Source of the DNA: a candidate division FCPU426 bacterium | GTDB lineage: Bacteria > Oederibacteriota > Muellerivitia > Muellerivitales > Muellerivitaceae | NCBI GenBank assembly: GCA_027452205.1 | Contig: DAIDGV010000027.1 | Span: forward strand, 6,471-70,470 | Direction of reading: 5' to 3' | Length of the DNA: 64,000 bases | Shown here: positions 1 through 64,000 of the stretch, piece by piece | Layout: each line of letters opens with the position of its first letter | Numbering within the stretch: the stretch's first letter is position 1 | The notes under the pieces: model-generated | The model's database searches: none | Told to the model about the DNA's origin: nothing | What the model saw: only the letters and a program-made list of their open reading frames with translations | Program-made: the position numbers and the translations under genes

Positions 1-1
1 C

Positions 2-301
2 ATCGAGGATGTGCCGGTGGTTCAAAAGCGCCTGATCTACCTATCCAACCGCAAAGGGGTTTCGGTCATTACGGCCACCCAGATGCTAGAATCCATGGTC
101 CATAACATCCGCCCCACCCGGGCGGAGGTCACCGACGTGGCCAACGCCATTTTTGACGGCACCGACGCGGTGATGCTGTCCGAAGAGACGGCCATGGGCG
201 AATATCCGGCCCAAGCGGTGGAGATGATGTCCAAAGTGGTCCAGACGGTCGAGGACTTCCTCAGCGCTAAGTCGGACCGGTTCCTGCGGGGTATTTTTTA
301 A
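2..301 (+). CDS. pyk: pyruvate kinase, 3' part (runs off the window start)
   Basis: [35 protein letters not shown] are hallmark PK barrel motifs. Confidence 0.93.
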
Positions 302-313
302 ATTTAAAAACCG

Positions 314-421
314 AACCTCTTTTTAGCCACGGATTCATTGGATAAAAGGGATAAACATGAATCTTTCAGTTTTGTCTTTTGCCATCCAATTCAACCCCTG
401 CATCTGTGGCCAAAGCAGGTT
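314..421. repeat. 9-nt-periodic imperfect palindrome
   Basis: left AACCT..GC-CACGGAT-tc-ATTGGAT-aa-AAGGGAT; right ATCCAAT-tc-AACCCCT-gc-ATCTGTG-GC..AGGTT. Confidence 0.7.
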
Positions 422-515
422 TTGCCTTTTAGTTTTTTGAGCTAGGGCGTACCTGGAAATCGGGCGGTGGATGGTTTACCTTAATCTCCGCTGATATCCC
501 TGCTCGGAGCCTTTC

Positions 516-860
516 ATGAAGATCACGGTCTACCAAAAACCAACCTGTACCACCTGCCGCCAGGTCTATAACGCCTTGAAAGAAAGCGGCGTGGAGATGG
601 AAGCGGTCAATTACTACATCGAACCCCTTTCTGAAGCAAAGCTCAAAGAACTCGTCAAAAAGATGGGCATCAAGGCCAGCGAACTCTTCCGAAAAAAAGA
701 GGATTACAAAGACCTGGGTTTGGCCGACAAGGAAGTTTCGGATGATGAGGCCATCCGGCTCATGATCAAACACCCGGACTTGATGCAAAGACCCATCGTT
801 GAAAAGAGCACGAAGGCCATCCTGGCCCGGCCCGCCGAACGCCTCAAAGAGATCCTGTAA
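516..860 (+). CDS. ArsC/Spx family thioredoxin-fold protein
   Basis: N-terminal YQKPTCTTCR and HPDLMQRPI motifs. Confidence 0.85.
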   Translation: MKITVYQKPTCTTCRQVYNALKESGVEMEAVNYYIEPLSEAKLKELVKKMGIKASELFRKKEDYKDLGLADKEVSDDEAIRLMIKHPDLMQRPIVEKSTKAILARPAERLKEIL

Positions 861-865
861 ACCCC

Positions 866-1708
866 ATGAACTTTCCCTTCGTCCTGGTCCTAGCCCTCCT
901 TTTCATTGCTGTCTGGGCGTTGGTGTCTTATTTCCTGATGCGCATCAACCGTCAGAACCGAACGGATAAACAAGCCAAGGTCGTCCAACCGGCTTTCCGT
1001 CTGGCGGACCAATGGATCATGGAATCCCAGCGCAAGATCGAGCAATTCATCGAAAGCGCCGAGGCTCCTTTAGGAACCGCCCAGCACGAGCTTTTGGAAT
1101 TGCGGCTGGAGGCGGGCCGTTTGCCCCAAGGGGTGAAGAATCTGCGCACCCTTCGGGAATCCTTGGTGGGCCATATCCGTCCCCTAACCTTGTCCAAACC
1201 CCTGGGGGAGATCGTCGGTCTTTATCTGTCCCCGGCGAATTTTCAGCCCGAAGGACCCGGCTTTGTTTACCTGAAGACGGCCATGGGTATGGTGCCGGTC
1301 TTGGAAGCGCCAAAGTCCGGGGCTATAACCGACGCTGAAATGAAAGGCTGGCTTAATCGTTTATCGACCCACGCCAACTCGACCATCGGAGGGTTCCTTT
1401 ATTTCGCCGGGGAAGAGAACTACCGCACTTTTGAAGCGAACAAGGCTTGGGCCGACGCTTTACGCAATCACCGGCTGATGGCGCTGGATTTTAAAGGTCT
1501 GACAGCTTTGCTCATCTCCCTCAAAGTAAGCCATGAGACCAACCAGATGCTTCAGGTATTCCAAACCGGTGTGCAGAACACGGTTCCCTTGGTGGGTCAG
1601 TCCGACAAAATGGGAGCGGCCCTGACATCTCTCGGCGCCAGTGTTTTGAACGCTCAAAGCGCGCTAGAGGGCGGTGTGCCGAGTCCTTCGAAGGAGGTAA
1701 AGGAATGA
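866..1708 (+). CDS. hypothetical membrane-anchored protein
   Basis: N-terminal TM helix, 280 aa, tightly packed with neighbours. Confidence 0.65.
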   Translation: MNFPFVLVLALLFIAVWALVSYFLMRINRQNRTDKQAKVVQPAFRLADQWIMESQRKIEQFIESAEAPLGTAQHELLELRLEAGRLPQGVKNLRTLRESLVGHIRPLTLSKPLGEIVGLYLSPANFQPEGPGFVYLKTAMGMVPVLEAPKSGAITDAEMKGWLNRLSTHANSTIGGFLYFAGEENYRTFEANKAWADALRNHRLMALDFKGLTALLISLKVSHETNQMLQVFQTGVQNTVPLVGQSDKMGAALTSLGASVLNAQSALEGGVPSPSKEVKE

Positions 1709-2082
1709 GCTTTAAAGATTGGCTGACAAAACGCATGTATGTGACCGCGCCCACCGATAAAGACCCTTTTTTCCATCCCCGGGCCTATGCCAAGACCAAA
1801 GCGGAAGTAGTAGCGATCGTTCATGAGATATTGAAAGAATTGCCGCAATGGAAGCTGGAAGAATATAAAGAGATCCAAGGCCGGTTCCGCATCGTGCGTT
1901 GGACCAGTCCGCTGCCTTTCGCTGATGATATCGACATCTATGTGGTGCAAGGTCATGACGGTATCACTCGGGTCGAAGTGATCGGGCAGACCCGGGTGGG
2001 CGCAAGGGACTGGGGCCGTAATAAGCGCAATCTAAGGGGGTTTTTGTTGAAGCTCGACGACTTCATGAATAAAGACCGATAA
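1705..2082 (+). CDS. DUF1499-like protein
   Basis: F-x-DD...RVGxxDWGxNxRN pattern; ATGA overlap. Confidence 0.65.
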   Translation: MSFKDWLTKRMYVTAPTDKDPFFHPRAYAKTKAEVVAIVHEILKELPQWKLEEYKEIQGRFRIVRWTSPLPFADDIDIYVVQGHDGITRVEVIGQTRVGARDWGRNKRNLRGFLLKLDDFMNKDR

Positions 2083-2084
2083 AC

Positions 2085-3722
2085 TTACTTTTTTCCTAAG
2101 TCCGTGAATCGATAAACGTTGAAAAAAGCGCATCCGAAGATCCTGTGTGGCCTTACGGTACGATGATAGTGTTCTTCCATACCCCGGATGTAAAAGCAGC
2201 CTTCGTCGGGGTTGCAGATCATGAAAATGTCAGGTCTGTCCACGATGTCTGTGAAAAGATCCTTTATCTGAAAATGCTTCAACATATCCTCTCCGACCGG
2301 GGTCCTTTCGAACTCGTGCATTCCGAATATATTAATTTTCCGGAAGATCTCAAAATCGCCCAATGCATTCAAGTTTTCGTAAGGCAGAGTATTGTGCCAA
2401 ATAACATAAAGTTGGTCCGGTGTGTCGGATAATTTTTGAAGACAAGAATCGACATATGGTTCCAGGTCTCTCTTGTATTGATTAACCTTGTACTGGTTCG
2501 AAAAAAAGATCATGGCAAAAGTGAAGAGCGATATGACTGCTAGTTTTTGCGTCTTTGTCAGAGCAGGTGATGTCGATGGACTTGAGGCCAGGTAAATCAT
2601 TGTATGGGGAATGAAGGCCAAAAGCGGCTCGAATATCCAGGGCGGCGATTTCATGAGAAAGAACAGAAGGACATAAATCAAGAAAATGAAGAAGGTCATG
2701 ATGCTCAGGATGAGCCATTCCTTCAGGACGAACAACGAGAGACAAAGGCAAGCAAGGTAAATAAGGTGGTCGGTCGGATCTGTCATGATCTGATCCAAAG
2801 GTTCGATAGGGTTCTGTTTTTTCCAATCGAAAGTCGGAAAGGAATTGGTAATGGATTCGAAGTTCTTAATGCTAAACCGGGATTTGTCCAAGAAGCACCA
2901 GTTATCAAAAAGGTCCACGTCGTTGCGGGACCAATGGATTGAATCGAAGAGAGTTTTTTTTTGCTCGTCATATTTCAGAAAGCGGAAAGAAATGAGTTCA
3001 CCAATAGCGGAGTTGAACGACTGGAATTCGTTCCAAGCTGGGTGCTTTGCATAATACTGGCTATCATGAGTGGAACAAGCCAGGATGGTGATGAAGGCCG
3101 TTGTCAGGGCTACCTTACTAGTTACTGGAAGAGAACGGCTTTTTTTGAGGAAGAATTCGTGGATGACGAGAGGCAGTACTGCTAGACAGCCCAATTCGAA
3201 CATCATGGGTCGTAAAATATAGCTGGAGAGAAAACAAAAAAAGACAAGAATTCCCCCGGCTCCGTCAGTAGGTTTTTCCTTGTGATTGGCCAAAAGTAGA
3301 AAAAGTCCACCTTGGAAAACAAAAAAGGACGAGGCCGTGAATTCCAGGGTCAAGATGAACCGAGTATCGATAAGAAAAAAACAAACCGCGAAGAGGTAGG
3401 AAGACAAAACGGGCCTGTTGCGATAATAAAGGGCTGCTAAAAATGCCCATGTTCCCAGATAACAACTGGTCAAAAGGAATAATCCGTGCCAAGGAATGTG
3501 GGGCTGCCAAAGGTACATGTGCTTCAGGATGGATCCGTACAGAATGTTCATCCAATAGATATTCTCGTAGGGTTTTAAAGCTAGACCTATGCCCTTGGTG
3601 ACGAGGATTGTGAAAACATCATCGTCGGTCATGAAGTAAGCGTGCATGGAAAGCACGCCGAAAAGGAATCCGAAAAGAGAGGCTGTGAACAAAAAGGATA
3701 TTCCAAGGGAGTGTTTTTTCAT
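2085..3722 (-). CDS. polytopic membrane protein (GT-C-like / glycan-modifying, uncertain)
   Basis: many TM segments, TDDD acidic motif after TM1, AT-richer than neighbours. Confidence 0.65.
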   Translation of the reverse strand: MKKHSLGISFLFTASLFGFLFGVLSMHAYFMTDDDVFTILVTKGIGLALKPYENIYWMNILYGSILKHMYLWQPHIPWHGLFLLTSCYLGTWAFLAALYYRNRPVLSSYLFAVCFFLIDTRFILTLEFTASSFFVFQGGLFLLLANHKEKPTDGAGGILVFFCFLSSYILRPMMFELGCLAVLPLVIHEFFLKKSRSLPVTSKVALTTAFITILACSTHDSQYYAKHPAWNEFQSFNSAIGELISFRFLKYDEQKKTLFDSIHWSRNDVDLFDNWCFLDKSRFSIKNFESITNSFPTFDWKKQNPIEPLDQIMTDPTDHLIYLACLCLSLFVLKEWLILSIMTFFIFLIYVLLFFLMKSPPWIFEPLLAFIPHTMIYLASSPSTSPALTKTQKLAVISLFTFAMIFFSNQYKVNQYKRDLEPYVDSCLQKLSDTPDQLYVIWHNTLPYENLNALGDFEIFRKINIFGMHEFERTPVGEDMLKHFQIKDLFTDIVDRPDIFMICNPDEGCFYIRGMEEHYHRTVRPHRIFGCAFFNVYRFTDLGKK

Positions 3723-3764
3723 TGTTTTGGAAATATATCAAATTCAGTCAAAGGCAGGGAGGAT

Positions 3765-5428
<1,664 letters not shown>

Positions 5429-5430
<2 letters not shown>

Positions 5431-5534
5431 TTAAGAATTAAGAATTTTAAATTATGAATTATGGAAAGTTTCAATTTGAACTTCGAAATTGAAACTCACA
5501 ACAATTCTTAATTATTAATTCAAAAGTCTTAATT
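5429..5534. repeat. 7-nt-periodic AT-rich palindrome
   Basis: AATTAAG x2, AATTTTA, AATTATG x2; central 11-bp stem; inverted right arm. Confidence 0.75.
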
Positions 5535-5575
5535 GAGTGAAGCGAAGATCAAGTGCGCGAAAGGCGAGGTTTCAA

Positions 5576-6859
5576 ATGTCAAAAAGCATCTTAATCCAAG
5601 GCGGTCACGTGGTCGACCCGGCCAACCAAATTGACGGCCCGGCGGATGTGTTCATCGAGAATGGCAAGATCGCTAAAGTAGGCAAGGGCCTCAAGGTCAA
5701 GGCCGACCAGACCATCGACGCCAAGGGAAAGATCGTCACCCCGGGCTTGGTCGACATCCATGTTCACTTACGCGAACCGGGCTTCGAATATAAAGAAACC
5801 ATCGCTACCGGCACCCTGGCGGCGGTCGCCGGCGGGGTCACTTCGGTGGCCTGCATGCCCAACACCAACCCGCCCATCGACGACCAAGCCATCGTCCACT
5901 TCATCAAGAGCAAGGCTGAAAAAGAAGGCCACTGCCATGTCTTCCCGGTGGGTTGTATCTCCAAGCAACGGGCGGGTGAAGAAATGTCCGAAATGGGAGA
6001 ACTGAAAAAGGCCGGGGCGGTCGCCCTGTCCGACGACGGCGCGCCCATCATGAACGCTGAACTGATGCGCCGGGTCATGGAATACGCCAAGATGCACGAC
6101 CTGGTCGTGATCGACCACTGCGAAGATATGCACTTGTCGAACAACGGGGTCATGAACGAAGGGGAGGCCTCCACGGTGATGGGCCTTCGGGGTATCCCCG
6201 CCGCTTCCGAAACGGTCATGGTCGCCCGCAACATCGTGCTAGCCGAAATGACCGGGGCCAAGTTCCACGTCGCCCACATGTCCACCGCTGGGTCGGTGGA
6301 ACTGGTACGCCAAGCCAAGAAGAAGGGTCTCAATGTCACCTGCGAAACCGCGCCCCACTACTGGAGCCTGTCGGACAAGTCGATCAAGAACTACAACGCG
6401 AACTTCAAGATGAACCCGCCCCTTCGCAGTGACGAGGACGTGGCGGCCATCCGCAAAGCGCTTAAAGAAGGCATCGTGGACTGTATCGCCACCGACCACG
6501 CGCCGCACTCTTCCACTGAAAAACAGTGCGAGTTCGACGAAGCCGCCTTCGGCATCGTGGGTCTTGAGACCCTCTTCCCGGTCACTTACAGCCACCTGGT
6601 GGAGCCGGGGGTGGTGTCCCTCTCCCGCGCCATCGAATTACTGACCGTCGCGCCCTCGAAGATCGTGGGGCTGAACAAGGGAACCTTGAGCGAAGGGGCC
6701 GACGCGGACGTTGCCATCTTTGATATCACCAGCGAAAAGAAAGTGGATGTGAATGAATTCAAGACGAAGGGCCGCAACTCGCCCTTCAACGGATGGAACC
6801 TCAAAGGTTGGCCGGTGACGACCATTGTCAGCGGTGTCGTGAAATATCAAGCGGAGTAA
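5576..6859 (+). CDS. pyrC: dihydroorotase (type I)
   Basis: DIHVHLREPG, MPNTNP, KMNPPLR, ATDHAPH; start reassigned to ATG 5576 after GAGG. Confidence 0.96.
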   Translation: MSKSILIQGGHVVDPANQIDGPADVFIENGKIAKVGKGLKVKADQTIDAKGKIVTPGLVDIHVHLREPGFEYKETIATGTLAAVAGGVTSVACMPNTNPPIDDQAIVHFIKSKAEKEGHCHVFPVGCISKQRAGEEMSEMGELKKAGAVALSDDGAPIMNAELMRRVMEYAKMHDLVVIDHCEDMHLSNNGVMNEGEASTVMGLRGIPAASETVMVARNIVLAEMTGAKFHVAHMSTAGSVELVRQAKKKGLNVTCETAPHYWSLSDKSIKNYNANFKMNPPLRSDEDVAAIRKALKEGIVDCIATDHAPHSSTEKQCEFDEAAFGIVGLETLFPVTYSHLVEPGVVSLSRAIELLTVAPSKIVGLNKGTLSEGADADVAIFDITSEKKVDVNEFKTKGRNSPFNGWNLKGWPVTTIVSGVVKYQAE

Positions 6860-6862
6860 CGA

Positions 6863-8032
6863 ATGAAGCCAAGCAAGAGTCGTAAAGCGGTACTGGCCCT
6901 CGAGGACGGTACTTGGTTCGAAGGGCAGGCCTTTGGGGCGGATGGAAAAGTTTTCGGGGAAGTGGTCTTCAACACCTCCATGACGGGTTATCAGGAGATC
7001 CTCACTGACCCTTCTTACCGGGGTCAAATGGTGACCATGACCTACCCCATGATCGGTAATACAGGTGTGAACCATGTGGATGTGGAATCCCGCAAACCCT
7101 TCCTGTCGGGCTTTATCGTGAAGGAATACTGCAAACATCCCTCGAACTACCGCATGACCTCTACCTTGGGCGACTACCTCCGCAAGCACGGCATTGTGGC
7201 TATCGAAGGCATTGATACCCGCGCCTTGACCGCCCACCTGCGTACCCATGGGGCCAAGAAGGGCGTTATTTCCACGACCGAACTGAACCCGGCCAAGCTG
7301 GTCAAACAAGCCAAAGATAGCCAAGGCCTGGTGGGGCGCGACCTGGTCAAAGAAGTCACCTGCGACAAGCCTTACCATTGGACCGAACTGCCTTATAACT
7401 TGGACGCTGCGGATCATACGCCCAGCGACCAAATGAACCTGGGCCTGGATAAAGAAGCTAAAAAAATAAAGATCGCGGCCCTCGATTGCGGCATCAAATA
7501 CAACATCCTGCGCCGCTTGGTGGCGGAAGGCTTTGATGTGACGGTCTATCCGGCTACCACTCCGGCGGCGGAGATCCTCAATTCGGGCGTGAAGGGCGTG
7601 TTCCTCTCCAACGGCCCTGGCGACCCGGAAGGCGTGCCTTATGTGGCGGACACGGTCCGCGACCTCATTCACCGCAATATCCCCATCTTCGGTATCTGCC
7701 TAGGTCACCAAATTTTGGGTCTGGCCCTGGGCGGCAAGACCTACAAGATGAAGTTCGGCCACCGGGGCGGCAATCAGCCGGTGCTGAACCGCTTGAACAG
7801 CAAGATCGAGATCACCAGCCAGAACCACGGCTTCGCGGTGGACGAGGAAAGCCTGGATAAGAACCTGGTCACGGCGACCCATGTGAACCTGAGCGACAAC
7901 ACCAGCGAAGGTTTGATGATGAAGAACAAGCCGGTCTTCAGCGTGCAGTACCATCCGGAGTCGTCACCGGGACCGCATGATTCGCGGTATCTCTTTCAAC
8001 AATTCCGCGAATTGATTGAGCGGAATGGATAA
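6863..8032 (+). CDS. carA: carbamoyl-phosphate synthase small chain
   Basis: GEVVFNT, SNGPGDP, GICLGHQ, QYHPE. Confidence 0.97.
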   Translation: MKPSKSRKAVLALEDGTWFEGQAFGADGKVFGEVVFNTSMTGYQEILTDPSYRGQMVTMTYPMIGNTGVNHVDVESRKPFLSGFIVKEYCKHPSNYRMTSTLGDYLRKHGIVAIEGIDTRALTAHLRTHGAKKGVISTTELNPAKLVKQAKDSQGLVGRDLVKEVTCDKPYHWTELPYNLDAADHTPSDQMNLGLDKEAKKIKIAALDCGIKYNILRRLVAEGFDVTVYPATTPAAEILNSGVKGVFLSNGPGDPEGVPYVADTVRDLIHRNIPIFGICLGHQILGLALGGKTYKMKFGHRGGNQPVLNRLNSKIEITSQNHGFAVDEESLDKNLVTATHVNLSDNTSEGLMMKNKPVFSVQYHPESSPGPHDSRYLFQQFRELIERNG

Positions 8033-8034
8033 AA

Positions 8035-8068
8035 AGTTTGCCCTGAGGGAGCGAAGCTCATCGAAGGG
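8035..8068. repeat. REP-like hairpin
   Basis: CCCTGAG-GGAGC GAA GCTC-ATCGAAGGG directly after the carA stop. Confidence 0.5.
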
Positions 8069-8116
8069 TTGTTCCAACAGTTTAGGGAGTTAATTGAGAA
8101 GCAAAAGATTGTTTAA
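8069..8116 (+). pseudogene. recoded duplicate of carA C-terminal codons (LFQQFRELIEKQKIV*)
   Basis: 10 consecutive identical residues to carA 7991-8020, 7 of 10 codons differ synonymously. Confidence 0.85.
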
Positions 8117-8137
8117 GTTTGAGGAGATTTGATTTTA

Positions 8138-9061
8138 ATGAATGAGTATGTGCGACAAGTACTTCGAGAAAGAAAAGGTTTCATTGATTTTCTTTTGATT
8201 ATTTTTCCTTCTTCTGTGATTGCTAATGTGGTTGCTTCTATAGTTATTGAATGGCATTGGTCTTATTTAATTTTTTTTGTTTTATTTTTTTCCTTTATAG
8301 CTTTGCTTTTTGGATTCTACCGGAGTCTTAAGTGCAAAGTTTTTGAATATGTCATTGCTGAAGAACTTGTTTTAGATCAAACGTCGAAAACGATATCTTT
8401 AAAGCTTGATTTTGGACATTCAACGGTTCTTGCACTGATTAACGAGATTTATTCGGAAGAAATTTTAAAGAATTCGAGTCTCGTAAATAATCAAACTGAA
8501 GAGTTGGCATCTTATTGGAGTTTTTCTTTAGATGTTTTTGAATACTTGATTTTTGATGTAATTGATAAAGTAAGCACTGGCTGGGGAATGATTCAAACTT
8601 CAAAATATTTCTATTCGGGAAAAGGTTCTTTGGATGGAAAAAAGTATTCATCTGATTCATTGCCCGATGAATTGAAAAACAAAAATCTTTTACTTAAAAA
8701 ATTCATTAAAGAATTGTCGAAGGAAAATTCGAGATTGGCAGAAAAACCATTTTTTGTTCCGTTGAGTTCAAATATTCATTATTCGAGAACAGGTAGTACT
8801 AGGGATTCGAGAAGCATTATTGTTGAAAATGATTACGCGGTTTTTAAAATTGGATTGGAGATGGGAACGAGTGGCTACAAATCTTTGAAACAAAATTCAA
8901 AGATTTTATATTATGCGCCGCAAATTTCCTTTGAATTTGAGTCGAAACCATTTTTGGCACTGTCTAAAAACTATGAAAAATCTTTGGCTTGGTCTGAATT
9001 TTTTCTAAAAAGTTTAAAAGTCAAACTGACAAATTTTGCGAAGGGTGATTTAAATGCCTAA
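8138..9061 (+). CDS. AT-rich orphan membrane protein inserted between carA and carB
   Basis: two N-terminal TM helices, markedly low GC, GAGGAG SD, overlaps carB start. Confidence 0.75.
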
Positions 9062-12000
9062 ACGGACAGACATCAAAAAGATCATGGTCATCGGGGCAGG
9101 GCCCATCATCATTGGGCAGGCCTGCGAATTCGACTACTCAGGGACCCAGGGCTGTAAGGCTCTTAAAGAAGAGGGCTACGAAGTTATCCTCATCAACTCC
9201 AACCCCGCCACCATCATGACCGACCCGGAATTTGCCCATAAGACCTATGTCGAACCCATCAACCCGGATGTGGTCGCCAAGATCATCGAAAAAGAACGTC
9301 CGGATGCCTTGCTGCCCACCTTGGGCGGTCAAACGGCACTGAATACGGCTGTGGCCCTGGCCGAAAAGGGTGTTTTGAACCAATTTAATGTGGAACTCAT
9401 TGGCGCCAACCTGGCCGCTATTAAAAAGGCCGAAGATCGCCAGCTTTTCAAAGAAGCCATGCTGAAGATCGGTCTGGATCTGCCGAAGTCCCTTACGGTA
9501 AACACCCTCGAAGAGGGGATCGGTTTTGCCGAAGGCAATGGCTACCCGGTGATCATTCGCCCGGCCTTTACTTTGGGTGGCACCGGCGGCGGTATCGCTT
9601 ATAACCGCCAAGAATTCGAAGAGATCCTGTCCAAGGGCTTGGACCTGTCACCCATTCACCAATGCTTGGTTGAAGAGTCGGCCTTGGGTTGGAAAGAATA
9701 TGAAATGGAAGTGATGCGCGACCTGAAGGACAACGTGGTCATCATCTGCTCCATCGAGAATATGGACCCGATGGGCATTCACACCGGGGATTCGGTGACC
9801 GTGGCCCCGGCGCAAACGCTGACGGATAAGGAATATCAGCGCATGCGCGACGCCTCGATCGCTTGTATCCGTGAGATCGGTGTGGATACGGGTGGTTCGA
9901 ACATCCAATTCGGTGTGGACCCTAAGACAGGCCGGATGATCGTCATTGAAATGAACCCCCGAGTTTCCCGCTCTTCGGCTTTGGCTTCCAAGGACACCGG
10001 TTTTCCTATCGCGAAGATCGCGGCCAAGCTGGCCGTGGGTTACACCTTGGATGAGCTCTTCAACGACATTACTCGCTACACCAAGGCGGCCTTTGAGCCT
10101 TCGATCGACTACGTGGTCACGAAGATCCCTCGCTTCACCTTTGAAAAGTTCCCGGACGCGGAAGACATCCTGAATACCTCCATGAAGAGCGTGGGTGAGA
10201 CCATGTCCATCGGCCGCACCTTCAAGGAAAGCTACCAAAAGGCCATGCGGTCCATGGAAACGGGCATCATTGGCTATGGGGCCGATGGGCGCGAGTTCAA
10301 ACAAGGCCGCTGGATAAAGACCGGCGCCCGCAAGCCGGGGCGTATCCCGGGTGATGTGCTGAACGCTCAATTGGGCAAAACCACCTCGCAACGCCATTTC
10401 TTCTTACGCCAGGCCCTGTGGCAGGGATATGACGTGGAGAAAATCTATAAGATGACCGCGATCGATCCTTGGTTCTTGAATGAACTCAAAGAGATCGTCG
10501 ATATGGAAAAAGAACTGGAAAAGGCCACGTCCAAACGCGGCACCTTGAAAGCCAAGTTGCCGGTCGATCTGTTGCGCCGGGCCAAGGAGATGGGCTTCTC
10601 CGACGCTCAATTGGCTTTCTTGACCGGGGCCAAAGAACACATGGTTCGCAACTACCGCAAGATGAACAAGGTCATCCCGGTTTACAAAATGGTGGATACC
10701 TGCGCGGCCGAGTTCGAGGCTTTCACGCCTTACCTTTACTCCACCTACGAATTGGGCCGTTCCTCGCTGATGGGGAAGGACACCGAGTCCGCCCCGACGA
10801 AGAACAACAAGATCATGATCCTGGGCGGCGGGCCGAACCGCATTGGCCAGGGGATCGAGTTCGACTATTGCTGCGTGCACGGGGCTTTTGCCCTGCGGGC
10901 AGATGGTTATGAAGTCATCATGGTCAATAACAACCCCGAAACCGTCTCGACGGACTATGACACCTCGAACCGCCTCTACTTTGAGCCGCTCACCTATGAA
11001 GATGTGATGAACATCGTGGACCGCGAAAAGCCCAAAGGGGTCATCGTTCAATTCGGCGGACAAACGCCGCTGAAACTGGCGGTTTCCCTGAAAAAGGCCA
11101 AGGTGCCCATCATTGGGACCTCGCCCGAATCCATCGACGTGGCGGAAGACCGCAAGCTCTTCGGCGCCATGCTGAAGAAACTGAAGATCCGCCAGCCGGA
11201 CAACGGTATCGCCATGAACGTGAAGCAAGCCAAGCCGGTGGCCCGCAAAGTGGGTTACCCGGTGGTGGTGCGGCCCTCTTATGTGCTGGGCGGCCGGGCG
11301 ATGGAGATCGTCTATGACGAATCCTCGCTGGATGAATTCGTCCAAAAAGCGGCTGAGGCGGCCCCCGACAAACCCATTCTGATCGACCACTTTTTGGAAG
11401 ACGCTCTCGAAGTGGATGTGGACTGCGTTTGTGACGGCAAAGAAGTGCTGATCGCCGGCATCATGGAACATATCGAAGAAGCGGGTATCCACTCGGGTGA
11501 CTCGGCCTGCGTGATACCGCCCTTTACCCTGCGGGAAGACCAGATCGCCGCAATCCGTAAATACACGACCCAAATGGCCATGAGCCTGAAGGTGAAGGGT
11601 CTCATGAACGTTCAGTACGCCATCAAGAACGACATGGTCTATGTGCTGGAAGTGAACCCCCGCGCTTCGCGCACGGTGCCTTTTGTTTCCAAGGTCACCG
11701 GCACGCCCTGGGCCAAGGTGGCCGCCCGCATTATGTCAGGGAAGAGCATCCAACAACTGAAGGTGAAAGAAGTCTCTTTCCTCAAGCATATCGCGGTCAA
11801 AGAAGCGGTGTTCCCCTTCAACCGGTTCCCGGGCGTAGATACGGTCTTGGGACCTGAGATGAAGTCTACCGGTGAAGTGATGGGCATTGACCAAGACTTC
11901 GGCATGGCTTTCGCGAAAAGCCAGATGGCCGCCAACTCGGCCCTGCCCCTAAAAGGCACCGTGTTCGTTTCGGTCAAGAACAAGGACAAGCGCACGGCCA

Positions 12001-12350
12001 TCTTCATCGCCAAGCGCTTGATCGACATGGGTTTCAAGATCGTCGCCACCCAGGGCACAGCGCAAGCCCTGACCAGTAACGGGATGGAAGTAACGATCGT
12101 TCGTAAAGTGCATGAGGGCCGCCCGAACGTGGTGGATCTCATCAAGAACGGGGAAGTGCAGCTCATCATGAACACCCCCGCTGGTAAGGGGCCTCGCTCA
12201 GATGACTTCCAGATCCGCCGTACGGCAGTTGTTTATGGAGTGCCTTGTATCACGACGCTGTCGGCCTGCGCCGCGGCGGCCAATGGTATCGAGGCGATGA
12301 AAAAGCGGGACTTGAAGGTGAAGAGTTTGCAGGAGTATCATTCCATCTGA
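9054..12350 (+). CDS. carB: carbamoyl-phosphate synthase large chain
   Basis: [19 protein letters not shown], two ATP-grasp halves, MGS domain. Confidence 0.98.
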
Positions 12351-12448
12351 TCTTTTGGCGTTCCAGTGGATCAGTTCAACACCGATTTTTATGATCAGGA
12401 ATTTGTTTATTGAATTTAGCGTTCGAAATTAACCAAAGGAGAATTGTT

Positions 12449-14512
12449 TTGAGAAAAACACTGATGGTTTTGACGTCGATGGCTTTGCTTGGCTCCTCCA
12501 CAACGCTTTCCTTCGCCCTGCAAAATAAGCCGGTCGTTCTTAATGGCACCCATCCGAATTTGACCAAACAGAATTCTGGTAAGCAGGATTTGGGCAAGTC
12601 GAAAAATAATGCAAAGGGTAATTTGAAGACCAGCATGAAAACGACGGGGAAGACCGGTTTGGTCGATCCTTTAACCGGCAAACATATGTTGGTCAATGAC
12701 AAGACCGGTTTAGCGCGCACGGTGGATCCGAAGACCCACCAACCGGAGATCATCAATCCGACGACCGGCCATGTGATCCCCACGGACCCGAAGACGGGCC
12801 TGGTGATGACCTTGAATCCCTTGACCCACAAGATGGAAACGCTCGATCCGCATACCGGTGAGCCGGCGACGGTCAATCCCAAGACGGGTCTGATCACGAC
12901 GACCAATCCGAAGACGGGTAAACCAGAGACGATCGATCCGAAGACGGGACTGGGGACTATCGAAAATCCCATCACTCACAAGGTCGAGACGATCAATCCG
13001 GTGACGGGCAAGATCATTAAACCCAACGCGAAGACGGGTCTGATCACAGCAAAGGACCCGGCTACGGGTAATAAGATCTTGATCGATCCAAAGACCGGCA
13101 AGGAGCTGAAGGCCGACCCCAAAACGGGTCTTGTAACGACGACCAACCCGAAGACCGGCAAGGAAGAGACGATCGATCCCCAGACGGGTACGCCCGCCAA
13201 GTTCGATGCCAAGACGGGCCTGGTGACAACGACGAACGCGAAGGGGAAAACCGAATCGTTCGATCCGAAGACCGGCGAGAAAGCTGTTTACAGCAAGGAC
13301 ACTGGTTTGATCTTGGAGAACGACCCGAAAACGGGCAAGCCTGAGTTGTTCGATCCTAAGAGCAAGAACGGTTTACCTCTCCCGGTCGATCCGAAGACGG
13401 GTCTCGTGACGGTCAAGAACCCGAAAACGGGCAAGGAAGAGACCCTCGAACCGGAGAATGGTGAACCAGCGAAGTATGACCCGAAGACGGGGTTGGTCAC
13501 AACGACCGGTAAAGAAACTGAAGAAGTGTTGCCCGGAACAAAGCTAGTCAAAAAAACCACCGAGATCTTCACCGCGTCGGGCGAGAAAGTGACGGTCAAC
13601 CCGAAGACGGGTCTGGGGACTTACACCGATCCGAAGACGGGTGTTCCACAATTGCTTGATCCGAAGACCGGCAAATTGTTGGTGCCGGACCCGAAGACGG
13701 GCCTCGTGACGACGAAAGACCCCGAGACGGGCAAGACGGAAACGGTCTTCCCGGGAACGGGTTCTACCGCAACCTACGACCCGAAAACGGGCCTCGTGAC
13801 GGTGGATAATAGTAAGGAGTCTGGGAACATCATCAAGATGAAAAAAGAGACCTTCGACCCGAAGACCGGCCAACCGGCCAAGTTGAACAAGCAGACGGGT
13901 CTCATTCAAACGACCGATCCGAAGACAGGCAATCCGGTGCTGTTGAATCCCAAGAGCGGCGAACCCTTGATGGCAGATCCGAAGACGGGTCTGGTGACGG
14001 TGGAGAACCCGAAGACGCATGAGATGGAGTCGGTCTATCCGGGTACAGGAACCACGGGAACCTATGACCCGAAAACCGGCCTGGTGACGGTGACGGCAAC
14101 CGATAAAGCGGGGAAGGCCGGGTTGGCTGGGTTGGGCGCCGGCAAGGATCAAAAAGAAAGCTTTGATCCGAAGACCGGCGAGCCGGCAACCTACAACAAG
14201 AACACGGGCTTGATCAAAACGATCGACCCGAAGACGGGCGAGACGGTGCTGGAAGATCCGAAAAACGGCACGCCTATTCCGGTGGACCCCTACACGGGCC
14301 TCGTGACCACGAAGGACCCGCAGACGGGCAAGACGGAGACGATCTTTCCAGGAACGGGAGAGCCGGGAACCTTCAATGAGAAGACAGGCTACATCACGAC
14401 GACCAACCCGAAAACGGGTAAAACCGAAACGATCGACCCGGAAACGGGTAAACCGGTCAAGGGTAAGACTGGCATGACATCGGAAGATGATTGGGAAGCG
14501 CCCGTGAGCTGA
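12449..14512 (+). CDS. secreted (D/N)PKTG decapeptide-repeat protein
   Basis: AAGGAG SD before TTG 12449, signal peptide ending SFA, more than 50 repeats with degenerate codons. Confidence 0.85.
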   Translation: MRKTLMVLTSMALLGSSTTLSFALQNKPVVLNGTHPNLTKQNSGKQDLGKSKNNAKGNLKTSMKTTGKTGLVDPLTGKHMLVNDKTGLARTVDPKTHQPEIINPTTGHVIPTDPKTGLVMTLNPLTHKMETLDPHTGEPATVNPKTGLITTTNPKTGKPETIDPKTGLGTIENPITHKVETINPVTGKIIKPNAKTGLITAKDPATGNKILIDPKTGKELKADPKTGLVTTTNPKTGKEETIDPQTGTPAKFDAKTGLVTTTNAKGKTESFDPKTGEKAVYSKDTGLILENDPKTGKPELFDPKSKNGLPLPVDPKTGLVTVKNPKTGKEETLEPENGEPAKYDPKTGLVTTTGKETEEVLPGTKLVKKTTEIFTASGEKVTVNPKTGLGTYTDPKTGVPQLLDPKTGKLLVPDPKTGLVTTKDPETGKTETVFPGTGSTATYDPKTGLVTVDNSKESGNIIKMKKETFDPKTGQPAKLNKQTGLIQTTDPKTGNPVLLNPKSGEPLMADPKTGLVTVENPKTHEMESVYPGTGTTGTYDPKTGLVTVTATDKAGKAGLAGLGAGKDQKESFDPKTGEPATYNKNTGLIKTIDPKTGETVLEDPKNGTPIPVDPYTGLVTTKDPQTGKTETIFPGTGEPGTFNEKTGYITTTNPKTGKTETIDPETGKPVKGKTGMTSEDDWEAPVS

Positions 14513-14543
14513 AGCCGTAAAAGTTGAAGGAATTTGAATTCGC

Positions 14544-14579
14544 AAAGAACCGTGGACTGAGGTCCGCGGTTCTTTTTTT
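14544..14579 (+). terminator. intrinsic terminator
   Basis: AAGAACCGTGGAC/GTCCGCGGTTCTT plus T run. Confidence 0.7.
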
Positions 14580-14641
14580 GATCCTCCAGAATGAAGTTTT
14601 CCTGAAATCGAAAAAGGGGTCCGAAAGGGCCCCTTTTTATT

Positions 14642-14668
14642 TGCAACCCGCACCCCTTTGTGACCGTC
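14642..14668 (+). promoter_or_regulatory. candidate ECF-sigma promoter
   Basis: TGCAAC-17 nt-CGTC upstream of a small secreted protein gene. Confidence 0.4.
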
Positions 14669-14706
14669 TTATACAAGAAGACAGAAACGACTCACGGAGG
14701 CCGATC

Positions 14707-14931
14707 ATGAAAAAGCTCATTACCCTTTTCGCCTTGGTTCTCACGCTGGCTACCACCACCTTCGCTCAAGCCGATGTTTACGTTACCACCACTTATCGCA
14801 CACCTTACCACCACGTCGTTCGTGTGGCCCCGCGTTACGAGCGCTGTTTCGTACCGGGCCGTGGTTGGGTGGTTTATGGCCCGGGCCATCGCATCGTGGT
14901 CTGGAACCGCTATCACCGCTGCTGGATGTGA
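14707..14931 (+). CDS. small secreted Arg/His/Tyr/Trp-rich protein (74 aa)
   Basis: GGAGG SD, signal peptide ending AQA. Confidence 0.75.
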   Translation: MKKLITLFALVLTLATTTFAQADVYVTTTYRTPYHHVVRVAPRYERCFVPGRGWVVYGPGHRIVVWNRYHRCWM

Positions 14932-14970
14932 AGGGACAGCTCTCGCGGGTTTGGAAGAATAAGTGATCTT

Positions 14971-15170
14971 TCAAATGCGCAGGTTGGAGACTTCTACTCT
15001 AGGTACTTCGACCGAGCTGCCCACCCGAAACCATGAAACGGATCATGGTTTCGGGTACTCGGCAAGCTTATGGGCGTTGCCCATAAGCTTAAGCAGCCGG
15101 TAACCGCTGAAATCAAGCGGCCTTGACAAGCCCGGTCTTCGCCCTGAAGGTGATGCCGGGTTTTTCCTTT
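14971..15170 (+). ncRNA. candidate structured RNA or nested palindrome cluster
   Basis: perfect 14-bp and 12-bp hairpins, a small third hairpin and a terminator. Confidence 0.35.
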
Positions 15171-15322
15171 GTTTTAAATAGGGAAAACGGATACCTCTAT
15201 TTTCATTCTTTTTTTGACTAATCGTTCTCCACCCCCCTGAGCCCTGCTAAACTGGTCGTGACTTTGGACCACCACACACCTCTTCGCTTTAAAGTCGATC
15301 TTGAACCATGACGGGGGGACGC

Positions 15323-15679
15323 ATGAACAAGGCACCGGAGAAGCGAGAATACAAACGGTTTAAATTCCGTAGACTGCTGAAGGTTTCGGCGGTCGTTCCT
15401 TCCAAATCCGGCAATATCCTCGAAGTGATGCCGAACAGCTTTGAGATCTTCTCCCACGATATCAGCGAGGGCGGTTTACGTTTCGATAACATGAAGCAGT
15501 TCTCGGCCAACGCCTTCTTCAAGGTTGATGTGGAGATCGCCAAGAACCAAGTGGTCGAGACCATCGGCAAGGTGACCTGGGCGGACCGTTATCAATGCGG
15601 CCTGAATTTCTTGATGACCGGCCAGGATTTCAAAAAGAACATCCGCCAGTTGGCCCTTCGCACCGCGCTTCACGCCTGA
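15323..15679 (+). CDS. PilZ domain protein
   Basis: REYKR (RxxxR) and DISEGG (DxSxxG). Confidence 0.8.
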   Translation: MNKAPEKREYKRFKFRRLLKVSAVVPSKSGNILEVMPNSFEIFSHDISEGGLRFDNMKQFSANAFFKVDVEIAKNQVVETIGKVTWADRYQCGLNFLMTGQDFKKNIRQLALRTALHA

Positions 15680-15780
15680 TATTTAAGTTTTATCCAACTT
15701 TTAACGCCTCGGGACTTCGGCCCCGGGGCGTTCTTGTTTCCGGCCTATCCCCGGTCCGGGGGCCCTGCTAGAATCCCCGC

Positions 15781-16329
15781 ATGGAAAACCGCCTTCACAT
15801 CTACTACGGCTACGGCAAGGGAAAGACCACCTCGGTCATCGGTTTGGCCCTGCGAGCCCTGGGGGCGGGGCTTAAGGTGGCCATCGTTCAGTTCGACAAG
15901 GGTTACGACGGCGTAAACGAACACTATTCCGAACGAAAAATTTTACGGACCCTTCCCAACCTACGTCTCTATCCTTTCGGCAAGGAAAGGGTATTGGGGC
16001 CCAACGCTTTCCGTTTCAGGAACGAACCAGGGGACTTTGAGGAAGCGCAAAAAGGTCTGGCCCAGGCCAAAGAGCTACTCGTTGATGGAAAGATCGATCT
16101 CTTGATCCTGGATGAGGTCTTGGCGGCGGTGATGTGCAAGCTCTTGACCCAGGAGGATGTGATGGGCTTGGTGAAGCTTTACAACCAGGACCGACGCTGT
16201 GAATTGGTGCTGACCGGGCACCAAGTCTGGCCCGAGCTGGTGGAAAAGGCCGACCTGGTCACCGAGATGCGCAAAGAAAAACATTACTTCGACCAGAAAG
16301 CCCCATCGAAAAAGGGGATCGAATTTTGA
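15781..16329 (+). CDS. cobO: cob(I)alamin adenosyltransferase, CobO/BtuR family
   Basis: YYGYGKGKTT, LILDE, LVLTG, ADLVTEM..KH. Confidence 0.85.
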   Translation: MENRLHIYYGYGKGKTTSVIGLALRALGAGLKVAIVQFDKGYDGVNEHYSERKILRTLPNLRLYPFGKERVLGPNAFRFRNEPGDFEEAQKGLAQAKELLVDGKIDLLILDEVLAAVMCKLLTQEDVMGLVKLYNQDRRCELVLTGHQVWPELVEKADLVTEMRKEKHYFDQKAPSKKGIEF

Positions 16330-16973
16330 GCGCGAAGCCCCTCCAGTCCCCCAAACCTTTCTTCATCCTGACCGCGCTTTTTTCGCTGATACCGGTGCTG
16401 AACAACAAGTATCCGGGTTCTTTTTTTCCGGGGATCGGTTCGGATTGGGTGGAAATCGTTTGTACTCTCACTGGTACCTACACGGCCTTTTTGGGATTAG
16501 GGCGCTTATGGGCCATTCTGCAGGTGCGGGCGGCCGCTCGGGTTTGGATCAAACAGGTGAACCTGACCCGGCTCCAGGGTATTTCCAACGACGAGAATGA
16601 TGTGGTCAACGCGGGCCGTTCTGTTTCGCGACTGATCCGCAATGTGGACAAGGATCTGGAAGAGATCAAGCCCGATTTCACCCTGGAATCCCTGAAACGG
16701 TTGGAACGCTATTTACCAACGCTTCTCATGGAAGTGGAAGATGAAGAAAGCGCCTCGATCCGCTTAGGTATTGTAGGAACCTATATTGGTGAGACCCTTT
16801 GCCGTACTTATGGTTGGCAATGGTTCTTTAAGGCCAATCCCGCGCTCAAACAATTCGCCTTCTTGCCTTCGGTGATCCAAAGGGGCGGTGAACAGATCGA
16901 TCCGTTCAATCTGGCGGGCCAGGGCTTGGCGGAAAAAGCCCCACTCATCAAATTCTTGGGACACGTGAAATGA
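16326..16973 (+). CDS. hypothetical membrane protein
   Basis: overlapping start/stop with neighbours, two hydrophobic segments. Confidence 0.6.
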   Translation: MSAKPLQSPKPFFILTALFSLIPVLNNKYPGSFFPGIGSDWVEIVCTLTGTYTAFLGLGRLWAILQVRAAARVWIKQVNLTRLQGISNDENDVVNAGRSVSRLIRNVDKDLEEIKPDFTLESLKRLERYLPTLLMEVEDEESASIRLGIVGTYIGETLCRTYGWQWFFKANPALKQFAFLPSVIQRGGEQIDPFNLAGQGLAEKAPLIKFLGHVK

Positions 16974-17641
16974 AAGGGTTTTGTCTGGCCTTGGTCCTTG
17001 TCTTATGGGGCGTTCCGTTGCATGCCATGGACTGCAAGGGCGACCGGCACTTTAACTCCAAGTCCGTTTTCCATGTGGTCACGACCCCGGTGCAGGTCCG
17101 TTATTTCCACAATTACACGACGGCCCAGATCGAGGGCATGCGAAATCTGCATTTTCATAACCATTTGATGCATAACCCGGGTTTGACCTTAGCGGAGCAT
17201 GAACTGAAGGTGGATTACCAGATCGGAGGTTTGGAACATGAGAATGGCGACGGTTATTGTGTTTGGGTCGAATCGGTGAACGTGGATTTTTCATACAAAC
17301 AAATGGACGTTTACATTTCTAGCCAATATCCGGAGGGGACCTGCCCCTATCAGGTCATTTTGAACCATGAGAATACCCACGTGGCCATCAACCAAAGGGC
17401 CTTGGCCAAATACCGGGTCCTGCTGGAAAGGGCCCTCAAGAAAAGCCGGGCCATTCCCACCCGGGCCCATCCGATGAGCGTGGTCTCGATGAACAACGGG
17501 AAGGCCATCATCAATTCCCGGATCAACGCGATCGTCAGCCGGGTAACCTCGGCCTATAAAAGGGAAGTGGCCCGGGAGAACGCGAAGATCGATACCCCGG
17601 CGGCTTATCGAAAGACCCAGGCTCTTTGCAATAATTGGTGA
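16970..17641 (+). CDS. secreted protein with HExxH motif (DUF922-like putative Zn peptidase)
   Basis: signal peptide, HENTH. Confidence 0.6.
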   Translation: MKGFCLALVLVLWGVPLHAMDCKGDRHFNSKSVFHVVTTPVQVRYFHNYTTAQIEGMRNLHFHNHLMHNPGLTLAEHELKVDYQIGGLEHENGDGYCVWVESVNVDFSYKQMDVYISSQYPEGTCPYQVILNHENTHVAINQRALAKYRVLLERALKKSRAIPTRAHPMSVVSMNNGKAIINSRINAIVSRVTSAYKREVARENAKIDTPAAYRKTQALCNNW

Positions 17642-17652
17642 CCTAACCCAAC

Positions 17653-17688
17653 AAAAAAGCCCACTCCGGTGCGGGGTGGGCTTTTTTT
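17653..17688. terminator. bidirectional terminator
   Basis: A6-GCCCAC..GTGGGC-T7 between convergent genes. Confidence 0.8.
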
Positions 17689-17708
17689 GTTTTTAGGAAG
17701 CGGTGTTG

Positions 17709-18713
17709 TTACCGGGCGACTTGAGCCAAATAAGGCGTGAATTTCTCAACTTGATGCTTCACCGGTTTGACTTGGTTGTGTAGATATTCATAGATCGCGC
17801 CAAGGTCCTCGTCGGTCATCTCGCCGTAAGCGGCCCAGGGCATGAAGGTGTTCATCTGGTTCTCCTGCACCGGGGTCTGGGCAGTGGTCATCTGTTTGCC
17901 CAAACGGAACCGCTTGATGAAGAACTCCTTGCTCCATTCGCCGATGCCGGTCTTGTCCGGGGTGATGTTGGCGGTCCGAAGGGTACCGCCCTTGGGTAGT
18001 TCAAATTCCATGCCTCCGGCAAAGTCCATGCCCGGCAAGCCATTACCATGGTCATCCACGGGAGTGTGGCAGGCCGCACAGAGAGCGGCATTGGTCAGGT
18101 AGCGGCCATATTCGAGGATGTTCTTCTTGTCCGGGATGGCCGGATAGGCCCCGGCGTCCTGAGGAACGGTCTTAATGATGAAATTGATAGGAAAGTCCAA
18201 CTGGGTCGAGGGCGGGTCATAGGCCACCGGCTTGAGGGAACGCAAATAGGCCACGATGGAGTAGATATCCTCCTGGCTTAAAGCGGCGAATTGCTGGTAG
18301 GGCATCAAGTTGAAAAGGGCGGAGCCGTCCTTGCTTACCCCGGTACGAAGGGCCCGGACGATCTCACCGTCGGACCAGTCCTTCAATTTGTAGGGGGTGA
18401 TGTTGCGCGAGTAAATGTTACCGGGTAAGCCCATCAACTTGTGGTCGAAAAGGAAGCCGCCCTGGCCCTTCTTTTCCTCAAAGATGGGCGCGCCGAAATG
18501 GGTCATGTCGTGGGGCGAGTGGCAGCCGAAACAATCACAAACGTTCTCGGTCAGGTATTTACCCCGGGCCAAACGCTGGGAGGTAAGATCGATCTTGATG
18601 TTCTCGGCGGGTTTGACCTTAGGGTAGGTGACGTTCAGGTAGGTCATGCCACCAAGGGCGGTCAGAGCAGCTAAGGCGACCAAACCCAACAGGATCTTCG
18701 GCAATAGTTTCAT
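17709..18713 (-). CDS. diheme cytochrome c
   Basis: CFGCH and CAACH, repeated NITP..W motifs, N-terminal anchor. Confidence 0.88.
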   Translation of the reverse strand: MKLLPKILLGLVALAALTALGGMTYLNVTYPKVKPAENIKIDLTSQRLARGKYLTENVCDCFGCHSPHDMTHFGAPIFEEKKGQGGFLFDHKLMGLPGNIYSRNITPYKLKDWSDGEIVRALRTGVSKDGSALFNLMPYQQFAALSQEDIYSIVAYLRSLKPVAYDPPSTQLDFPINFIIKTVPQDAGAYPAIPDKKNILEYGRYLTNAALCAACHTPVDDHGNGLPGMDFAGGMEFELPKGGTLRTANITPDKTGIGEWSKEFFIKRFRLGKQMTTAQTPVQENQMNTFMPWAAYGEMTDEDLGAIYEYLHNQVKPVKHQVEKFTPYLAQVAR

Positions 18714-18808
18714 GGAGGGACCTCGCTTTGGTTCAGGCGGAAGCCTGTTCAATGGCGAGTAATATAGGTAAATCGACGTCCCGCGTGAAATTAAATGTGC
18801 AGAAAATA

Positions 18809-18842
18809 AAAAAGGCCCCTGAGGTTTCCCTCAGGAGCCTTT
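18809..18842 (-). terminator. terminator after cold-shock gene
   Basis: AAAAAGGCCCCTGAGG/CCTCAGGAGCCTTT. Confidence 0.7.
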
Positions 18843-18856
18843 GTGAAGCCGTAAGA

Positions 18857-19057
18857 CTAGATCTTACGGACGTTCTCGGCCTTCAGACCCTTTTGACCTT
18901 GAGTCACTTCGAACTCAACCCGGTCACCTTCATTCAGGGACTTAAATCCATCCGACTGAATCGACGAAAAGTGAACAAATACGTCCTCACCGCCGTCTTG
19001 GGAAATGAAACCAAAACCCTTTTCATTCTTAAACCACTTCACAGTACCTTGTGCCAT
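18857..19057 (-). CDS. cspA: cold-shock protein
   Basis: GTVKWF..KGFGFI, DVFVHFS. Confidence 0.95.
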
Positions 19058-19352
19058 GCTGCAACAACCTTTCTACTAACTTAAAATTTAAAATCGCCTG
19101 GAAGGGCTAAGTGCCCCCAAGGCGGTTGCCATATTACCCTAAAAAAACCGCCAAATGGAGTGTTAACACCATGAAAAGACGGCCTTTTGGGCCTTATGAC
19201 CTCATAAATCTAGGAAAAAAAGGGTGTCTTTCAAGCCCTGGAGGCCCTGGAAAGCCCCTTTGGCTGCCTTTGCCACCCTTTAATTGGGTTTCGAAATTCG
19301 ATCGAACCGTGTTAAAAGAATGACCGCTGAGCATCCCTCGACTGTGAGCCCT

Positions 19353-20015
19353 ATGACGACCACAACCGCCAATCCATTGAAGATCAACGAGATCTACCTG
19401 AGTGTTCAGGGCGAATCCACCTGGGCGGGACTGCCCTGTATCTTTATCCGCCTGACCGGTTGTTCCTTGCGTTGTACCTGGTGCGATACGGCCTATGCTT
19501 TTTACGAGGGAGTGGACCAGGCCTTGGATACCGTCCTCGATAAGGTCGCCTCTTTTGGGGTGAAACTGGTGGAAATCACCGGCGGGGAACCTTTGGAACA
19601 GGAAGGGGTCTATGCGCTGATGGAAGCCCTCTTGGGCCGGGGCTATCAAGTGCTCTTGGAGACCAGCGGGGCGGTGGATGTGGCCCGGGTACCCAAACCC
19701 GTGGTCAAGATCGTGGACGTCAAATGCCCGGGTTCGGGGGAGGAAGCCCGCAACCAGTGGGCCAACTTCGAGAAGATGGTGCCCCATCAGGATGAGTTGA
19801 AGTTCGTCATCAAGGACCGGGAAGATTACCATTACGCTAAAGGGGTTATCGAAAAACACGCGCTGGCGGGGAAATTCACCCTGCTTTTCTCCTCGGCCTT
19901 CGAACATTTGAACCCGTCGGACCTGGCTGAATGGATCACCGTGGATCGCCTGCCGGTGCGGTTCCAACTGCAAATGCATAAATACATCTGGCCCACCGAT
20001 ACCAAAGGACGTTGA
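19353..20015 (+). CDS. queE: 7-carboxy-7-deazaguanine synthase (radical SAM)
   Basis: [25 protein letters not shown]; start uncertain (19320 or 19353). Confidence 0.9.
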
Positions 20016-20016
20016 C

Positions 20017-20706
20017 ATGAACCGTAAAAAAGCAGTGGTCCTCGTTTCCGGAGGTCTCGATTCCACGACCTGTCTGGCCATTGCCAAGGCCCAAGGTTTC
20101 GACCTATATGCCCTGACCCTTTTTTATGGGCAACGCCATAAGGTGGAACTAAAAGCGGCCAAGAAGGTCTCCAAAGCCTACGGGGTCAAGAAGCAGTTGG
20201 AATTGGAAGTGCCCCTGACGGCCTTCGGCGGTTCCTCCCTGACCGACAACAAGATCAAGGTGCCCAAGACCCATTCGGTCAAGAAGATCGGCAAGGGGAT
20301 CCCTTCTACCTATGTGCCGGCGCGTAATACGGTCTTCCTTTCCCTGGCCTTGGCCTGGGCGGAGGTGCTGGGCGCAGAGGATATCTTCATCGGCGTGAAC
20401 GCTTTGGACTACAGCGGCTATCCTGACTGCCGGCCCGAGTTCATTCAGGCTTTCGAAAAGCTGGCCGGACTGGCCACCAAAAAGGGTGTGGAAAAGAAAT
20501 GGAAACTCCGGATCCACACGCCTCTCCTTCGGATGAGCAAGTCGGAGATCATCCAAGCCGGTTATTTACTTAAAGTGGATTACAGCTTGACCCACTCCTG
20601 TTATGACCCCAAGCCCAACGACAAGCCCTGCGGCCACTGTGATTCGTGCCTTTTGCGGGCTAAGGGTTTTGAAGAAGCCGGTTTGACCGATCCACTTCAA
20701 GGTTGA
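20017..20706 (+). CDS. queC: 7-cyano-7-deazaguanine synthase
   Basis: SGGLDS, YVPARN, YPDCR, CGHCDSC. Confidence 0.96.
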
Positions 20707-20763
20707 AAGGGTCCCCTGGGGCCCTTATCCTCAAATATAGAAATCTCAAGTACGGGAAAGCTC

Positions 20764-21777
20764 TTGTACCCATTGCTTAAAAAGATCCTGTTTCGCCTGG
20801 ACCCAGAGACCGCCCATCATTTAGCTCTGGGCTCCCTTCAGGCTTTTCAGCCCCTGCTCCCTTTGCTGGCCCCGGTCCTTCGGGTATCCGATCCCCGTTT
20901 AGAAAAGACGGTCTTTGGTTTGAAATTCCCCAACCCCATTGGTCTCGCCGCGGGGCTCGATAAAAAAGGGCAATTACCCCTGGCCTGGGAAAGGGTCGGT
21001 TTCGGTTTTGCGGAGTTGGGCACCTTTACGGCTAAGGCCCAGGAGGGCAATCCCAAGCCCCGGATCTTCCGCTATCCCGAGCAACAAGCGCTCATTAACA
21101 AGATGGGGTTTCCTAATCCGGGGGCCTATGAAGTGTCCCAAAACCTGAAGGAACTCAAAGAGAAGGGCTTCTGGCCTTCCATTCCCATCGGCATCAACAT
21201 CGGCAAAAGCAAAGTCACGCCGTTGGAGAAAGCGGTGGAGGATTATTTGGAATCCGCTGATTATTTAAAACCCTACGCGGACTATTTCGCGGTCAATGTC
21301 AGTTCGCCCAACACGCCGGGCCTGCGCCAACTGCAAGAAGCAAAGCCGCTGAAAAAGTTGCTGACCGCTTTGGTCAGGGAAGTCAAAGGCAAACCGGTAT
21401 TGCTGAAACTGGCGCCGGACCTGGAAGACAAACCTTTGAAAGAAGCGGCGGACGTAGCCCTATCCGCCGGATGCGCGGGGTTGATCGTGACCAACACCAC
21501 CCTTTCCCGGCAGGGGTTGCCCAAGGGTCACTATCCCGAGGGCGGATTGTCGGGCGCGGTATTGCGATCTAAAGCCACCCAGGTCCTCAAATCGGTCTCG
21601 AAATTCACGAAGGGTAAGGTTCCCCTGGTGGCGGTAGGCGGTATTTTTACCGCTGAGGATGTGCGAGAAAAAATGGATTCGGGTGCCAGCCTGGTTCAGG
21701 TCTATACCGGGTATATTTATGAAGGACCCACTTTGCCCGCGCGGCTTTGCCGGGCCTTATTGAAGGATCTCCCGTGA
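20764..21777 (+). CDS. pyrD: quinone-dependent dihydroorotate dehydrogenase (class 2)
   Basis: DPETAH, GLAAGLDK, NVSSPNTPGLR, GGLSG. Confidence 0.95.
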   Translation: MYPLLKKILFRLDPETAHHLALGSLQAFQPLLPLLAPVLRVSDPRLEKTVFGLKFPNPIGLAAGLDKKGQLPLAWERVGFGFAELGTFTAKAQEGNPKPRIFRYPEQQALINKMGFPNPGAYEVSQNLKELKEKGFWPSIPIGINIGKSKVTPLEKAVEDYLESADYLKPYADYFAVNVSSPNTPGLRQLQEAKPLKKLLTALVREVKGKPVLLKLAPDLEDKPLKEAADVALSAGCAGLIVTNTTLSRQGLPKGHYPEGGLSGAVLRSKATQVLKSVSKFTKGKVPLVAVGGIFTAEDVREKMDSGASLVQVYTGYIYEGPTLPARLCRALLKDLP

Positions 21778-22283
21778 GAAAGACCTTTTTACTACTGTGT
21801 GTTTTTTCTTTGGCGGGATGCGTGCCTATTCGCCAGATGCTTCCGGCGAAGAACAACCCCTCGAACGACAGCTCTTCCGATTCCCGCAAGCACTTACCCT
21901 ATGCGGACATGCAGGGCAACGCGGATTGGGAAGACCCGAACGATTACAAGAACCTGGGCCCGGACGCCTGGAAGCAAGAAATGGAAGGCATCGCTTCCTG
22001 GTATGGGCCGGATTTCAACGGTAAGCTGACCGCCAATGGCGAGGTCTATAACATGGATGACATGACTGCGGCGCATAAGACCCTGCCCTTAGGGTCGGTG
22101 GTGCGCGTCAACAACCTGGACAACGGAAAAAGCGTTGAGGTACGTATCAATGACCGCGGGCCTTATGTCAAAGGCCGGATCATCGACCTGTCCAAGGCCG
22201 CGGCCCATGCCATCGATATGGGCAATGGCGGTACGGCCCATGTGCGGCTGGACCTGATCAAATTGGCGGATAGGCCAAAATAA
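21774..22283 (+). CDS. rlpA: RlpA family lytic transglycosylase lipoprotein
   Basis: lipobox LAGC, GIASWYG, TAAHKTLP, RINDRGP. Confidence 0.9.
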   Translation: MRKTFLLLCVFSLAGCVPIRQMLPAKNNPSNDSSSDSRKHLPYADMQGNADWEDPNDYKNLGPDAWKQEMEGIASWYGPDFNGKLTANGEVYNMDDMTAAHKTLPLGSVVRVNNLDNGKSVEVRINDRGPYVKGRIIDLSKAAAHAIDMGNGGTAHVRLDLIKLADRPK

Positions 22284-22484
22284 TTATCGTAAGTGGGCGG
22301 GGAAAAGATTGGGTTGGTTTTCGTGGACGCGCAAGTGGGCGGTCCGCTCGCTTAATTCCAGCAAACAGTTCTGGCAGTAGTACCAACCGGCATGATTGAA
22401 GAGGGTCTGGTTCAACAGGCCCGGCGTCTTGCAAAAATCACAGTGATGCGAGACGGGAGAATTTTTAGTTGTATAGGTGTTCAT
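22284..22484 (-). CDS. small CxxC-CxxC zinc-finger protein
   Basis: GGAGG SD, CDFC and CQNC. Confidence 0.6.
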   Translation of the reverse strand: MNTYTTKNSPVSHHCDFCKTPGLLNQTLFNHAGWYYCQNCLLELSERTAHLRVHENQPNLFPAHLR

Positions 22485-22619
22485 AGCAGCCTCCCTTTTT
22501 AACGGCAAAGATAAGTTAGGCCGGCTCCATTAAATAACTGTAACTAGGGTCATAACCTTTCGTTACAATGAGCCCTCAAGAGCCGGGGTTTCGCAAGTGC
22601 TAAAAACGCAAGGAATGGT

Positions 22620-23441
22620 ATGGCGACCTTTTCGGACAAGCTCAAATCAGCGATCCAACGGACTGGCGGCTGTTTATGCGTGGGTCTGGACGTGGATCTG
22701 GCCAAAATGCCCGCTGGGGTCGCCAAAGACGCTACGGGTGCCCTGACCTTTTGCCGGTCCATCATCGAAAGCACCCAGGACCTGGCCGCGGCCTATAAAC
22801 CCAATTTGGCCTTCTTTGAGTCCTTGGGCCCTGCGGGTCTGAAAGTTTTAGAAGACCTCCGAAAAGCTATTCCCGCCCATTGCTTGGTCGTGATGGACGC
22901 CAAGCGGGGCGATATCGGCAACACTTCCCAAGCCTATGCCAAAGCTTTTTATGAAAACCTCAAGGCCGACTCGGTCACCCTTTCCCCTTATATGGGGAAG
23001 GATTCGGTGGATCCCTTCCTGGAATATCCGGATACCTGCTCTTTTGTATTGTGCTTAACGTCTAATCCCTCATCGGCGGATTTCCAATTCCAAACCGTCG
23101 CTAACGGGAAGAAGCTTTATGAGCTGGTGGCCCAAACCGCCACCGGATGGGCCAAGGGCAAGAAAGCTGAAGTGGGTTTGGTCGTCGGCGCGACGCAAAT
23201 TCAATATATCCGCGACCTTCGACAGCTCGTTCCGGACACGGTCTTCCTCGTACCGGGTGTGGGTACCCAGGGCGGTGACTTGCAAGGCGTTCTGAAAGAA
23301 GGAAAGACCCGGAATGGTTTTGGAATCCTAGTGAATGTTTCCCGACAGGTGTTATATGCTTCCTCGGGCCCCGATTACGCCCAAGCAGCCCGGGTCCAGG
23401 CCCAAAAGCTGGTGGATGAAATGAAACCGTTCTTTTCTTAG
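22620..23441 (+). CDS. pyrF: orotidine-5'-phosphate decarboxylase
   Basis: LCVGLD, KPNLAFF, DAKRGDIGNT, PGVGTQGG. Confidence 0.95.
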   Translation: MATFSDKLKSAIQRTGGCLCVGLDVDLAKMPAGVAKDATGALTFCRSIIESTQDLAAAYKPNLAFFESLGPAGLKVLEDLRKAIPAHCLVVMDAKRGDIGNTSQAYAKAFYENLKADSVTLSPYMGKDSVDPFLEYPDTCSFVLCLTSNPSSADFQFQTVANGKKLYELVAQTATGWAKGKKAEVGLVVGATQIQYIRDLRQLVPDTVFLVPGVGTQGGDLQGVLKEGKTRNGFGILVNVSRQVLYASSGPDYAQAARVQAQKLVDEMKPFFS

Positions 23442-23449
23442 GAGTTGTC

Positions 23450-24037
23450 ATGACGAACGAAGAAGTCCTCAAGACCTACGAAGACACCCACGCCCTGCTC
23501 AAGGGCCATTTCCGCCTTTCCTCGGGCCGTCACAGCGACCGCTATCTGCAATCGGCCTTGGTGCTGCAATATCCCTGGATCGCCGAAAAACTTTGCCAGA
23601 CCCTGGCGGAGAAAGTCCGTCCCCTGGGCGCCCAAATGGTGCTGTCCCCGGCCATGGGCGGGCTCTTTGTGGGCCATGAGCTGGCCCGGGCCTTGAAAGT
23701 AAAATCCATCTTTACCGAACGCAATAAAGACACCGACGCGATGGAACTGCGCCGGGGTTTCACCGTGCAGCCCGGGGATAAGTTCTTCGCGGTGGAAGAC
23801 ATCATCACGACCGCCAAGTCGATCAAGGAATCCATCAAGGTGCTGGAGGATATGGGCGCCAAACTGGTGGGGGTGGGGTGCCTGATCGACCGTACCGGCG
23901 GGGAAGTGGACAAGCTCTTCAATGTGCCGGTGAAGGCCTTGGCCTCGCTCAAGGTCGAAAGTTGGGAAGAGGCTGACTGCCCGCTTTGTAAGCAAGGTCT
24001 GCCGGTCGTGAAGCCCGGCTCCCGGGCCAAGTTCTGA
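23450..24037 (+). CDS. pyrE: orotate phosphoribosyltransferase
   Basis: GHFRLSSGRHS, VEDIITT, KPGSR tail. Confidence 0.93.
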   Translation: MTNEEVLKTYEDTHALLKGHFRLSSGRHSDRYLQSALVLQYPWIAEKLCQTLAEKVRPLGAQMVLSPAMGGLFVGHELARALKVKSIFTERNKDTDAMELRRGFTVQPGDKFFAVEDIITTAKSIKESIKVLEDMGAKLVGVGCLIDRTGGEVDKLFNVPVKALASLKVESWEEADCPLCKQGLPVVKPGSRAKF

Positions 24038-24044
24038 GGTGGCT

Positions 24045-24287
24045 ATGAATCCCTCCCGAAAAAACAATCCGGCCGCAGGCCCTTCTTTCGAAGGCTATCT
24101 CTATGCCAATCTTTTCTTTTGGACGGTCCTGGTCCTGGCCGGGGTCGTTGGTTATTTTACCTGCGGGGCAATTTGGGACGATGTGACCCAAGGCGCCATG
24201 GAATTCCTCTTCGTGATCGTGGGAGGCGGCTTCACCCTGGTCTCGGTGTTGGATTATTTTTACGAGATCAAGACTACCGGTCGCTAA
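24045..24287 (+). CDS. small two-TM membrane protein
   Basis: GAGG SD, two hydrophobic helices. Confidence 0.6.
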   Translation: MNPSRKNNPAAGPSFEGYLYANLFFWTVLVLAGVVGYFTCGAIWDDVTQGAMEFLFVIVGGGFTLVSVLDYFYEIKTTGR

Positions 24288-24317
24288 GGATAGATCGTCA
24301 AACCACAAGGATGGTGC

Positions 24318-25313
24318 ATGAAAAGTTTCCGCTCGAAGTTCATCGCTTTTTTCTTAGCTGTTCAATTTTTCATTGTTCCCGTCGTGGCCACTTTGGCTTT
24401 GGCCCAGGACGTGACCGCTTCTCCGGCGGCCACAGATGACGAAGTACAGACCATCCAGCAATTGGCCAAGAACGGCTATTTGGGCGATAAGAAGGATTAC
24501 TACCTCAAGGCCCAGAACCTGACTGAGGACGACATTACCGATGCCATCTTGAAGGCCAATGAGACGATCATGGCCATCGACATGAAGGATTATCAAAACC
24601 AGAAGGGCAATTACCGGATCGAGGATCTCCAGACCTTACTGGACCTGGTCAAGGACAAGGCCGCGAACATCCGGTCCCGAAAAGTTTCCGCTTGGAAATT
24701 AGAGAATCGACTGGAAAAGATGATCGCCCTTTCCACCCTGGTCCCGGCCTTGGATGCCGGGACGGTCGTTCCCCCGGTGCCCACCGCTACTAGCGTGCCT
24801 TTCACACCGACGGCAACCCCGATACCCGGTCCAACCCGGGCCGAGTTCAACAGCCTGAAGGAATCCATGGACCTTCTGGACCATAAACTGGCCGATGTGC
24901 AAACGGACCTCTACAAGAAAGCCGACGCGATCCAGACTCTGCAGGCGAACGGGCAGGACCTTAAAATGGGTCAAGCGGATATCCAAGAACAACTCAAACT
25001 TGTCAAAAAGTTGCTTGATCGTGTACAGGAAGATGTGAAAAGGTCCGAGGATCACTTGACGGAGATGGACAATAAGATCGATAAGAAGCTGGTCACCGAT
25101 ACTGAAATGCGGCAAGAGCTGACGGTGATGCACAAAGATCTTCGCGACGACACCGAGGATATCAGTGTGCTCAAGGAACAGGTCGCCAAGTTGGACAAAA
25201 CCGATTATGGGCCCAAAAACCCGGTGGACGAATTTTTGGCCTCGAAATGGTTACCCGGTGGCGCCTTGGTGGTGGGTTTGACGGCTTTGGTGCTGGAGTT
25301 GGTCCGAAAATAA
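24318..25313 (+). CDS. exported coiled-coil protein with C-terminal TM
   Basis: signal peptide ALA, PT-rich linker, heptad region. Confidence 0.7.
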   Translation: MKSFRSKFIAFFLAVQFFIVPVVATLALAQDVTASPAATDDEVQTIQQLAKNGYLGDKKDYYLKAQNLTEDDITDAILKANETIMAIDMKDYQNQKGNYRIEDLQTLLDLVKDKAANIRSRKVSAWKLENRLEKMIALSTLVPALDAGTVVPPVPTATSVPFTPTATPIPGPTRAEFNSLKESMDLLDHKLADVQTDLYKKADAIQTLQANGQDLKMGQADIQEQLKLVKKLLDRVQEDVKRSEDHLTEMDNKIDKKLVTDTEMRQELTVMHKDLRDDTEDISVLKEQVAKLDKTDYGPKNPVDEFLASKWLPGGALVVGLTALVLELVRK

Positions 25314-25322
25314 GGAGGCGTT

Positions 25323-25982
25323 ATGTTCTTAGGTCATTACGGGGCCGCTTTCGCGGCTAAAAAATGGGCGCCGAAAGTTTCCTTGGGACTGTTGGTCCTA
25401 GCTGCGGTTTGGCTGGACCTGCTCTGGTCCCTTTTCCTGATCCTTCACTGGGAGGATGTGGCCATTTCGCCTGGTATCACCAAGGTGATCCCCATCGACT
25501 TCACCAATTATTCTTTGAGCCATAGCTTGGTCATGGCTGTCGCCTGGGGTGTGGTGTTCTGGATGGTCTCCCTGGTGCTGACGAACAACCAAAAAACTTC
25601 CCTTATCCTGGGCGGGTTGGTGGTGGCCCACTGGTTCCTCAATGTCATTACCCACCGGCCGGACCTTTCCTTGTTGCCCGAAGGCAATCCCATGACCCCG
25701 CGTTGGGGCCTGGGTCTTTGGAACTCGGTGCCGGGCACCATCGTGGTCGAATTGGCCCTTTTGAGCGCCGGTATCTGGCTTTACGCGAACGCGACCAAGC
25801 CGGTGGGGGCCAAGGGCCAATGGTTCTTTTGGAGCCTCTGCGCGGCTTTGATCGCTTCCTTCGCAGCTCTTTTTTTCATGCCGGTCCCCAAGGCACCGAT
25901 CTGGGTCGCCATTGAGGGACAGGTCCAGTTGGTCTTTGTGGTCTGGGCCCTTTGGACCGACGACCACCGGAAGAACGCTTGA
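25323..25982 (+). CDS. membrane-bound metal-dependent hydrolase-like protein
   Basis: MFLGH, SHSL, HW..H motifs, multiple TMs. Confidence 0.7.
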   Translation: MFLGHYGAAFAAKKWAPKVSLGLLVLAAVWLDLLWSLFLILHWEDVAISPGITKVIPIDFTNYSLSHSLVMAVAWGVVFWMVSLVLTNNQKTSLILGGLVVAHWFLNVITHRPDLSLLPEGNPMTPRWGLGLWNSVPGTIVVELALLSAGIWLYANATKPVGAKGQWFFWSLCAALIASFAALFFMPVPKAPIWVAIEGQVQLVFVVWALWTDDHRKNA

Positions 25983-26422
25983 AACTTTCAGTCAAGGTCC
26001 GCCCGGTCCAGGCGAAGGATCGCGCCTCCCTGGCACTGGTCTTCCAAGCCGCTTTCTCCAACGAGCCTTTCCACGAAAGATGGGGAAGGGCCCAGGTTCT
26101 CAAAAGGGTCCAAGAGCTTCTTTCCGACAAATCGGTCGCGGGCTGGGTCGTGATGGTCTTCGGACAGCCCATCGGATTCTCTTTCCTACAAGTGCGGCAA
26201 GGTGCCCGGGAACTTTATGGCGAACTTTTGGAAACGGCCGTCCATCCCTATTTCCAAGGACAGGGAATTGAGCGGACCTTGCTGAGCGCAGTGAAGCGAT
26301 TCCAGAAAGCCAAAAAAGTCCGCAATGTGATGGTCCTGGCCTTTAAAGGCCCCCATGCTGAGTGGTTCCGGGGAGCAGGCTGGGTCGAATCCAAGCGGAC
26401 AACGGTCCTCGTTTCGAGATAA
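25979..26422 (+). CDS. GNAT family acetyltransferase
   Basis: VHPYFQGQGI motif A. Confidence 0.7.
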   Translation: MKLSVKVRPVQAKDRASLALVFQAAFSNEPFHERWGRAQVLKRVQELLSDKSVAGWVVMVFGQPIGFSFLQVRQGARELYGELLETAVHPYFQGQGIERTLLSAVKRFQKAKKVRNVMVLAFKGPHAEWFRGAGWVESKRTTVLVSR

Positions 26423-26479
26423 CGCTTACCTGTTCAGTTTCATTCCCCCGTCGTTCCTTGTTCCGTTAAGATTTGACCT

Positions 26480-28390
26480 ATGAATAAAACCCTGAAATGG
26501 AAACTCAAAGCGCTGCTGGTCTTTGGCGCGGGACTTGGTCTTTCTTTGCTCTTTTGGGACCATTTTACCCTGCCCTTTCATAACCCTCTTGAAGTTGTCG
26601 GTTATTGCACCGAGAAGAGCATTAACCCCCAGGATGATGTGATCCGTTCGGCCTTCTTTATCCTGTTCCCGGCGTTGTTAGGACTTCTTTTTTTACGTGA
26701 CTGGAAAGGTTTTTCCGAAAGAGAGTTGGGCCGGGAGCCTGTCCAGTCCAGGGATACCTTTTGGAAGTTCCTTTTAATGCTCTACGCGGCCTTGATCGCG
26801 GTCAACGTTCCCACCTATCACGCCTTTGGCCGCTTTGACGTTTTTCACGAAGGCGAATCGCTGGGCTCCGCCTTGTCCGTTCTCCAGGGGTTCAAACCCT
26901 ATCGAGATCTTTTCTTCTTCCACGGTTTGGTGCAAGACCCCTTAAGGGCTTTAGCTGTCCGTCATGACCTGGGATATCTCATCGGGTCCGAAAGGGTCTG
27001 GGAATCGGGTATGAAGACGCTGGGTTGGATGTTCCTGGCGCTGGCCCTTCTGAGTCTTTTTCGCCGGAATAAGGCCTGGGCCTTTGGCGCGCTTTCACTT
27101 TTGGCATTGTTGCATGTTCGCTTTCTCTTCGATGTGGTGGGTCTCTTAATGGTCCAACCGCTGAATCCGCAAACGGTCCTGCAGGCTTTTTTAACCCATT
27201 CTTCCTTTTGGGCTTCTTTCAACGAATTCATTTTCCCGTCCAGGGACCTGTTGACCGTGCTTTGGTGCTGGAGCTTCTTTGAGATGGACCGGATGGAAAG
27301 GATGGGGGACGAGAGACGGTCTTTGGCTGTTTTTCCTTTCCTCTTCGCTTTTGTTCCGGTCTTCGGTTTGGTCTATTCGGTCGATCGAGGGGTTTATTTA
27401 ATCCTCGCTTCGCTGTTGGTGTTGGGGCTTGCCAGACCCCAATGGAGGTCCCCAAACAGCAAGTTCCTTTGGGGATCGGCGATCGGTGGGGCGGTCCTCG
27501 CGGGAATGATCGATACGTTTTTACTCCAGGGAAATTGGGCCGGGTTCATTCAGTTCGTCTTCTTGAAACTACCCCGGTTCAAGGAACTGTCCGAGAAGTT
27601 GCCCTATCCCATCCACGAGCCTCTTTTCTTTGGGGTCTGCGCGGTCTTTGCGGGGGAGGTCTTTTTCTTGGCGCTGGCCGGATCGGCTTTATATCGGAAT
27701 GAAAGAAATTGGGCCGCCATTCAACGGGAATATCGGATCGAAGCGACCCTCCTTTTCCTCTCTTTGCTTTTCTTCCGCAATGTGCTGGCTAGATCGGAAC
27801 AAGAACATTTGATCTACAGTCTCTTGCCCTTCTATCTGCTGCTTTTTTATCAAGGCTGGAAGTACGCCCGGGGTTGGTCAGGACGTTGGGAAAGGATCCT
27901 CAAACCTTTAGTCTTAACGCTGGCAGTCCTGATGGTGGTCCCTATTTTCCGGGAGGATGTGTTGCGGCAGAACTTTCCCCTGGGCGTTCCGGACGACCAG
28001 TTCGTTCTTCCCGCGCAAAAGGACCTCGTCAGCCGGTTGGGGCCACTGATCAAACCAGGGGATGGATTCTTCACCTTTACCCCGGAAGCAGGCTGGTATT
28101 ACCTGCTTCGGCAGCCTTGTCCGACGCCTTATCCCTATTTGTGGACCGCGGTTACCATTGAAGCGCAAAAAGAAGTGGTCGGGGCCTTGGAAGAAAAGCG
28201 GGTCAAGTGGGTGCTTTACCGGGACCAGGAATGGTCCTGGCAGATCGACGGGATCCCCAATGACCGTAAGTTTCCGGTCATCGCGGCCTATCTAGCCCAG
28301 AACTACCAGCCCGCTTTTAACGTAGATGGTTCTGAAATTTGGGTCCGTAAGAAGAACAACAGTCCGTCAAAACCCGCCTCGAAAAGTTAG
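26480..28390 (+). CDS. polytopic membrane protein (GT-C-like, uncertain)
   Basis: many TMs, DVFHEG..PYRD motif, soluble C-terminal domain. Confidence 0.7.
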   Translation: MNKTLKWKLKALLVFGAGLGLSLLFWDHFTLPFHNPLEVVGYCTEKSINPQDDVIRSAFFILFPALLGLLFLRDWKGFSERELGREPVQSRDTFWKFLLMLYAALIAVNVPTYHAFGRFDVFHEGESLGSALSVLQGFKPYRDLFFFHGLVQDPLRALAVRHDLGYLIGSERVWESGMKTLGWMFLALALLSLFRRNKAWAFGALSLLALLHVRFLFDVVGLLMVQPLNPQTVLQAFLTHSSFWASFNEFIFPSRDLLTVLWCWSFFEMDRMERMGDERRSLAVFPFLFAFVPVFGLVYSVDRGVYLILASLLVLGLARPQWRSPNSKFLWGSAIGGAVLAGMIDTFLLQGNWAGFIQFVFLKLPRFKELSEKLPYPIHEPLFFGVCAVFAGEVFFLALAGSALYRNERNWAAIQREYRIEATLLFLSLLFFRNVLARSEQEHLIYSLLPFYLLLFYQGWKYARGWSGRWERILKPLVLTLAVLMVVPIFREDVLRQNFPLGVPDDQFVLPAQKDLVSRLGPLIKPGDGFFTFTPEAGWYYLLRQPCPTPYPYLWTAVTIEAQKEVVGALEEKRVKWVLYRDQEWSWQIDGIPNDRKFPVIAAYLAQNYQPAFNVDGSEIWVRKKNNSPSKPASKS

Positions 28391-28459
28391 TTTTCGGTCA
28401 AAAAGGACCCACCCTTTCAGGTCAATGGGCCAAAAACCCCCTGTTTGGTCCCTGGGTTC

Positions 28460-28476
28460 AGGCATGGCTTATGCAT
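28460..28476 (+). promoter_or_regulatory. candidate sigma54 -24/-12 promoter
   Basis: aGGCATG-gctt-aTGCA, GG-N10-GC spacing. Confidence 0.35.
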
Positions 28477-28509
28477 TTCTAAAAGCCATCCGATGTCCAG
28501 AAGGTACCG

Positions 28510-28635
28510 ATGCGATATTCACTTTTAGTTTTTCTCTTGTTGGCGGGCTGTCTCTTGGCGGTCTCCTGCGCCGACCGATCCCTGCAGTCGCCGGTAAATC
28601 CCAGCACGGGTACCAGCGCGACGCCGGGTTATTGA
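28510..28635 (+). CDS. 41-aa putative lipoprotein (absent from the ORF track)
   Basis: AAGGT SD; MRYSLLVFLLLAGCLLAVSCADRSLQSPVNPSTGTSATPGY*. Confidence 0.6.
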   Translation: MRYSLLVFLLLAGCLLAVSCADRSLQSPVNPSTGTSATPGY

Positions 28636-30287
28636 ACCTCGATCACGAGGCTCTTTTCCTTGGTCATGCTCACCATGCCCATGGGCGCGCCCGGTATCTT
28701 CTTCACGAATTTGCGGTGGGTATAACTGACATTCACCTTCGTGCCCGGCTTGGCCTTGCTGTGGGCCGCGGCTTCCTTGGCGGCTTGGACCACCAATTCA
28801 TCCGGCACGGGGTCGTCCCGGCGGAAACGCCGAAGTACCACATGGGCTCCCGGCAAGTCCCGTACGTGGAACCAGAGGTCCTCCGGCTGGGCTAGCTGGA
28901 AAGTAACGTATTCATTGGCGGCGGCGGAGGTGCCGACGCAAAGCTCAAAATCCTTCCCGAGCTTGGTTCGGATGATATTGGGCGTTGGGACCTTTTCTTC
29001 CTTTGCTTTCTTCGGTTTGGCCGCGGCGGGTTTGGCGGAGGGAAAGAGCCGCTGGAAGGCTTTCTTTACCTCTTCGGCGGTTTGAAGGGAAGGCAGGCTG
29101 CGCTGGGCGGCCTTCAGGTCCTCAATGCGCTGCTGCACTTCCTTTTCCCTTTTTTCGACCATCTCCAGTCCCCGGGAACCCTTTTGGGACTTTTTGAAGA
29201 ATCGCTGGGCGTTCTGTAGGGCGCTGATGCTTGGGTCCAAGGTGATCGGGATGGGGTTCGGGTTGCCGCGCACAATGTCCTCAAGATCCACCTGGGCGCT
29301 GTGGGGTTTGATCTTATGGAGCGACGCCATGACCAACTCGCCCCAGTGCTGGTATTGGTCCGCCCGCATGGCCTCGGAACGGTCCTTTTTCAACTTATCC
29401 TGGATGCGCTTTTCGTGTTTGAGGACCTTGTTGATGCTCTGCTCCAGCCGAACCTTTTCGCCCTGGCGCTGATGATGCAGGTTCTCGGAACGGTACCAGT
29501 TTTCATAGGCTTCACTGGCGGTGGAAAAGACCTTGGTTTGAGGATGGGGTGGCACGTGGCTGGGCAAAACCTTGAGCTGAGGCGGCGGACCGGGCAGCAA
29601 CAAGAAATGGTTGAAGTGGCCGGCTTCGATGTCCCTTTTGGTCTTGATCCACTCCGCGGGGGCATGGTCGCCGAAGCTTTCCAAGTAAGCGCTCAACTCC
29701 GGATCGGTGCCGATGAAGTCATTCTTGAGCCATGGACCCCAAGCGGGGGAGCCCGCTTTTTTCCAAAGGTCGGTGAGGGTTTTCTCATCCAAGTCCCAGA
29801 TGTTCGGTTTAGGCGGCTGCGGGGGCGGGGCATAGACGCTTTGGGGCAGGATGGGCCGCTCCACGTCGCTCTTATAACGGAGGGCGCTGACGACTTGGTC
29901 CTGAGGGTCGAGCAGGATGAGGTTGGGATATTTGGGAATGCCCTCGAAGACCAGGGCGTGGGGCCCTTGGGCGGTCTTGAAGTTGAAACGGATGATGCGA
30001 CTGCCGGGTTGGGACTCGATTGTGGTCAGTTGGGCGTATTCCAAGTTCTTGCGTAGGGACCGGCAAAAGTTAGGCGGTTTGGGCAGGGCTGGTTCCTTGG
30101 CGGTGCTGGTAAAAATGACAGGATTTAAAGGCAAAATGGAAACAATCAGGTGCCGGTTGGACAGGTCCGGATGGTAGAAGCTGATCTCCACCGTCTCGTT
30201 AGCGGATTGGGAGATGTGGGATACTCGGCTGTTGGCGAGCTGCTTTCGGAATTCTTGGGTCAGGATCTGGATAAAGGTTGGGGTCAC
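28629..30287 (-). CDS. rqcH: NFACT/RqcH (FbpA family) ribosome quality-control protein
   Basis: LRKNLE, NAQRFFKK, DLWFH..PGAHV, YT.RKFVKK. Confidence 0.88.
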   Translation of the reverse strand: MTPTFIQILTQEFRKQLANSRVSHISQSANETVEISFYHPDLSNRHLIVSILPLNPVIFTSTAKEPALPKPPNFCRSLRKNLEYAQLTTIESQPGSRIIRFNFKTAQGPHALVFEGIPKYPNLILLDPQDQVVSALRYKSDVERPILPQSVYAPPPQPPKPNIWDLDEKTLTDLWKKAGSPAWGPWLKNDFIGTDPELSAYLESFGDHAPAEWIKTKRDIEAGHFNHFLLLPGPPPQLKVLPSHVPPHPQTKVFSTASEAYENWYRSENLHHQRQGEKVRLEQSINKVLKHEKRIQDKLKKDRSEAMRADQYQHWGELVMASLHKIKPHSAQVDLEDIVRGNPNPIPITLDPSISALQNAQRFFKKSQKGSRGLEMVEKREKEVQQRIEDLKAAQRSLPSLQTAEEVKKAFQRLFPSAKPAAAKPKKAKEEKVPTPNIIRTKLGKDFELCVGTSAAANEYVTFQLAQPEDLWFHVRDLPGAHVVLRRFRRDDPVPDELVVQAAKEAAAHSKAKPGTKVNVSYTHRKFVKKIPGAPMGMVSMTKEKSLVIEVQ

Positions 30288-30400
30288 GGGAACTTTCGGC
30301 CCGACAGTCGGGAAATTTTTGGGTCACTCGAGGGCTAGTCTAGCGGGAGCGGAGAGGTTCTTTCCATGAGAACTTTCTTTCGGTCGACCCCGCAGGATGT

Positions 30401-30429
30401 TTGACACTAGGAATGGGCAGGCTTAAACT
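30401..30429 (+). promoter_or_regulatory. sigma70 promoter of fatty-acid operon
   Basis: TTGACA-17 nt-TAAACT. Confidence 0.7.
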
Positions 30430-30475
30430 TGTTTTGACGCTCGCTTCACTCCATCAACACGTTTTGGGAGAGCTT

Positions 30476-32152
30476 ATGAACGACAGGCCTTGGCTGGCGT
30501 CTTACGACGAAGGCGTTCCTAAAACCCTTGAGTATCCCCAAAAATCCATCTCTGAGATCCTGGCGGAAACTGCCCAAAAGTTCCCAAATCATCCGGCGGT
30601 CTTCTATTTTGGCACTCGTTTTACCTATAGCGATCTCGATGAGAAGGTGAACCAGTTCGCCCATGTTCTTTTAAAAGAGGGCATCAAGCCCGGGGACCGG
30701 GTAGCCCTTTACCTGCCCAATTGTCCCGCGGCGGTCATCGGTTTTTACGCGGTTATCCGCGTCGGCGCCATCCTGACCCAGCTTAACCCGCTCTATTCGG
30801 CCAGTGAGACAGCCCACCAATTAAAAGACTCGGGCGCCCAATATGTGATCGCCCTGGACCGTTTCGTGCCCATCCTCCGCCAGGTGGCCGTTGAGTGTCG
30901 GCTGAAGAAGGTCTGGGTCACCCGGGTGAACGATTATTTCCCCTTCCTTTTGCACCTGCTTTATCCCATAAAGGCCAAAAAAGAAAAGGTGTGGGTGGAC
31001 TGGCCCACCGAGCCCCTTTACCAAAGTTTTGTCCATGAACTGGAAATAGCCTCCCGCGCCCCCGTGCATAGTCCCGCCCACATGGACACGACCACTTTGC
31101 TGCAATACACCGGCGGCACTACCGGAGTGGCCAAAGGCGTCATCATGACCCACCGCAACATGGTGGCCAACGCTTACCAATGCAAGTTATGGTTGCCGGG
31201 ATTGGTTGAAGGCAAGGAAGTCTTCATGCTGGCCATTCCCATCTTCCATTCTTACGGTATGACCGCGGGGATGAATTTCGCCCTTTCGTTGGCCGGGTCC
31301 ATGGTATTGGTCCCTAAGTTCGATGTGCTTCAGGTGCTCAAATCAGTGGATAAATACCACGTTAGCATCTTCCCGGGAGTCCAGGCCATTTACGTGGCCA
31401 TCAACAACTATCCCGGCGTGGGCAAGTACAACATTCACAGCATCAAGGCCTGCATTTCGGGCGCCGGGCCTTTGCACCAGGAAGTCCAAAAGAAGTTCGA
31501 GGCCCTGACCGGCGGCAAATTGGTTGAGGGCTATGGCTTGACCGAGGCCTCGCCGGTGACCCATTGCAATCCCGTGTTTGGGAAGCGCAAGATCGGAATG
31601 ATCGGCCTGCCTTTCGTGGGAACCGACGCCAAGATCGTGGACGTGGAAACGGGCACTAAAGATATGGGTGTCCGGGAGATCGGCGAGGTGGTCGTGAAGG
31701 GGCCCCAGGTGATGCAGGGCTATTGGAACCATCCGGAAGAGACCGCCATGGTGCTCAAGGACGGCTGGCTTCACACGGGCGATATCGGCTACATGGACGA
31801 GGATGGGTTCTTCGCTATTGTGGACCGCAAGAAGGACATGGTGAAGGTGGGCGGCGAGAACGTCTATCCCCGCGATGTGGAAGAAGTGCTGTTCCAGAAC
31901 GAGAAAGTGCTCGATTGCGTGGTGGCGGGCGTGCCTGACGAGAAGTTGGTGGACAAGATCAAGGCTTACATTGTGCTCAAGCCCGGGCAGACATGCGACT
32001 CGACCGAGATCATCGAGTTCTGTAAAGGCAAGCTGGCGAAATATAAGGTGCCCAAGGAAGTGGAATTCCGTGAATCCTTGCCGAAGAACATGGTCGGCAA
32101 GATGTTAAGGCGTTTATTAGTCGAGGAAGAAAAGGCGAAACTGAAGAAGTAA
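30476..32152 (+). CDS. fadD: long-chain fatty acid-CoA ligase
   Basis: YTGGTTGVAKG, EGYGLTE, GWLHTGD, DRKKD. Confidence 0.92.
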   Translation: MNDRPWLASYDEGVPKTLEYPQKSISEILAETAQKFPNHPAVFYFGTRFTYSDLDEKVNQFAHVLLKEGIKPGDRVALYLPNCPAAVIGFYAVIRVGAILTQLNPLYSASETAHQLKDSGAQYVIALDRFVPILRQVAVECRLKKVWVTRVNDYFPFLLHLLYPIKAKKEKVWVDWPTEPLYQSFVHELEIASRAPVHSPAHMDTTTLLQYTGGTTGVAKGVIMTHRNMVANAYQCKLWLPGLVEGKEVFMLAIPIFHSYGMTAGMNFALSLAGSMVLVPKFDVLQVLKSVDKYHVSIFPGVQAIYVAINNYPGVGKYNIHSIKACISGAGPLHQEVQKKFEALTGGKLVEGYGLTEASPVTHCNPVFGKRKIGMIGLPFVGTDAKIVDVETGTKDMGVREIGEVVVKGPQVMQGYWNHPEETAMVLKDGWLHTGDIGYMDEDGFFAIVDRKKDMVKVGGENVYPRDVEEVLFQNEKVLDCVVAGVPDEKLVDKIKAYIVLKPGQTCDSTEIIEFCKGKLAKYKVPKEVEFRESLPKNMVGKMLRRLLVEEEKAKLKK

Positions 32153-32173
32153 CGGTCAACAAGGAGGCCAATC

Positions 32174-33364
32174 ATGAAAGAAGTGGTCATCGTCGACGGC
32201 GGCAGGACCCCCATCGGTAATTTGGGCGGGGCTTTGAAGGACGTGACGGCCCAGGAAATGGCCTCGACCGTCCTGAAAGAACTCATCAAACGCAACAATC
32301 TGAAGGTCTCCGAGATCGATGAGGTCATCCTGGGATGTGTGGGTCAATTCTCCGACGCGCCCAATGTGGCCCGGGTAGCGGCCCTGATGGCGGGTATCCC
32401 GAAAGAAGCGACCGCTTATACCGTGCAGCGCAACTGTTCCTCGGGTATGCAAGCGGTGGTGAACGCTTTCCAGAACATCCAATGCGGCGATGCCGACCTT
32501 CAATTGGCCGGCGGGACCGAATCCATGAGCCAGGCCCCCTATGTCAGCCGGGATATGCGCTTCGGCAAGCGTATGCGCGATTCCAAGATGATCGACAGCT
32601 TGATGGAAGGCCTGACGGACCCCTATTGCCACCTCATCATGGGCCAAACCGCCGAAAATTTGGCGGCGGAGTTCCAGATCTCCCGCAAAGAGCAGGACGA
32701 ATACGCGGTGCAGAGCCATAAGAAGGCCTTCCGGGCCCAACGCGAGAACAAGTTCAAGGACGAGATCGTGCCGGTCATGGTTCAAAAGAAAGTCATGGGT
32801 AAGGTAGTCGCTACCGAGCCAGTAACCCAGGACGAAGGCATCAACGCCGCTTTGAACGAACAGACCCTGGCTTCTTATCCGACCATCTTTAAAGAGAATG
32901 GCACGGTCACCCCGGGCAATGCTTGCGGCATCAACGATGGCGCGGCGGCGCTGCTGGTCATGTCCAAGGAAAAAGCGGATGCTTTGGGATACAAGCCCCT
33001 GGGATATATCCGCTCTTACGCTTTCTCGGGCGTGGAACCGGAACGCATGGGGATCGGTCCCGCGCACGCCATTCCGAAGGCCCTGAAAAAGGCCGGGTTA
33101 GAACTGAAGGATATGAAGCTTATCGAGATCAACGAGGCTTTCGCCGCCCAGATACTGGCCGACGACCGAGTGCTCAAGATGAACCGCGAGATCCTGAACG
33201 TTAATGGCGGGGCCATTGCCCTGGGCCATCCGGTCGGCATGACCGGAGCGCGTTTGATCATCACCGGCCTTCGTGAAATGGCCCGGCGCAATGTGGACTT
33301 GGGTGTCATTTCCATGTGCATCGGCGGCGGCTTGGGCGGCGCCATGGTGCTCGAACGCAAGTAA
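32174..33364 (+). CDS. acetyl-CoA acyltransferase (thiolase)
   Basis: CSSG, NEAF, GHP, CIGGG. Confidence 0.95.
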   Translation: MKEVVIVDGGRTPIGNLGGALKDVTAQEMASTVLKELIKRNNLKVSEIDEVILGCVGQFSDAPNVARVAALMAGIPKEATAYTVQRNCSSGMQAVVNAFQNIQCGDADLQLAGGTESMSQAPYVSRDMRFGKRMRDSKMIDSLMEGLTDPYCHLIMGQTAENLAAEFQISRKEQDEYAVQSHKKAFRAQRENKFKDEIVPVMVQKKVMGKVVATEPVTQDEGINAALNEQTLASYPTIFKENGTVTPGNACGINDGAAALLVMSKEKADALGYKPLGYIRSYAFSGVEPERMGIGPAHAIPKALKKAGLELKDMKLIEINEAFAAQILADDRVLKMNREILNVNGGAIALGHPVGMTGARLIITGLREMARRNVDLGVISMCIGGGLGGAMVLERK

Positions 33365-33377
33365 GTTGGAGGAGCCT

Positions 33378-33743
33378 GTGCCAGGTCATAAACAAGCTGC
33401 GGTCGATTTCTTGAAGATGGTCGTGGCGGGTGACATTGAGGCCGCTTATGCCAAATATGTGGATATGAGCGGGAAACACCACAACTCTTTTACCCCTGCC
33501 GGGTTTCCGGCCTTGAAGAAAGGCATGATGGAGAACGACGCTCAGTTCCCGAACAAGAAATTGGAAGTCCTTCGGGTCCTGGAGGATGGGGATCTGGTTT
33601 CGGTCTATTCGAGGCTTTCGCTGGGTGAAATGGTGCTGGCTGTGAACCATTCGATGCGTTTTAAAGGCGATAAAGTAGTGGAGTTCTGGGATTACGCGCA
33701 GCCAGTGACGAAAGACTTGGTCAATCAAGACGGTTTGTTCTAG
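33378..33743 (+). CDS. SnoaL/NTF2-like protein
   Basis: GGAGG SD, EDGDLV, KVVEFWD. Confidence 0.8.
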   Translation: MPGHKQAAVDFLKMVVAGDIEAAYAKYVDMSGKHHNSFTPAGFPALKKGMMENDAQFPNKKLEVLRVLEDGDLVSVYSRLSLGEMVLAVNHSMRFKGDKVVEFWDYAQPVTKDLVNQDGLF

Positions 33744-33762
33744 CACTAAACAGGAGGCGGCT

Positions 33763-34974
33763 ATGTTCATCTATAAAGCGGGTGTGGTGGGCGCGGGGGC
33801 CATGGGGTCCGGTATCGCCCAGGTCATTTCTTTCTCGGGGCTTCCGGTGGTCTTGAAAGACACCGATATGGACCGGGTCAATAAGGGTATCGACATGATC
33901 CGCAAGGTCTATCAAAGCCGGGTAGACAAGGGCAAGATGACCGCCTCGGAGATGGACCAGAAGATGAAACTGGTCATCGGGACCACTTCTTATGACGACT
34001 TTAAAGATTGCGACTTAGTGATCGAGGCAGTGTTCGAGAACATGAAGGTAAAACACCAAGTTTTCCAAGAACTGGAAAAGGTATTGCCCGAAACCGCCAT
34101 CATGGCCAGCAACACCTCGGCCCTTTCCATCAGCCAGATCGCTTCGGCGGTGAAACGCTCCGATAAAGTGATCGGTATCCATTTCTTCAATCCGGCGCCG
34201 GTGATGAAGCTCATCGAAGTCATCCCGGGTTTGCAAACCTCGACCGAAACGGTGGATGACGCGGTGACGTTCGCCGAATCGCTCCGCAAAATGCCGGTGC
34301 GCGTTAAGGAATGCGCAGGGTTCTTGGTCAACCGCCTTTTGCTCCCTTATTTGAACGAAGCCGCTTTCGCTTTCCAAGAAGGTTCCGCGCCGATAGAAGA
34401 GATGGACAAGGTCATGCGCGGCTTCGGGATGCCGATGGGACCTTTCGCCTTGCTGGATATGCTGGGCTTGGATGTTTGCGCGGATGTTTCCATGATCCTT
34501 TACGATTCTTTCGGCCCCCGCATGAAAGCTGCTGAGATCCTGGCGGAAATGCAAAAGAACAACCGCCTGGGCGTAAAGAACGGCATCGGCTTCTATGTTT
34601 ATGACGAATCCAAGAAGGCGGACCTGGCCCCGGTGGTCTCGGCTATCCAGGCTAAGACCGGCGTGAAGGGAACGCCCTTCTCGGCGGAACGCTTGGTGTT
34701 CCAGATGATCAATGAAGCGGCCTATTGCCTGGAAGAGAACGTGGCCTCGCCCTCGGATATCGATCTGGCTATGCTGGCTGGGACCGGTTATCCTCAAGAC
34801 AAGGGCGGTCCTTTACATACAGCCGACGGTATCGGTATCGACGTGGTGGTGGCCAGACTCCAAGAGTTCTCGAAGACCTTGGGGCCCCGTTTCTGGCCCG
34901 CACCGATCCTCAAACGCATGGTGGCAGCCAACTATTTGGGTCAAAAGACGAAGAAGGGATTTTTTAATTATTAA
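33763..34974 (+). CDS. 3-hydroxyacyl-CoA dehydrogenase with duplicated C-terminal domain
   Basis: GAGAMG, EAVFE, SNTS, HFFNP, GFLVNR. Confidence 0.93.
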   Translation: MFIYKAGVVGAGAMGSGIAQVISFSGLPVVLKDTDMDRVNKGIDMIRKVYQSRVDKGKMTASEMDQKMKLVIGTTSYDDFKDCDLVIEAVFENMKVKHQVFQELEKVLPETAIMASNTSALSISQIASAVKRSDKVIGIHFFNPAPVMKLIEVIPGLQTSTETVDDAVTFAESLRKMPVRVKECAGFLVNRLLLPYLNEAAFAFQEGSAPIEEMDKVMRGFGMPMGPFALLDMLGLDVCADVSMILYDSFGPRMKAAEILAEMQKNNRLGVKNGIGFYVYDESKKADLAPVVSAIQAKTGVKGTPFSAERLVFQMINEAAYCLEENVASPSDIDLAMLAGTGYPQDKGGPLHTADGIGIDVVVARLQEFSKTLGPRFWPAPILKRMVAANYLGQKTKKGFFNY

Positions 34975-35114
34975 CCTGAGTTACGAAGGACACTAAGGGC
35001 GCCAAGTGCCGCGAAGAAAAAATGGGTAAAGACTGAAATTCCGATTTTTAAATAAGTAGAAGGTTTTACTTTGTGATTTAACTTAGTGGTCTTGGTGCAC
35101 TTTGTGGTTCAAGA
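34975..35114. repeat. gene-less 9-nt-periodic palindrome related to the GxxExxY cassette arms
   Basis: four YRCNAAG units left, four CTTNGTG units right, ending GTGGTTCAAGA. Confidence 0.85.
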
Positions 35115-35130
35115 CTGAAAGGAAAAATGT

Positions 35131-35907
35131 ATGGGTCAATTTTTGAATATTGCGGTGGAAAGCAAGGTCGCGACGGTCACCATCAATAATCCTCCGGTGA
35201 ACGCCCTGTCCCAGGATGTCTTGAAAGAACTGGAAGCCACTATCGATGAATTGGCGGGCAATAAGGACGTCAAGGTCATCGTGCTGACGGGTGTCGGGCC
35301 GGTCTTTATCGCCGGGGCGGACATCAAACAGTTTTCCCAGATCCAGTCCGAGGAGGACGGCAAGAAAGCCGCCGGGTTCGGTCAGCGCATCTTCACGAAG
35401 ATCGAAAAACTCCAAAAGCCGGTCATTGCGGCCATTAACGGGGTCTGCCTAGGCGGCGGCATGGAATTGGCCATGGCCTGTCATATCCGCATTGCCTCGG
35501 ACCGAGCCCGTTTGGGCCAACCTGAAATTAACTTAGGGATCATTCCCGGTTTCGGTGGAACCCAACGGCTGGCCCGCTTGGTCGGGACCGGTAAAGCCAT
35601 TGAGTGGATCCTGACGGGCGACAATATCCCGCCGGCAGACGCTAAGGCTTTGGGGTTGGTCAATCATGTGGTGCCCGAAGCCGAAGTTTTACGCCAAGCC
35701 CAGGGCTTGGCCAAAAAGATTGCCATCAAGCCCGCGGTGGGTATCGCCCAAAGTTTGAAGGCTGTGTTCACGGGCATCGACCAGACCATCGAAAAGGGGC
35801 TGGAAACCGAATTGGATGGTTTCGGCGCTTGCTGCAAATCACCGGACATGAAAGAGGGCGTGAAGGCTTTCGTTGAGAAACGTCAGCCGCAATTTACGGA
35901 CCTGTGA
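35131..35907 (+). CDS. enoyl-CoA hydratase (crotonase)
   Basis: AGADI, GGGMELAM, QPE..LG..PG.GGTQRL. Confidence 0.93.
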   Translation: MGQFLNIAVESKVATVTINNPPVNALSQDVLKELEATIDELAGNKDVKVIVLTGVGPVFIAGADIKQFSQIQSEEDGKKAAGFGQRIFTKIEKLQKPVIAAINGVCLGGGMELAMACHIRIASDRARLGQPEINLGIIPGFGGTQRLARLVGTGKAIEWILTGDNIPPADAKALGLVNHVVPEAEVLRQAQGLAKKIAIKPAVGIAQSLKAVFTGIDQTIEKGLETELDGFGACCKSPDMKEGVKAFVEKRQPQFTDL

Positions 35908-35918
35908 GAAAAACCGCT

Positions 35919-36788
35919 ATGCCGAAAAAAGCCGCGAAGAGAGAACAACACTTTCACACCCTGGCCCAGCTCAAGGAGACCATGGAAGCCAACCGCTATA
36001 AAGTGGGTGTGGCCTTGTGCGGGGGTGTGGCTTACGGCGTGGCCCAGATCGGGGTGCTGAAGGCTTTGGAAGAAGCGGGAATCCATGTGGATTGTTTGGC
36101 GGGTACCAGCGCGGGGGCCATCATCGCGGCGGCCTATGCCTCGGGCTTGCCGGTGTCCCGTATCGAGGAGATCGGCATCAATACCGGTTGGGGAGAGTTG
36201 TTCGCTTTTAGGCCTTCCCGGAAGGGTTTGGTCTCTTCGGGGCCCATTGAGGAATATATTCGCAAATACCTGAAAGTTGCCAATTTTTCAGATCTCAAGA
36301 AACCTTTGGCGGTGGTGACCACCGACCTTTGCTCCGGCGAGGAGATCGTTTTTACCGACGGACCTTTGGATAAAGCGGTCCGGGCCTCTTGCTCCATCCC
36401 GGGAGTTTATACCCCGGTCGAACTGGAAGGGCATCAATTGGCGGACGGTGGTATGGCGGAGAACGTGCCGGTCAAGGCCTTGAAGAACCTGGGCGCGGAC
36501 GTGGTGATCGCAGTCAACCTTTTCGGCCATCATCAGGTCTTCCCGCCGGCCTCCAATGTGTTCCAGATCCTGATGCGGGTCTGGTACTTCTTCGTCCAAG
36601 AGGAATCCTCCTGGCGGGAACAGGCCGACGTCATCATCGAGCCGGATATGCGTCTTTTCGACCTTTTCGATTTTTCCGCGGGCAAGGAAATGATCGCGGT
36701 AGGCGAAAAGGAAGCCAAAAAGCACATGCCCAAGATCAAGCAGACCATCCAACGCCGTTTTGTTTTCCGCCCTGAGATCTACCGTTAA
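35919..36788 (+). CDS. patatin-like phospholipase (RssA/NTE type)
   Basis: GTSAG and DGG motifs. Confidence 0.88.
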   Translation: MPKKAAKREQHFHTLAQLKETMEANRYKVGVALCGGVAYGVAQIGVLKALEEAGIHVDCLAGTSAGAIIAAAYASGLPVSRIEEIGINTGWGELFAFRPSRKGLVSSGPIEEYIRKYLKVANFSDLKKPLAVVTTDLCSGEEIVFTDGPLDKAVRASCSIPGVYTPVELEGHQLADGGMAENVPVKALKNLGADVVIAVNLFGHHQVFPPASNVFQILMRVWYFFVQEESSWREQADVIIEPDMRLFDLFDFSAGKEMIAVGEKEAKKHMPKIKQTIQRRFVFRPEIYR

Positions 36789-36911
36789 GGCCCGCCAGGC
36801 TTTTCTTTTAGTGGAAATATCGTTTTCCAAAAATGAACATAAAAAGACTTCGTCTCCCTCCGGGACGGACCCATAATCAGGGGATCAGCCATCCTTGCAG
36901 GGAGAGCTTCC

Positions 36912-37184
36912 GTGACGAACGACGAATTGATCGCGAAAGTTGCCGAGGCCACCGGCCAAAAGAAGATCGACATCCAAAAGGCCATGGATGTGATGATCGA
37001 GACCATTACCCAGACCGTGAAAACGAACGGTAAGGTCAACATCACGGGTCTGGGTATCTTCAAGTTGAAGGACAAAAAAGCCCGGGTCGGACGCAACCCC
37101 AAGACCGGCGAAACGGTGCAAGTGCCTGCCCGAAAAGCTCCGAAATTCCTGCCCTCGAAGAATTTCAAAGAGATCGTGAACTAA
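36912..37184 (+). CDS. hup: HU family DNA-binding protein
   Basis: GLGIF..RVGRNPKTGE. Confidence 0.93.
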   Translation: MTNDELIAKVAEATGQKKIDIQKAMDVMIETITQTVKTNGKVNITGLGIFKLKDKKARVGRNPKTGETVQVPARKAPKFLPSKNFKEIVN

Positions 37185-37251
37185 AAAAGTAAAAAAGACG
37201 GTTTGAAGGCTATTCACCCTAGTGAATGGCGCTTTTTTATGCCCCGGTTCC

Positions 37252-37280
37252 TTGACGATTTTGCCCACCCTACCTATCAT
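37252..37280 (+). promoter_or_regulatory. sigma70 promoter of groESL
   Basis: TTGACG-17 nt-TATCAT. Confidence 0.7.
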
Positions 37281-37386
37281 GACCCAGCTTTCGGCGGTTC
37301 GCGCAGTTTCAGAACCCCAGGCTCTTACCGAAAAATCGAATAAAGTCTGCGGTTTTTCGCCGCGGTTAATTTTCAGGAGGTTGTTC

Positions 37387-37677
37387 ATGAAATTCCGTCC
37401 GTTGTACGACCGTATCCTCGTGGAGCGTTTAGGAGACGAGGAAAAAACCAAGAGTGGCATCATCATCCCCGACGCGGCCCGCGAAAAGCAGCAGCGCGGC
37501 AAAGTCGTTGCTGTGGGCAAGGGCCGGGTCAATGAGAAGGGCGAAGTCCTGAAATTGGACGTGAAAGTGGGCGATGTGGTCCTCTTTGAGAAATACGGCG
37601 GGGAAGAGATCAAGATCGACGGTCAAGAATACGTCATCATGAAAGAAGAAGGCGTGATCGGCGTGGTTGAAGCCTGA
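37387..37677 (+). CDS. groES: co-chaperonin GroES
   Basis: RPLYDR, SGIIIPD, VAVGKG. Confidence 0.97.
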
Positions 37678-37684
37678 TTGATAA

Positions 37685-39364
<1,680 letters not shown>

Positions 39365-39371
39365 AAACATC

Positions 39372-39406
39372 AATTTTGAATTCTTAATTATGAATTTTGA
39401 ATTGTG
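39372..39406 (+). repeat. five AATTNNN heptamers (half of the 7-nt element)
   Basis: AATTTTG AATTCTT AATTATG AATTTTG AATTGTG. Confidence 0.65.
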
Positions 39407-39407
39407 G

Positions 39408-39440
39408 AAGCCCTTGGCGGGAAACCGCCAAGGGCTTTTT
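39408..39440 (+). terminator. groESL terminator
   Basis: AAGCCCTTGGCGG-GAAA-CCGCCAAGGGCTT plus T run. Confidence 0.85.
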
Positions 39441-39513
39441 GTTTAAGGGCTCGTTGACGTTAGAGGGGATAACCCCTATTATTTTTGACGCAACACCAAC
39501 AAAGGAGTCCGTC

Positions 39514-39696
39514 TTGGCACCTGGCTGGATCGTCGGCATCATCGCAGGCTATGTCCTTTTCAATCTGGGTCTTTGGAAGTCCGATTCCACCCCGAAACCG
39601 CAAGATACGCTCTGGGCCCTAGTCATGCTGGGGGGGACCGTGCTGATGTTCCTTTCCGTTCTTCTCTGGGCCGTGCCGGGCTTCTTTAATTCCTGA
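39514..39696 (+). CDS. small two-TM protein
   Basis: AAGGAG SD, TTG start, upstream TTGACG-17-TATTAT. Confidence 0.6.
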   Translation: MAPGWIVGIIAGYVLFNLGLWKSDSTPKPQDTLWALVMLGGTVLMFLSVLLWAVPGFFNS

Positions 39697-39714
39697 ATTC
39701 CGAAAGGCCGCTCC

Positions 39715-40059
39715 GTGAAGGAACTCCTCACTGAACAACAAGCGGACCAGGTCGTGGCGCTTCTTTCCCTTTTGGTCACTTTAGCTAGCCTGGGTTGGGG
39801 TTTTTACCAGACCCGTTTCACCAAGAAAGATGTTTCTAAGTCTGTTTGGGCCACCGCCGTCCTTTTCGCGTTGGCTGGGCCCGTTATTTGGGCTTTCTGG
39901 GGTATCTATAATTCCATCGAAGATCATTATGGTTTGGATTCGGTCAAGGCCTTGGAGATCAATTTTGGTATCGTCGTTGGGATAGCGCTTCTTTTCACGG
40001 CTGCCCTTGCCTTGATCCGACATTGGGTCCCCGCGGGGCCCAAATCCCGCCGCCGTTAA
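39715..40059 (+). CDS. three-TM membrane protein
   Basis: hydrophobic segments, operon position. Confidence 0.6.
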   Translation: MKELLTEQQADQVVALLSLLVTLASLGWGFYQTRFTKKDVSKSVWATAVLFALAGPVIWAFWGIYNSIEDHYGLDSVKALEINFGIVVGIALLFTAALALIRHWVPAGPKSRRR

Positions 40060-40104
40060 AGGGCGTTTTCCGAACCAAGAAAGCGGTTGGAACGTCTAAA
40101 AGTC

Positions 40105-40989
40105 ATGAAATCATCTATAACCCCTCTCTCGATCCTTAGTGAAGTCAAACGCCTGGAGTTGGTCACCCGGGGCGCAGTCGAGACTTTGCTCAAAGGCTCC
40201 TATAAGAGCACCTTCCGGGGCCAGGGGTTGGAATTCCACCAGGTCCGGGAATATTTCCCCGAGGATGATGTCCGCTCCATCGACTGGAATGTCACCGCCC
40301 GTCTCAACTCGCCTTTCGTTAAGACCTTCGTGGAAGAGCGGGAACTGCAAATGGTCCTGGCCGTCGACCTGTCGGCCTCCCTTTGGTCCGGGTCCGGACC
40401 AAAAAGCAAAAGGGAGACAGCCCTGCGGCTTTGCGCGACACTGGCCTTTTCAGCGGTCAAGAACCAGGACCGGGTGGGTCTTTTCCTCTTCACCGACCGG
40501 GCTGAGTATTGGCTGCCGCCCAAAAGGGGCAAGGCGGCGGGAATGCGCATCCTGCGTGAATTGATCCAATTCAAACCCGCGGGCCGACGCACCAATTACC
40601 AACCGGTCTTCAGGACCCTGTCCAAGGTGCTCAAACGCCGCAGCGTGCTGGTGTTGGTCTCGGACTTTACCGAAACAGTGCCGGTGGAACTGGCGGGATT
40701 CCTGGCCCGCCGTCATGACATGGTGTCGGTTGTGGTCAAAGACCCGATCGAGACGGATTTCAAACTGCCGGCATGGGTGACCGTGAAAGATCCGGAAACG
40801 GGCCGGGTCGGTTATTTGTCACCAGGTTCCCAAAAGGCTTTTCAAAAAGCGGAGGATTTCCGGGAGTCCCAGTTGAGAGTTCTTACCCGCCAAGGCTCGG
40901 ACCGGATGGATATCACCGCCGGCGAGAACGTGACCTTATCCCTGATGAAGTTCTTCAAAAAACGCTTTGAGCGAAACGGCAGGCGTTGA
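40105..40989 (+). CDS. DUF58 protein
   Basis: G.GLEF..VREY...DDVRSIDWNVTAR. Confidence 0.92.
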   Translation: MKSSITPLSILSEVKRLELVTRGAVETLLKGSYKSTFRGQGLEFHQVREYFPEDDVRSIDWNVTARLNSPFVKTFVEERELQMVLAVDLSASLWSGSGPKSKRETALRLCATLAFSAVKNQDRVGLFLFTDRAEYWLPPKRGKAAGMRILRELIQFKPAGRRTNYQPVFRTLSKVLKRRSVLVLVSDFTETVPVELAGFLARRHDMVSVVVKDPIETDFKLPAWVTVKDPETGRVGYLSPGSQKAFQKAEDFRESQLRVLTRQGSDRMDITAGENVTLSLMKFFKKRFERNGRR

Positions 40990-40990
40990 C

Positions 40991-42106
40991 ATGGACTTTC
41001 ACAGCATCCATTTCGCGAACCCTATTTGGCTGACCGGGCTTTTTATACTGCCTTTGGCTTTTTTGATCGCTCTTTGGGTCTCCCGGGCCCGACACAGCAC
41101 TTTTTCATTAGGTAATTCCCGGTTGGTGGAGATGGCTTCGGGGTTCCTTTCCCCCCAGGCGGTGCCTTGGTTGTTGCGCTTGGTAGTGGTTGGCTTGTGT
41201 TTGATCGCGGCGGCACGGCCCCAAAGCGGGCAAAAGAAAGTGGAAGAGAAAAAACAGGTCTCAGATCTTTTTGTGGCCCTCGATGTTTCGGGGTCTATGG
41301 TCACGCCAGACTTGAAACCGAACCGCATTACCGCGGCCAAAAAGTTCCTTGCTGACTTCCTGGATAAGATCGAAAACGCCCGGATCGGGTTGACCATCTT
41401 CGCCCGGATCAGCTTTACCGCCTGTCCTTTGACCACTGACACACAGATCGTCAAACAGATCCTTTCGAATGTCAAACAAGCCCCCTTTTCGATAAAAGTG
41501 GATGGAACGGCCATCGGCGACGCCATCGTGGCCTGTGTGGGGCGTCTGGAAAGGGGCGATCCCCAAGCGGAGAACAAGAACAACCCGGTGGTGCCGTCGT
41601 TGTTGTCCGCGCTGGCGGATAAACCGAAAGAAACCGAAACCTCTGAAGGTAAGCATCAAGCTATCATCCTGCTGACCGACGGCGGTGATAATGCAAGCCG
41701 CGTGGATCCTTTGACCGCGGCCAAGATCGCCGCCAGCCGCGGTATCAAAATCTATACGGTGGGGATGGGCAGTCTTCATCCAGTGCCCGCTTTGTTTTTG
41801 CAACCCGATGGCACTTACCAGTATGCGATCGACGCCCGTACGCGGGAGGTTTATATGAGCGATCCGGTCGAGATGGGAATCTTGAAAGAGATCGCCCGTA
41901 TCACGGGTGGAAAGGCCTATAGCGCGGAGAACAACAGTACCTTTCAAGCGGTGCTGGACGACATCGCGCGGCTGGAGAAAAGGGATGTTGCTGTCACCAC
42001 CCATTGGGAATACAACGAATTAGCCCCTTATTTCTTGCTGGCGGCTTTCATCCTCTTGGTCATGGACCTTGTCCTGGAAACGACCTATCTAAGGACCTTG
42101 CCATGA
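40991..42106 (+). CDS. batA: BatA-like VWA domain protein
   Basis: FANP.WL, AARP, DVSGS MIDAS, LLTDG. Confidence 0.85.
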   Translation: MDFHSIHFANPIWLTGLFILPLAFLIALWVSRARHSTFSLGNSRLVEMASGFLSPQAVPWLLRLVVVGLCLIAAARPQSGQKKVEEKKQVSDLFVALDVSGSMVTPDLKPNRITAAKKFLADFLDKIENARIGLTIFARISFTACPLTTDTQIVKQILSNVKQAPFSIKVDGTAIGDAIVACVGRLERGDPQAENKNNPVVPSLLSALADKPKETETSEGKHQAIILLTDGGDNASRVDPLTAAKIAASRGIKIYTVGMGSLHPVPALFLQPDGTYQYAIDARTREVYMSDPVEMGILKEIARITGGKAYSAENNSTFQAVLDDIARLEKRDVAVTTHWEYNELAPYFLLAAFILLVMDLVLETTYLRTLP

Positions 42107-43089
42107 AGATCGCTTATTTGGATAACCTCTGGTACTTGGTGTTGATCTTCGGCGCGGGATTGTTGCTGGCCCTTTGGACCTGGGCCCGGGACCAAAGGGA
42201 CCTCAAGATCCTCAGTCTTCAGAACCTGGTCCTGTCGCCCGAACTGGCCTGGGCCCGGCGGGTGGTGAAGAGCCTGTTCCTTTTGGCAGGACTTTTTTTA
42301 GTGCTGCTGGGGGCCCTTCGCCTTCAGGGCAAACCGGTTCCCGAGGACCTGGACCTGAGGGGCAGCGATATCGTGGTCGTCTTGGACCTTTCCAAGAGCA
42401 TGTTGACCCAAGACATGGTCCCTAACCGGTTGGAAGCGGCCAAGAAAGCCGTACTTTCTTGGATGCAAGGCCAAGATGGGGACCGGGTTGGTCTAGTGGC
42501 TTTCGCAGGAGAAGGAATGGTGCAAGTACCTTTGACATTGGATCTTCAGGCTGTCTCCGTCGTGTTACAGAGCGACGATACTGACGTGGTAGGCAAGGGT
42601 GGTACGGATATCGGTAAAGGGATACGGGAAGCTTTGACGGTATTTCCCAAAGAAAACCCGGACAAAAGAGGGAGGGCCATCCTTCTTTTGACCGACGGTG
42701 AATTGACGGATCGGGCTTCCAACCTGGACGAAGCCTGCCAAGAGGCCAAAAAAATGGGAGTGCCGGTGGTCGCGGTGGGATTGGGAACACCCCAGGGTAA
42801 GCCCATTCCTGACGGTGCCTTCTGGGGACAGGAGACCTTTAAAAGAGACGAGACGGGTAACGTGCACATCAGCCGGTTGGATGAGGGAACCCTTCGCAAG
42901 ATAGCTGACACGACCGGTGGCCTTTTCGTGAGCGGGGACAACGGGGATAACCTTGGTTCCATTGACAAGGTGTTGGAAAATCTTCAAAAGACAGAGATGA
43001 AGGGAAAGGGCGGGGTTAAGCGGGTTGAGTTCGCGCCTTCCTTAGGTTGGATGGCGGCGGCTACCCTTTTTATCTCGACGATCCTGTGA
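42103..43089 (+). CDS. batB: BatB-like VWA domain protein
   Basis: DLSKSM..D..PNRL, PLTLD, LLTDGE. Confidence 0.85.
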   Translation: MKIAYLDNLWYLVLIFGAGLLLALWTWARDQRDLKILSLQNLVLSPELAWARRVVKSLFLLAGLFLVLLGALRLQGKPVPEDLDLRGSDIVVVLDLSKSMLTQDMVPNRLEAAKKAVLSWMQGQDGDRVGLVAFAGEGMVQVPLTLDLQAVSVVLQSDDTDVVGKGGTDIGKGIREALTVFPKENPDKRGRAILLLTDGELTDRASNLDEACQEAKKMGVPVVAVGLGTPQGKPIPDGAFWGQETFKRDETGNVHISRLDEGTLRKIADTTGGLFVSGDNGDNLGSIDKVLENLQKTEMKGKGGVKRVEFAPSLGWMAAATLFISTIL

Positions 43090-43093
43090 GGAA

Positions 43094-44053
43094 ATGAACG
43101 TGCGCTTTGTCGGACTGCTTACTTTAATGTTCTTGGTGGGGTCGATTCCCGCTTGGGCCCTGGACTGGTCCCCGGGCCGGACGGCCTATGACAAACAAGA
43201 TTATGAGGCCGCTGAAAAATACTACGGTGACCAAGTCCAGAAAAATCCCAAGGACGCGAACGCGGCCTATTCCTGGGGCGACTCCCTTTATCAATTAGGC
43301 CGTTATGAGGACGCGGAGAACGCCTTTTCCCAAGCCCTTCAATCCAAACCTGACATGGAACAGGCTTGGTACAACATGGGGAACAGCGTTTACCAACAAC
43401 AGCGCTATAAGGACGCTATCGAGGATTACCAAAAGGCCCTTCAGTTGAACCCGAAGGACACGGACGCCCAGCATAATTTGGAAGTGGCGGAAAAGAAGTT
43501 GAAGGACAATCCAAAATCGGACAAGAGCGGCCAAAAGAAGCCCAAGAATAAAAAGAATCAACCGACCCCAACCCCTTCACCCAACCCTAACTCCCAATCG
43601 AACCAAGGCCAGCCCAAGCAGCCTCAACAGGGCGGATCCAATCCGAAACAATCGCCCAATGGGCAGCCCCAATCGAGCCAGTCCCAAGGCCAAAAAAAGT
43701 CGTCTCCCGATCAGCAAGGCAATAAGCAACCGGGAGGCCAAGGACAAAATCAACCTGGCGGTTCGGGACAAAACCAGCAGCAATCCCAACAGTCCAAAGA
43801 AGACCAGCAAGACCAACAACGCGAGCAACAGGCCAAGAAACAACTGGGCTTGAACGACAGCCAAGTCCAAAACCTCATTAACCAGCTCGAGAAGCAGGAA
43901 AGCCAGACTCGGCAGTACTATTCGGCCGATCCTAAGCGGGATATGCAGCGACAGGGTGCTATGGACTTTCTCCCACAGGAACAACGCGACTTTTTAAAGC
44001 ATTTTTTTGGCATGTCAAACCAAAACGGGGATGGGGTCCAGGAGGACTGGTAG
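43094..44053 (+). CDS. batC: BatC-like TPR protein with Gln-rich linker
   Basis: TPRs, YNMGN, HNLE, Q-rich tract, terminal DW. Confidence 0.8.
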   Translation: MNVRFVGLLTLMFLVGSIPAWALDWSPGRTAYDKQDYEAAEKYYGDQVQKNPKDANAAYSWGDSLYQLGRYEDAENAFSQALQSKPDMEQAWYNMGNSVYQQQRYKDAIEDYQKALQLNPKDTDAQHNLEVAEKKLKDNPKSDKSGQKKPKNKKNQPTPTPSPNPNSQSNQGQPKQPQQGGSNPKQSPNGQPQSSQSQGQKKSSPDQQGNKQPGGQGQNQPGGSGQNQQQSQQSKEDQQDQQREQQAKKQLGLNDSQVQNLINQLEKQESQTRQYYSADPKRDMQRQGAMDFLPQEQRDFLKHFFGMSNQNGDGVQEDW

Positions 44054-44248
44054 GGTGAAGTTTACAGGTTGATAAAAAAGTCCGGTAAAGACAGACTTTT
44101 TTGTATTTAGGTCGCGAATCACCCCTTGCAACCAGGGGTGGGATCGGTTCGCTCCTAACCCGTGGCTGTAGAACGGGGTAAGAGGCATTTTTAAGCACCC
44201 CGTTTGTAGGTGTTTTTGATACTTTATGGAACCTTTGAGGAGCGAAAA

Positions 44249-45226
44249 ATGGACTGGAAACGTACTTTAACACTGTTCTTATTAGTCTTCGGACTTGGAG
44301 CGGCCATGCCCCGCTGGGCTCAAGCCCAGGTCGAAGTTGGCCTGAAGATGGACGTGGACCAGCGACAATTGGAAGTAGGGGATACCCTGACCCTGACGTT
44401 GGAATTCAAGCAACTGGGGTCTAGTAATTCGTCGGTGGTCCAAGAGCCATCTATCCCTAGCTCTGAATTCTTCGAAATCCGGGGAACTTCCTCGGCGACC
44501 CAGGTTTCCATCATCAACCGGCAAATGGCGCAGGTTTCGCGGACGACCATCAAACTGGAAGCCACTAAGGCGGGCACGGCGACCTTGGGTCCGGCGCTCC
44601 TGATCTACCAAGACCCCAGCGGAAAAAGGCACGAAATCCAGTCCAATATCGTGACGGTCACGGTCACGGAAAAATCGGGATTCTCGCTCTTTGGCAAAAA
44701 GAAGACCGCTGCCCCGACCGCAGTGCCCCAGGCGGCAGCTCCGGCGCAACCTACACCCGACGAATTGAATGGGATCAAAGGACTTCCGCCCGATTCTTTT
44801 TCTTGGGTTAGTTTTGCCTTCTGGTCGGTCGTTTTGGCGGTCATCATCGGCTATTTTTGGCGCAGACGGAATAAAAATAAAAAGGGTCCTGCCAAATTTA
44901 TATCGGTGGGCAAGATCGCTGAATTGCAGCAAGCTTGGAAGAAACTGGGACGGGAGGACATCTCGTCCAAGGAATTTGCCTTGGAACTTTCCAATCTGGT
45001 ACGCGAATGCCTGCAGTACCGTTTTGGGTTCCCAGCGGTGGATCTGACGACCGAGGAAATATTCACTGAAGTTAAGAAGTTCAAGTTGTCCGAGGCTGAA
45101 AAGGTCGCGGTGGAAAAATGCCTTAAGACCTCGGACCGGGTCCTTTATGCCGATGGGAGTTTGGTCAATAAAGACGCTTTGAAAACCACTTGTTCGGCCT
45201 TATTGCCGAAGAACGAAAAGAACTAG
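44249..45226 (+). CDS. BatD-like protein
   Basis: signal peptide, VGD..TL, S...SIIN, TM, LTTEE motif. Confidence 0.7.
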   Translation: MDWKRTLTLFLLVFGLGAAMPRWAQAQVEVGLKMDVDQRQLEVGDTLTLTLEFKQLGSSNSSVVQEPSIPSSEFFEIRGTSSATQVSIINRQMAQVSRTTIKLEATKAGTATLGPALLIYQDPSGKRHEIQSNIVTVTVTEKSGFSLFGKKKTAAPTAVPQAAAPAQPTPDELNGIKGLPPDSFSWVSFAFWSVVLAVIIGYFWRRRNKNKKGPAKFISVGKIAELQQAWKKLGREDISSKEFALELSNLVRECLQYRFGFPAVDLTTEEIFTEVKKFKLSEAEKVAVEKCLKTSDRVLYADGSLVNKDALKTTCSALLPKNEKN

Positions 45227-45235
45227 GAGAAGACC

Positions 45236-46225
45236 ATGGCTACGCAAAACGAGGAGTTATCCGCTGAAGCCCAACGCCTGAGCGACCAGTTCCAAAAGGT
45301 CCGTGAGGAGGTCCAGAAGGTCATCGTGGGTCAGGACCAGTTGATCGATCGGCTCCTGCTGGGACTTTTGAGCCGGGGACATATCCTGCTCGAAGGTCTT
45401 CCGGGATTGGCCAAGACCTTGGCCATCAAGACCCTGTCGGACGCCTTAGGGGTCGCCTTTAGCCGTATCCAGTTCACACCAGACCTTTTGCCGGCGGATC
45501 TTTTGGGAACCCGCATTTATATGCCCGCAAAGGGAGACTTCAAGACCCAAAAGGGACCGATCTTCGCCAATATGATCCTGACCGATGAGATCAACCGCGC
45601 CCCCGCCAAGGTGCAATCCGCCCTGCTGGAGGCCATGCAAGAACACCAGGTCACCATCGGACCCGAAACTTTCGTGCTGGATGAGCCCTTTTTCGTCATG
45701 GCCACCCAGAACCCTATCGAGCATGAGGGTACTTACCCCCTGCCCGAAGCCCAGGTGGATCGTTTCTTGATGAAGGTTCACGTGCAGTATCCGGGTTTCA
45801 AGGACGAGAAAGAGATCGTGTCCCGCATGACATCGGGAAGTTCCGTCAAGGTGAATGAGATCATTTCGGACAGCGCTATCCTGAAAGCCCAAAAGGCCGT
45901 GGATGGGATCTATGTGAGCGATACCTTGAAGGATTACATCGTTCATTTGGTCACGGCTACCCGCAGTCCCAAGAATTACGGCCTGGATAAACTGACCAGC
46001 CTGATCGAATATGGCGCCAGCCCGCGGGCTTCCATCGGGTTGACGGTGGCGGCCAAGGCCAATGCTTTCATGAAGGGGCGCGGTTACGCGACGCCCGAGG
46101 ACGTCAAGGCTTTGGCATATGATGTGATGCGGCACCGCTTGATCCTTAGTTATGAGGCGGAGGCGATGAACATCACGACCGATAACGTGATCTCGCAGAT
46201 CTTGAGCAAAGTTCCGGTTCCTTGA
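45236..46225 (+). CDS. moxR: MoxR family AAA+ ATPase
   Basis: GLPGLAKT, RIQFTPDLLPAD, DEINRA, ATQNP, SPRA. Confidence 0.95.
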   Translation: MATQNEELSAEAQRLSDQFQKVREEVQKVIVGQDQLIDRLLLGLLSRGHILLEGLPGLAKTLAIKTLSDALGVAFSRIQFTPDLLPADLLGTRIYMPAKGDFKTQKGPIFANMILTDEINRAPAKVQSALLEAMQEHQVTIGPETFVLDEPFFVMATQNPIEHEGTYPLPEAQVDRFLMKVHVQYPGFKDEKEIVSRMTSGSSVKVNEIISDSAILKAQKAVDGIYVSDTLKDYIVHLVTATRSPKNYGLDKLTSLIEYGASPRASIGLTVAAKANAFMKGRGYATPEDVKALAYDVMRHRLILSYEAEAMNITTDNVISQILSKVPVP

Positions 46226-47217
46226 ACCGTTTTAAAGGGTCCCCGATCTTGAGAACGACTTCTTTCCGCTTTGTGTCGATCTTTGTCCTGACGGCGATGG
46301 CCGCCTTGGCAGGCTGCCATTCCAAAGGCAAGACTGCCTTGAAGGACCTGCCCCTGCCGCCCACCGTGGATGGGGGATTGGTGAACGGCCAATTCATCCA
46401 AGTGGATTACGGCTTCGGTATCCCAGTGCCTTCCAAATGGATCTATTTGCCCCTGTCCGCCGAGCAAGAGGTGGATGAAGTGGCCCGGTTCCTGGATCCT
46501 GGCAAGGAAATGATCGTGCGCCTATCGGTTCAAATGAGGGATCCCTCCCAGAAATTCGGCACCAAGGTTTGGGTCGAGCAGGCGGAGGAAGACCTGAAGA
46601 ACCATCAGTTCCAGACCGTGAAAAAAGAGACTGTGGAAGAATGGAAAACGAACTCCGAAGAGTCCTGGATCATGGCGGCTTTCAAAATGACCGATTCCCG
46701 CAGCAACGAATGGTTCGATGAGGAGTGTGCTCTTTCCAAGGATGATTATTTGATCGTGGCCCATATGACCTTGCCCTTGAAGACCGCCCAGACGGACCAT
46801 GGAAAGAAGCTTTTCCTAGCCATGGAAGACTCTCTGAGCCGCATCACCTGGTATATGCCCATTGGGGTCCGGGGCATTTCCTCGAGCCGGTATGAATTAC
46901 AGCATTTCACGGAGCAGTTCTGCCGGGCTTTGGAGAGCAAGTCGGTGGTGCAGGTGGGCGGCTATTTTGACGAGATGTATCCGGAAAAGAGCAAGTGGAA
47001 CGCTTGGTACCAGCAAGCTATTGCCGGCGATCCGAAATCCTTCGACCTGCAGGCCCAATTGAGCGGGTTGGTCATCAATGGCGACGGGGCCACGGCCTCT
47101 TTCACGCTCGTCCGCAAGGATAAAGACAAAGATTCCAAGCCGGTCAAACTGGAGCGCAATTTCAAACTGGCTAAAAAAGACAGCCAGTGGAAGATCACTT
47201 TATCGTTGGACAAATAA
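46222..47217 (+). CDS. putative lipoprotein
   Basis: lipobox LAGC; start uncertain. Confidence 0.7.
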   Translation: MNRFKGSPILRTTSFRFVSIFVLTAMAALAGCHSKGKTALKDLPLPPTVDGGLVNGQFIQVDYGFGIPVPSKWIYLPLSAEQEVDEVARFLDPGKEMIVRLSVQMRDPSQKFGTKVWVEQAEEDLKNHQFQTVKKETVEEWKTNSEESWIMAAFKMTDSRSNEWFDEECALSKDDYLIVAHMTLPLKTAQTDHGKKLFLAMEDSLSRITWYMPIGVRGISSSRYELQHFTEQFCRALESKSVVQVGGYFDEMYPEKSKWNAWYQQAIAGDPKSFDLQAQLSGLVINGDGATASFTLVRKDKDKDSKPVKLERNFKLAKKDSQWKITLSLDK

Positions 47218-47220
47218 AGA

Positions 47221-47360
47221 TTAACCACAGAGTACACGGAGTACACAGAGTAAGGCGAAAACTGTCTAAATTTTAACGTTATGTTTTGGGTTCGAATGGC
47301 CTAGATATTTGGGTTTAGTCCCGTGAACTCTGTGGCCGCCGAAGGCGGCCTGTGGTGAAA
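47221..47360. repeat. 9-nt-periodic palindrome (CACRGAG variant)
   Basis: CACAGAG-ta-CACGGAG-ta-CACAGAG ... TCCCGTG-aa-CTCTGTG..CTGTGGTGAA. Confidence 0.8.
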
Positions 47361-47384
47361 TTGTTTAGGAAATGAGAGGCATCT

Positions 47385-48257
47385 ATGCGTAGCATGACAG
47401 GCTTTGGCCGGGGAACCGGGGAATCCAAGACGGTACAAGTCGTGGCCGAGATCAAGACGGTCAATCACAAGTTCCATGACATTTCCGCCAAAATGCCTTC
47501 TTCCTATCAGTTCCTGGAGCCGGACGTGCGCGAAGTGGTCCTGGGTTCGGTCACCCGGGGCAAGGTGGAGATCTTCATCAAGGACCTGTCGCCGGACCGG
47601 AAAAGGACCATCCGTCTCAACGAAGAACTGATCGACGAATATCTCAAAGTCTCCAAAAAAGCCGCGACCAAGTTCAAGCTCAAGGGTGAGCTTTCCATCG
47701 AGACCCTGCTCAAGATGCCCGATGTGCTGCAAGTGGTCGAGGAAGAACGCCAGGAAGCGGACCAGAAAAAAGCGCTGGTCGCCGCGGTCGAGGAAGCCTT
47801 GAAAGCGCTGGAAAAGATGCGCCAATCCGAAGGCGGGCGCCTGGGCAAGGATATGTTGGAAAAGGCCAAGGAAATTTCGCAAGTGGTCAATCAAGTCCGT
47901 CAACGCCACAAAGTGGTCGTTGCTGAAAAGGTCAGGGCCTTCAAAGAGAAGATCACCGATTTTCTGCCCGAGCCTTTGATCGATCAGGTCCGATTAGCCA
48001 CAGAAGAGACAGTCATCCTGCAACGCCACGATATTGCCGAAGAGTTGACCCGGTTGGACAGCCATTTAGAGGCCCTTCAGGAAACCCTGAAGGATAAGGG
48101 CGCGGTGGGCCGCAAATTGGACTTCCTCATCCAGGAAATGAACCGGGAAGTGAATACGACGGGCTCCAAGTCGGCGGACGCCAAGATGGCCCAAAGCGTG
48201 GTGCGGCTTAAGGAGTTGTTGGAACAACTGCGGGAACAGATCCAAAATATAGAATAA
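47385..48257 (+). CDS. yicC: YicC/YloC family endoribonuclease
   Basis: MRSMTGFG, GRKLDFLIQEMNREVNT.GSK, REQIQNIE. Confidence 0.95.
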   Translation: MRSMTGFGRGTGESKTVQVVAEIKTVNHKFHDISAKMPSSYQFLEPDVREVVLGSVTRGKVEIFIKDLSPDRKRTIRLNEELIDEYLKVSKKAATKFKLKGELSIETLLKMPDVLQVVEEERQEADQKKALVAAVEEALKALEKMRQSEGGRLGKDMLEKAKEISQVVNQVRQRHKVVVAEKVRAFKEKITDFLPEPLIDQVRLATEETVILQRHDIAEELTRLDSHLEALQETLKDKGAVGRKLDFLIQEMNREVNTTGSKSADAKMAQSVVRLKELLEQLREQIQNIE

Positions 48258-48730
48258 TCTTGAATCTCAAAGTTCACGAAGACCACAAAGTGATAAACAC
48301 TAAGAATTTCAAGCCGATACCGGCAGAAATTGAAAAGATTGGAAAATCCGTTTTGGATGCGGCTTTTCGGATTCATTCCTCTTTGGGGCCGGGTTTATTG
48401 GAAAGTGTTTATGAGTCTTGCTTAGTCCATGAATTGTCCAAGTCTGGTATCGTTTGTCAGCGTCAAGTTGGATTGCCTGTTGTTTATGATGATTTGAAAT
48501 TCGAGGAAGGCTTCCGGATTGATGTTCTGGTTGAAAATAAGATCGTTCTTGAACTGAAGTCTGCGGAAGCACTACTGCCGGTCCATCAGGCGCAAATGCT
48601 GACTTATCTTCGTCTTTTTGGGTGTCGGTTGGGCTATTTGATTAATTTTAAAACCGTGTCTTTGAAAAGCGGCATCAAAAGGTTTATTTTGTGAGAACTT
48701 TGTGATCTTAGTGTCCTTGGTGGTTCAAGA
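48258..48730. mobile_element. GxxExxY cassette bounded by periodic inverted arms (TCTTGAA...TTCAAGA)
   Basis: inverted CACNAAG/CTTNGTG arrays enclose an AT-rich gene exactly between yicC stop and gmk start; mobility is inferred. Confidence 0.6.
48260..48694 (+). CDS. GxxExxY protein (PD-(D/E)XK-like)
   Basis: LGPGLLESVY, RIDVLVE..IVLELK, QMLTYL, GYLINF, GIKR; start TTG 48260 or GTG 48290. Confidence 0.92.
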   Translation: MNLKVHEDHKVINTKNFKPIPAEIEKIGKSVLDAAFRIHSSLGPGLLESVYESCLVHELSKSGIVCQRQVGLPVVYDDLKFEEGFRIDVLVENKIVLELKSAEALLPVHQAQMLTYLRLFGCRLGYLINFKTVSLKSGIKRFIL

Positions 48731-49305
48731 TGAATGTTAAAAGAAAAGGGTTGCTGATCGTTCTTTCCTCCCCCTCGGGCGGGGGAAAGACCACCATTGC
48801 GCACCAACTCATGGCCAAGGACAAGAACATTGTCCGGTCCATTTCCTGTACGACCCGCAAGCCCCGTTCGGGTGAGAAAAGTGGCCGAGATTATTTCTTT
48901 GTGACCGTTCCTAAGTTTAAAGCCATGGTAAAAGCGAAGAAGTTCCTGGAGTGGGCCAAAGTGCATCAAAATTTTTACGGCACCCCGGCCCATTGGGTGG
49001 AGGCCCAACTGAAGAAGGGGAAAGATGTCCTCTTCGTCATCGATGTTCAAGGCGGCAAGATCATTAAGCACAAGGCCCCCCATGCCCTTTTGGTTTTCGT
49101 AAAGCCTCCCAGTTTCACGGTCCTGAAACAGCGGCTTTTGGGCCGGAAGAGCGATAGCGCGGAAGCCCTGAAAGTGCGCCTGAGCGACGCCAAGTGGGAA
49201 ATGAAAGAGGGGAAGCATTACGATCATCGGGTGATCAATGACCGTTTATCCCACGCGGTCAAAGAAGTCCGAAAAATCATTCAAAACGAACGAAAAAAAG
49301 CCTGA
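48730..49305 (+). CDS. gmk: guanylate kinase
   Basis: SPSGGGKT, TTRKPR, DYFF, YGT, IDVQG. Confidence 0.96.
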   Translation: MNVKRKGLLIVLSSPSGGGKTTIAHQLMAKDKNIVRSISCTTRKPRSGEKSGRDYFFVTVPKFKAMVKAKKFLEWAKVHQNFYGTPAHWVEAQLKKGKDVLFVIDVQGGKIIKHKAPHALLVFVKPPSFTVLKQRLLGRKSDSAEALKVRLSDAKWEMKEGKHYDHRVINDRLSHAVKEVRKIIQNERKKA

Positions 49306-49396
49306 GCAAAGGCCCGGAACAGGGGCTTTTTTCTTACGAAAACCCTGGTTCTTGAGTATAATTCGCATCCCGTAGAGAAACCCCGAAGGAGCTGTC

Positions 49397-49627
49397 ATGA
49401 CCGACGAAAAGAAAGTCCAGACAATGGAAACCATCCCGAATAAGTATGTTTCCGTCCTGGCCGCCTCGAAGCGCGCCCGCCAATTACTGGATCGCGCCGA
49501 AAAGCACAATTTGACCGTGGATACGGAAAAGGTCATTTTGCAGGCTTTGAACGAGTTCATGATCGGCAAGGTGACCTACACCAACGCCCCAGTCAGTTCC
49601 AAGAAGCGTTCCAAAGACAAAGAATAA
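49397..49627 (+). CDS. rpoZ: RNA polymerase omega subunit
   Basis: NKY....ASKRARQL, AL.E; position between gmk and coaBC. Confidence 0.85.
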   Translation: MTDEKKVQTMETIPNKYVSVLAASKRARQLLDRAEKHNLTVDTEKVILQALNEFMIGKVTYTNAPVSSKKRSKDKE

Positions 49628-49695
49628 GCTTTCCACCCAAGCCCCGGCCTCCTAGCCGGGGCTCCGGGCGACTCCGCCGAGCATCGAGTCCTTCC

Positions 49696-50928
49696 ATGAC
49701 CCAAGGCCGCAAGAAACCCAGAGTTCTTTTAGGCGTGACCGGCAGTGTGGCCGCTTATAAAGCGGTCGATCTGATCCAACGATTAAAACCCTTCTCTGAA
49801 ATCAAAGTGGTGGCCACGGAGGCCGGTTCGAAACTGGTACCCCTGAAGGCCCTGGAAAAGGCCTCGGGCTCCAAGGTTTGGACCAGTCTTTTTAAAGGCG
49901 CTACCCCCATCGCGCCCGGAACCCCCAGCGGCAGCCATCCCTTAGCGGTCGTCCCCCATATCGAATACGCCAAATCCGCCGATCTGGTGCTGATCGCACC
50001 AGCCAGCGCGGACATCTTGGCCAAACTGGCTTTAGGTCTGGCCAATGACCTGTTATCGACCCTTTGTCTTTACGCCACTTGTCCGATCTGGGTGGCCCCG
50101 GCCATGAACGTCAAAATGTGGAACCACCCGGCGGTGAAACAGAACGCCGGTGTGCTTCGCTACCGGGGCGTTCGATTCCTGGGCCCGGAAAGCGGCCACT
50201 TGGCTTGCGGGGAAGTAGGGGATGGCCGTTTCGCGGAGCCCGCTGAGATCGCCCTACAAGTGCAAAGCTACTTCGAGAATTTCGACCGTTGGGCGGGCCG
50301 GAAGATACTGGTCACCGCGGGTCCGACGGTTGAACCCATCGACCCGGTGCGGGTCATCAGCAATCATTCCAGCGGCAAGATGGGTTATGCGTTGGCCCAA
50401 GCGGCGCTAAACCGGGGAGCGGAAGTGGTCCTCGTGACCGGACCTACCAGGATCATCCCGCCGGTGGGTGCAGAAGTGGTGGCGGTCAAGACCGCCGAGG
50501 AAATGCGCCAGGCGGTCAAAAAGGTCTCGGCCCATGTCGATCTTTTCATCATGGCGGCGGCGGTGGCGGATTACCGGGTCACCTCGGTAGCGAAATCCAA
50601 GATCAAAAAGACAGATAAAGGCTTAACACTGCAACTGACCCCCAATGCGGACATTCTGGGCGAGGTCCTGAAAAACCGTAAAAAAGATCAAAAGGTCATC
50701 GGTTTCGCCGCTGAGACGGACCACCTTGAAAAGAACGCTTCGGAAAAGTGGAAACGTAAACCCTGTGACCTGTTGGTGGCCAACTCGGTGGGTGGTCAGA
50801 ATAGCGCCTTTAACGGCGACCGGAATGAACTATTGGTCTTCAGTCAAAAACGCTCTAAACCGGTCTTGCTCAAGAAGGATTACAAAAGCCGGTTGGCTGA
50901 ACAGATCCTGGAAATGATCGATGAATAA
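49696..50928 (+). CDS. coaBC: phosphopantothenoylcysteine decarboxylase/ligase
   Basis: GVTGSVAAYK, PAMN, TAGPT.E.IDPVR, GFAAET. Confidence 0.96.
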   Translation: MTQGRKKPRVLLGVTGSVAAYKAVDLIQRLKPFSEIKVVATEAGSKLVPLKALEKASGSKVWTSLFKGATPIAPGTPSGSHPLAVVPHIEYAKSADLVLIAPASADILAKLALGLANDLLSTLCLYATCPIWVAPAMNVKMWNHPAVKQNAGVLRYRGVRFLGPESGHLACGEVGDGRFAEPAEIALQVQSYFENFDRWAGRKILVTAGPTVEPIDPVRVISNHSSGKMGYALAQAALNRGAEVVLVTGPTRIIPPVGAEVVAVKTAEEMRQAVKKVSAHVDLFIMAAAVADYRVTSVAKSKIKKTDKGLTLQLTPNADILGEVLKNRKKDQKVIGFAAETDHLEKNASEKWKRKPCDLLVANSVGGQNSAFNGDRNELLVFSQKRSKPVLLKKDYKSRLAEQILEMIDE

Positions 50929-52666
50929 GGTTCGGATGACGGCATACCCATTCCTGTTGTTCGTCTTGGCCTTTCTTTACTCCTCGCCCGTCCTTTCGGG
51001 TGTCCTTTCCCGTGAAGGTAAACCTCTTTTCGTGCCGGGTGAAGTGCTGGTGCGCTTCAATGATGACGCCCAAGAAACGGACAAGACAAAAGTCTTTTCC
51101 GCGGCGAAGACCCATGCCTCGGTAGACCTGGATGCTTTGTCGGTGCAGGGAGTTTATAAGATGCAATTGGCCGACGGGGTCGATGTGCTCAAAACCGTCG
51201 AGAGCCTCAAAGGCATGTCCGGTGTGCGCTATGCCCAACCGAACTACAAGTATTATGCCTTGGGCTGTACGGCCCCGAGCGATCCGGATTACACCAGCCC
51301 TTATAGCTGGCCGTTGGTGAAGATCCAGGCGCCCCAAGCCTGGACCCTGATCAATTGGCCTTCCTGTCCCCCGGGAAGCGGTGTGACGGTGGCGGTGCTG
51401 GATACGGGGATTGACCGCACGAACCCGGACCTTTCAGGGGTCCCTAATATCGGCTACAACGCTATTGGGGCTGTTGGTGAGGAGGCGGTTAGTTGCACCA
51501 CTTGTGTTGGCTGCAGCGCTTATTACACTACGCCTTATTCCAATACGACGGATGATTATGGGCACGGCACCTGGGTGTCGGGCATCATCGCGGCGGCTTG
51601 GAACAATGGCGCTGGTTTGGCGGGTTTGGCGGGCGGTGCGGTGATCATGCCGGTCAAAGTTTTGGATTGTTCGGGCAGCGGCTCCAGTAATTCCATCTCA
51701 TCGGGCATCAATTACGCGATCAACCACGGTGCCAAGGTGTTGAGCATGTCCTTGGGCGGTCCCCAGGATACTTTCGAACAAGAAGCCATTCAGGGAGCTT
51801 TGAATGCGGGTTGTGTGGTCGTGGCCGCGTCAGGGAATGATTACGCGAACACGCTTGAGTATCCGGCAGGATATTCGGGAGTGATCGCGGTGGGCGCCAG
51901 CGATGAGAATGATAATGTGGCTAGCTATTCCGATGGCGGGACGGGGTTGGACGGTAAAGTCCTAGACTTGGTCGCGCCAGGCGGGGCTACAGCACCGGAT
52001 ACTACCCAAAGCTTCAATACCGCGGCGGCTTATACCCTTTTCAGTGACTTTGTCGATCCTTTGCCTGCTGGCGCTGTTAATGACGGCGGGTTTGATTATG
52101 ATCCAGCCGATCGACACTATGGTTTGGCAGCTGGTACATCGGGGGCCACTCCTTATGTTTCCGCGGCGGCGGCCTTGGTCCTTTCCTTGAACCCGACCTG
52201 GAGCAACACCCAGGTGGCCCAACAACTGATCAATAACACCGATAGCTTGAACGGAAACACAGGTTGGGACGTCAGGTCCGGTTATGGAAGATTGAATGTT
52301 TATAAGGCACTGTCCAGTTCTTTGGGGTCGGGCCAGGTGACGACCTTTACGAAGACCTTCAATAGCCCTAATCCCTTCTATGCGGACTTACAGCCCTATA
52401 CCCACATTACGCTAGTTATGAGCCAAGCCCAATCGGTCCAGCTGTCCATTTATGACACGGCGGGGGAAACGGTTTTGAACCGCACCTACGCTTCGGGCCA
52501 GTTGAACAATGACCCTTCCACCCCGCAGTTCAAGTCCTTCTATATCGCCTGGGATGGCAAGAATGGCGCGGGCCAACCGGTAAAGACGGGTGTCTATTTT
52601 TACACGGTCAACATTGCCGGACAGATATCCCATAACAAGATCGTTGTGATCCGGGGCCCCCAATGA
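50921..52666 (+). CDS. S8 subtilase with C-terminal FlgD-Ig/T9SS-like sorting domain
   Basis: VLDTG, HGT, ASGN, GTS; SPNPF...IYD..G...WDGKN..G..V.TGVYF. Confidence 0.88.
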   Translation: MNKVRMTAYPFLLFVLAFLYSSPVLSGVLSREGKPLFVPGEVLVRFNDDAQETDKTKVFSAAKTHASVDLDALSVQGVYKMQLADGVDVLKTVESLKGMSGVRYAQPNYKYYALGCTAPSDPDYTSPYSWPLVKIQAPQAWTLINWPSCPPGSGVTVAVLDTGIDRTNPDLSGVPNIGYNAIGAVGEEAVSCTTCVGCSAYYTTPYSNTTDDYGHGTWVSGIIAAAWNNGAGLAGLAGGAVIMPVKVLDCSGSGSSNSISSGINYAINHGAKVLSMSLGGPQDTFEQEAIQGALNAGCVVVAASGNDYANTLEYPAGYSGVIAVGASDENDNVASYSDGGTGLDGKVLDLVAPGGATAPDTTQSFNTAAAYTLFSDFVDPLPAGAVNDGGFDYDPADRHYGLAAGTSGATPYVSAAAALVLSLNPTWSNTQVAQQLINNTDSLNGNTGWDVRSGYGRLNVYKALSSSLGSGQVTTFTKTFNSPNPFYADLQPYTHITLVMSQAQSVQLSIYDTAGETVLNRTYASGQLNNDPSTPQFKSFYIAWDGKNGAGQPVKTGVYFYTVNIAGQISHNKIVVIRGPQ

Positions 52667-53640
52667 GGTGGACGCGTTCAATAGGTCTGCTGATGCTCCT
52701 CCTGTTCTGGACCCTGCCGGTGTGGGCCGATCAACAAGGGGGTCAGAGACCGGCGGCTTACTTGGACATGGGCGTGGGCGGAATGCAGAACGCCATGGGC
52801 GGCACGGGGGTGGCGGTCCGGAACGATGTAGCCGATGGTTACTGGAACCCGGCTGGCTTGACGGCCTTGCGGGGTTTTCAAGTGGAAGACCAATACACCC
52901 TTCTTTCCCTGAATCAGGAATTGAACTATTTGGGATTAGCCAACAACTTCCGGGATAAATTCTTTTACGGTCTTTCCTGGATCTATTACAGCGCGGGGAA
53001 CGATCTGGAAGCCCGTACGGGACCCTCTTTGAACCCGGACAGCATTTTTTCCGACCTGGAAATGACCTTCATTGTTTCTTTGGCCATTCGCATCGACCCC
53101 CGGTGGGCACTGGGTCTGAATTTAAAGATATTGACCCAGAACCTAGGTTCCTTTTCATCCGGTGTCGGTTTTGGGGAAGACTTTGGTTTGCAATATCGAC
53201 TGACCAAAGACACCACCTTGGGATTGATGATCGAGGATATCTACACAAGCCTGACTTATAGTTCGTCCACGTCCTCCAGTTCCACGGATCCAGCCCAGAT
53301 CCGTCCGACGACTTTCAAGGTTGGCGTGGCTGACCATGAGGAACAATGGAACTTGAAAGGAACGGCTGACCTAGCCTGGAGCCAGGATCTGGGCCTGGAA
53401 CCGCGTCTGGGTGTTGAATGGCGCCCCTTGGATGGTTTGGCGTTGCGGGGCGGTTTTTGGGCAGAGAATTTGACCGCGGGAGCTGGAGGCGGATCGCCTT
53501 TGGTCTATTTGACGACCGGGGTCGCTCTTTTACTCCCGGTCCAGGGTAATTTGCTAGAATTCGACTATTCCATCATCCCGGACCGCATCGACGCGGGTGC
53601 CATCATCAACCAGATCGCTATCACCGGAAAGTTCCTCTAA
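52663..53640 (+). CDS. PorV/FadL-like outer-membrane beta-barrel
   Basis: signal peptide, AMGG..VA...D....YWNPAGL, alternating beta strands. Confidence 0.75.
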   Translation: MRWTRSIGLLMLLLFWTLPVWADQQGGQRPAAYLDMGVGGMQNAMGGTGVAVRNDVADGYWNPAGLTALRGFQVEDQYTLLSLNQELNYLGLANNFRDKFFYGLSWIYYSAGNDLEARTGPSLNPDSIFSDLEMTFIVSLAIRIDPRWALGLNLKILTQNLGSFSSGVGFGEDFGLQYRLTKDTTLGLMIEDIYTSLTYSSSTSSSSTDPAQIRPTTFKVGVADHEEQWNLKGTADLAWSQDLGLEPRLGVEWRPLDGLALRGGFWAENLTAGAGGGSPLVYLTTGVALLLPVQGNLLEFDYSIIPDRIDAGAIINQIAITGKFL

Positions 53641-54407
53641 TGGACATTCAAACCCACTTAAAAGCTATCCAACGTTTAGGGGTCAAATACGTCTCTTTGA
53701 CCTCTTCAACTTCGCCCGAAAGGGAAGTTGTTGTCGAGACGGCTTCACCAGTTGCGATTCCTGCCCCGGCCCCACAGGTCACTACCGAAGTCGTGCCCAC
53801 GGGGATTCCCTCATGGGTGACCGCGTCCGAGAACAGCGTGAAGGCCATGGAATTGATCGCTTTTTATCAGGATATCCATGAGTGTCAAAATTGCCCCCTG
53901 GGGGCGACCCGGAAACATTTTGTGTTCGGCAGCGGCAATCCTGAGGCCAAGGTGATGTTCGTGGGTGAGGCCCCGGGCGCCGATGAGGATGAACAAGGCC
54001 TGCCTTTTGTGGGTCGGGCCGGCCAACTTTTGACCAAGATCATCGAATCGACCCAAGCCTGGAAAAGAAAAGAAGTATTCATCTGTAATGTGCTCAAGTG
54101 CCGTCCTCCGGGAAATCGAACGCCCTTGCCTGAAGAAGTGGAACAGTGCCGTCCTTATTTAGAAGAACAGATCAGGGTCGTTGGACCCAAGCTCATCATG
54201 GCTTTGGGCGCCAGCGCGGCCCAGGCGCTTTTGAAGACCAAGGAACCGGTCGGGAAATTACGCCAGGGTTGGCATGATCTTCAAGGGATCCCTTTGAAGG
54301 TCACCTATCACCCTGCCGCTCTTTTACGGGATGAGACCCGCAAGAAGGATGTCTGGCAGGACATGAAAGAATTCACTGCCAAATACAAAGAGTTGGAAGG
54401 GCTTTGA
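53640..54407 (+). CDS. uracil-DNA glycosylase family 4
   Basis: CQNCPL, GEAPG, PFVG.AG, KCRPP.NR, YHPA. Confidence 0.92.
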
Positions 54408-54501
54408 CCGCTACGCAGGACCATGCTTTTCGCCGATGGGTCCTGAATCTTGTTATAATCCTCTCGTCTTTTACCCTGGATCCTAGGATCAAGCCCATTT
54501 C

Positions 54502-56805
54502 ATGAACTATTTGAGCTATTTCCTCAATCCAGCCAATTGGTTCTTCCCACCCTCCCGCCGGTACCGGCTTGAAGTCCACGCCTTTGACAGTGAAGTTTCC
54601 AAGATCAAGGATTTTGCCCAAGCCATCTGCACCGTGGCGGGTTATTCCCTGGCCGACGCCAATGTCATCAAATTGGTTCTTGAAGAGGTTTGCGTCAACA
54701 TCATCCGGCACGCTTATACGGAAAGCTCCAAGGGGCCCATTTTGGCCGAAATGAGCATCGGGTTCTTTGGTATGCGTATCAAGGTCATGGATCAAGGCCA
54801 GAGTTTCGACTTCAAGAGCGTGAAAGACCCGGACCTGGACCATTATGTCGAAGTAGCCAAAAGAGGAGGTCTGGGACTTTGGGTCATTCGGAAAATGATG
54901 ACCAATGTCCATTACCGTTCTTTGGACGACCATAACGAATGGACCCTTTATTACCGTCCCTCCAATGAAACCGAAGAGGAAGAAAAAAAGACCCCGGCGT
55001 GGGACGGTCTTTCGCTTAAGTTCACCCTGGCCTCTTTTTTGCTTTTCACTTTCCTGATCTTCCTGGTCTATGTACTCACGGTGTTGGTCACTGTGCCGAT
55101 CCTTGGGCCTATGGATACCCTGGCCCGGCGGTTGGGGGCCGGGTACACGACCACCCTGGGCCGGGGTATCGTGTTGGTCTATGGTTTGGGTTTGGCGGGT
55201 TTCGCATTGATCTTTTACAAACTTTTCCATCCCTTGGTCTCTTCGCGGGATCCCCGAACGAACTTGCGGGACCGGTGGAGGTTACGGCAGGCTTTTTTGA
55301 AGGATCGGGAAGAATATGACAGGCTCTTGAAGGTCTTGACCGAAATGGAGCAGAACAAAAAGGAACTGCAACAAAAGAACCGGGATAGCGTGTCCCGGGA
55401 AGCCCAATTACAGGAAGAACAACGGGCGGCTTTAGAAAAAGTGGCACTCCTTGAGGCTCAACTGGAGTCCGAGAAGAACGCCAATGCGGCTAAGATGGCA
55501 TTGGAACCGGCACCCTCGAGAACGGACAAGGTATCCGAACAGGCCGATGAAGTGCGGGCGATCCTGACCGGCTCGGATCCCGTCAAAATGCGGTTGGAAA
55601 AGGAACTGGAAGACGCCCAAGCCCGTATCCGCACCCAGTCCCATTTTGAGGAGGGAATTCGCAAAGAAGTGGAAGTGGCCCAACAGATCCAACACGCGCT
55701 CCTTCCCAAAGAATATCCCCAAATCGAGGGGTTCCAAGTGGGCGCATCCTATCGGGCGGCCAGCGAAGTGGGCGGCGATTATTATGACTTTATTTGGGTG
55801 GACCCGACCACACTGGGCATCGCGGTGGGGGACGTGGCCGGTAAGGGCGTGCCTGGGTCGATGGTGATGGCCATGATCCGCACGGCCATGCGTCTGGAAG
55901 CCAAAAAGAACAAGTCTCCGGCCAACGTGTTGTTAAAGGTCCACGAGCATGTGAATGGAGATATGAAAAGAGGGATGTTCGCCACGATGTTCTATATCGT
56001 GCTGGATTCCCGCAACCGGTCCATCAGTTACGCCAGCGCGGGACACAATCCCATGGTGCTTTACCGCGGTTCTACCGATGAAGTTTACTTCTTGAAACCT
56101 AAGGGGTTCCCCCTAGGCATCGATCTGCCCGATGAAAGCTTGTTCGCAAAGACCATGGCCCTACAAAAACTAAGCCTTCAAAAAGATGATCTGCTTCTTA
56201 TTTATACTGACGGCGTGACCGAGGCTATGAACTCGAAAAACGAACAGTTCGGTGAGGATCGGATGATCCAGGCCGTACGCGAGAACTGCCATCTGCCGGC
56301 GGCCGAAGTGGTCCAAAAGATCGAGGAAAGTATCGCCCGTTTCGTGGGCGGAGCCGCGCAAAGCGACGACGTGACCATCGTGGTCATCAAGGAGAACCTG
56401 CAAGCGGAGGACGTCATCTACAAGTTCCGCAAACAGCTATTGAAATTGGTAGATGACGGCACTTCCATCGCCGAGGCTTGCCGTCAACTGAATGTCTCGC
56501 CACAGACCTACTATTACTATAAAGCTATCCACGACAAGAAGGGGGACGCGGGTTTAAAACCGGTGTTCCCTAAGAAGAGAGCCGCCGTGCATGAGCTTTC
56601 CTTGGACCAACGCAACGCGGTCTTGTCGGTGGTGAAGTCCAATCCGGAGTTGGGCGCGGGACAGATCGTGGAGTTCCTCAGGAGCGTCCGGAAACCTGCC
56701 ATCAAGTTGGAAACGAAGGTAGTTTCCGACTTCCTGAACCGCAAGGGCTTGGGTGAAGCCAAGGAAAGAAAGGTCTTCGCGGCCAACGAGATTGACACCG
56801 TTTAA
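54502..56805 (+). CDS. RsbW-like kinase / TM / coiled-coil / SpoIIE PP2C / HTH fusion protein
   Basis: EVCVNIIRH, DQG, GGLGL; VGGDYYD, GDVAGKG, YTDGVTE, DDVT; transposase-like HTH tail. Confidence 0.85.
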   Translation: MNYLSYFLNPANWFFPPSRRYRLEVHAFDSEVSKIKDFAQAICTVAGYSLADANVIKLVLEEVCVNIIRHAYTESSKGPILAEMSIGFFGMRIKVMDQGQSFDFKSVKDPDLDHYVEVAKRGGLGLWVIRKMMTNVHYRSLDDHNEWTLYYRPSNETEEEEKKTPAWDGLSLKFTLASFLLFTFLIFLVYVLTVLVTVPILGPMDTLARRLGAGYTTTLGRGIVLVYGLGLAGFALIFYKLFHPLVSSRDPRTNLRDRWRLRQAFLKDREEYDRLLKVLTEMEQNKKELQQKNRDSVSREAQLQEEQRAALEKVALLEAQLESEKNANAAKMALEPAPSRTDKVSEQADEVRAILTGSDPVKMRLEKELEDAQARIRTQSHFEEGIRKEVEVAQQIQHALLPKEYPQIEGFQVGASYRAASEVGGDYYDFIWVDPTTLGIAVGDVAGKGVPGSMVMAMIRTAMRLEAKKNKSPANVLLKVHEHVNGDMKRGMFATMFYIVLDSRNRSISYASAGHNPMVLYRGSTDEVYFLKPKGFPLGIDLPDESLFAKTMALQKLSLQKDDLLLIYTDGVTEAMNSKNEQFGEDRMIQAVRENCHLPAAEVVQKIEESIARFVGGAAQSDDVTIVVIKENLQAEDVIYKFRKQLLKLVDDGTSIAEACRQLNVSPQTYYYYKAIHDKKGDAGLKPVFPKKRAAVHELSLDQRNAVLSVVKSNPELGAGQIVEFLRSVRKPAIKLETKVVSDFLNRKGLGEAKERKVFAANEIDTV

Positions 56806-56870
56806 GCACCCCTGGATAATGAAATCCTCTTGCTGTGGTTGAAACCACTTCGAGTTAAAGGCCTACACTT

Positions 56871-58016
56871 TTGGAACCCATCACCTTTAAGTCGCTCATT
56901 GAGATCGAAGGCAAACACTTCATCCTCGAGACTTCCTCCATGCCGGGACGTCCCCGGTATTCCTATTACATCCAACTTGACGGCCGTATCATTTCCCAAA
57001 AAGAGTCCGATTTTCCTGAGGGCCTCAGCGATGAAGGGATGAAAACCTTCCTGCAGAACAGCCATAAAGCCCGGGCGGTGGAACTGGAATCCATTTTTCG
57101 TCTCAACCGCAAGATCGACGAGAAAGCCACGCCGGATACTTGCTGGAAAATGGGGGTCATCCTTCTTTCAAACGGTTTTTACGAGGATGCCAAGAACCGC
57201 TTCCTGAAAGCCATGGAAATCGATCCGGTCCATCTTCAATCGGCCAAATGTTACGGTATCACCTTGATGCTGCTCGGCGACATGGAAGGGGCCATCGCGG
57301 CCTTGAACCGAGCCAAGGAATTAGGGCCTTCTTTCGCGGACATCTATTACCACTTGGGCAACGCTTACTTGTTCAATAAGGACCTGGACCAAGCGGTCCA
57401 AAGTTATCTTCAAGCCCTGCAGATCAACCCCCGTTACGCCGATGCCCGGTTGCGGTTGGCTACCGCTTGCGTAGGCTATCTGCTCCAATCAGCCAGTCAG
57501 TTGAATGACGCCAAGAGCAATGAATTGGTCGACCGGTCCCGCAAGGAAGCGGAAACCGCGGCTTCTTTGAATCCCAAGGTCCGGAACCGGTCTTTCTTGT
57601 TGGCCATCGATTTCCTCAAGTCGAAGAAATACCAACAAGCCTATCAGGCTTTCCTTGAAGTTCGTCCGAAGTACGTTCCCCGCACGGGGGATGAGATCGT
57701 CTTTTATTTCAATTTGACCCTGTTATACGGTAATGAGGGCATCGACCTGCAAATGACCGAACAGTATGTGGAAAAGCTGGCGAAGGTCATCGAGGAATAC
57801 CCGCAGTACGCCGACCTGCATCATCATTTGGGGGTGGCTTATTTGATCAAAGGCCGTTTCGACGTGACCCGTTCCTTGAAAGAGTTCCAGAAGGCCCTGG
57901 AGATAAATCCCCAATATAAAAAAGCCATCGTTCACTCGGCGGACGTGGAAGACCTGAACAAAAGGGTTCTGGTTGTTTTGAAGAAGACCATCATTTCAGT
58001 GACGTCATCCAACTAA
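56871..58016 (+). CDS. TPR protein
   Basis: multiple TPRs (YADLHHHLG, ALEINPQY). Confidence 0.8.
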   Translation: MEPITFKSLIEIEGKHFILETSSMPGRPRYSYYIQLDGRIISQKESDFPEGLSDEGMKTFLQNSHKARAVELESIFRLNRKIDEKATPDTCWKMGVILLSNGFYEDAKNRFLKAMEIDPVHLQSAKCYGITLMLLGDMEGAIAALNRAKELGPSFADIYYHLGNAYLFNKDLDQAVQSYLQALQINPRYADARLRLATACVGYLLQSASQLNDAKSNELVDRSRKEAETAASLNPKVRNRSFLLAIDFLKSKKYQQAYQAFLEVRPKYVPRTGDEIVFYFNLTLLYGNEGIDLQMTEQYVEKLAKVIEEYPQYADLHHHLGVAYLIKGRFDVTRSLKEFQKALEINPQYKKAIVHSADVEDLNKRVLVVLKKTIISVTSSN

Positions 58017-58017
58017 T

Positions 58018-58404
58018 TCAACCGTTGTTGCCGTCGCCCAAGTAGAAGTTCTGTTCCAGGAACTTCGCTTTTTCCGGTGTCATGGAATCGAAAGACAGAC
58101 CGTAAGCGAAACGTCCCATGGACTTCATGGGGTTCTTGTGGACCCAAACGATCTTGCCCAAATAGACCACGGTGGGGCTGGCTTCGAGCGAAGGCAATTC
58201 CAACTGTACTTGGTCCCCGATCTCCATGGTTTGGTTCGAATAGATCTGGGCGCCGGAGAGGCTGATGTTCATCAAGTGAACCCCGAAATCCTCTTCTTTG
58301 TTGGTTTTGATCGGCTTCACCCGGCCCTTGATGGGGCGGACAACGAGGACTCGGCGGTGTTTCCGTTTTTCGATGCCAGAGTGGGTGGGGTGAAGTTTGG
58401 ACAT
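58018..58404 (-). CDS. PilZ domain protein
   Basis: RKHRR and NISLSG; GKIVW, YGLSF. Confidence 0.8.
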   Translation of the reverse strand: MSKLHPTHSGIEKRKHRRVLVVRPIKGRVKPIKTNKEEDFGVHLMNISLSGAQIYSNQTMEIGDQVQLELPSLEASPTVVYLGKIVWVHKNPMKSMGRFAYGLSFDSMTPEKAKFLEQNFYLGDGNNG

Positions 58405-58695
58405 TTCTTTGGGTACTCCCTTGCCTGGTTGAAGTCTGCCAGCCCATGGCAGGATGGTGAAAAAGTCCTTGAGAGGCCTTTTTTTGTTTACGAACGAGCC
58501 ACAATAAGAAAAAATCCATCTTCTTGGAGGCTCGTTCCAACTCATGGCTGCCGACGGGGTCCTGAAAATACCTTTCAGAACCCTGTTAGAATAGCATCGG
58601 GGCGAGTGGGTGAGAATCAAATTTCGGATCGTTCAGGTCCTTGGCCGTTAAGTCCATGGGGTCTCTTTTTATCGATAGTTAACCAAAGGAAAAGC

Positions 58696-60159
58696 ATGAG
58701 CTCGAAGCAGGTTAGGGTCCGTTTTGCCCCCAGTCCCACCGGTTATCTACATGTGGGAGGCGCCCGAACGGCTTTATTTAACTGGCTTTTTGCCCGTCAT
58801 TCGGGAGGACGGTTCATTCTCCGCATCGAGGACACAGACCGGGAAAGGTCCAAACCCGAGTATGAAGAGGCCATCCTGCGGGACATGAAATGGTTGGGCC
58901 TGGATTGGGATGAGGGTCCGGGCGTGGGCGGGGAGAAGGGGCCCTATCTGCAGACCCAACGGGGTGATCTTTACCGCCAGCAATTGGAAAAACTCCTTGC
59001 CCAAGATAAGGCTTACCCTTGTTTTTGTTCTCCAGAAGAATTGACCGCGGACCGGGAAGCCCAACAGGCCGCCGGAAAGATCTACCGTTATTCAGGCAAA
59101 TGCGCCCGCTTGAGTCCCGCTGAATCCCAAGCGCGGGTCGGCCAAGGGGAAGCTTTCGCGGTGCGGTTGAGAGTGCCCGAAGGCGCAACGGTCTTCAAGG
59201 ATTTGGTGAAGGGCGAGGTGAAGGTGGACCATCAGGAGATCGACGACCTAGTCTTGGTGCGCCGGGGCGGGGAACCGACCTACAACTTTGTGGTGGTGGT
59301 TGATGACGCCTTGATGGAAATTTCCCATGTCATCCGGGGGGACGATCATCTTTCCAATACCCCCAAACAGATCCTCATCTATCAAGCGCTGGGATTTCAA
59401 TTACCCCAGTTCGCCCATATTCCGCTCATCCTAGGCCCGGATCGGTCGCCCCTCTCTAAACGTCATGGCGCCAGTTCGGTGAGCGAGTTCAAGCGTCAAG
59501 GTTATTTGCCGGAGACCATGATGAACTATCTGGCCTTGTTGGGTTGGTCCTTGGATGATAAGACCGAATTGATCAGTAAAGACGCCTTGATCAGGCATTT
59601 TAGTTTGGACCGGGTCGTCAAAAGCCCGGCGGCTTTTGACTATGACAAACTTCAATGGATGAATGGCCAGTATTTAAAGAGCGTGGGTGAAGACCGATTC
59701 TTCGGATTGTGCAAAGAACGGCTTTTGGAAACAGGCACCTTGACGGAAGACGATTTTAAAAATGATGGGGCCTATTTAAAAAGGATCATCGCGTTGGTGA
59801 AGGGAAACTTGAAGTTGATCTCACAGGTGGATGAGCAACTGACCTATTTCTTGAAGGATATTGATTCCTATGATCCTGTAGCGCTGGCCAAGTTCAAGAT
59901 GGCGGAGAATATCCCGGTTTTTGAGATGGCGATCTCGCTCCTGGAAGGGACAGATTCCCTGGCGGCGGTTCCACTGGAAGAAAAGTTCCGCGTGGCGGCG
60001 ACCCATGCGGGTCGTAAATTCGGCGAGTTCGTTCATCCCATGCGGCTGGCCCTAACGGGCCGTGCGAACAGTCCCAATCTTTTTGAAGTAATCGAGGTTT
60101 TGGGCAAAGACCGTTGTTTGAAACGATTTCATCAATTCCTTCAAATGCTCCGTCAATAA
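58696..60159 (+). CDS. gltX: glutamate-tRNA ligase
   Basis: RFAPSPTG.LHVG, RIEDTD, RGDDH, LSKR. Confidence 0.97.
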   Translation: MSSKQVRVRFAPSPTGYLHVGGARTALFNWLFARHSGGRFILRIEDTDRERSKPEYEEAILRDMKWLGLDWDEGPGVGGEKGPYLQTQRGDLYRQQLEKLLAQDKAYPCFCSPEELTADREAQQAAGKIYRYSGKCARLSPAESQARVGQGEAFAVRLRVPEGATVFKDLVKGEVKVDHQEIDDLVLVRRGGEPTYNFVVVVDDALMEISHVIRGDDHLSNTPKQILIYQALGFQLPQFAHIPLILGPDRSPLSKRHGASSVSEFKRQGYLPETMMNYLALLGWSLDDKTELISKDALIRHFSLDRVVKSPAAFDYDKLQWMNGQYLKSVGEDRFFGLCKERLLETGTLTEDDFKNDGAYLKRIIALVKGNLKLISQVDEQLTYFLKDIDSYDPVALAKFKMAENIPVFEMAISLLEGTDSLAAVPLEEKFRVAATHAGRKFGEFVHPMRLALTGRANSPNLFEVIEVLGKDRCLKRFHQFLQMLRQ

Positions 60160-60234
60160 GAAGCCTTATTGATGGGGGATGGGTATAATGGGCCCCGTTG
60201 ATCAGGGTCTTAAAGCCGAAAAGGGGGCTGCGCC

Positions 60235-60795
60235 ATGGCGAGCATCATCGATTTCGTATTCAACCGGGGAGAGAGCAAAGGCCGGCTGAGGCCCATTCAC
60301 CGCAATGATTGGGCTATGGTGGTTGGTTGGTGGAACGACCCGGAAGTCCGCCGCTTGTTCGACGTCCATTTCGTTAATCAAACTTTCGCGGACGCCGAAA
60401 AATGGTTCTCCAAGGCTGAGACGGGAGAAGGGGAACAACTTCCCCGGTCTTTTGTGATCGAGGTCGACAGTAAAGGTAAGTGGCTACCGGTTGGTACCGC
60501 GGAGTTCTATAGTGAAAGACCATCCCACAAGACCGTCGAATTCGGCTTCTTGATCGGGGACAAGAACTGGTGGGGTAAAGGTATCGGCACCGAGACCGCT
60601 AAGCGTATGACCAAATACGGCCTTGAGGAACTGGGTTTTCACCGTATCGGGGCGGTTTCGGCGGCCTATAACGTGCGATCCATGAACGCCCTTCAAAAGG
60701 CAGGGTTCCAGATCGAGGGTATCCGCAAAAGCTATGTTTTGCGGGATGGTCAATATCATGACCAAACCCTCATGTCGGTTGTGCGGGAAAGCTGA
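60235..60795 (+). CDS. GNAT acetyltransferase, RimJ/RimL-like
   Basis: WGKGIGTE, N.RS..AL.KAGF..EG. Confidence 0.85.
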   Translation: MASIIDFVFNRGESKGRLRPIHRNDWAMVVGWWNDPEVRRLFDVHFVNQTFADAEKWFSKAETGEGEQLPRSFVIEVDSKGKWLPVGTAEFYSERPSHKTVEFGFLIGDKNWWGKGIGTETAKRMTKYGLEELGFHRIGAVSAAYNVRSMNALQKAGFQIEGIRKSYVLRDGQYHDQTLMSVVRES

Positions 60796-60852
60796 TTTGG
60801 GGCTTTTCGAGTCCCTTGAAACTTGTTAAAATCCCGCCTCTTTTCGACTGAT

Positions 60853-60926
60853 TGGGAGATCGTCTAACGGTAGGACAGCAGATTCTGGATCTGCTTATCT
60901 AGGTTCGAATCCTAGTCTCCCAGCCA
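60853..60926 (+). tRNA. tRNA-Gln(CTG)
   Basis: TGGGAGA/TCTCCCA acceptor stem, GCAGA-ttCTGga-TCTGC anticodon arm, GGTTCGAATCC, encoded CCA. Confidence 0.96.
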
Positions 60927-60964
60927 TTTTCTATTTAAAACAGGTCGGCATCCTTTCCCTATAG

Positions 60965-61711
60965 GTGGAGGGTTCGTTGAAAAAATGTCCTCAATGCGGC
61001 GCCGAGAATCAGGACCAGGCCAAGTTCTGCGGAATGTGCCGGGCCAGTTTGGTCAAGCCTAAGGGCCCTTCCGAAATGCCGCCCCGAAAAAAGAATACTC
61101 CCATCTATATCGCTCTTGGCGTTCTCACTTTCGGAGCAGTTGTCTATTGGTCCATTACCCACCAGACTGGTGTCGACACGGTCGCGCCCTCGAACCTGAC
61201 CGTTGAAGATCTGGACCATAAGGGTGACGTGGCTTTTAACGAAAAGGACTATAAAGAGGCTTTGCTCCGTTATCACCAAGCGGCGGACAAAGGTGATCCT
61301 TTGGCCCAAAACTTCGTGGGCTGGATCTATCAGAATGGCCTGGGCGTTCCCGCTGATCCAAAACAAGCTCTCGTGTGGTACCACAAAGCCGCCGACAAAG
61401 GTTACGCTCCTTCCCAAACGAACGTGGGTTGGTGTTATCAAAATGGTTTGGGCGTCACGGCCGATTATGCCCAGGCGATCGTTTGGTACAAGAAGGCCGT
61501 TGCCCAGGGAAATGAATCGGCCGAGATCAACATGGGATATCTTTATGAGAACGGTATCGGGGTTCCTAAAGACCTCGACGAGGCCAAAAAGTGGTACCAA
61601 ATGGCGGCTAAGAACGGCAATCAAGAGGCCAAGAAGGATCTGGATATGCTTGAAGCCAAACAGATCAATCTCAACGCGCTTATGGGCAGTGGGGCCGTTA
61701 ACGGTCAATAA
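60965..61711 (+). CDS. zinc-ribbon + TM + Sel1-repeat protein
   Basis: CPQC..CGMC, TM, repeated G..Y.NG.GV..D...A..WY.KAA. Confidence 0.85.
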   Translation: MEGSLKKCPQCGAENQDQAKFCGMCRASLVKPKGPSEMPPRKKNTPIYIALGVLTFGAVVYWSITHQTGVDTVAPSNLTVEDLDHKGDVAFNEKDYKEALLRYHQAADKGDPLAQNFVGWIYQNGLGVPADPKQALVWYHKAADKGYAPSQTNVGWCYQNGLGVTADYAQAIVWYKKAVAQGNESAEINMGYLYENGIGVPKDLDEAKKWYQMAAKNGNQEAKKDLDMLEAKQINLNALMGSGAVNGQ

Positions 61712-61924
61712 ATACCATCGCCAAAGCTCGTTTCGACGATTTTTTGTTAGAAGAACAGCAAAAATCCATCCGATAAAAGTTATCAAAAACACGCCAATCC
61801 CATATAAGAAAAACGTTTGAACTGTATTTGCTTTTTGTGAAGCGATACATTATCGAAATACAACGCCACCATTATGCCCTGCGCTAAAAGCGCTTTCTTG
61901 CTAATAACGATTAAAGGTCTGTTT

Positions 61925-64000
61925 TTGAAGAACAAAGGCGTACGGAACAATTTACGTTTTTACGGGATCATCATCGCTCTTCTTTGGTTTGCCGGCGTAA
62001 ATTCGGCGCAAGCTCAAACTTGTACGCCTGTCTCGGCTACCTTGCTTGGTTCGGCGGATGATGAGCTCGAAATATGGATCAACGGGAACGGACCCTATCC
62101 TTCTTCGGGACCGATCAGTTACCTGACCGCGGGCGGGGCAAGCGGCTATTCCCCGATTTCCCTTCCAGTCGCGGCTTTCAATACGACGGGCACTAATACC
62201 ATCGCGGTGCTGAACCAAAATCTGACCGCCTCGGTGGTGGAAGCGTCCTGGGTGATCCAGATCAATTGTTCCAGCGGACAAGTGCAATACATCACCAGCG
62301 CCGATCCCACCCTTAAGATGTACGATTCGGTGGATGCGGGTTGCGCTTCGGGTCCTCCGGCGCCCTCGCCGCCCCCCGATGGGGGAGGGAATGCCTGGTA
62401 TTCGCCCAATTACACTTTGTCCTCGACCTATTTCACGACCACTCCCACGGTCGTCACCAATCCAGCGGGGGTCTGGTTACAGCCCATTTATAACCCGGTG
62501 ACCGGTCTTTTGCAGCCTTGGATCTCCGTCAATAACACGGGTACGGACAACAGTGCGTGCGAAGGTCTTTATTACCGGGATGTTGTTACGATCAATCCCC
62601 AACCCTATATTCCGCCAAGTTTTTCCATTACAAAATCGGCTAATCCGACCACCATCGCGAAAAGTTATAGCGCGGGGACCATCGCTTATAAGTTGGTGGT
62701 TTGTAATGGCGGCGCGGCCATCAATACGCCGGTCACCATTTATGACAATCTTCAATACAACATCGGCGCTTATTATTCAGGCCCTACTTATAACTTTTCG
62801 CCGCCCAACCAGATTTTCTATAACGCGGGAGCGGGGCAATATGGCAGTCCGACCCAATTTATTTTTCCGGATGGGTTCGTGGGGAATGGCGCGTGCGTGA
62901 CCATTACCTATAACATGTCGATGGGCGACACGATGGACGCGGCGGTCACGACCTGCACTTTGATCAATCAAGCCGCCGTGACCTATGCGTTAACGCCGGC
63001 TTATGGTACCGCGGCGGTGACCATAAGCGGTTGCGCCGCTTCGGCGAACACCTCGACCAGCACCAGTACCCATACACAGACCAATACGCCGACCAAGACC
63101 AATACCCAAACCTCCACACCGACGGTCACCTATACGCAGACGGCTACCTTTACCCGCACACCGACCAACAGCATTACGCCCTCGCCCACCTCGACCATGA
63201 CCAACACGGTCACTAATACCGCAACTGTCCTGAACACCAATACTAGTACCGACACTTCCACTCAAACCGTCACGCGTACCCAGACCAACACCATTACAGC
63301 TTCCCCCACATCGACCATGACGAACACCATGACCGATACAGTGGTCAATACGAATACCCAGACAGCCACGGTGACCCAGACCAATACGAATAGCGCCACC
63401 TTGGTCAATACGGCCACCTTCACCAATACCCGTACGAATACAAACACCATTACACCTAGTCCGACTAATACGAATACAGCCACTAATACTGAAACCTTGG
63501 TCAACAGCGCTACTAACACCCCCTCGGTGACCAATACGAACAGCACTACCCCCAGCCCCACCAATACCAATACGGCCACCAGTACGGATACCCTGGCCGA
63601 TACGGCTACCATGACCAATACGGTCACGGTTACCAATACTCACACCGATACAGCTACCAGCACGCCGACCCTGTTCAATACCGCCACCAACACCTCGACG
63701 AATACCTCCACTTCCAGCTGGACCCCTACGGCCACCAACACCGACACCACCCTCAATACTTTTACCCCTACCAGTACACGCACTTCGACCGCCACCGCGA
63801 CTAACACCAATAGTGTGACCAGCACCCGTACGGGGACCAGCACTTCAACGGTGACAGCCACCCAAACGAGCACCAATACGCCGGTGTCCTCGGTGAGCAT
63901 GGTAAAGATCGCCAGTGAGACACAGGCTCAGTCCGGGGATACGATCACCTATGGCATCACCCTCAATGTGAATGGGAACGTTCTGAACAATCCGGTGGTG
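61925..64000 (+). CDS. large secreted protein with DUF11-like domains and Thr-x-Thr stalk (runs off the window end)
   Basis: open frame from TTG 61925 (or ATG 61874) to the end; signal peptide AQA; ITKSANP and VKIASETQAQSGDTITY; long TxT tract. Confidence 0.85.
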   Translation, partial: MKNKGVRNNLRFYGIIIALLWFAGVNSAQAQTCTPVSATLLGSADDELEIWINGNGPYPSSGPISYLTAGGASGYSPISLPVAAFNTTGTNTIAVLNQNLTASVVEASWVIQINCSSGQVQYITSADPTLKMYDSVDAGCASGPPAPSPPPDGGGNAWYSPNYTLSSTYFTTTPTVVTNPAGVWLQPIYNPVTGLLQPWISVNNTGTDNSACEGLYYRDVVTINPQPYIPPSFSITKSANPTTIAKSYSAGTIAYKLVVCNGGAAINTPVTIYDNLQYNIGAYYSGPTYNFSPPNQIFYNAGAGQYGSPTQFIFPDGFVGNGACVTITYNMSMGDTMDAAVTTCTLINQAAVTYALTPAYGTAAVTISGCAASANTSTSTSTHTQTNTPTKTNTQTSTPTVTYTQTATFTRTPTNSITPSPTSTMTNTVTNTATVLNTNTSTDTSTQTVTRTQTNTITASPTSTMTNTMTDTVVNTNTQTATVTQTNTNSATLVNTATFTNTRTNTNTITPSPTNTNTATNTETLVNSATNTPSVTNTNSTTPSPTNTNTATSTDTLADTATMTNTVTVTNTHTDTATSTPTLFNTATNTSTNTSTSSWTPTATNTDTTLNTFTPTSTRTSTATATNTNSVTSTRTGTSTSTVTATQTSTNTPVSSVSMVKIASETQAQSGDTITYGITLNVNGNVLNNPVV

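Follow-up and report, generated by a model that had tools for sequence, protein, structure and literature searches.

At its 3' end, the carA gene of a candidate division FCPU426 bacterium is followed by a second, synonymously re-spelled copy of its own last codons, and this recoded duplication of the carA end is real. The stretch of DNA analysed here, called the window, comprises 64,000 nt. The reading best fitting the data is that a tiny gene-less cassette, belonging to a family-specific hairpin type designated E below and bringing along a replacement gene end, probably entered the last carA codons and was inserted with long target duplication. The displaced carA end would be the lineage's own one, and the alleles of relatives, the occurrence of E at other targets and several competing explanations are considered in the following.

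The carA gene, encoding the small chain of carbamoyl-phosphate synthase, is located at 6863..8032 on the forward strand and is intact (389 aa, with matches to PF00988 at 1.6e-55 and to the GATase family PF00117 at 7.2e-53); a match to it is present in 41 of 41 relatives. It is preceded by a dihydroorotase-like gene at 5537-6859, ahead of which an AT-rich stretch with a GC content of 0.32 is found at 5400-5599. The translated carA end including the stop codon, tail 1 (7991..8032, forward strand), shows a spelling here referred to as R-type, with a resident-type patch at 8011-8022. Tail 2 (8069..8116, forward strand, with a start possibly at 8060) would be the displaced resident carA end, an untranslated relic with a stop codon of its own. 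From informative sites and the offset between the tails, an inserted patch of 78 nt is predicted at 7985..8062 (forward strand), consisting of a replacement carA end and a truncated hairpin module. Its boundaries are uncertain by 3 nt, with TCG common to both edges, which share nothing beyond this trinucleotide. The insert is flanked by two copies of the carA 3' end, the upstream one being the working copy, and the target duplication amounts to about 48 nt.

The offset of tail 2 from tail 1 is exactly 78 nt, which keeps the frame, an agreement with a chance of 1 in 3. All of the 10 compared residues are the same, while 9 of 30 nt differ (21/30 identical), distributed over seven codons and all synonymous, which bears out the claim of the first-pass annotation that a recoded duplicate of the carA C-terminus lies 78 nt downstream in frame. 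When nine random substitutions were simulated 200,000 times, the peptide was kept in none of the runs. Alignment of tail 2 with the carA end resulted in a score of 51, the best of 100 spacer shuffles reaching 35. A DNA repeat finder left tails 1 and 2 unpaired, consistent with re-spelling. The 36-nt spacer between the tails is open in frame, an ORF search inside the 78-nt patch returned none, and in a promoter and terminator scan of 7800-9200 the junction shows nothing above shuffle expectation. A diversity-generating retroelement layout for the tail copy was discarded, as the differences are synonymous and spread over all four bases.

For assigning the two tails, the carA-carB junction was compared among 27 members of the window's family and a single genome of the sister family, 28 genomes altogether, with spacers ranging from 0 to 1727 nt. 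At the codon level, the working carA tails fall into two spellings, the first being used by the congeners G001 and G002, by G016 and by most others, the second by G003, G044 and G045 as well as by one displaced copy in G007. The first spelling is that of tail 2 and the second that of tail 1, in line with the earlier suggestion that both tails were once coding carA ends. The best DNA matches of tail 2 are working carA ends, namely those of G016 (87.5% of 32 nt), G006 and G023 (82%) and G014 (81%), and the match to the working end of G002 (73% of 74 nt) extends beyond the stop codon. Tail 2 runs on into an AT-rich gene and then carB, colinear with the arrangement in relatives, and G001, G002 and G016 possess a single carA tail, representing the empty site. 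From its agreement with the working ends of near relatives and its colinearity with their spacer, tail 2 is considered resident and probably represents the lineage's own carA end, now stranded. This supports the proposal that DNA entering the carA 3' end supplied a new terminus and stranded the other, with tail 2 as the stranded one. In the public run X1, a contig of a relative with about 90% identity was found that has the resident spelling at 7990-7996 and a carA-carB gap of 302 nt; only two public runs contained 5-6% of the sampled words, and the contigs recruited from them at 80% likeness stem from relatives only, none of them spans 8039-8251, and they constitute no test of the assembly.

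The extent of the incoming DNA can be estimated from informative sites, defined as positions at which most of G001, G002 and G016 have one base and most of G003, G044 and G045 another. Ahead of 7985, 12 of these sites are resident-type, two other-type and three neither. Between 7985 and 8010, all seven are of the other type and none is resident-type, followed by three resident-type sites at 8011-8022. Judging from this pattern, tail 1 is a mosaic. Moreover, both tails of the window have residues absent from the congeners (Q at position 3 and L at position 8), and simple import does not predict that these are shared. Among the genomes with the second spelling, G003 and G044 are 0.92 identical in the tail window and 0.63-0.77 in carA upstream of it. 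From the informative sites, we infer that about 78 nt (7985-8062) came in and nothing more.

The part of the patch behind the carA stop codon had previously been taken as a REP-like hairpin separating the tails. This holds only in part. On its own, the spacer forms no stable hairpin (-19.9 versus -18.7 kcal/mol for shuffled sequences, z -0.44, 67 of 200 shuffles being as good), but it corresponds to a conserved hairpin repeat truncated to its 3' half. A 9-base word of the spacer led to four near-identical hairpin repeats in the window's genome (G000), and the spacer aligns to the 3' half of E in 4/4 cassettes of this genome (p values of 0, 0.001, 0 and 0.011 from 1000 shuffles), a post hoc test in which the likeness had been spotted before testing. 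Aligned to E of the same genome, the carA copy is a 21-nt half only, located at 8037..8057 on the forward strand. Compared with one full E copy, the spacer has mismatches at 6 of 24 positions, and the reversed-pattern control gives one such match genome-wide, so that about one match with six mismatches is to be expected in the genome. Decayed carA or carB sequence was ruled out as source of the spacer (alignment p of 0.54 for the genome's own carA and 0.85 for the carB head). By alignment, the carA spacer is a truncated member of the family-specific E cassette type.

E itself is a two-hairpin module, and full E cassettes have a length of 100-180 nt. The exact E pattern was found in 20/31 family genomes, in 0/68 other genomes of the phylum and without any reversed-pattern match, at 1 to 17 copies per genome and with five full copies in G000. 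In the E stem, one covarying pair is seen among 33 copies (21 C-G, 11 T-A and one T-G, thus Watson-Crick in 32/33), and in a second, variable hairpin just before E, pairing is kept via double changes at 5/5 pairs. An Rfam 15 covariance search gave 0 matches at E <= 1 within 7500-9500 of the window. At four full-cassette loci, the same database returned four tRNAs above gathering score and no match to E, while a plastid-UTR match on a cassette locus, far below its gathering score (28 bits versus 65.7, E 0.024), lies on a tRNA. On contig C10 of G044 (205678-209093, locus L079), three hairpin copies with identical flanks are spaced 1.4-2 kb apart; the sequence following them is without duplicate, which may indicate a different use of the same hairpin.

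Across the family, E is linked to displaced 3' ends. In 17/33 distinct copies, the 40 nt directly behind E are found a second time 42-147 nt ahead of it (p <= 0.005, 200 shuffles), while 0/33 pass in the reversed control for a duplicate upstream of E; in the other 16/33 E copies, a duplicate significant at this threshold is absent. The duplicated pieces are tRNA 3' ends, the rplL terminator (in G000, G003 and G004) and the end of an lpdA-like gene. In the four E arrays checked for it, a working tRNA is present upstream, and the displaced tRNA ends keep the T-loop bases and then regularly change just after them. An array of this layout lies on contig C24 of G000 (180940-181400, locus L084, about 1315-1760), where two units of about 180 nt are arranged in tandem behind a tRNA with GTT anticodon, as read from its letters. 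Each unit comprises a hairpin resembling a terminator, then the two-hairpin module and finally a displaced tRNA 3' end; similar arrays are found in G002 and G041.

At the lpdA-like gene, one junction is common to G000, G008, G013 and G001, the latter with a variant hairpin missed by the exact pattern, and in all four it reads as working end, cassette and displaced end. At the remaining 26 of 30 family lpdA-like loci, including that of the congener G002, the exact E pattern is not found. The first codons of the displaced end in G000 are like the working end of the empty congener, pointing to the same direction as at carA. The displaced copy is in frame with a stop codon in between, the one in G001 is frameshifted, and in G013 the real and displaced ends have rare residues in common while nine codons differ.

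Displaced carA tails are also not restricted to the window. Among the 20 genomes with a carA-carB spacer of at least 60 nt, they beat all 100 shuffles in seven (G000, G003, G004, G007 with two copies, G011, G044 and G045), G020 being borderline and a remnant in G021 being judged by eye. In the 8 pairs of real and displaced carA ends, 61 codons are changed synonymously and 23 non-synonymously; four of the pairs differ by synonymous changes almost exclusively (34 to 3), the remaining ones being partly decayed, and in the displaced tail of G011, 8/19 codons are non-synonymous. An assembly artefact, with the carA ends of two strains joined one behind the other during reconstruction of this genome from a metagenome, would be in keeping with the 28 contigs of the genome and with the G004 assembly, which breaks at its duplicated carA end. 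It is nevertheless very improbable, as the displaced carA tails of the seven genomes come from independent assemblies, E together with a displaced end was found in 17/33 copies from 20 genomes, and the joint at carA carries non-carA sequence matching E.

A full E was found at none of the other family carA loci (0/29 locus entries scanned, window excluded). The other displaced carA tails adjoin other inserts, that is, small genes, a toxin-antitoxin pair or other palindromes, and hence several kinds of events appear to have taken place at the carA slot. According to names read from translations, the inserts encode small membrane proteins, a DUF2283-like protein and a nucleotidyltransferase/HEPN pair. 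In G007, the carA-carB spacer of 1.7 kb (locus L046, 300-2062) contains two displaced carA ends, both of them interrupted by a palindromic repeat of 60 nt, and cassettes read as DUF2283-like, nucleotidyltransferase plus HEPN and zinc-ribbon membrane protein. The spacer of G013 has a weak carB-head-like stretch (locus L048, 366-422, score of 33 versus a shuffle maximum of 30). In G044 (locus L053, 680-787), an open frame of 35 codons that uses the start of carB itself is found between two small zinc-ribbon membrane-protein genes, in which the first 17 carB codons are fused to the last 20 carA codons (scores of 83 and 107 versus shuffle maxima of 36). This fusion of carB head and carA tail is an illegitimate joint.

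This clean joint in the same slot is what would be expected from the main rival of the cassette reading, a one-off patch brought about without any mobile element by homology-facilitated illegitimate recombination with DNA from a related lineage. Here, homology on one side and an illegitimate joint on the other would have placed the carA end of the donor, together with a remnant of its 3' flank, in front of the resident end, with the hairpin merely as a favoured point of breaking and joining. The unrelated kinds of slot inserts, a recombinase gene missing nearby and target genes without obvious common site are likewise compatible with it. On the other hand, the conserved E abuts a displaced copy at many unrelated targets in many genomes (the 17/33 copies mentioned above), and its second hairpin shows compensatory change. 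With the same module at many targets and pairing maintained in this way, chance joints are hard to credit, and a one-off patch is considered rather unlikely.

Displaced gene ends were searched genome-wide by comparing the last 25 residues of 4787 ORFs with the following 2.5 kb translated in three frames. The comparison yielded 108 matches scoring >= 45, versus 29 for reversed queries, many of them being tandem paralogues or low-complexity sequence; after filtering, 37 matches in open frames of < 100 codons were left. Among the clear cases, a comM/yifB-like gene on the minus strand of contig C10 of G000 (plus coordinates of about 116600-118316, L094) has a displaced end 86 nt downstream, out of frame and with a perfect 23-nt palindrome at the joint. 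The pair shares 39 nt with one difference, behind which the final three codons are spelled entirely differently for identical residues. In the case of an FtsW/RodA-like gene (contig C21:68109-70400 of G000, L095), the last 42 nt recur exactly 1.1 kb downstream, and the two repeats bracket a 370-aa acyltransferase-like membrane-protein gene with a GC content of 0.43. ThiE-like, methyltransferase-like, ParB-like and nitroreductase-like genes show displaced ends with inserts of about 1-1.3 kb. Downstream of a 191-aa gene on the minus strand of contig C12 of G000 (plus coordinates of about 50500-52903), two displaced ends bracket first a LysM-like gene and, next to it, a pair of ribbon-helix-helix and PIN genes, as read from translations. 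No obvious site is common to these target genes. The first-pass annotation had proposed looking for recoded tails elsewhere, and re-spelled tails indeed exist at other genes and in the carA slots of relatives.

The ends at these other genes also bear on the possibility that the resident carA end was duplicated locally in tandem, both copies remaining under protein-level constraint, for example by read-through of the TAA stop codon. Such an origin would account for the lineage-specific residues common to both tails, for the spacer without in-frame stop and for the rare residues that the lpdA-like ends of G013 have in common though 9 codons differ. However, duplicated copies start identical, and nine synonymous-only changes would then need long selection on an untranslated copy. 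In addition, each tail spelling corresponds to one of two allele types already present in the family, the lpdA-like spacer contains a stop codon in frame, the comM-like copy lies in another frame than its gene, and other displaced tails decay, as in G011 (8/19 codons non-synonymous) and at the frameshifted lpdA-like copy of G001. A tandem duplication is thus quite improbable. The synonymous-only differences would rather go back to the separate history of the copies, each having served as a functional carA end in a lineage of its own until the two were juxtaposed.

Behind carA, the GC content drops from about 0.56 in the surroundings to 0.28-0.35 between 8040 and 9060. An AT-rich orphan gene is located there (8138..9061, forward strand, 307 aa from ATG, with two N-terminal helices), the stop codon of which overlaps the start of carB, encoding the large chain (9054..12350, forward strand, intact according to ORF and Pfam matches). 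Further downstream, at 12410-14512, the window has a 700-aa ORF without Pfam family, the first 200 nt of which are AT-rich (GC 0.40-0.45). A single homologue of the orphan was found in the family, in the same carA-carB slot of G021 at 39% identity and with a stop codon likewise overlapping the carB start, and genome and metagenome scans detected the G021-type locus only. In a profile search among 1.84 billion representatives, the orphan family comprised five proteins, and a word-based search for relatives found none besides the orphan protein. It has 0 Pfam and 0 NCBIfam matches, and its structural model (pLDDT 70) gave no fold match at E <= 0.001, the best Foldseek E value being 0.018. The weak matches of the model to helix-grip folds (START/PYL, probability of 0.75-0.84) may serve as a lead only, and the scores of <= 0.83 from an Atlas search with the orphan were taken as uninformative.

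Between the resident-type tail and carB, G002 and G016 have a small AT-rich gene for a zinc-ribbon membrane protein, and a small AT-rich gene of this type also lies behind the displaced carA tail in G003, G044 and G011. In line with the gene present in the slot of G002 and G016 and the homologue in the same slot of G021, the orphan is, as far as gene order tells, a resident of the carA-carB slot and not incoming DNA. The earlier idea that the tail ending in KQKIV came in together with the downstream orphan is therefore not supported; both correspond to the resident arrangement as seen in G002, G016 and G021.

This position of the orphan also speaks against homing, by which a nearby nuclease, the orphan, would cut empty carA ends, repair would copy the insert and re-spelling would block re-cutting. 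What favours homing is its layout only, as re-spelled C-terminal duplications beside endonuclease ORFs are described for fungal mitochondria (PMC6279837). The orphan is found downstream of the stranded resident tail, outside the patch, its weak best matches are ligand-binding folds and not nucleases, it is kept in the G021 slot, and the E cassettes at tRNAs and at the lpdA-like gene do not possess any ORF. Neither does the suggestion find support that recoding protects the filled site from re-cutting, since the patch is gene-less and the re-spelling corresponds to existing alleles. Altogether, homing is extremely improbable.

The favoured insertion of an E cassette at carA can be outlined as follows. 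The left part of the cassette would be the carA-end spelling of another lineage including the stop codon, and carA would stay whole by virtue of this end brought along. The right part would be the two-hairpin module E, at carA cut to its 3' half, and the resident carA end would have been pushed 78 nt downstream, thereby losing translation. More generally, E cassettes may arise by insertion duplicating 26 to about 85 nt of the target. Cassettes at a given site might then move between lineages by recombination via flanking homology, mixing donor and resident copies. The first insertion could be catalyzed by an enzyme acting in trans or could result from host recombination at the hairpin. As for enzyme candidates, no tyrosine recombinase was found near the examined cassettes. 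The eight PF00589 matches in the genome are on contigs C3, C19 and C23, and not on C27, C24 and C25, which carry the cassettes examined; no placed cassette is on C19 or C23, and the nearest match on C3 is about 87 kb away from the E copy at C3:232129-232156. Y1_Tnp is present in 16/20 E-positive and 6/11 E-negative genomes, a comparison in which many genomes are incomplete and the exact pattern misses the variant E of G001, and no clear link between E presence and a Y1 transposase as its partner is seen.

Tentatively, and with the balance still tilting against it, E cassettes may represent a class of non-autonomous mobile DNA that has not been described before, a structured module of about 100 nt combined with a site-matched spare 3' end, the hairpins of which would be recognised by a trans-acting enzyme. 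If this is true, E cassettes would sit harmlessly in the ends of essential genes, tRNAs and terminators by carrying such a spare end, stack in arrays and move between lineages. Should cassettes routinely overwrite gene ends, synonymous 3'-end recoding would mark horizontal exchange in core genes such as carA that is invisible to standard annotation and core-genome trees, and the stranded tails would be a record of former alleles and insertion order. Slots like the one between carA and carB would then gather accessory genes, for example, toxin-antitoxin pairs and small membrane proteins, without any recognisable integrase. As one module can be traced over 20 genomes and several target types, the mechanism is testable.

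In a limited open-access literature search, no description of hairpin cassettes that lack genes and carry spare gene ends was encountered, which does not imply absence from print. In transformable bacteria, homology-facilitated illegitimate recombination can add foreign DNA beside resident sequence by means of one homologous anchor and one illegitimate joint. The joint in G044 resembles this process, whereas a conserved structured module at the joint is not predicted by it. With REP/REPIN sequences and their Y1-type RAYT proteins, E shares short conserved palindromes in intergenic position just after genes, and Y1 transposase genes exist in the window's genome. In contrast to REP/REPIN, however, E is low-copy, with its five full copies in G000, tied to long target duplications and without clear Y1 link. 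The C-terminal duplications of fungal mitochondria are similar in having a partial C-terminal copy downstream of the working gene and adjoining inserted DNA, but the inserts encode LAGLIDADG or GIY-YIG enzymes (PMC6279837), while the carA patch is without such an ORF.

Insertion with long target duplication, as described by the Kobayashi group (Furuta et al., 2010, PMC2853133), is closer in several respects. There, inserts without mobility gene are flanked by long variable direct repeats of > 30 bp, some of them overlapping the 3' end of a gene, and the empty sites of relatives align with one copy. Likewise, the carA target repeat exceeds 30 bp, no mobility gene is present and relatives have the empty site. 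The inserts described there (PMC2853133) are restriction-modification genes instead of a hairpin module, and the repeats given in Table 2 (PMC2853133) are near-identical (43-47 of 46-47 positions, for example, 44/46), compared to 21/30 for the carA tails.

The E cassette resembles integrative elements restoring the 3' end of the tRNA or protein gene they target, minus the integrase defining them. Closest is the E. coli prophage e14 at icd, with icdC as 3'-end pseudogene. Also in this system, the working gene runs into the insert, which supplies the last codons, and the former end is left as a fragment beyond the insert. The two ends differ mostly at synonymous sites, the icd changes on e14 excision being synonymous apart from two D-to-E replacements (PMC13626634). 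The prophage e14 has about 15 kb and its own integrase, whereas the carA insert has 78 nt, is gene-less and lacks an integrase nearby. The E cassettes differ from e14 and icd, moreover, in that one E module serves many different targets.

Follow-up and report, generated by a model that had tools for sequence, protein, structure and literature searches.

A probable gene-less relic of a word-armed GxxExxY cassette at a bacterial hbd-crotonase operon junction

Small palindromic repeats shape the expression of bacterial operons as well as the plasticity of bacterial genomes and, to our knowledge, only few such systems are understood, namely REP/RAYT, Correia elements and IVS. MITEs, which include the Correia elements of Neisseria, are short and non-autonomous, carry terminal inverted repeats, and are co-transcribed as hairpins with their neighbouring genes. 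The REP/REPIN sequences and their RAYT genes, as portrayed in the available text of two reports (PMC3116915, PMC3479197), are extragenic palindromes that occur dozens of times per genome and often at operon junctions, with a small gene located between inverted repeats. ORF-bearing IVS of 23S rRNA, for example those of Coxiella burnetii, form a stem that, according to the accessible part of the source, serves as substrate of RNase III (PMC4990558).

Here, we describe a family of elements that pairs a gene of the PF13366 nuclease fold with arms of repeated words. Our literature search (supplementary files excluded) found no published description of such word-armed GxxExxY cassettes. The analysis starts from a 64-kb stretch of DNA (the window) in a genome of 28 contigs and 2.89 Mb, which is called G000 and whose contigs carry C-numbers. 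Within the window, a hairpin element separates an hbd-like gene (3-hydroxyacyl-CoA dehydrogenase) from an enoyl-CoA hydratase (crotonase) gene starting at 35131 (Table 1). Its left arm begins directly after the hbd stop codon (TAA, 34972-34974), and 5 nt lie between the end of the right arm and the crotonase Shine-Dalgarno sequence AGGA (35120-35123), which precedes the ATG; the element lies exactly between stop codon and ribosome-binding site. The original prediction had read this segment as an empty copy of a cassette that is present with its gene at the yicC-gmk junction of the same window, and its reading of four left CRCNAAG words opposite four right CTTNGTG words agrees with the sequence to the letter. 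So does the claim that the last 11 nt are shared with the end of the yicC-gmk cassette, given that the window contains exactly two copies of GTGGTTCAAGA, at 35104 and 48720. Five further matches with one mismatch lie in unrelated sequence and were dismissed on inspection as chance.

Table 1. Coordinates of the hbd-crotonase element and of related features in the window.
Feature	Position	Strand	Sequence or basis
Left (5') arm	34975..35016	+	outer flank CCTGAGT and four words (sequence)
Outer flank of left arm, degenerate	34975-34981	+	CCTGAGT
Left word 1	34982-34988	+	TACGAAG
Left word 2	34991-34997	+	CACTAAG
Left word 3	35000-35006	+	CGCCAAG
Left word 4	35010-35016	+	CGCGAAG
Interior (loop), AT-rich, single copy in genome	35017..35068	+	GC, genome copy search
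Proposed vestige, interior end and first right word	35058-35076	+	AGAAGGTTTTACTTTGTGA
Right (3') arm, four perfect CTTNGTG words and terminus GTTCAAGA	35069..35114	+	sequence
Right word 1	35069-35075	+	CTTTGTG
Right word 2	35082-35088	+	CTTAGTG
Right word 3	35091-35097	+	CTTGGTG
Right word 4	35100-35106	+	CTTTGTG
Right terminus	35107-35114	+	GTTCAAGA
Third window element, CACRGAG type, between an upstream gene and yicC	47221..47360	+	word-pattern search
Gene-bearing cassette, yicC-gmk	48258..48730	+	473 nt; arms, ORF, profile matches
Left arm of yicC-gmk cassette	48258-48304	+	
GxxExxY ORF of yicC-gmk cassette	GTG 48290 to TGA 48694	+	
GxxExxY gene end	48677-48694	+	AAAAGGTTTATTTTGTGA
Right arm of yicC-gmk cassette	48698-48730	+	

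The GC content drops to 0.26 in positions 35017-35070, compared to 0.534 window-wide, and the interior has no second copy anywhere in the G000 genome. No ORF lies between the arms, which enclose no PF13366 or TIGR04256 gene, and tblastn detected no protein-level GxxExxY remnant in the interior; the element is therefore filed as a gene-less derivative rather than an intact member. The notion of an empty copy is supported, as word arrays and right terminus equal those of the cassette that still has its gene, and as the genome holds ~35 elements of this kind. We consider it probable that these 140 nt represent a relic, single-copy and without a gene, of a word-armed GxxExxY cassette, and that the G.U richness of its stem derives from the skewed composition of the arms.

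A palindrome that arose by chance, or an ordinary stem-loop inside the operon without any relation to the cassettes, is barely conceivable as an explanation. It would be compatible with the fold z-score of the element, which is only modest (-2.3). Against this, the double-word pattern has 8 matches in the window where 0.21 are expected, all of them within the hbd-crotonase element and the yicC-gmk cassette, and an arm profile matches the right arm by nhmmer with an E-value of 3.7e-08 (C27:41549-41585). Chance was rejected on the grounds of these word counts, the 11-nt terminus identical to that of the cassette, and the arm-profile match. The termini of the family are TCTTGAACCAC ... GTGGTTCAAGA, of which the right one is exact here and the left one, ACCTGAGTTAC, has 5 differences from the terminus common to other copies. 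The same element is present on a peat-metagenome contig that is ~92% alike and carries single-base insertions behind 35024 and 35044, as well as a 9-nt deletion of 34982-34990. This deletion removes exactly one left-arm word together with its spacer and marks the left arm as the labile one; arm length changes by whole units.

The hbd-crotonase element is one of ~35 hairpin elements in G000, whose arms consist of 7-nt words with a 9-nt period. The genome contains 52 arrays with two or more CTTNGTG words and 74 matches to the arm profile; pairing of the arrays yielded 26 short elements of ~90-270 nt, which were folded, plus two gene-bearing cassettes, and at least seven further elements, among them the third element of the window, belong to the CACRGAG word type. 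Throughout the family, CRCNRAG words in one arm are opposed by CTYNGYG in the other, and the ends read ...AACCAC / GTGGTT.... Of 15 other genomes belonging to the same taxonomic family, 14 contain a triple-word pattern, with between 2 and 92 arm matches per genome, and the reversed pattern, used as control, gave 0 matches in all 26 genomes searched. Judged by these patterns, word-armed, hairpin-bounded insertions are widespread, and the hbd-crotonase copy is one gene-less member. Short forms can also multiply as such, with one interior being common to eight copies of one subfamily. On C23 (114890-123271), four copies of one subfamily with a common interior are located inside 8.4 kb; two of these form a tandem with 77 nt in between and share a single intergenic region of 535 nt.

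The GxxExxY protein is a roughly 130-aa protein of the PD-(D/E)XK fold (PF13366). The protein encoded in the window matches TIGR04256 (E 8.2e-42) and PF13366 (E 4.4e-41), and the GLLESVY, IDVLV and ELK motifs are intact in its translation by our own reading of the sequence alone; a search of solved structures returned nothing relevant (best E 0.58, a peroxidase). G000 has five GxxExxY paralogues, three of which are armed, each with its own word: CACNAAG (window), CACAGAG (C15) and RCAGGGGAT (C24). Of the remaining two, one is without arms and one is truncated. The paralogues at C14:14528-14842 and C24:242587-242949 both lack recognisable word arms, and the latter has an early stop at ~100 codons and looks broken. 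Gene-less copies of the CACNAAG and CACAGAG word types are present in the genome. The match of three paralogues with three word types suggests that the GxxExxY nuclease probably recognises the words, and the nuclease may also move the cassette. At the yicC-gmk junction, the cassette fills the available space to the base (window 48255-48733): the yicC stop codon TAA runs directly into TCTTGAA..., and the final A of the cassette end ...TTCAAGA is the A of the gmk ATG. Because the cassette end overlaps this start codon, the right-arm GGTGG occupies the expected position of the gmk ribosome-binding site.

Among described systems, REP/REPIN-RAYT comes close, and the likenesses drawn here refer to the available text of its descriptions. 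In both cases, dozens of short extragenic palindromes per genome are found, many of them where two genes of an operon meet, the repeat also occurs in inverted copies on either side of a small gene, the repeat type follows the paralogue, and gene-less copies far exceed gene-bearing ones. However, the protein here is a PD-(D/E)XK-fold GxxExxY protein (PF13366) and theirs is a Y1/HUH transposase; the arms consist of 3-4 seven-base words at a 9-nt period instead of a single REP stem; and the gene-bearing unit is multi-copy and decays into the short form. In addition, the sole full match to PF01797 (Y1_Tnp) in G000 (C16:144-503) is accompanied by unrelated hairpins and no word arrays, and the family is thus not REP/RAYT in the strict sense. 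The C16 locus is an IS200-like Y1 transposase gene, and the GC-rich hairpins on its two sides are of the CCCCAGGC...GCCTGGGG type.

Similarly, the family shares with the IVS of 23S rRNA, as far as these are treated in the accessible part of PMC4990558, a small ORF whose complementary flanks pair into a long stem once transcribed (predicted here), a sporadic, horizontally spread and 'selfish' distribution, and an ORF that decays as the stem persists. In contrast to IVS, the element described here lies between protein-coding genes (hbd and enoyl-CoA hydratase) rather than in rRNA helices 25 or 45, the ORF of IVS specifies the S23p four-helix bundle rather than a PD-(D/E)XK protein, and the same text describes no word arrays for IVS. 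MITEs are likewise short derivatives with terminal inverted repeats, the internal deletion of the hbd-crotonase copy and the autonomy of its parent being putative in our case. They differ from the present family by target-site duplication, which is not evident here: a direct repeat beyond a palindromic T...A is absent in 15/15 parsed copies, and the flanks of the hbd-crotonase copy read TTATTAA and CTGAAAG. Nor is a DDE transposase parent known here, the parent carrying only the small nuclease-fold gene. Finally, Ssn (GIY-YIG) with its NTS/SRM sites also combines a small nuclease gene with a short sequence in many genomic copies; in the portion of the source at hand, however, the nuclease belongs to another superfamily, and NTS/SRM are single sites cut as ssDNA, not gene-bracketing word arrays (PMC11893778).

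How might the hbd-crotonase copy have lost its gene? The original prediction had called it an internally deleted derivative, and this part of the proposal stands for the family and is weak for the individual copy. The 270-nt element at C19:46312-46581, which is co-directional with its neighbours, contains N- and C-terminal GxxExxY remnants with an internal deletion and a stop; what is left of the coding sequence spans residues ~23-51 and ~100-147 of the protein (E 4.5e-11 and 0.001 in tblastn). This element is an intermediate caught on the way from full cassette to empty hairpin. It belongs to a series of decreasing length, from the full 473-nt cassette through the C19 copy with both gene ends and many elements of ~90-150 nt to a 45-nt remnant in G001. 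The latter is located at the yicC-gmk junction, where G000 carries the full cassette, the congener G001 retains the left arm and the right-arm tip, and the congener G002 has nothing. Taken at sequence level, these forms indicate that internal deletion is real for the family. For the hbd-crotonase copy, the proposed origin would be an inserted cassette whose nuclease gene was lost by internal deletion; this copy has no protein-level remnant, so deletion in situ is indistinguishable from insertion of an already short element. Its single-copy interior fits decay in situ and, equally, an old insertion of a short form.

A vestige of the gene end had also been proposed, based on the resemblance of AGAAGGTTTTACTTTGTGA to AAAAGGTTTATTTTGTGA. 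Both sequences are present, and the resemblance is weak: when the 14 nt before the innermost right word were anchored and compared with the last 14 nt of the gene, 54 of 5000 shuffles reached the score (p about 0.01), in a comparison chosen post hoc. The unanchored alignment of the interior with the last 60 nt of the gene was not significant, 948 of 1000 shuffles being as good, and unanchored alignments of the interior with the full cassette and three paralogues gave scores reached by 114, 948, 63, 230, 739 and 161 of 1000 shuffles.

Transcription signals were searched for around the element. On the + strand, no terminator-like site with a GC-rich stem and U tract exists between 34700 and 35400, the sequence after the stem being CTGAAAGG, and no promoter-like site was found at the element. 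A tRNA is the sole Rfam match in the window; the best local E-values, to snoRNA models, range from 1.1 to 8.2. The readings as terminator, promoter or member of an Rfam family were rejected, as no site or model at the element corresponds to them. In the absence of a terminator or promoter, the relic is most likely co-transcribed with hbd and crotonase, and in the operon mRNA it would fold into an interrupted stem of ~40 bp. The RNA of the + strand folds with -39.8 kcal/mol (z -2.3; 1/200 shuffles as good) and that of the - strand with -23.9 kcal/mol (z -1.05; 28/200 shuffles as good). The difference of 15.9 kcal/mol confirms that the strand asymmetry predicted for this copy is real. The hbd-crotonase element lies in a tight operon junction without transcription signals, and its + strand can form a long interrupted stem.

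What does this asymmetry mean? One possibility is that the hairpin is under selection in the mRNA of hbd and crotonase, where it could be processed by RNase III or act as a stabiliser between cistrons, with changes being tolerated only where a G.U pair keeps the stem. We regard this explanation as rather unlikely. The better fold of the + strand favours it, and so does the documented excision by RNase III of hairpin-bounded ORF cassettes, the 23S rRNA IVS, as reported in the accessible part of PMC4990558. The wobble pairs themselves point in the same direction at first sight. Pairing the words and the outer flank by hand reproduces the predicted 8 G.T pairs and 2 mismatches, both of the latter being A.C and hence G.T on the other strand, and there is no transversion in words and flank; at fixed positions, this absence arises by construction, as the regular expression for the words allows only transitions there. 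The full arm-to-arm alignment contains 29 Watson-Crick, 10 G.U and 3 A.C pairs and 3 transversions.

We propose that the G.U richness would rather follow from the skewed composition of the arms, with changes confined to the left arm. The 5' arm (CACNAAG, ...AACCAC) is A/C-rich and the 3' arm (CTTNGTG, GTGGTT...) is G/T-rich. Owing to this skew, C to T and A to G changes in the 5' arm create a wobble pair on that strand, and a transition in the 3' arm creates A.C on that strand and a wobble pair on the other. Each of the three deviations from CACNAAG at fixed positions falls in the left arm, as do the flank changes, and the right arm shows no departure from consensus. The + strand is therefore rich in G.U pairs because the left arm took the changes. 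Either selection on the RNA stem or conservation specific to one arm may have brought this about. Among the word variants that the family tolerates, CGC for CAC is the most frequent, and some relatives use it as their standard word. Moreover, the central N is Watson-Crick paired in only 40 of 84 word pairs and not in 44, among which 27 are transversion mismatches; it is free of pairing constraint. The intact cassette, with transversion mismatches at 3/3 N positions, speaks against selection for the stem in mRNA, since it indicates that pairing is not what the words conserve. Accordingly, G.U richness argues only weakly for a hairpin retained because of a function in the mRNA.

One result counts nominally against a composition-only reading of this copy. 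In a neutral simulation starting from a perfect palindrome, the probability of at least 8 G.U pairs on one strand, given 10 changes, was 0.0004 to 0.012 for kappa 2 to 8, values to be read against a start state that the N positions of the family contradict and against a copy picked from ~35 as extreme. Under neutral decay, the wobble excess is nominally unlikely.

If the hairpin were maintained in mRNA, asymmetry should recur across copies, as the original prediction had also held. At the level of words, G.U pairs in co-directional contexts are distributed 6:6 between sense and antisense at fixed positions and 8:9 at N positions, and the arm alignments of nine other elements at the orthologous junction give 25:25; all three counter the mRNA explanation. 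Arm alignments across G000, sorted by gene orientation, contain 64 sense and 55 antisense G.U pairs, a tally inflated by copies of one subfamily and without clear bias. Another group of copies with inherited asymmetry, subfamily A, likewise argues against mRNA selection, as it sits three times in sense and three times in antisense orientation.

Folding energies behaved differently. Among 23 co-directional contexts in G000, the element core folds better in sense in 16, better in antisense in 6 and equally in 1 (p 0.052). In tight junctions, with both gaps at most 90 nt, the ratio is 12 to 2 with 1 tie (n=15, p 0.013), and the controls are flat: 301 intergenic regions free of elements gave 140 v 138, and 250 CDS windows gave 119 v 120. 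This favours some RNA-level or orientation-linked effect. Replication was sought in four relatives (G007, 46 elements parsed from 70 loci; G011, 30 loci; G008 and G013, 15 loci each). Their tight junctions gave 7 v 9 in G007, 3 v 1 in G011, 2 v 0 in G013 and 2 v 1 in G008, which amounts to 14 v 11 when pooled (n=25, mean -2.65 kcal/mol; p 0.69 by sign test and 0.067 by Wilcoxon test), and to 17 v 18 in the matched CDS control. By itself, the replicate set is weak; together with G000, the ratio becomes 26 v 13 (mean -3.6 kcal/mol, Wilcoxon p 0.0019), a figure that includes the discovery set. Subfamily descent and crude ORF-based gene calls add noise to these tests, and some orientation labels may be wrong, the hbd-crotonase site of G007 having been mis-called as divergent. 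A sense-strand folding bias is possible, with replication short of the usual threshold. The predicted asymmetry across copies is thus seen in the folding of G000 elements and neither in the G.U tallies nor clearly in the relatives, and the claim that the hairpin is maintained in the mRNA has not been established by these data.

Alternatively, the asymmetry could reflect a hairpin of single-stranded DNA, as in REP/RAYT, the ends of IS200/IS605 and integron attC, with one strand being the substrate of a nuclease or of replication-linked processes and G.T pairs tolerated there. We judge this to be quite improbable. The third element of the window is of interest in this regard, as its right arm is broken by the mini-hairpin GGCCGCC-GAA-GGCGGCC (47335-47351), and GAA loops of the d(GCGAAGC) type show unusual stability in DNA. 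Within the CACRGAG subfamily, a pattern search of 17 genomes found six copies of the variant (four in G000, one each in G008 and G006), a number too small for a test of orientation; the C-GAA-G loop is kept and the stems show compensatory changes (GCTGCC/GGCAGC, GCCACC/GGTGGC, GCGGC/GCCGC). In one copy, the displayed strand contains a T.G wobble. However, all three mini-hairpin copies with readable context are in sense orientation, which fits an RNA reading equally well. The fixed 9-nt word period and the free N positions point to protein recognition over simple RNA pairing, and a precedent exists in Ssn/NTS, where, in the portion of the source at hand, a small nuclease with genomic repeats acts on ssDNA (PMC11893778). 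On the other hand, the available text of PMC3424549 lists the function of PF13366 as 'Unknown', with a mixed-clade phylogeny.

The hbd-crotonase junction itself gave an unexpected result. It was inspected in 19 genomes and one metagenome contig, i.e. 20 loci with G000 counted; a metagenome search with the hbd protein had kept 80 loci, of which L027 was the sole close relative (88%), the 79 others being too distant. A word-armed hairpin is located at the junction in 12/20 loci (G000, G001, G002, G004, G005, G006, G007, G011, G013, G015, G021 and G023), the one in G013 being decayed, and G010 has a short hairpin of ambiguous origin (1/20). Seven loci are free of any element (G003, G012, G017, G019, G020, G022 and L027), with the stop codon directly against GGAGG. 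The occupants represent at least five word types: CRCNAAG, CACRGAG, CGCCAAG, a CATGGGAT-like 9-mer and a CATCGGTG-like word. Occupation varies inside three genera, and three congeners have an element at the same position with differing words and loops that cannot be aligned. At the G004 locus (C116:1850-2180), two right arms with a TTCATCGGTG-like word type stand in tandem, and part of the locus, including its left side, is masked (N). A second junction, C17:145994, is occupied in four genera (G000, G008, G007 and G004), again with differing words; it carries a solo arm in G005 and is empty in eight genomes including both congeners. Two other junctions are mostly empty in relatives.

With tens of elements per genome among a few thousand junctions, this sharing of junctions is not random. 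On sequence grounds, the new observation is the occupation of one operon junction by at least five word types in 12/20 related loci, and shared occupation would have one of three causes: targeting of stop-codon/Shine-Dalgarno junctions, in-place replacement of cassettes, or selection for the hairpin. The frequent presence of the hairpin between hbd and crotonase supports selection in mRNA, and the seven element-free loci weaken it. We find it doubtful that cassette-derived hairpins at operon junctions are more than debris and have been kept, or recruited time and again, as intercistronic RNA elements.

Our preferred reading of the hbd-crotonase element as a gene-less cassette relic shows that G.U richness in arms of skewed composition is not by itself a sign of selection at the RNA level. 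There is also a weak bias towards better folding of the transcribed strand, and particular operon junctions are filled repeatedly by different word types. If recruitment between cistrons were true, signals for processing or stability between cistrons would arise time and again from a family of selfish nuclease cassettes, and the junction itself would be the target or the selected site.
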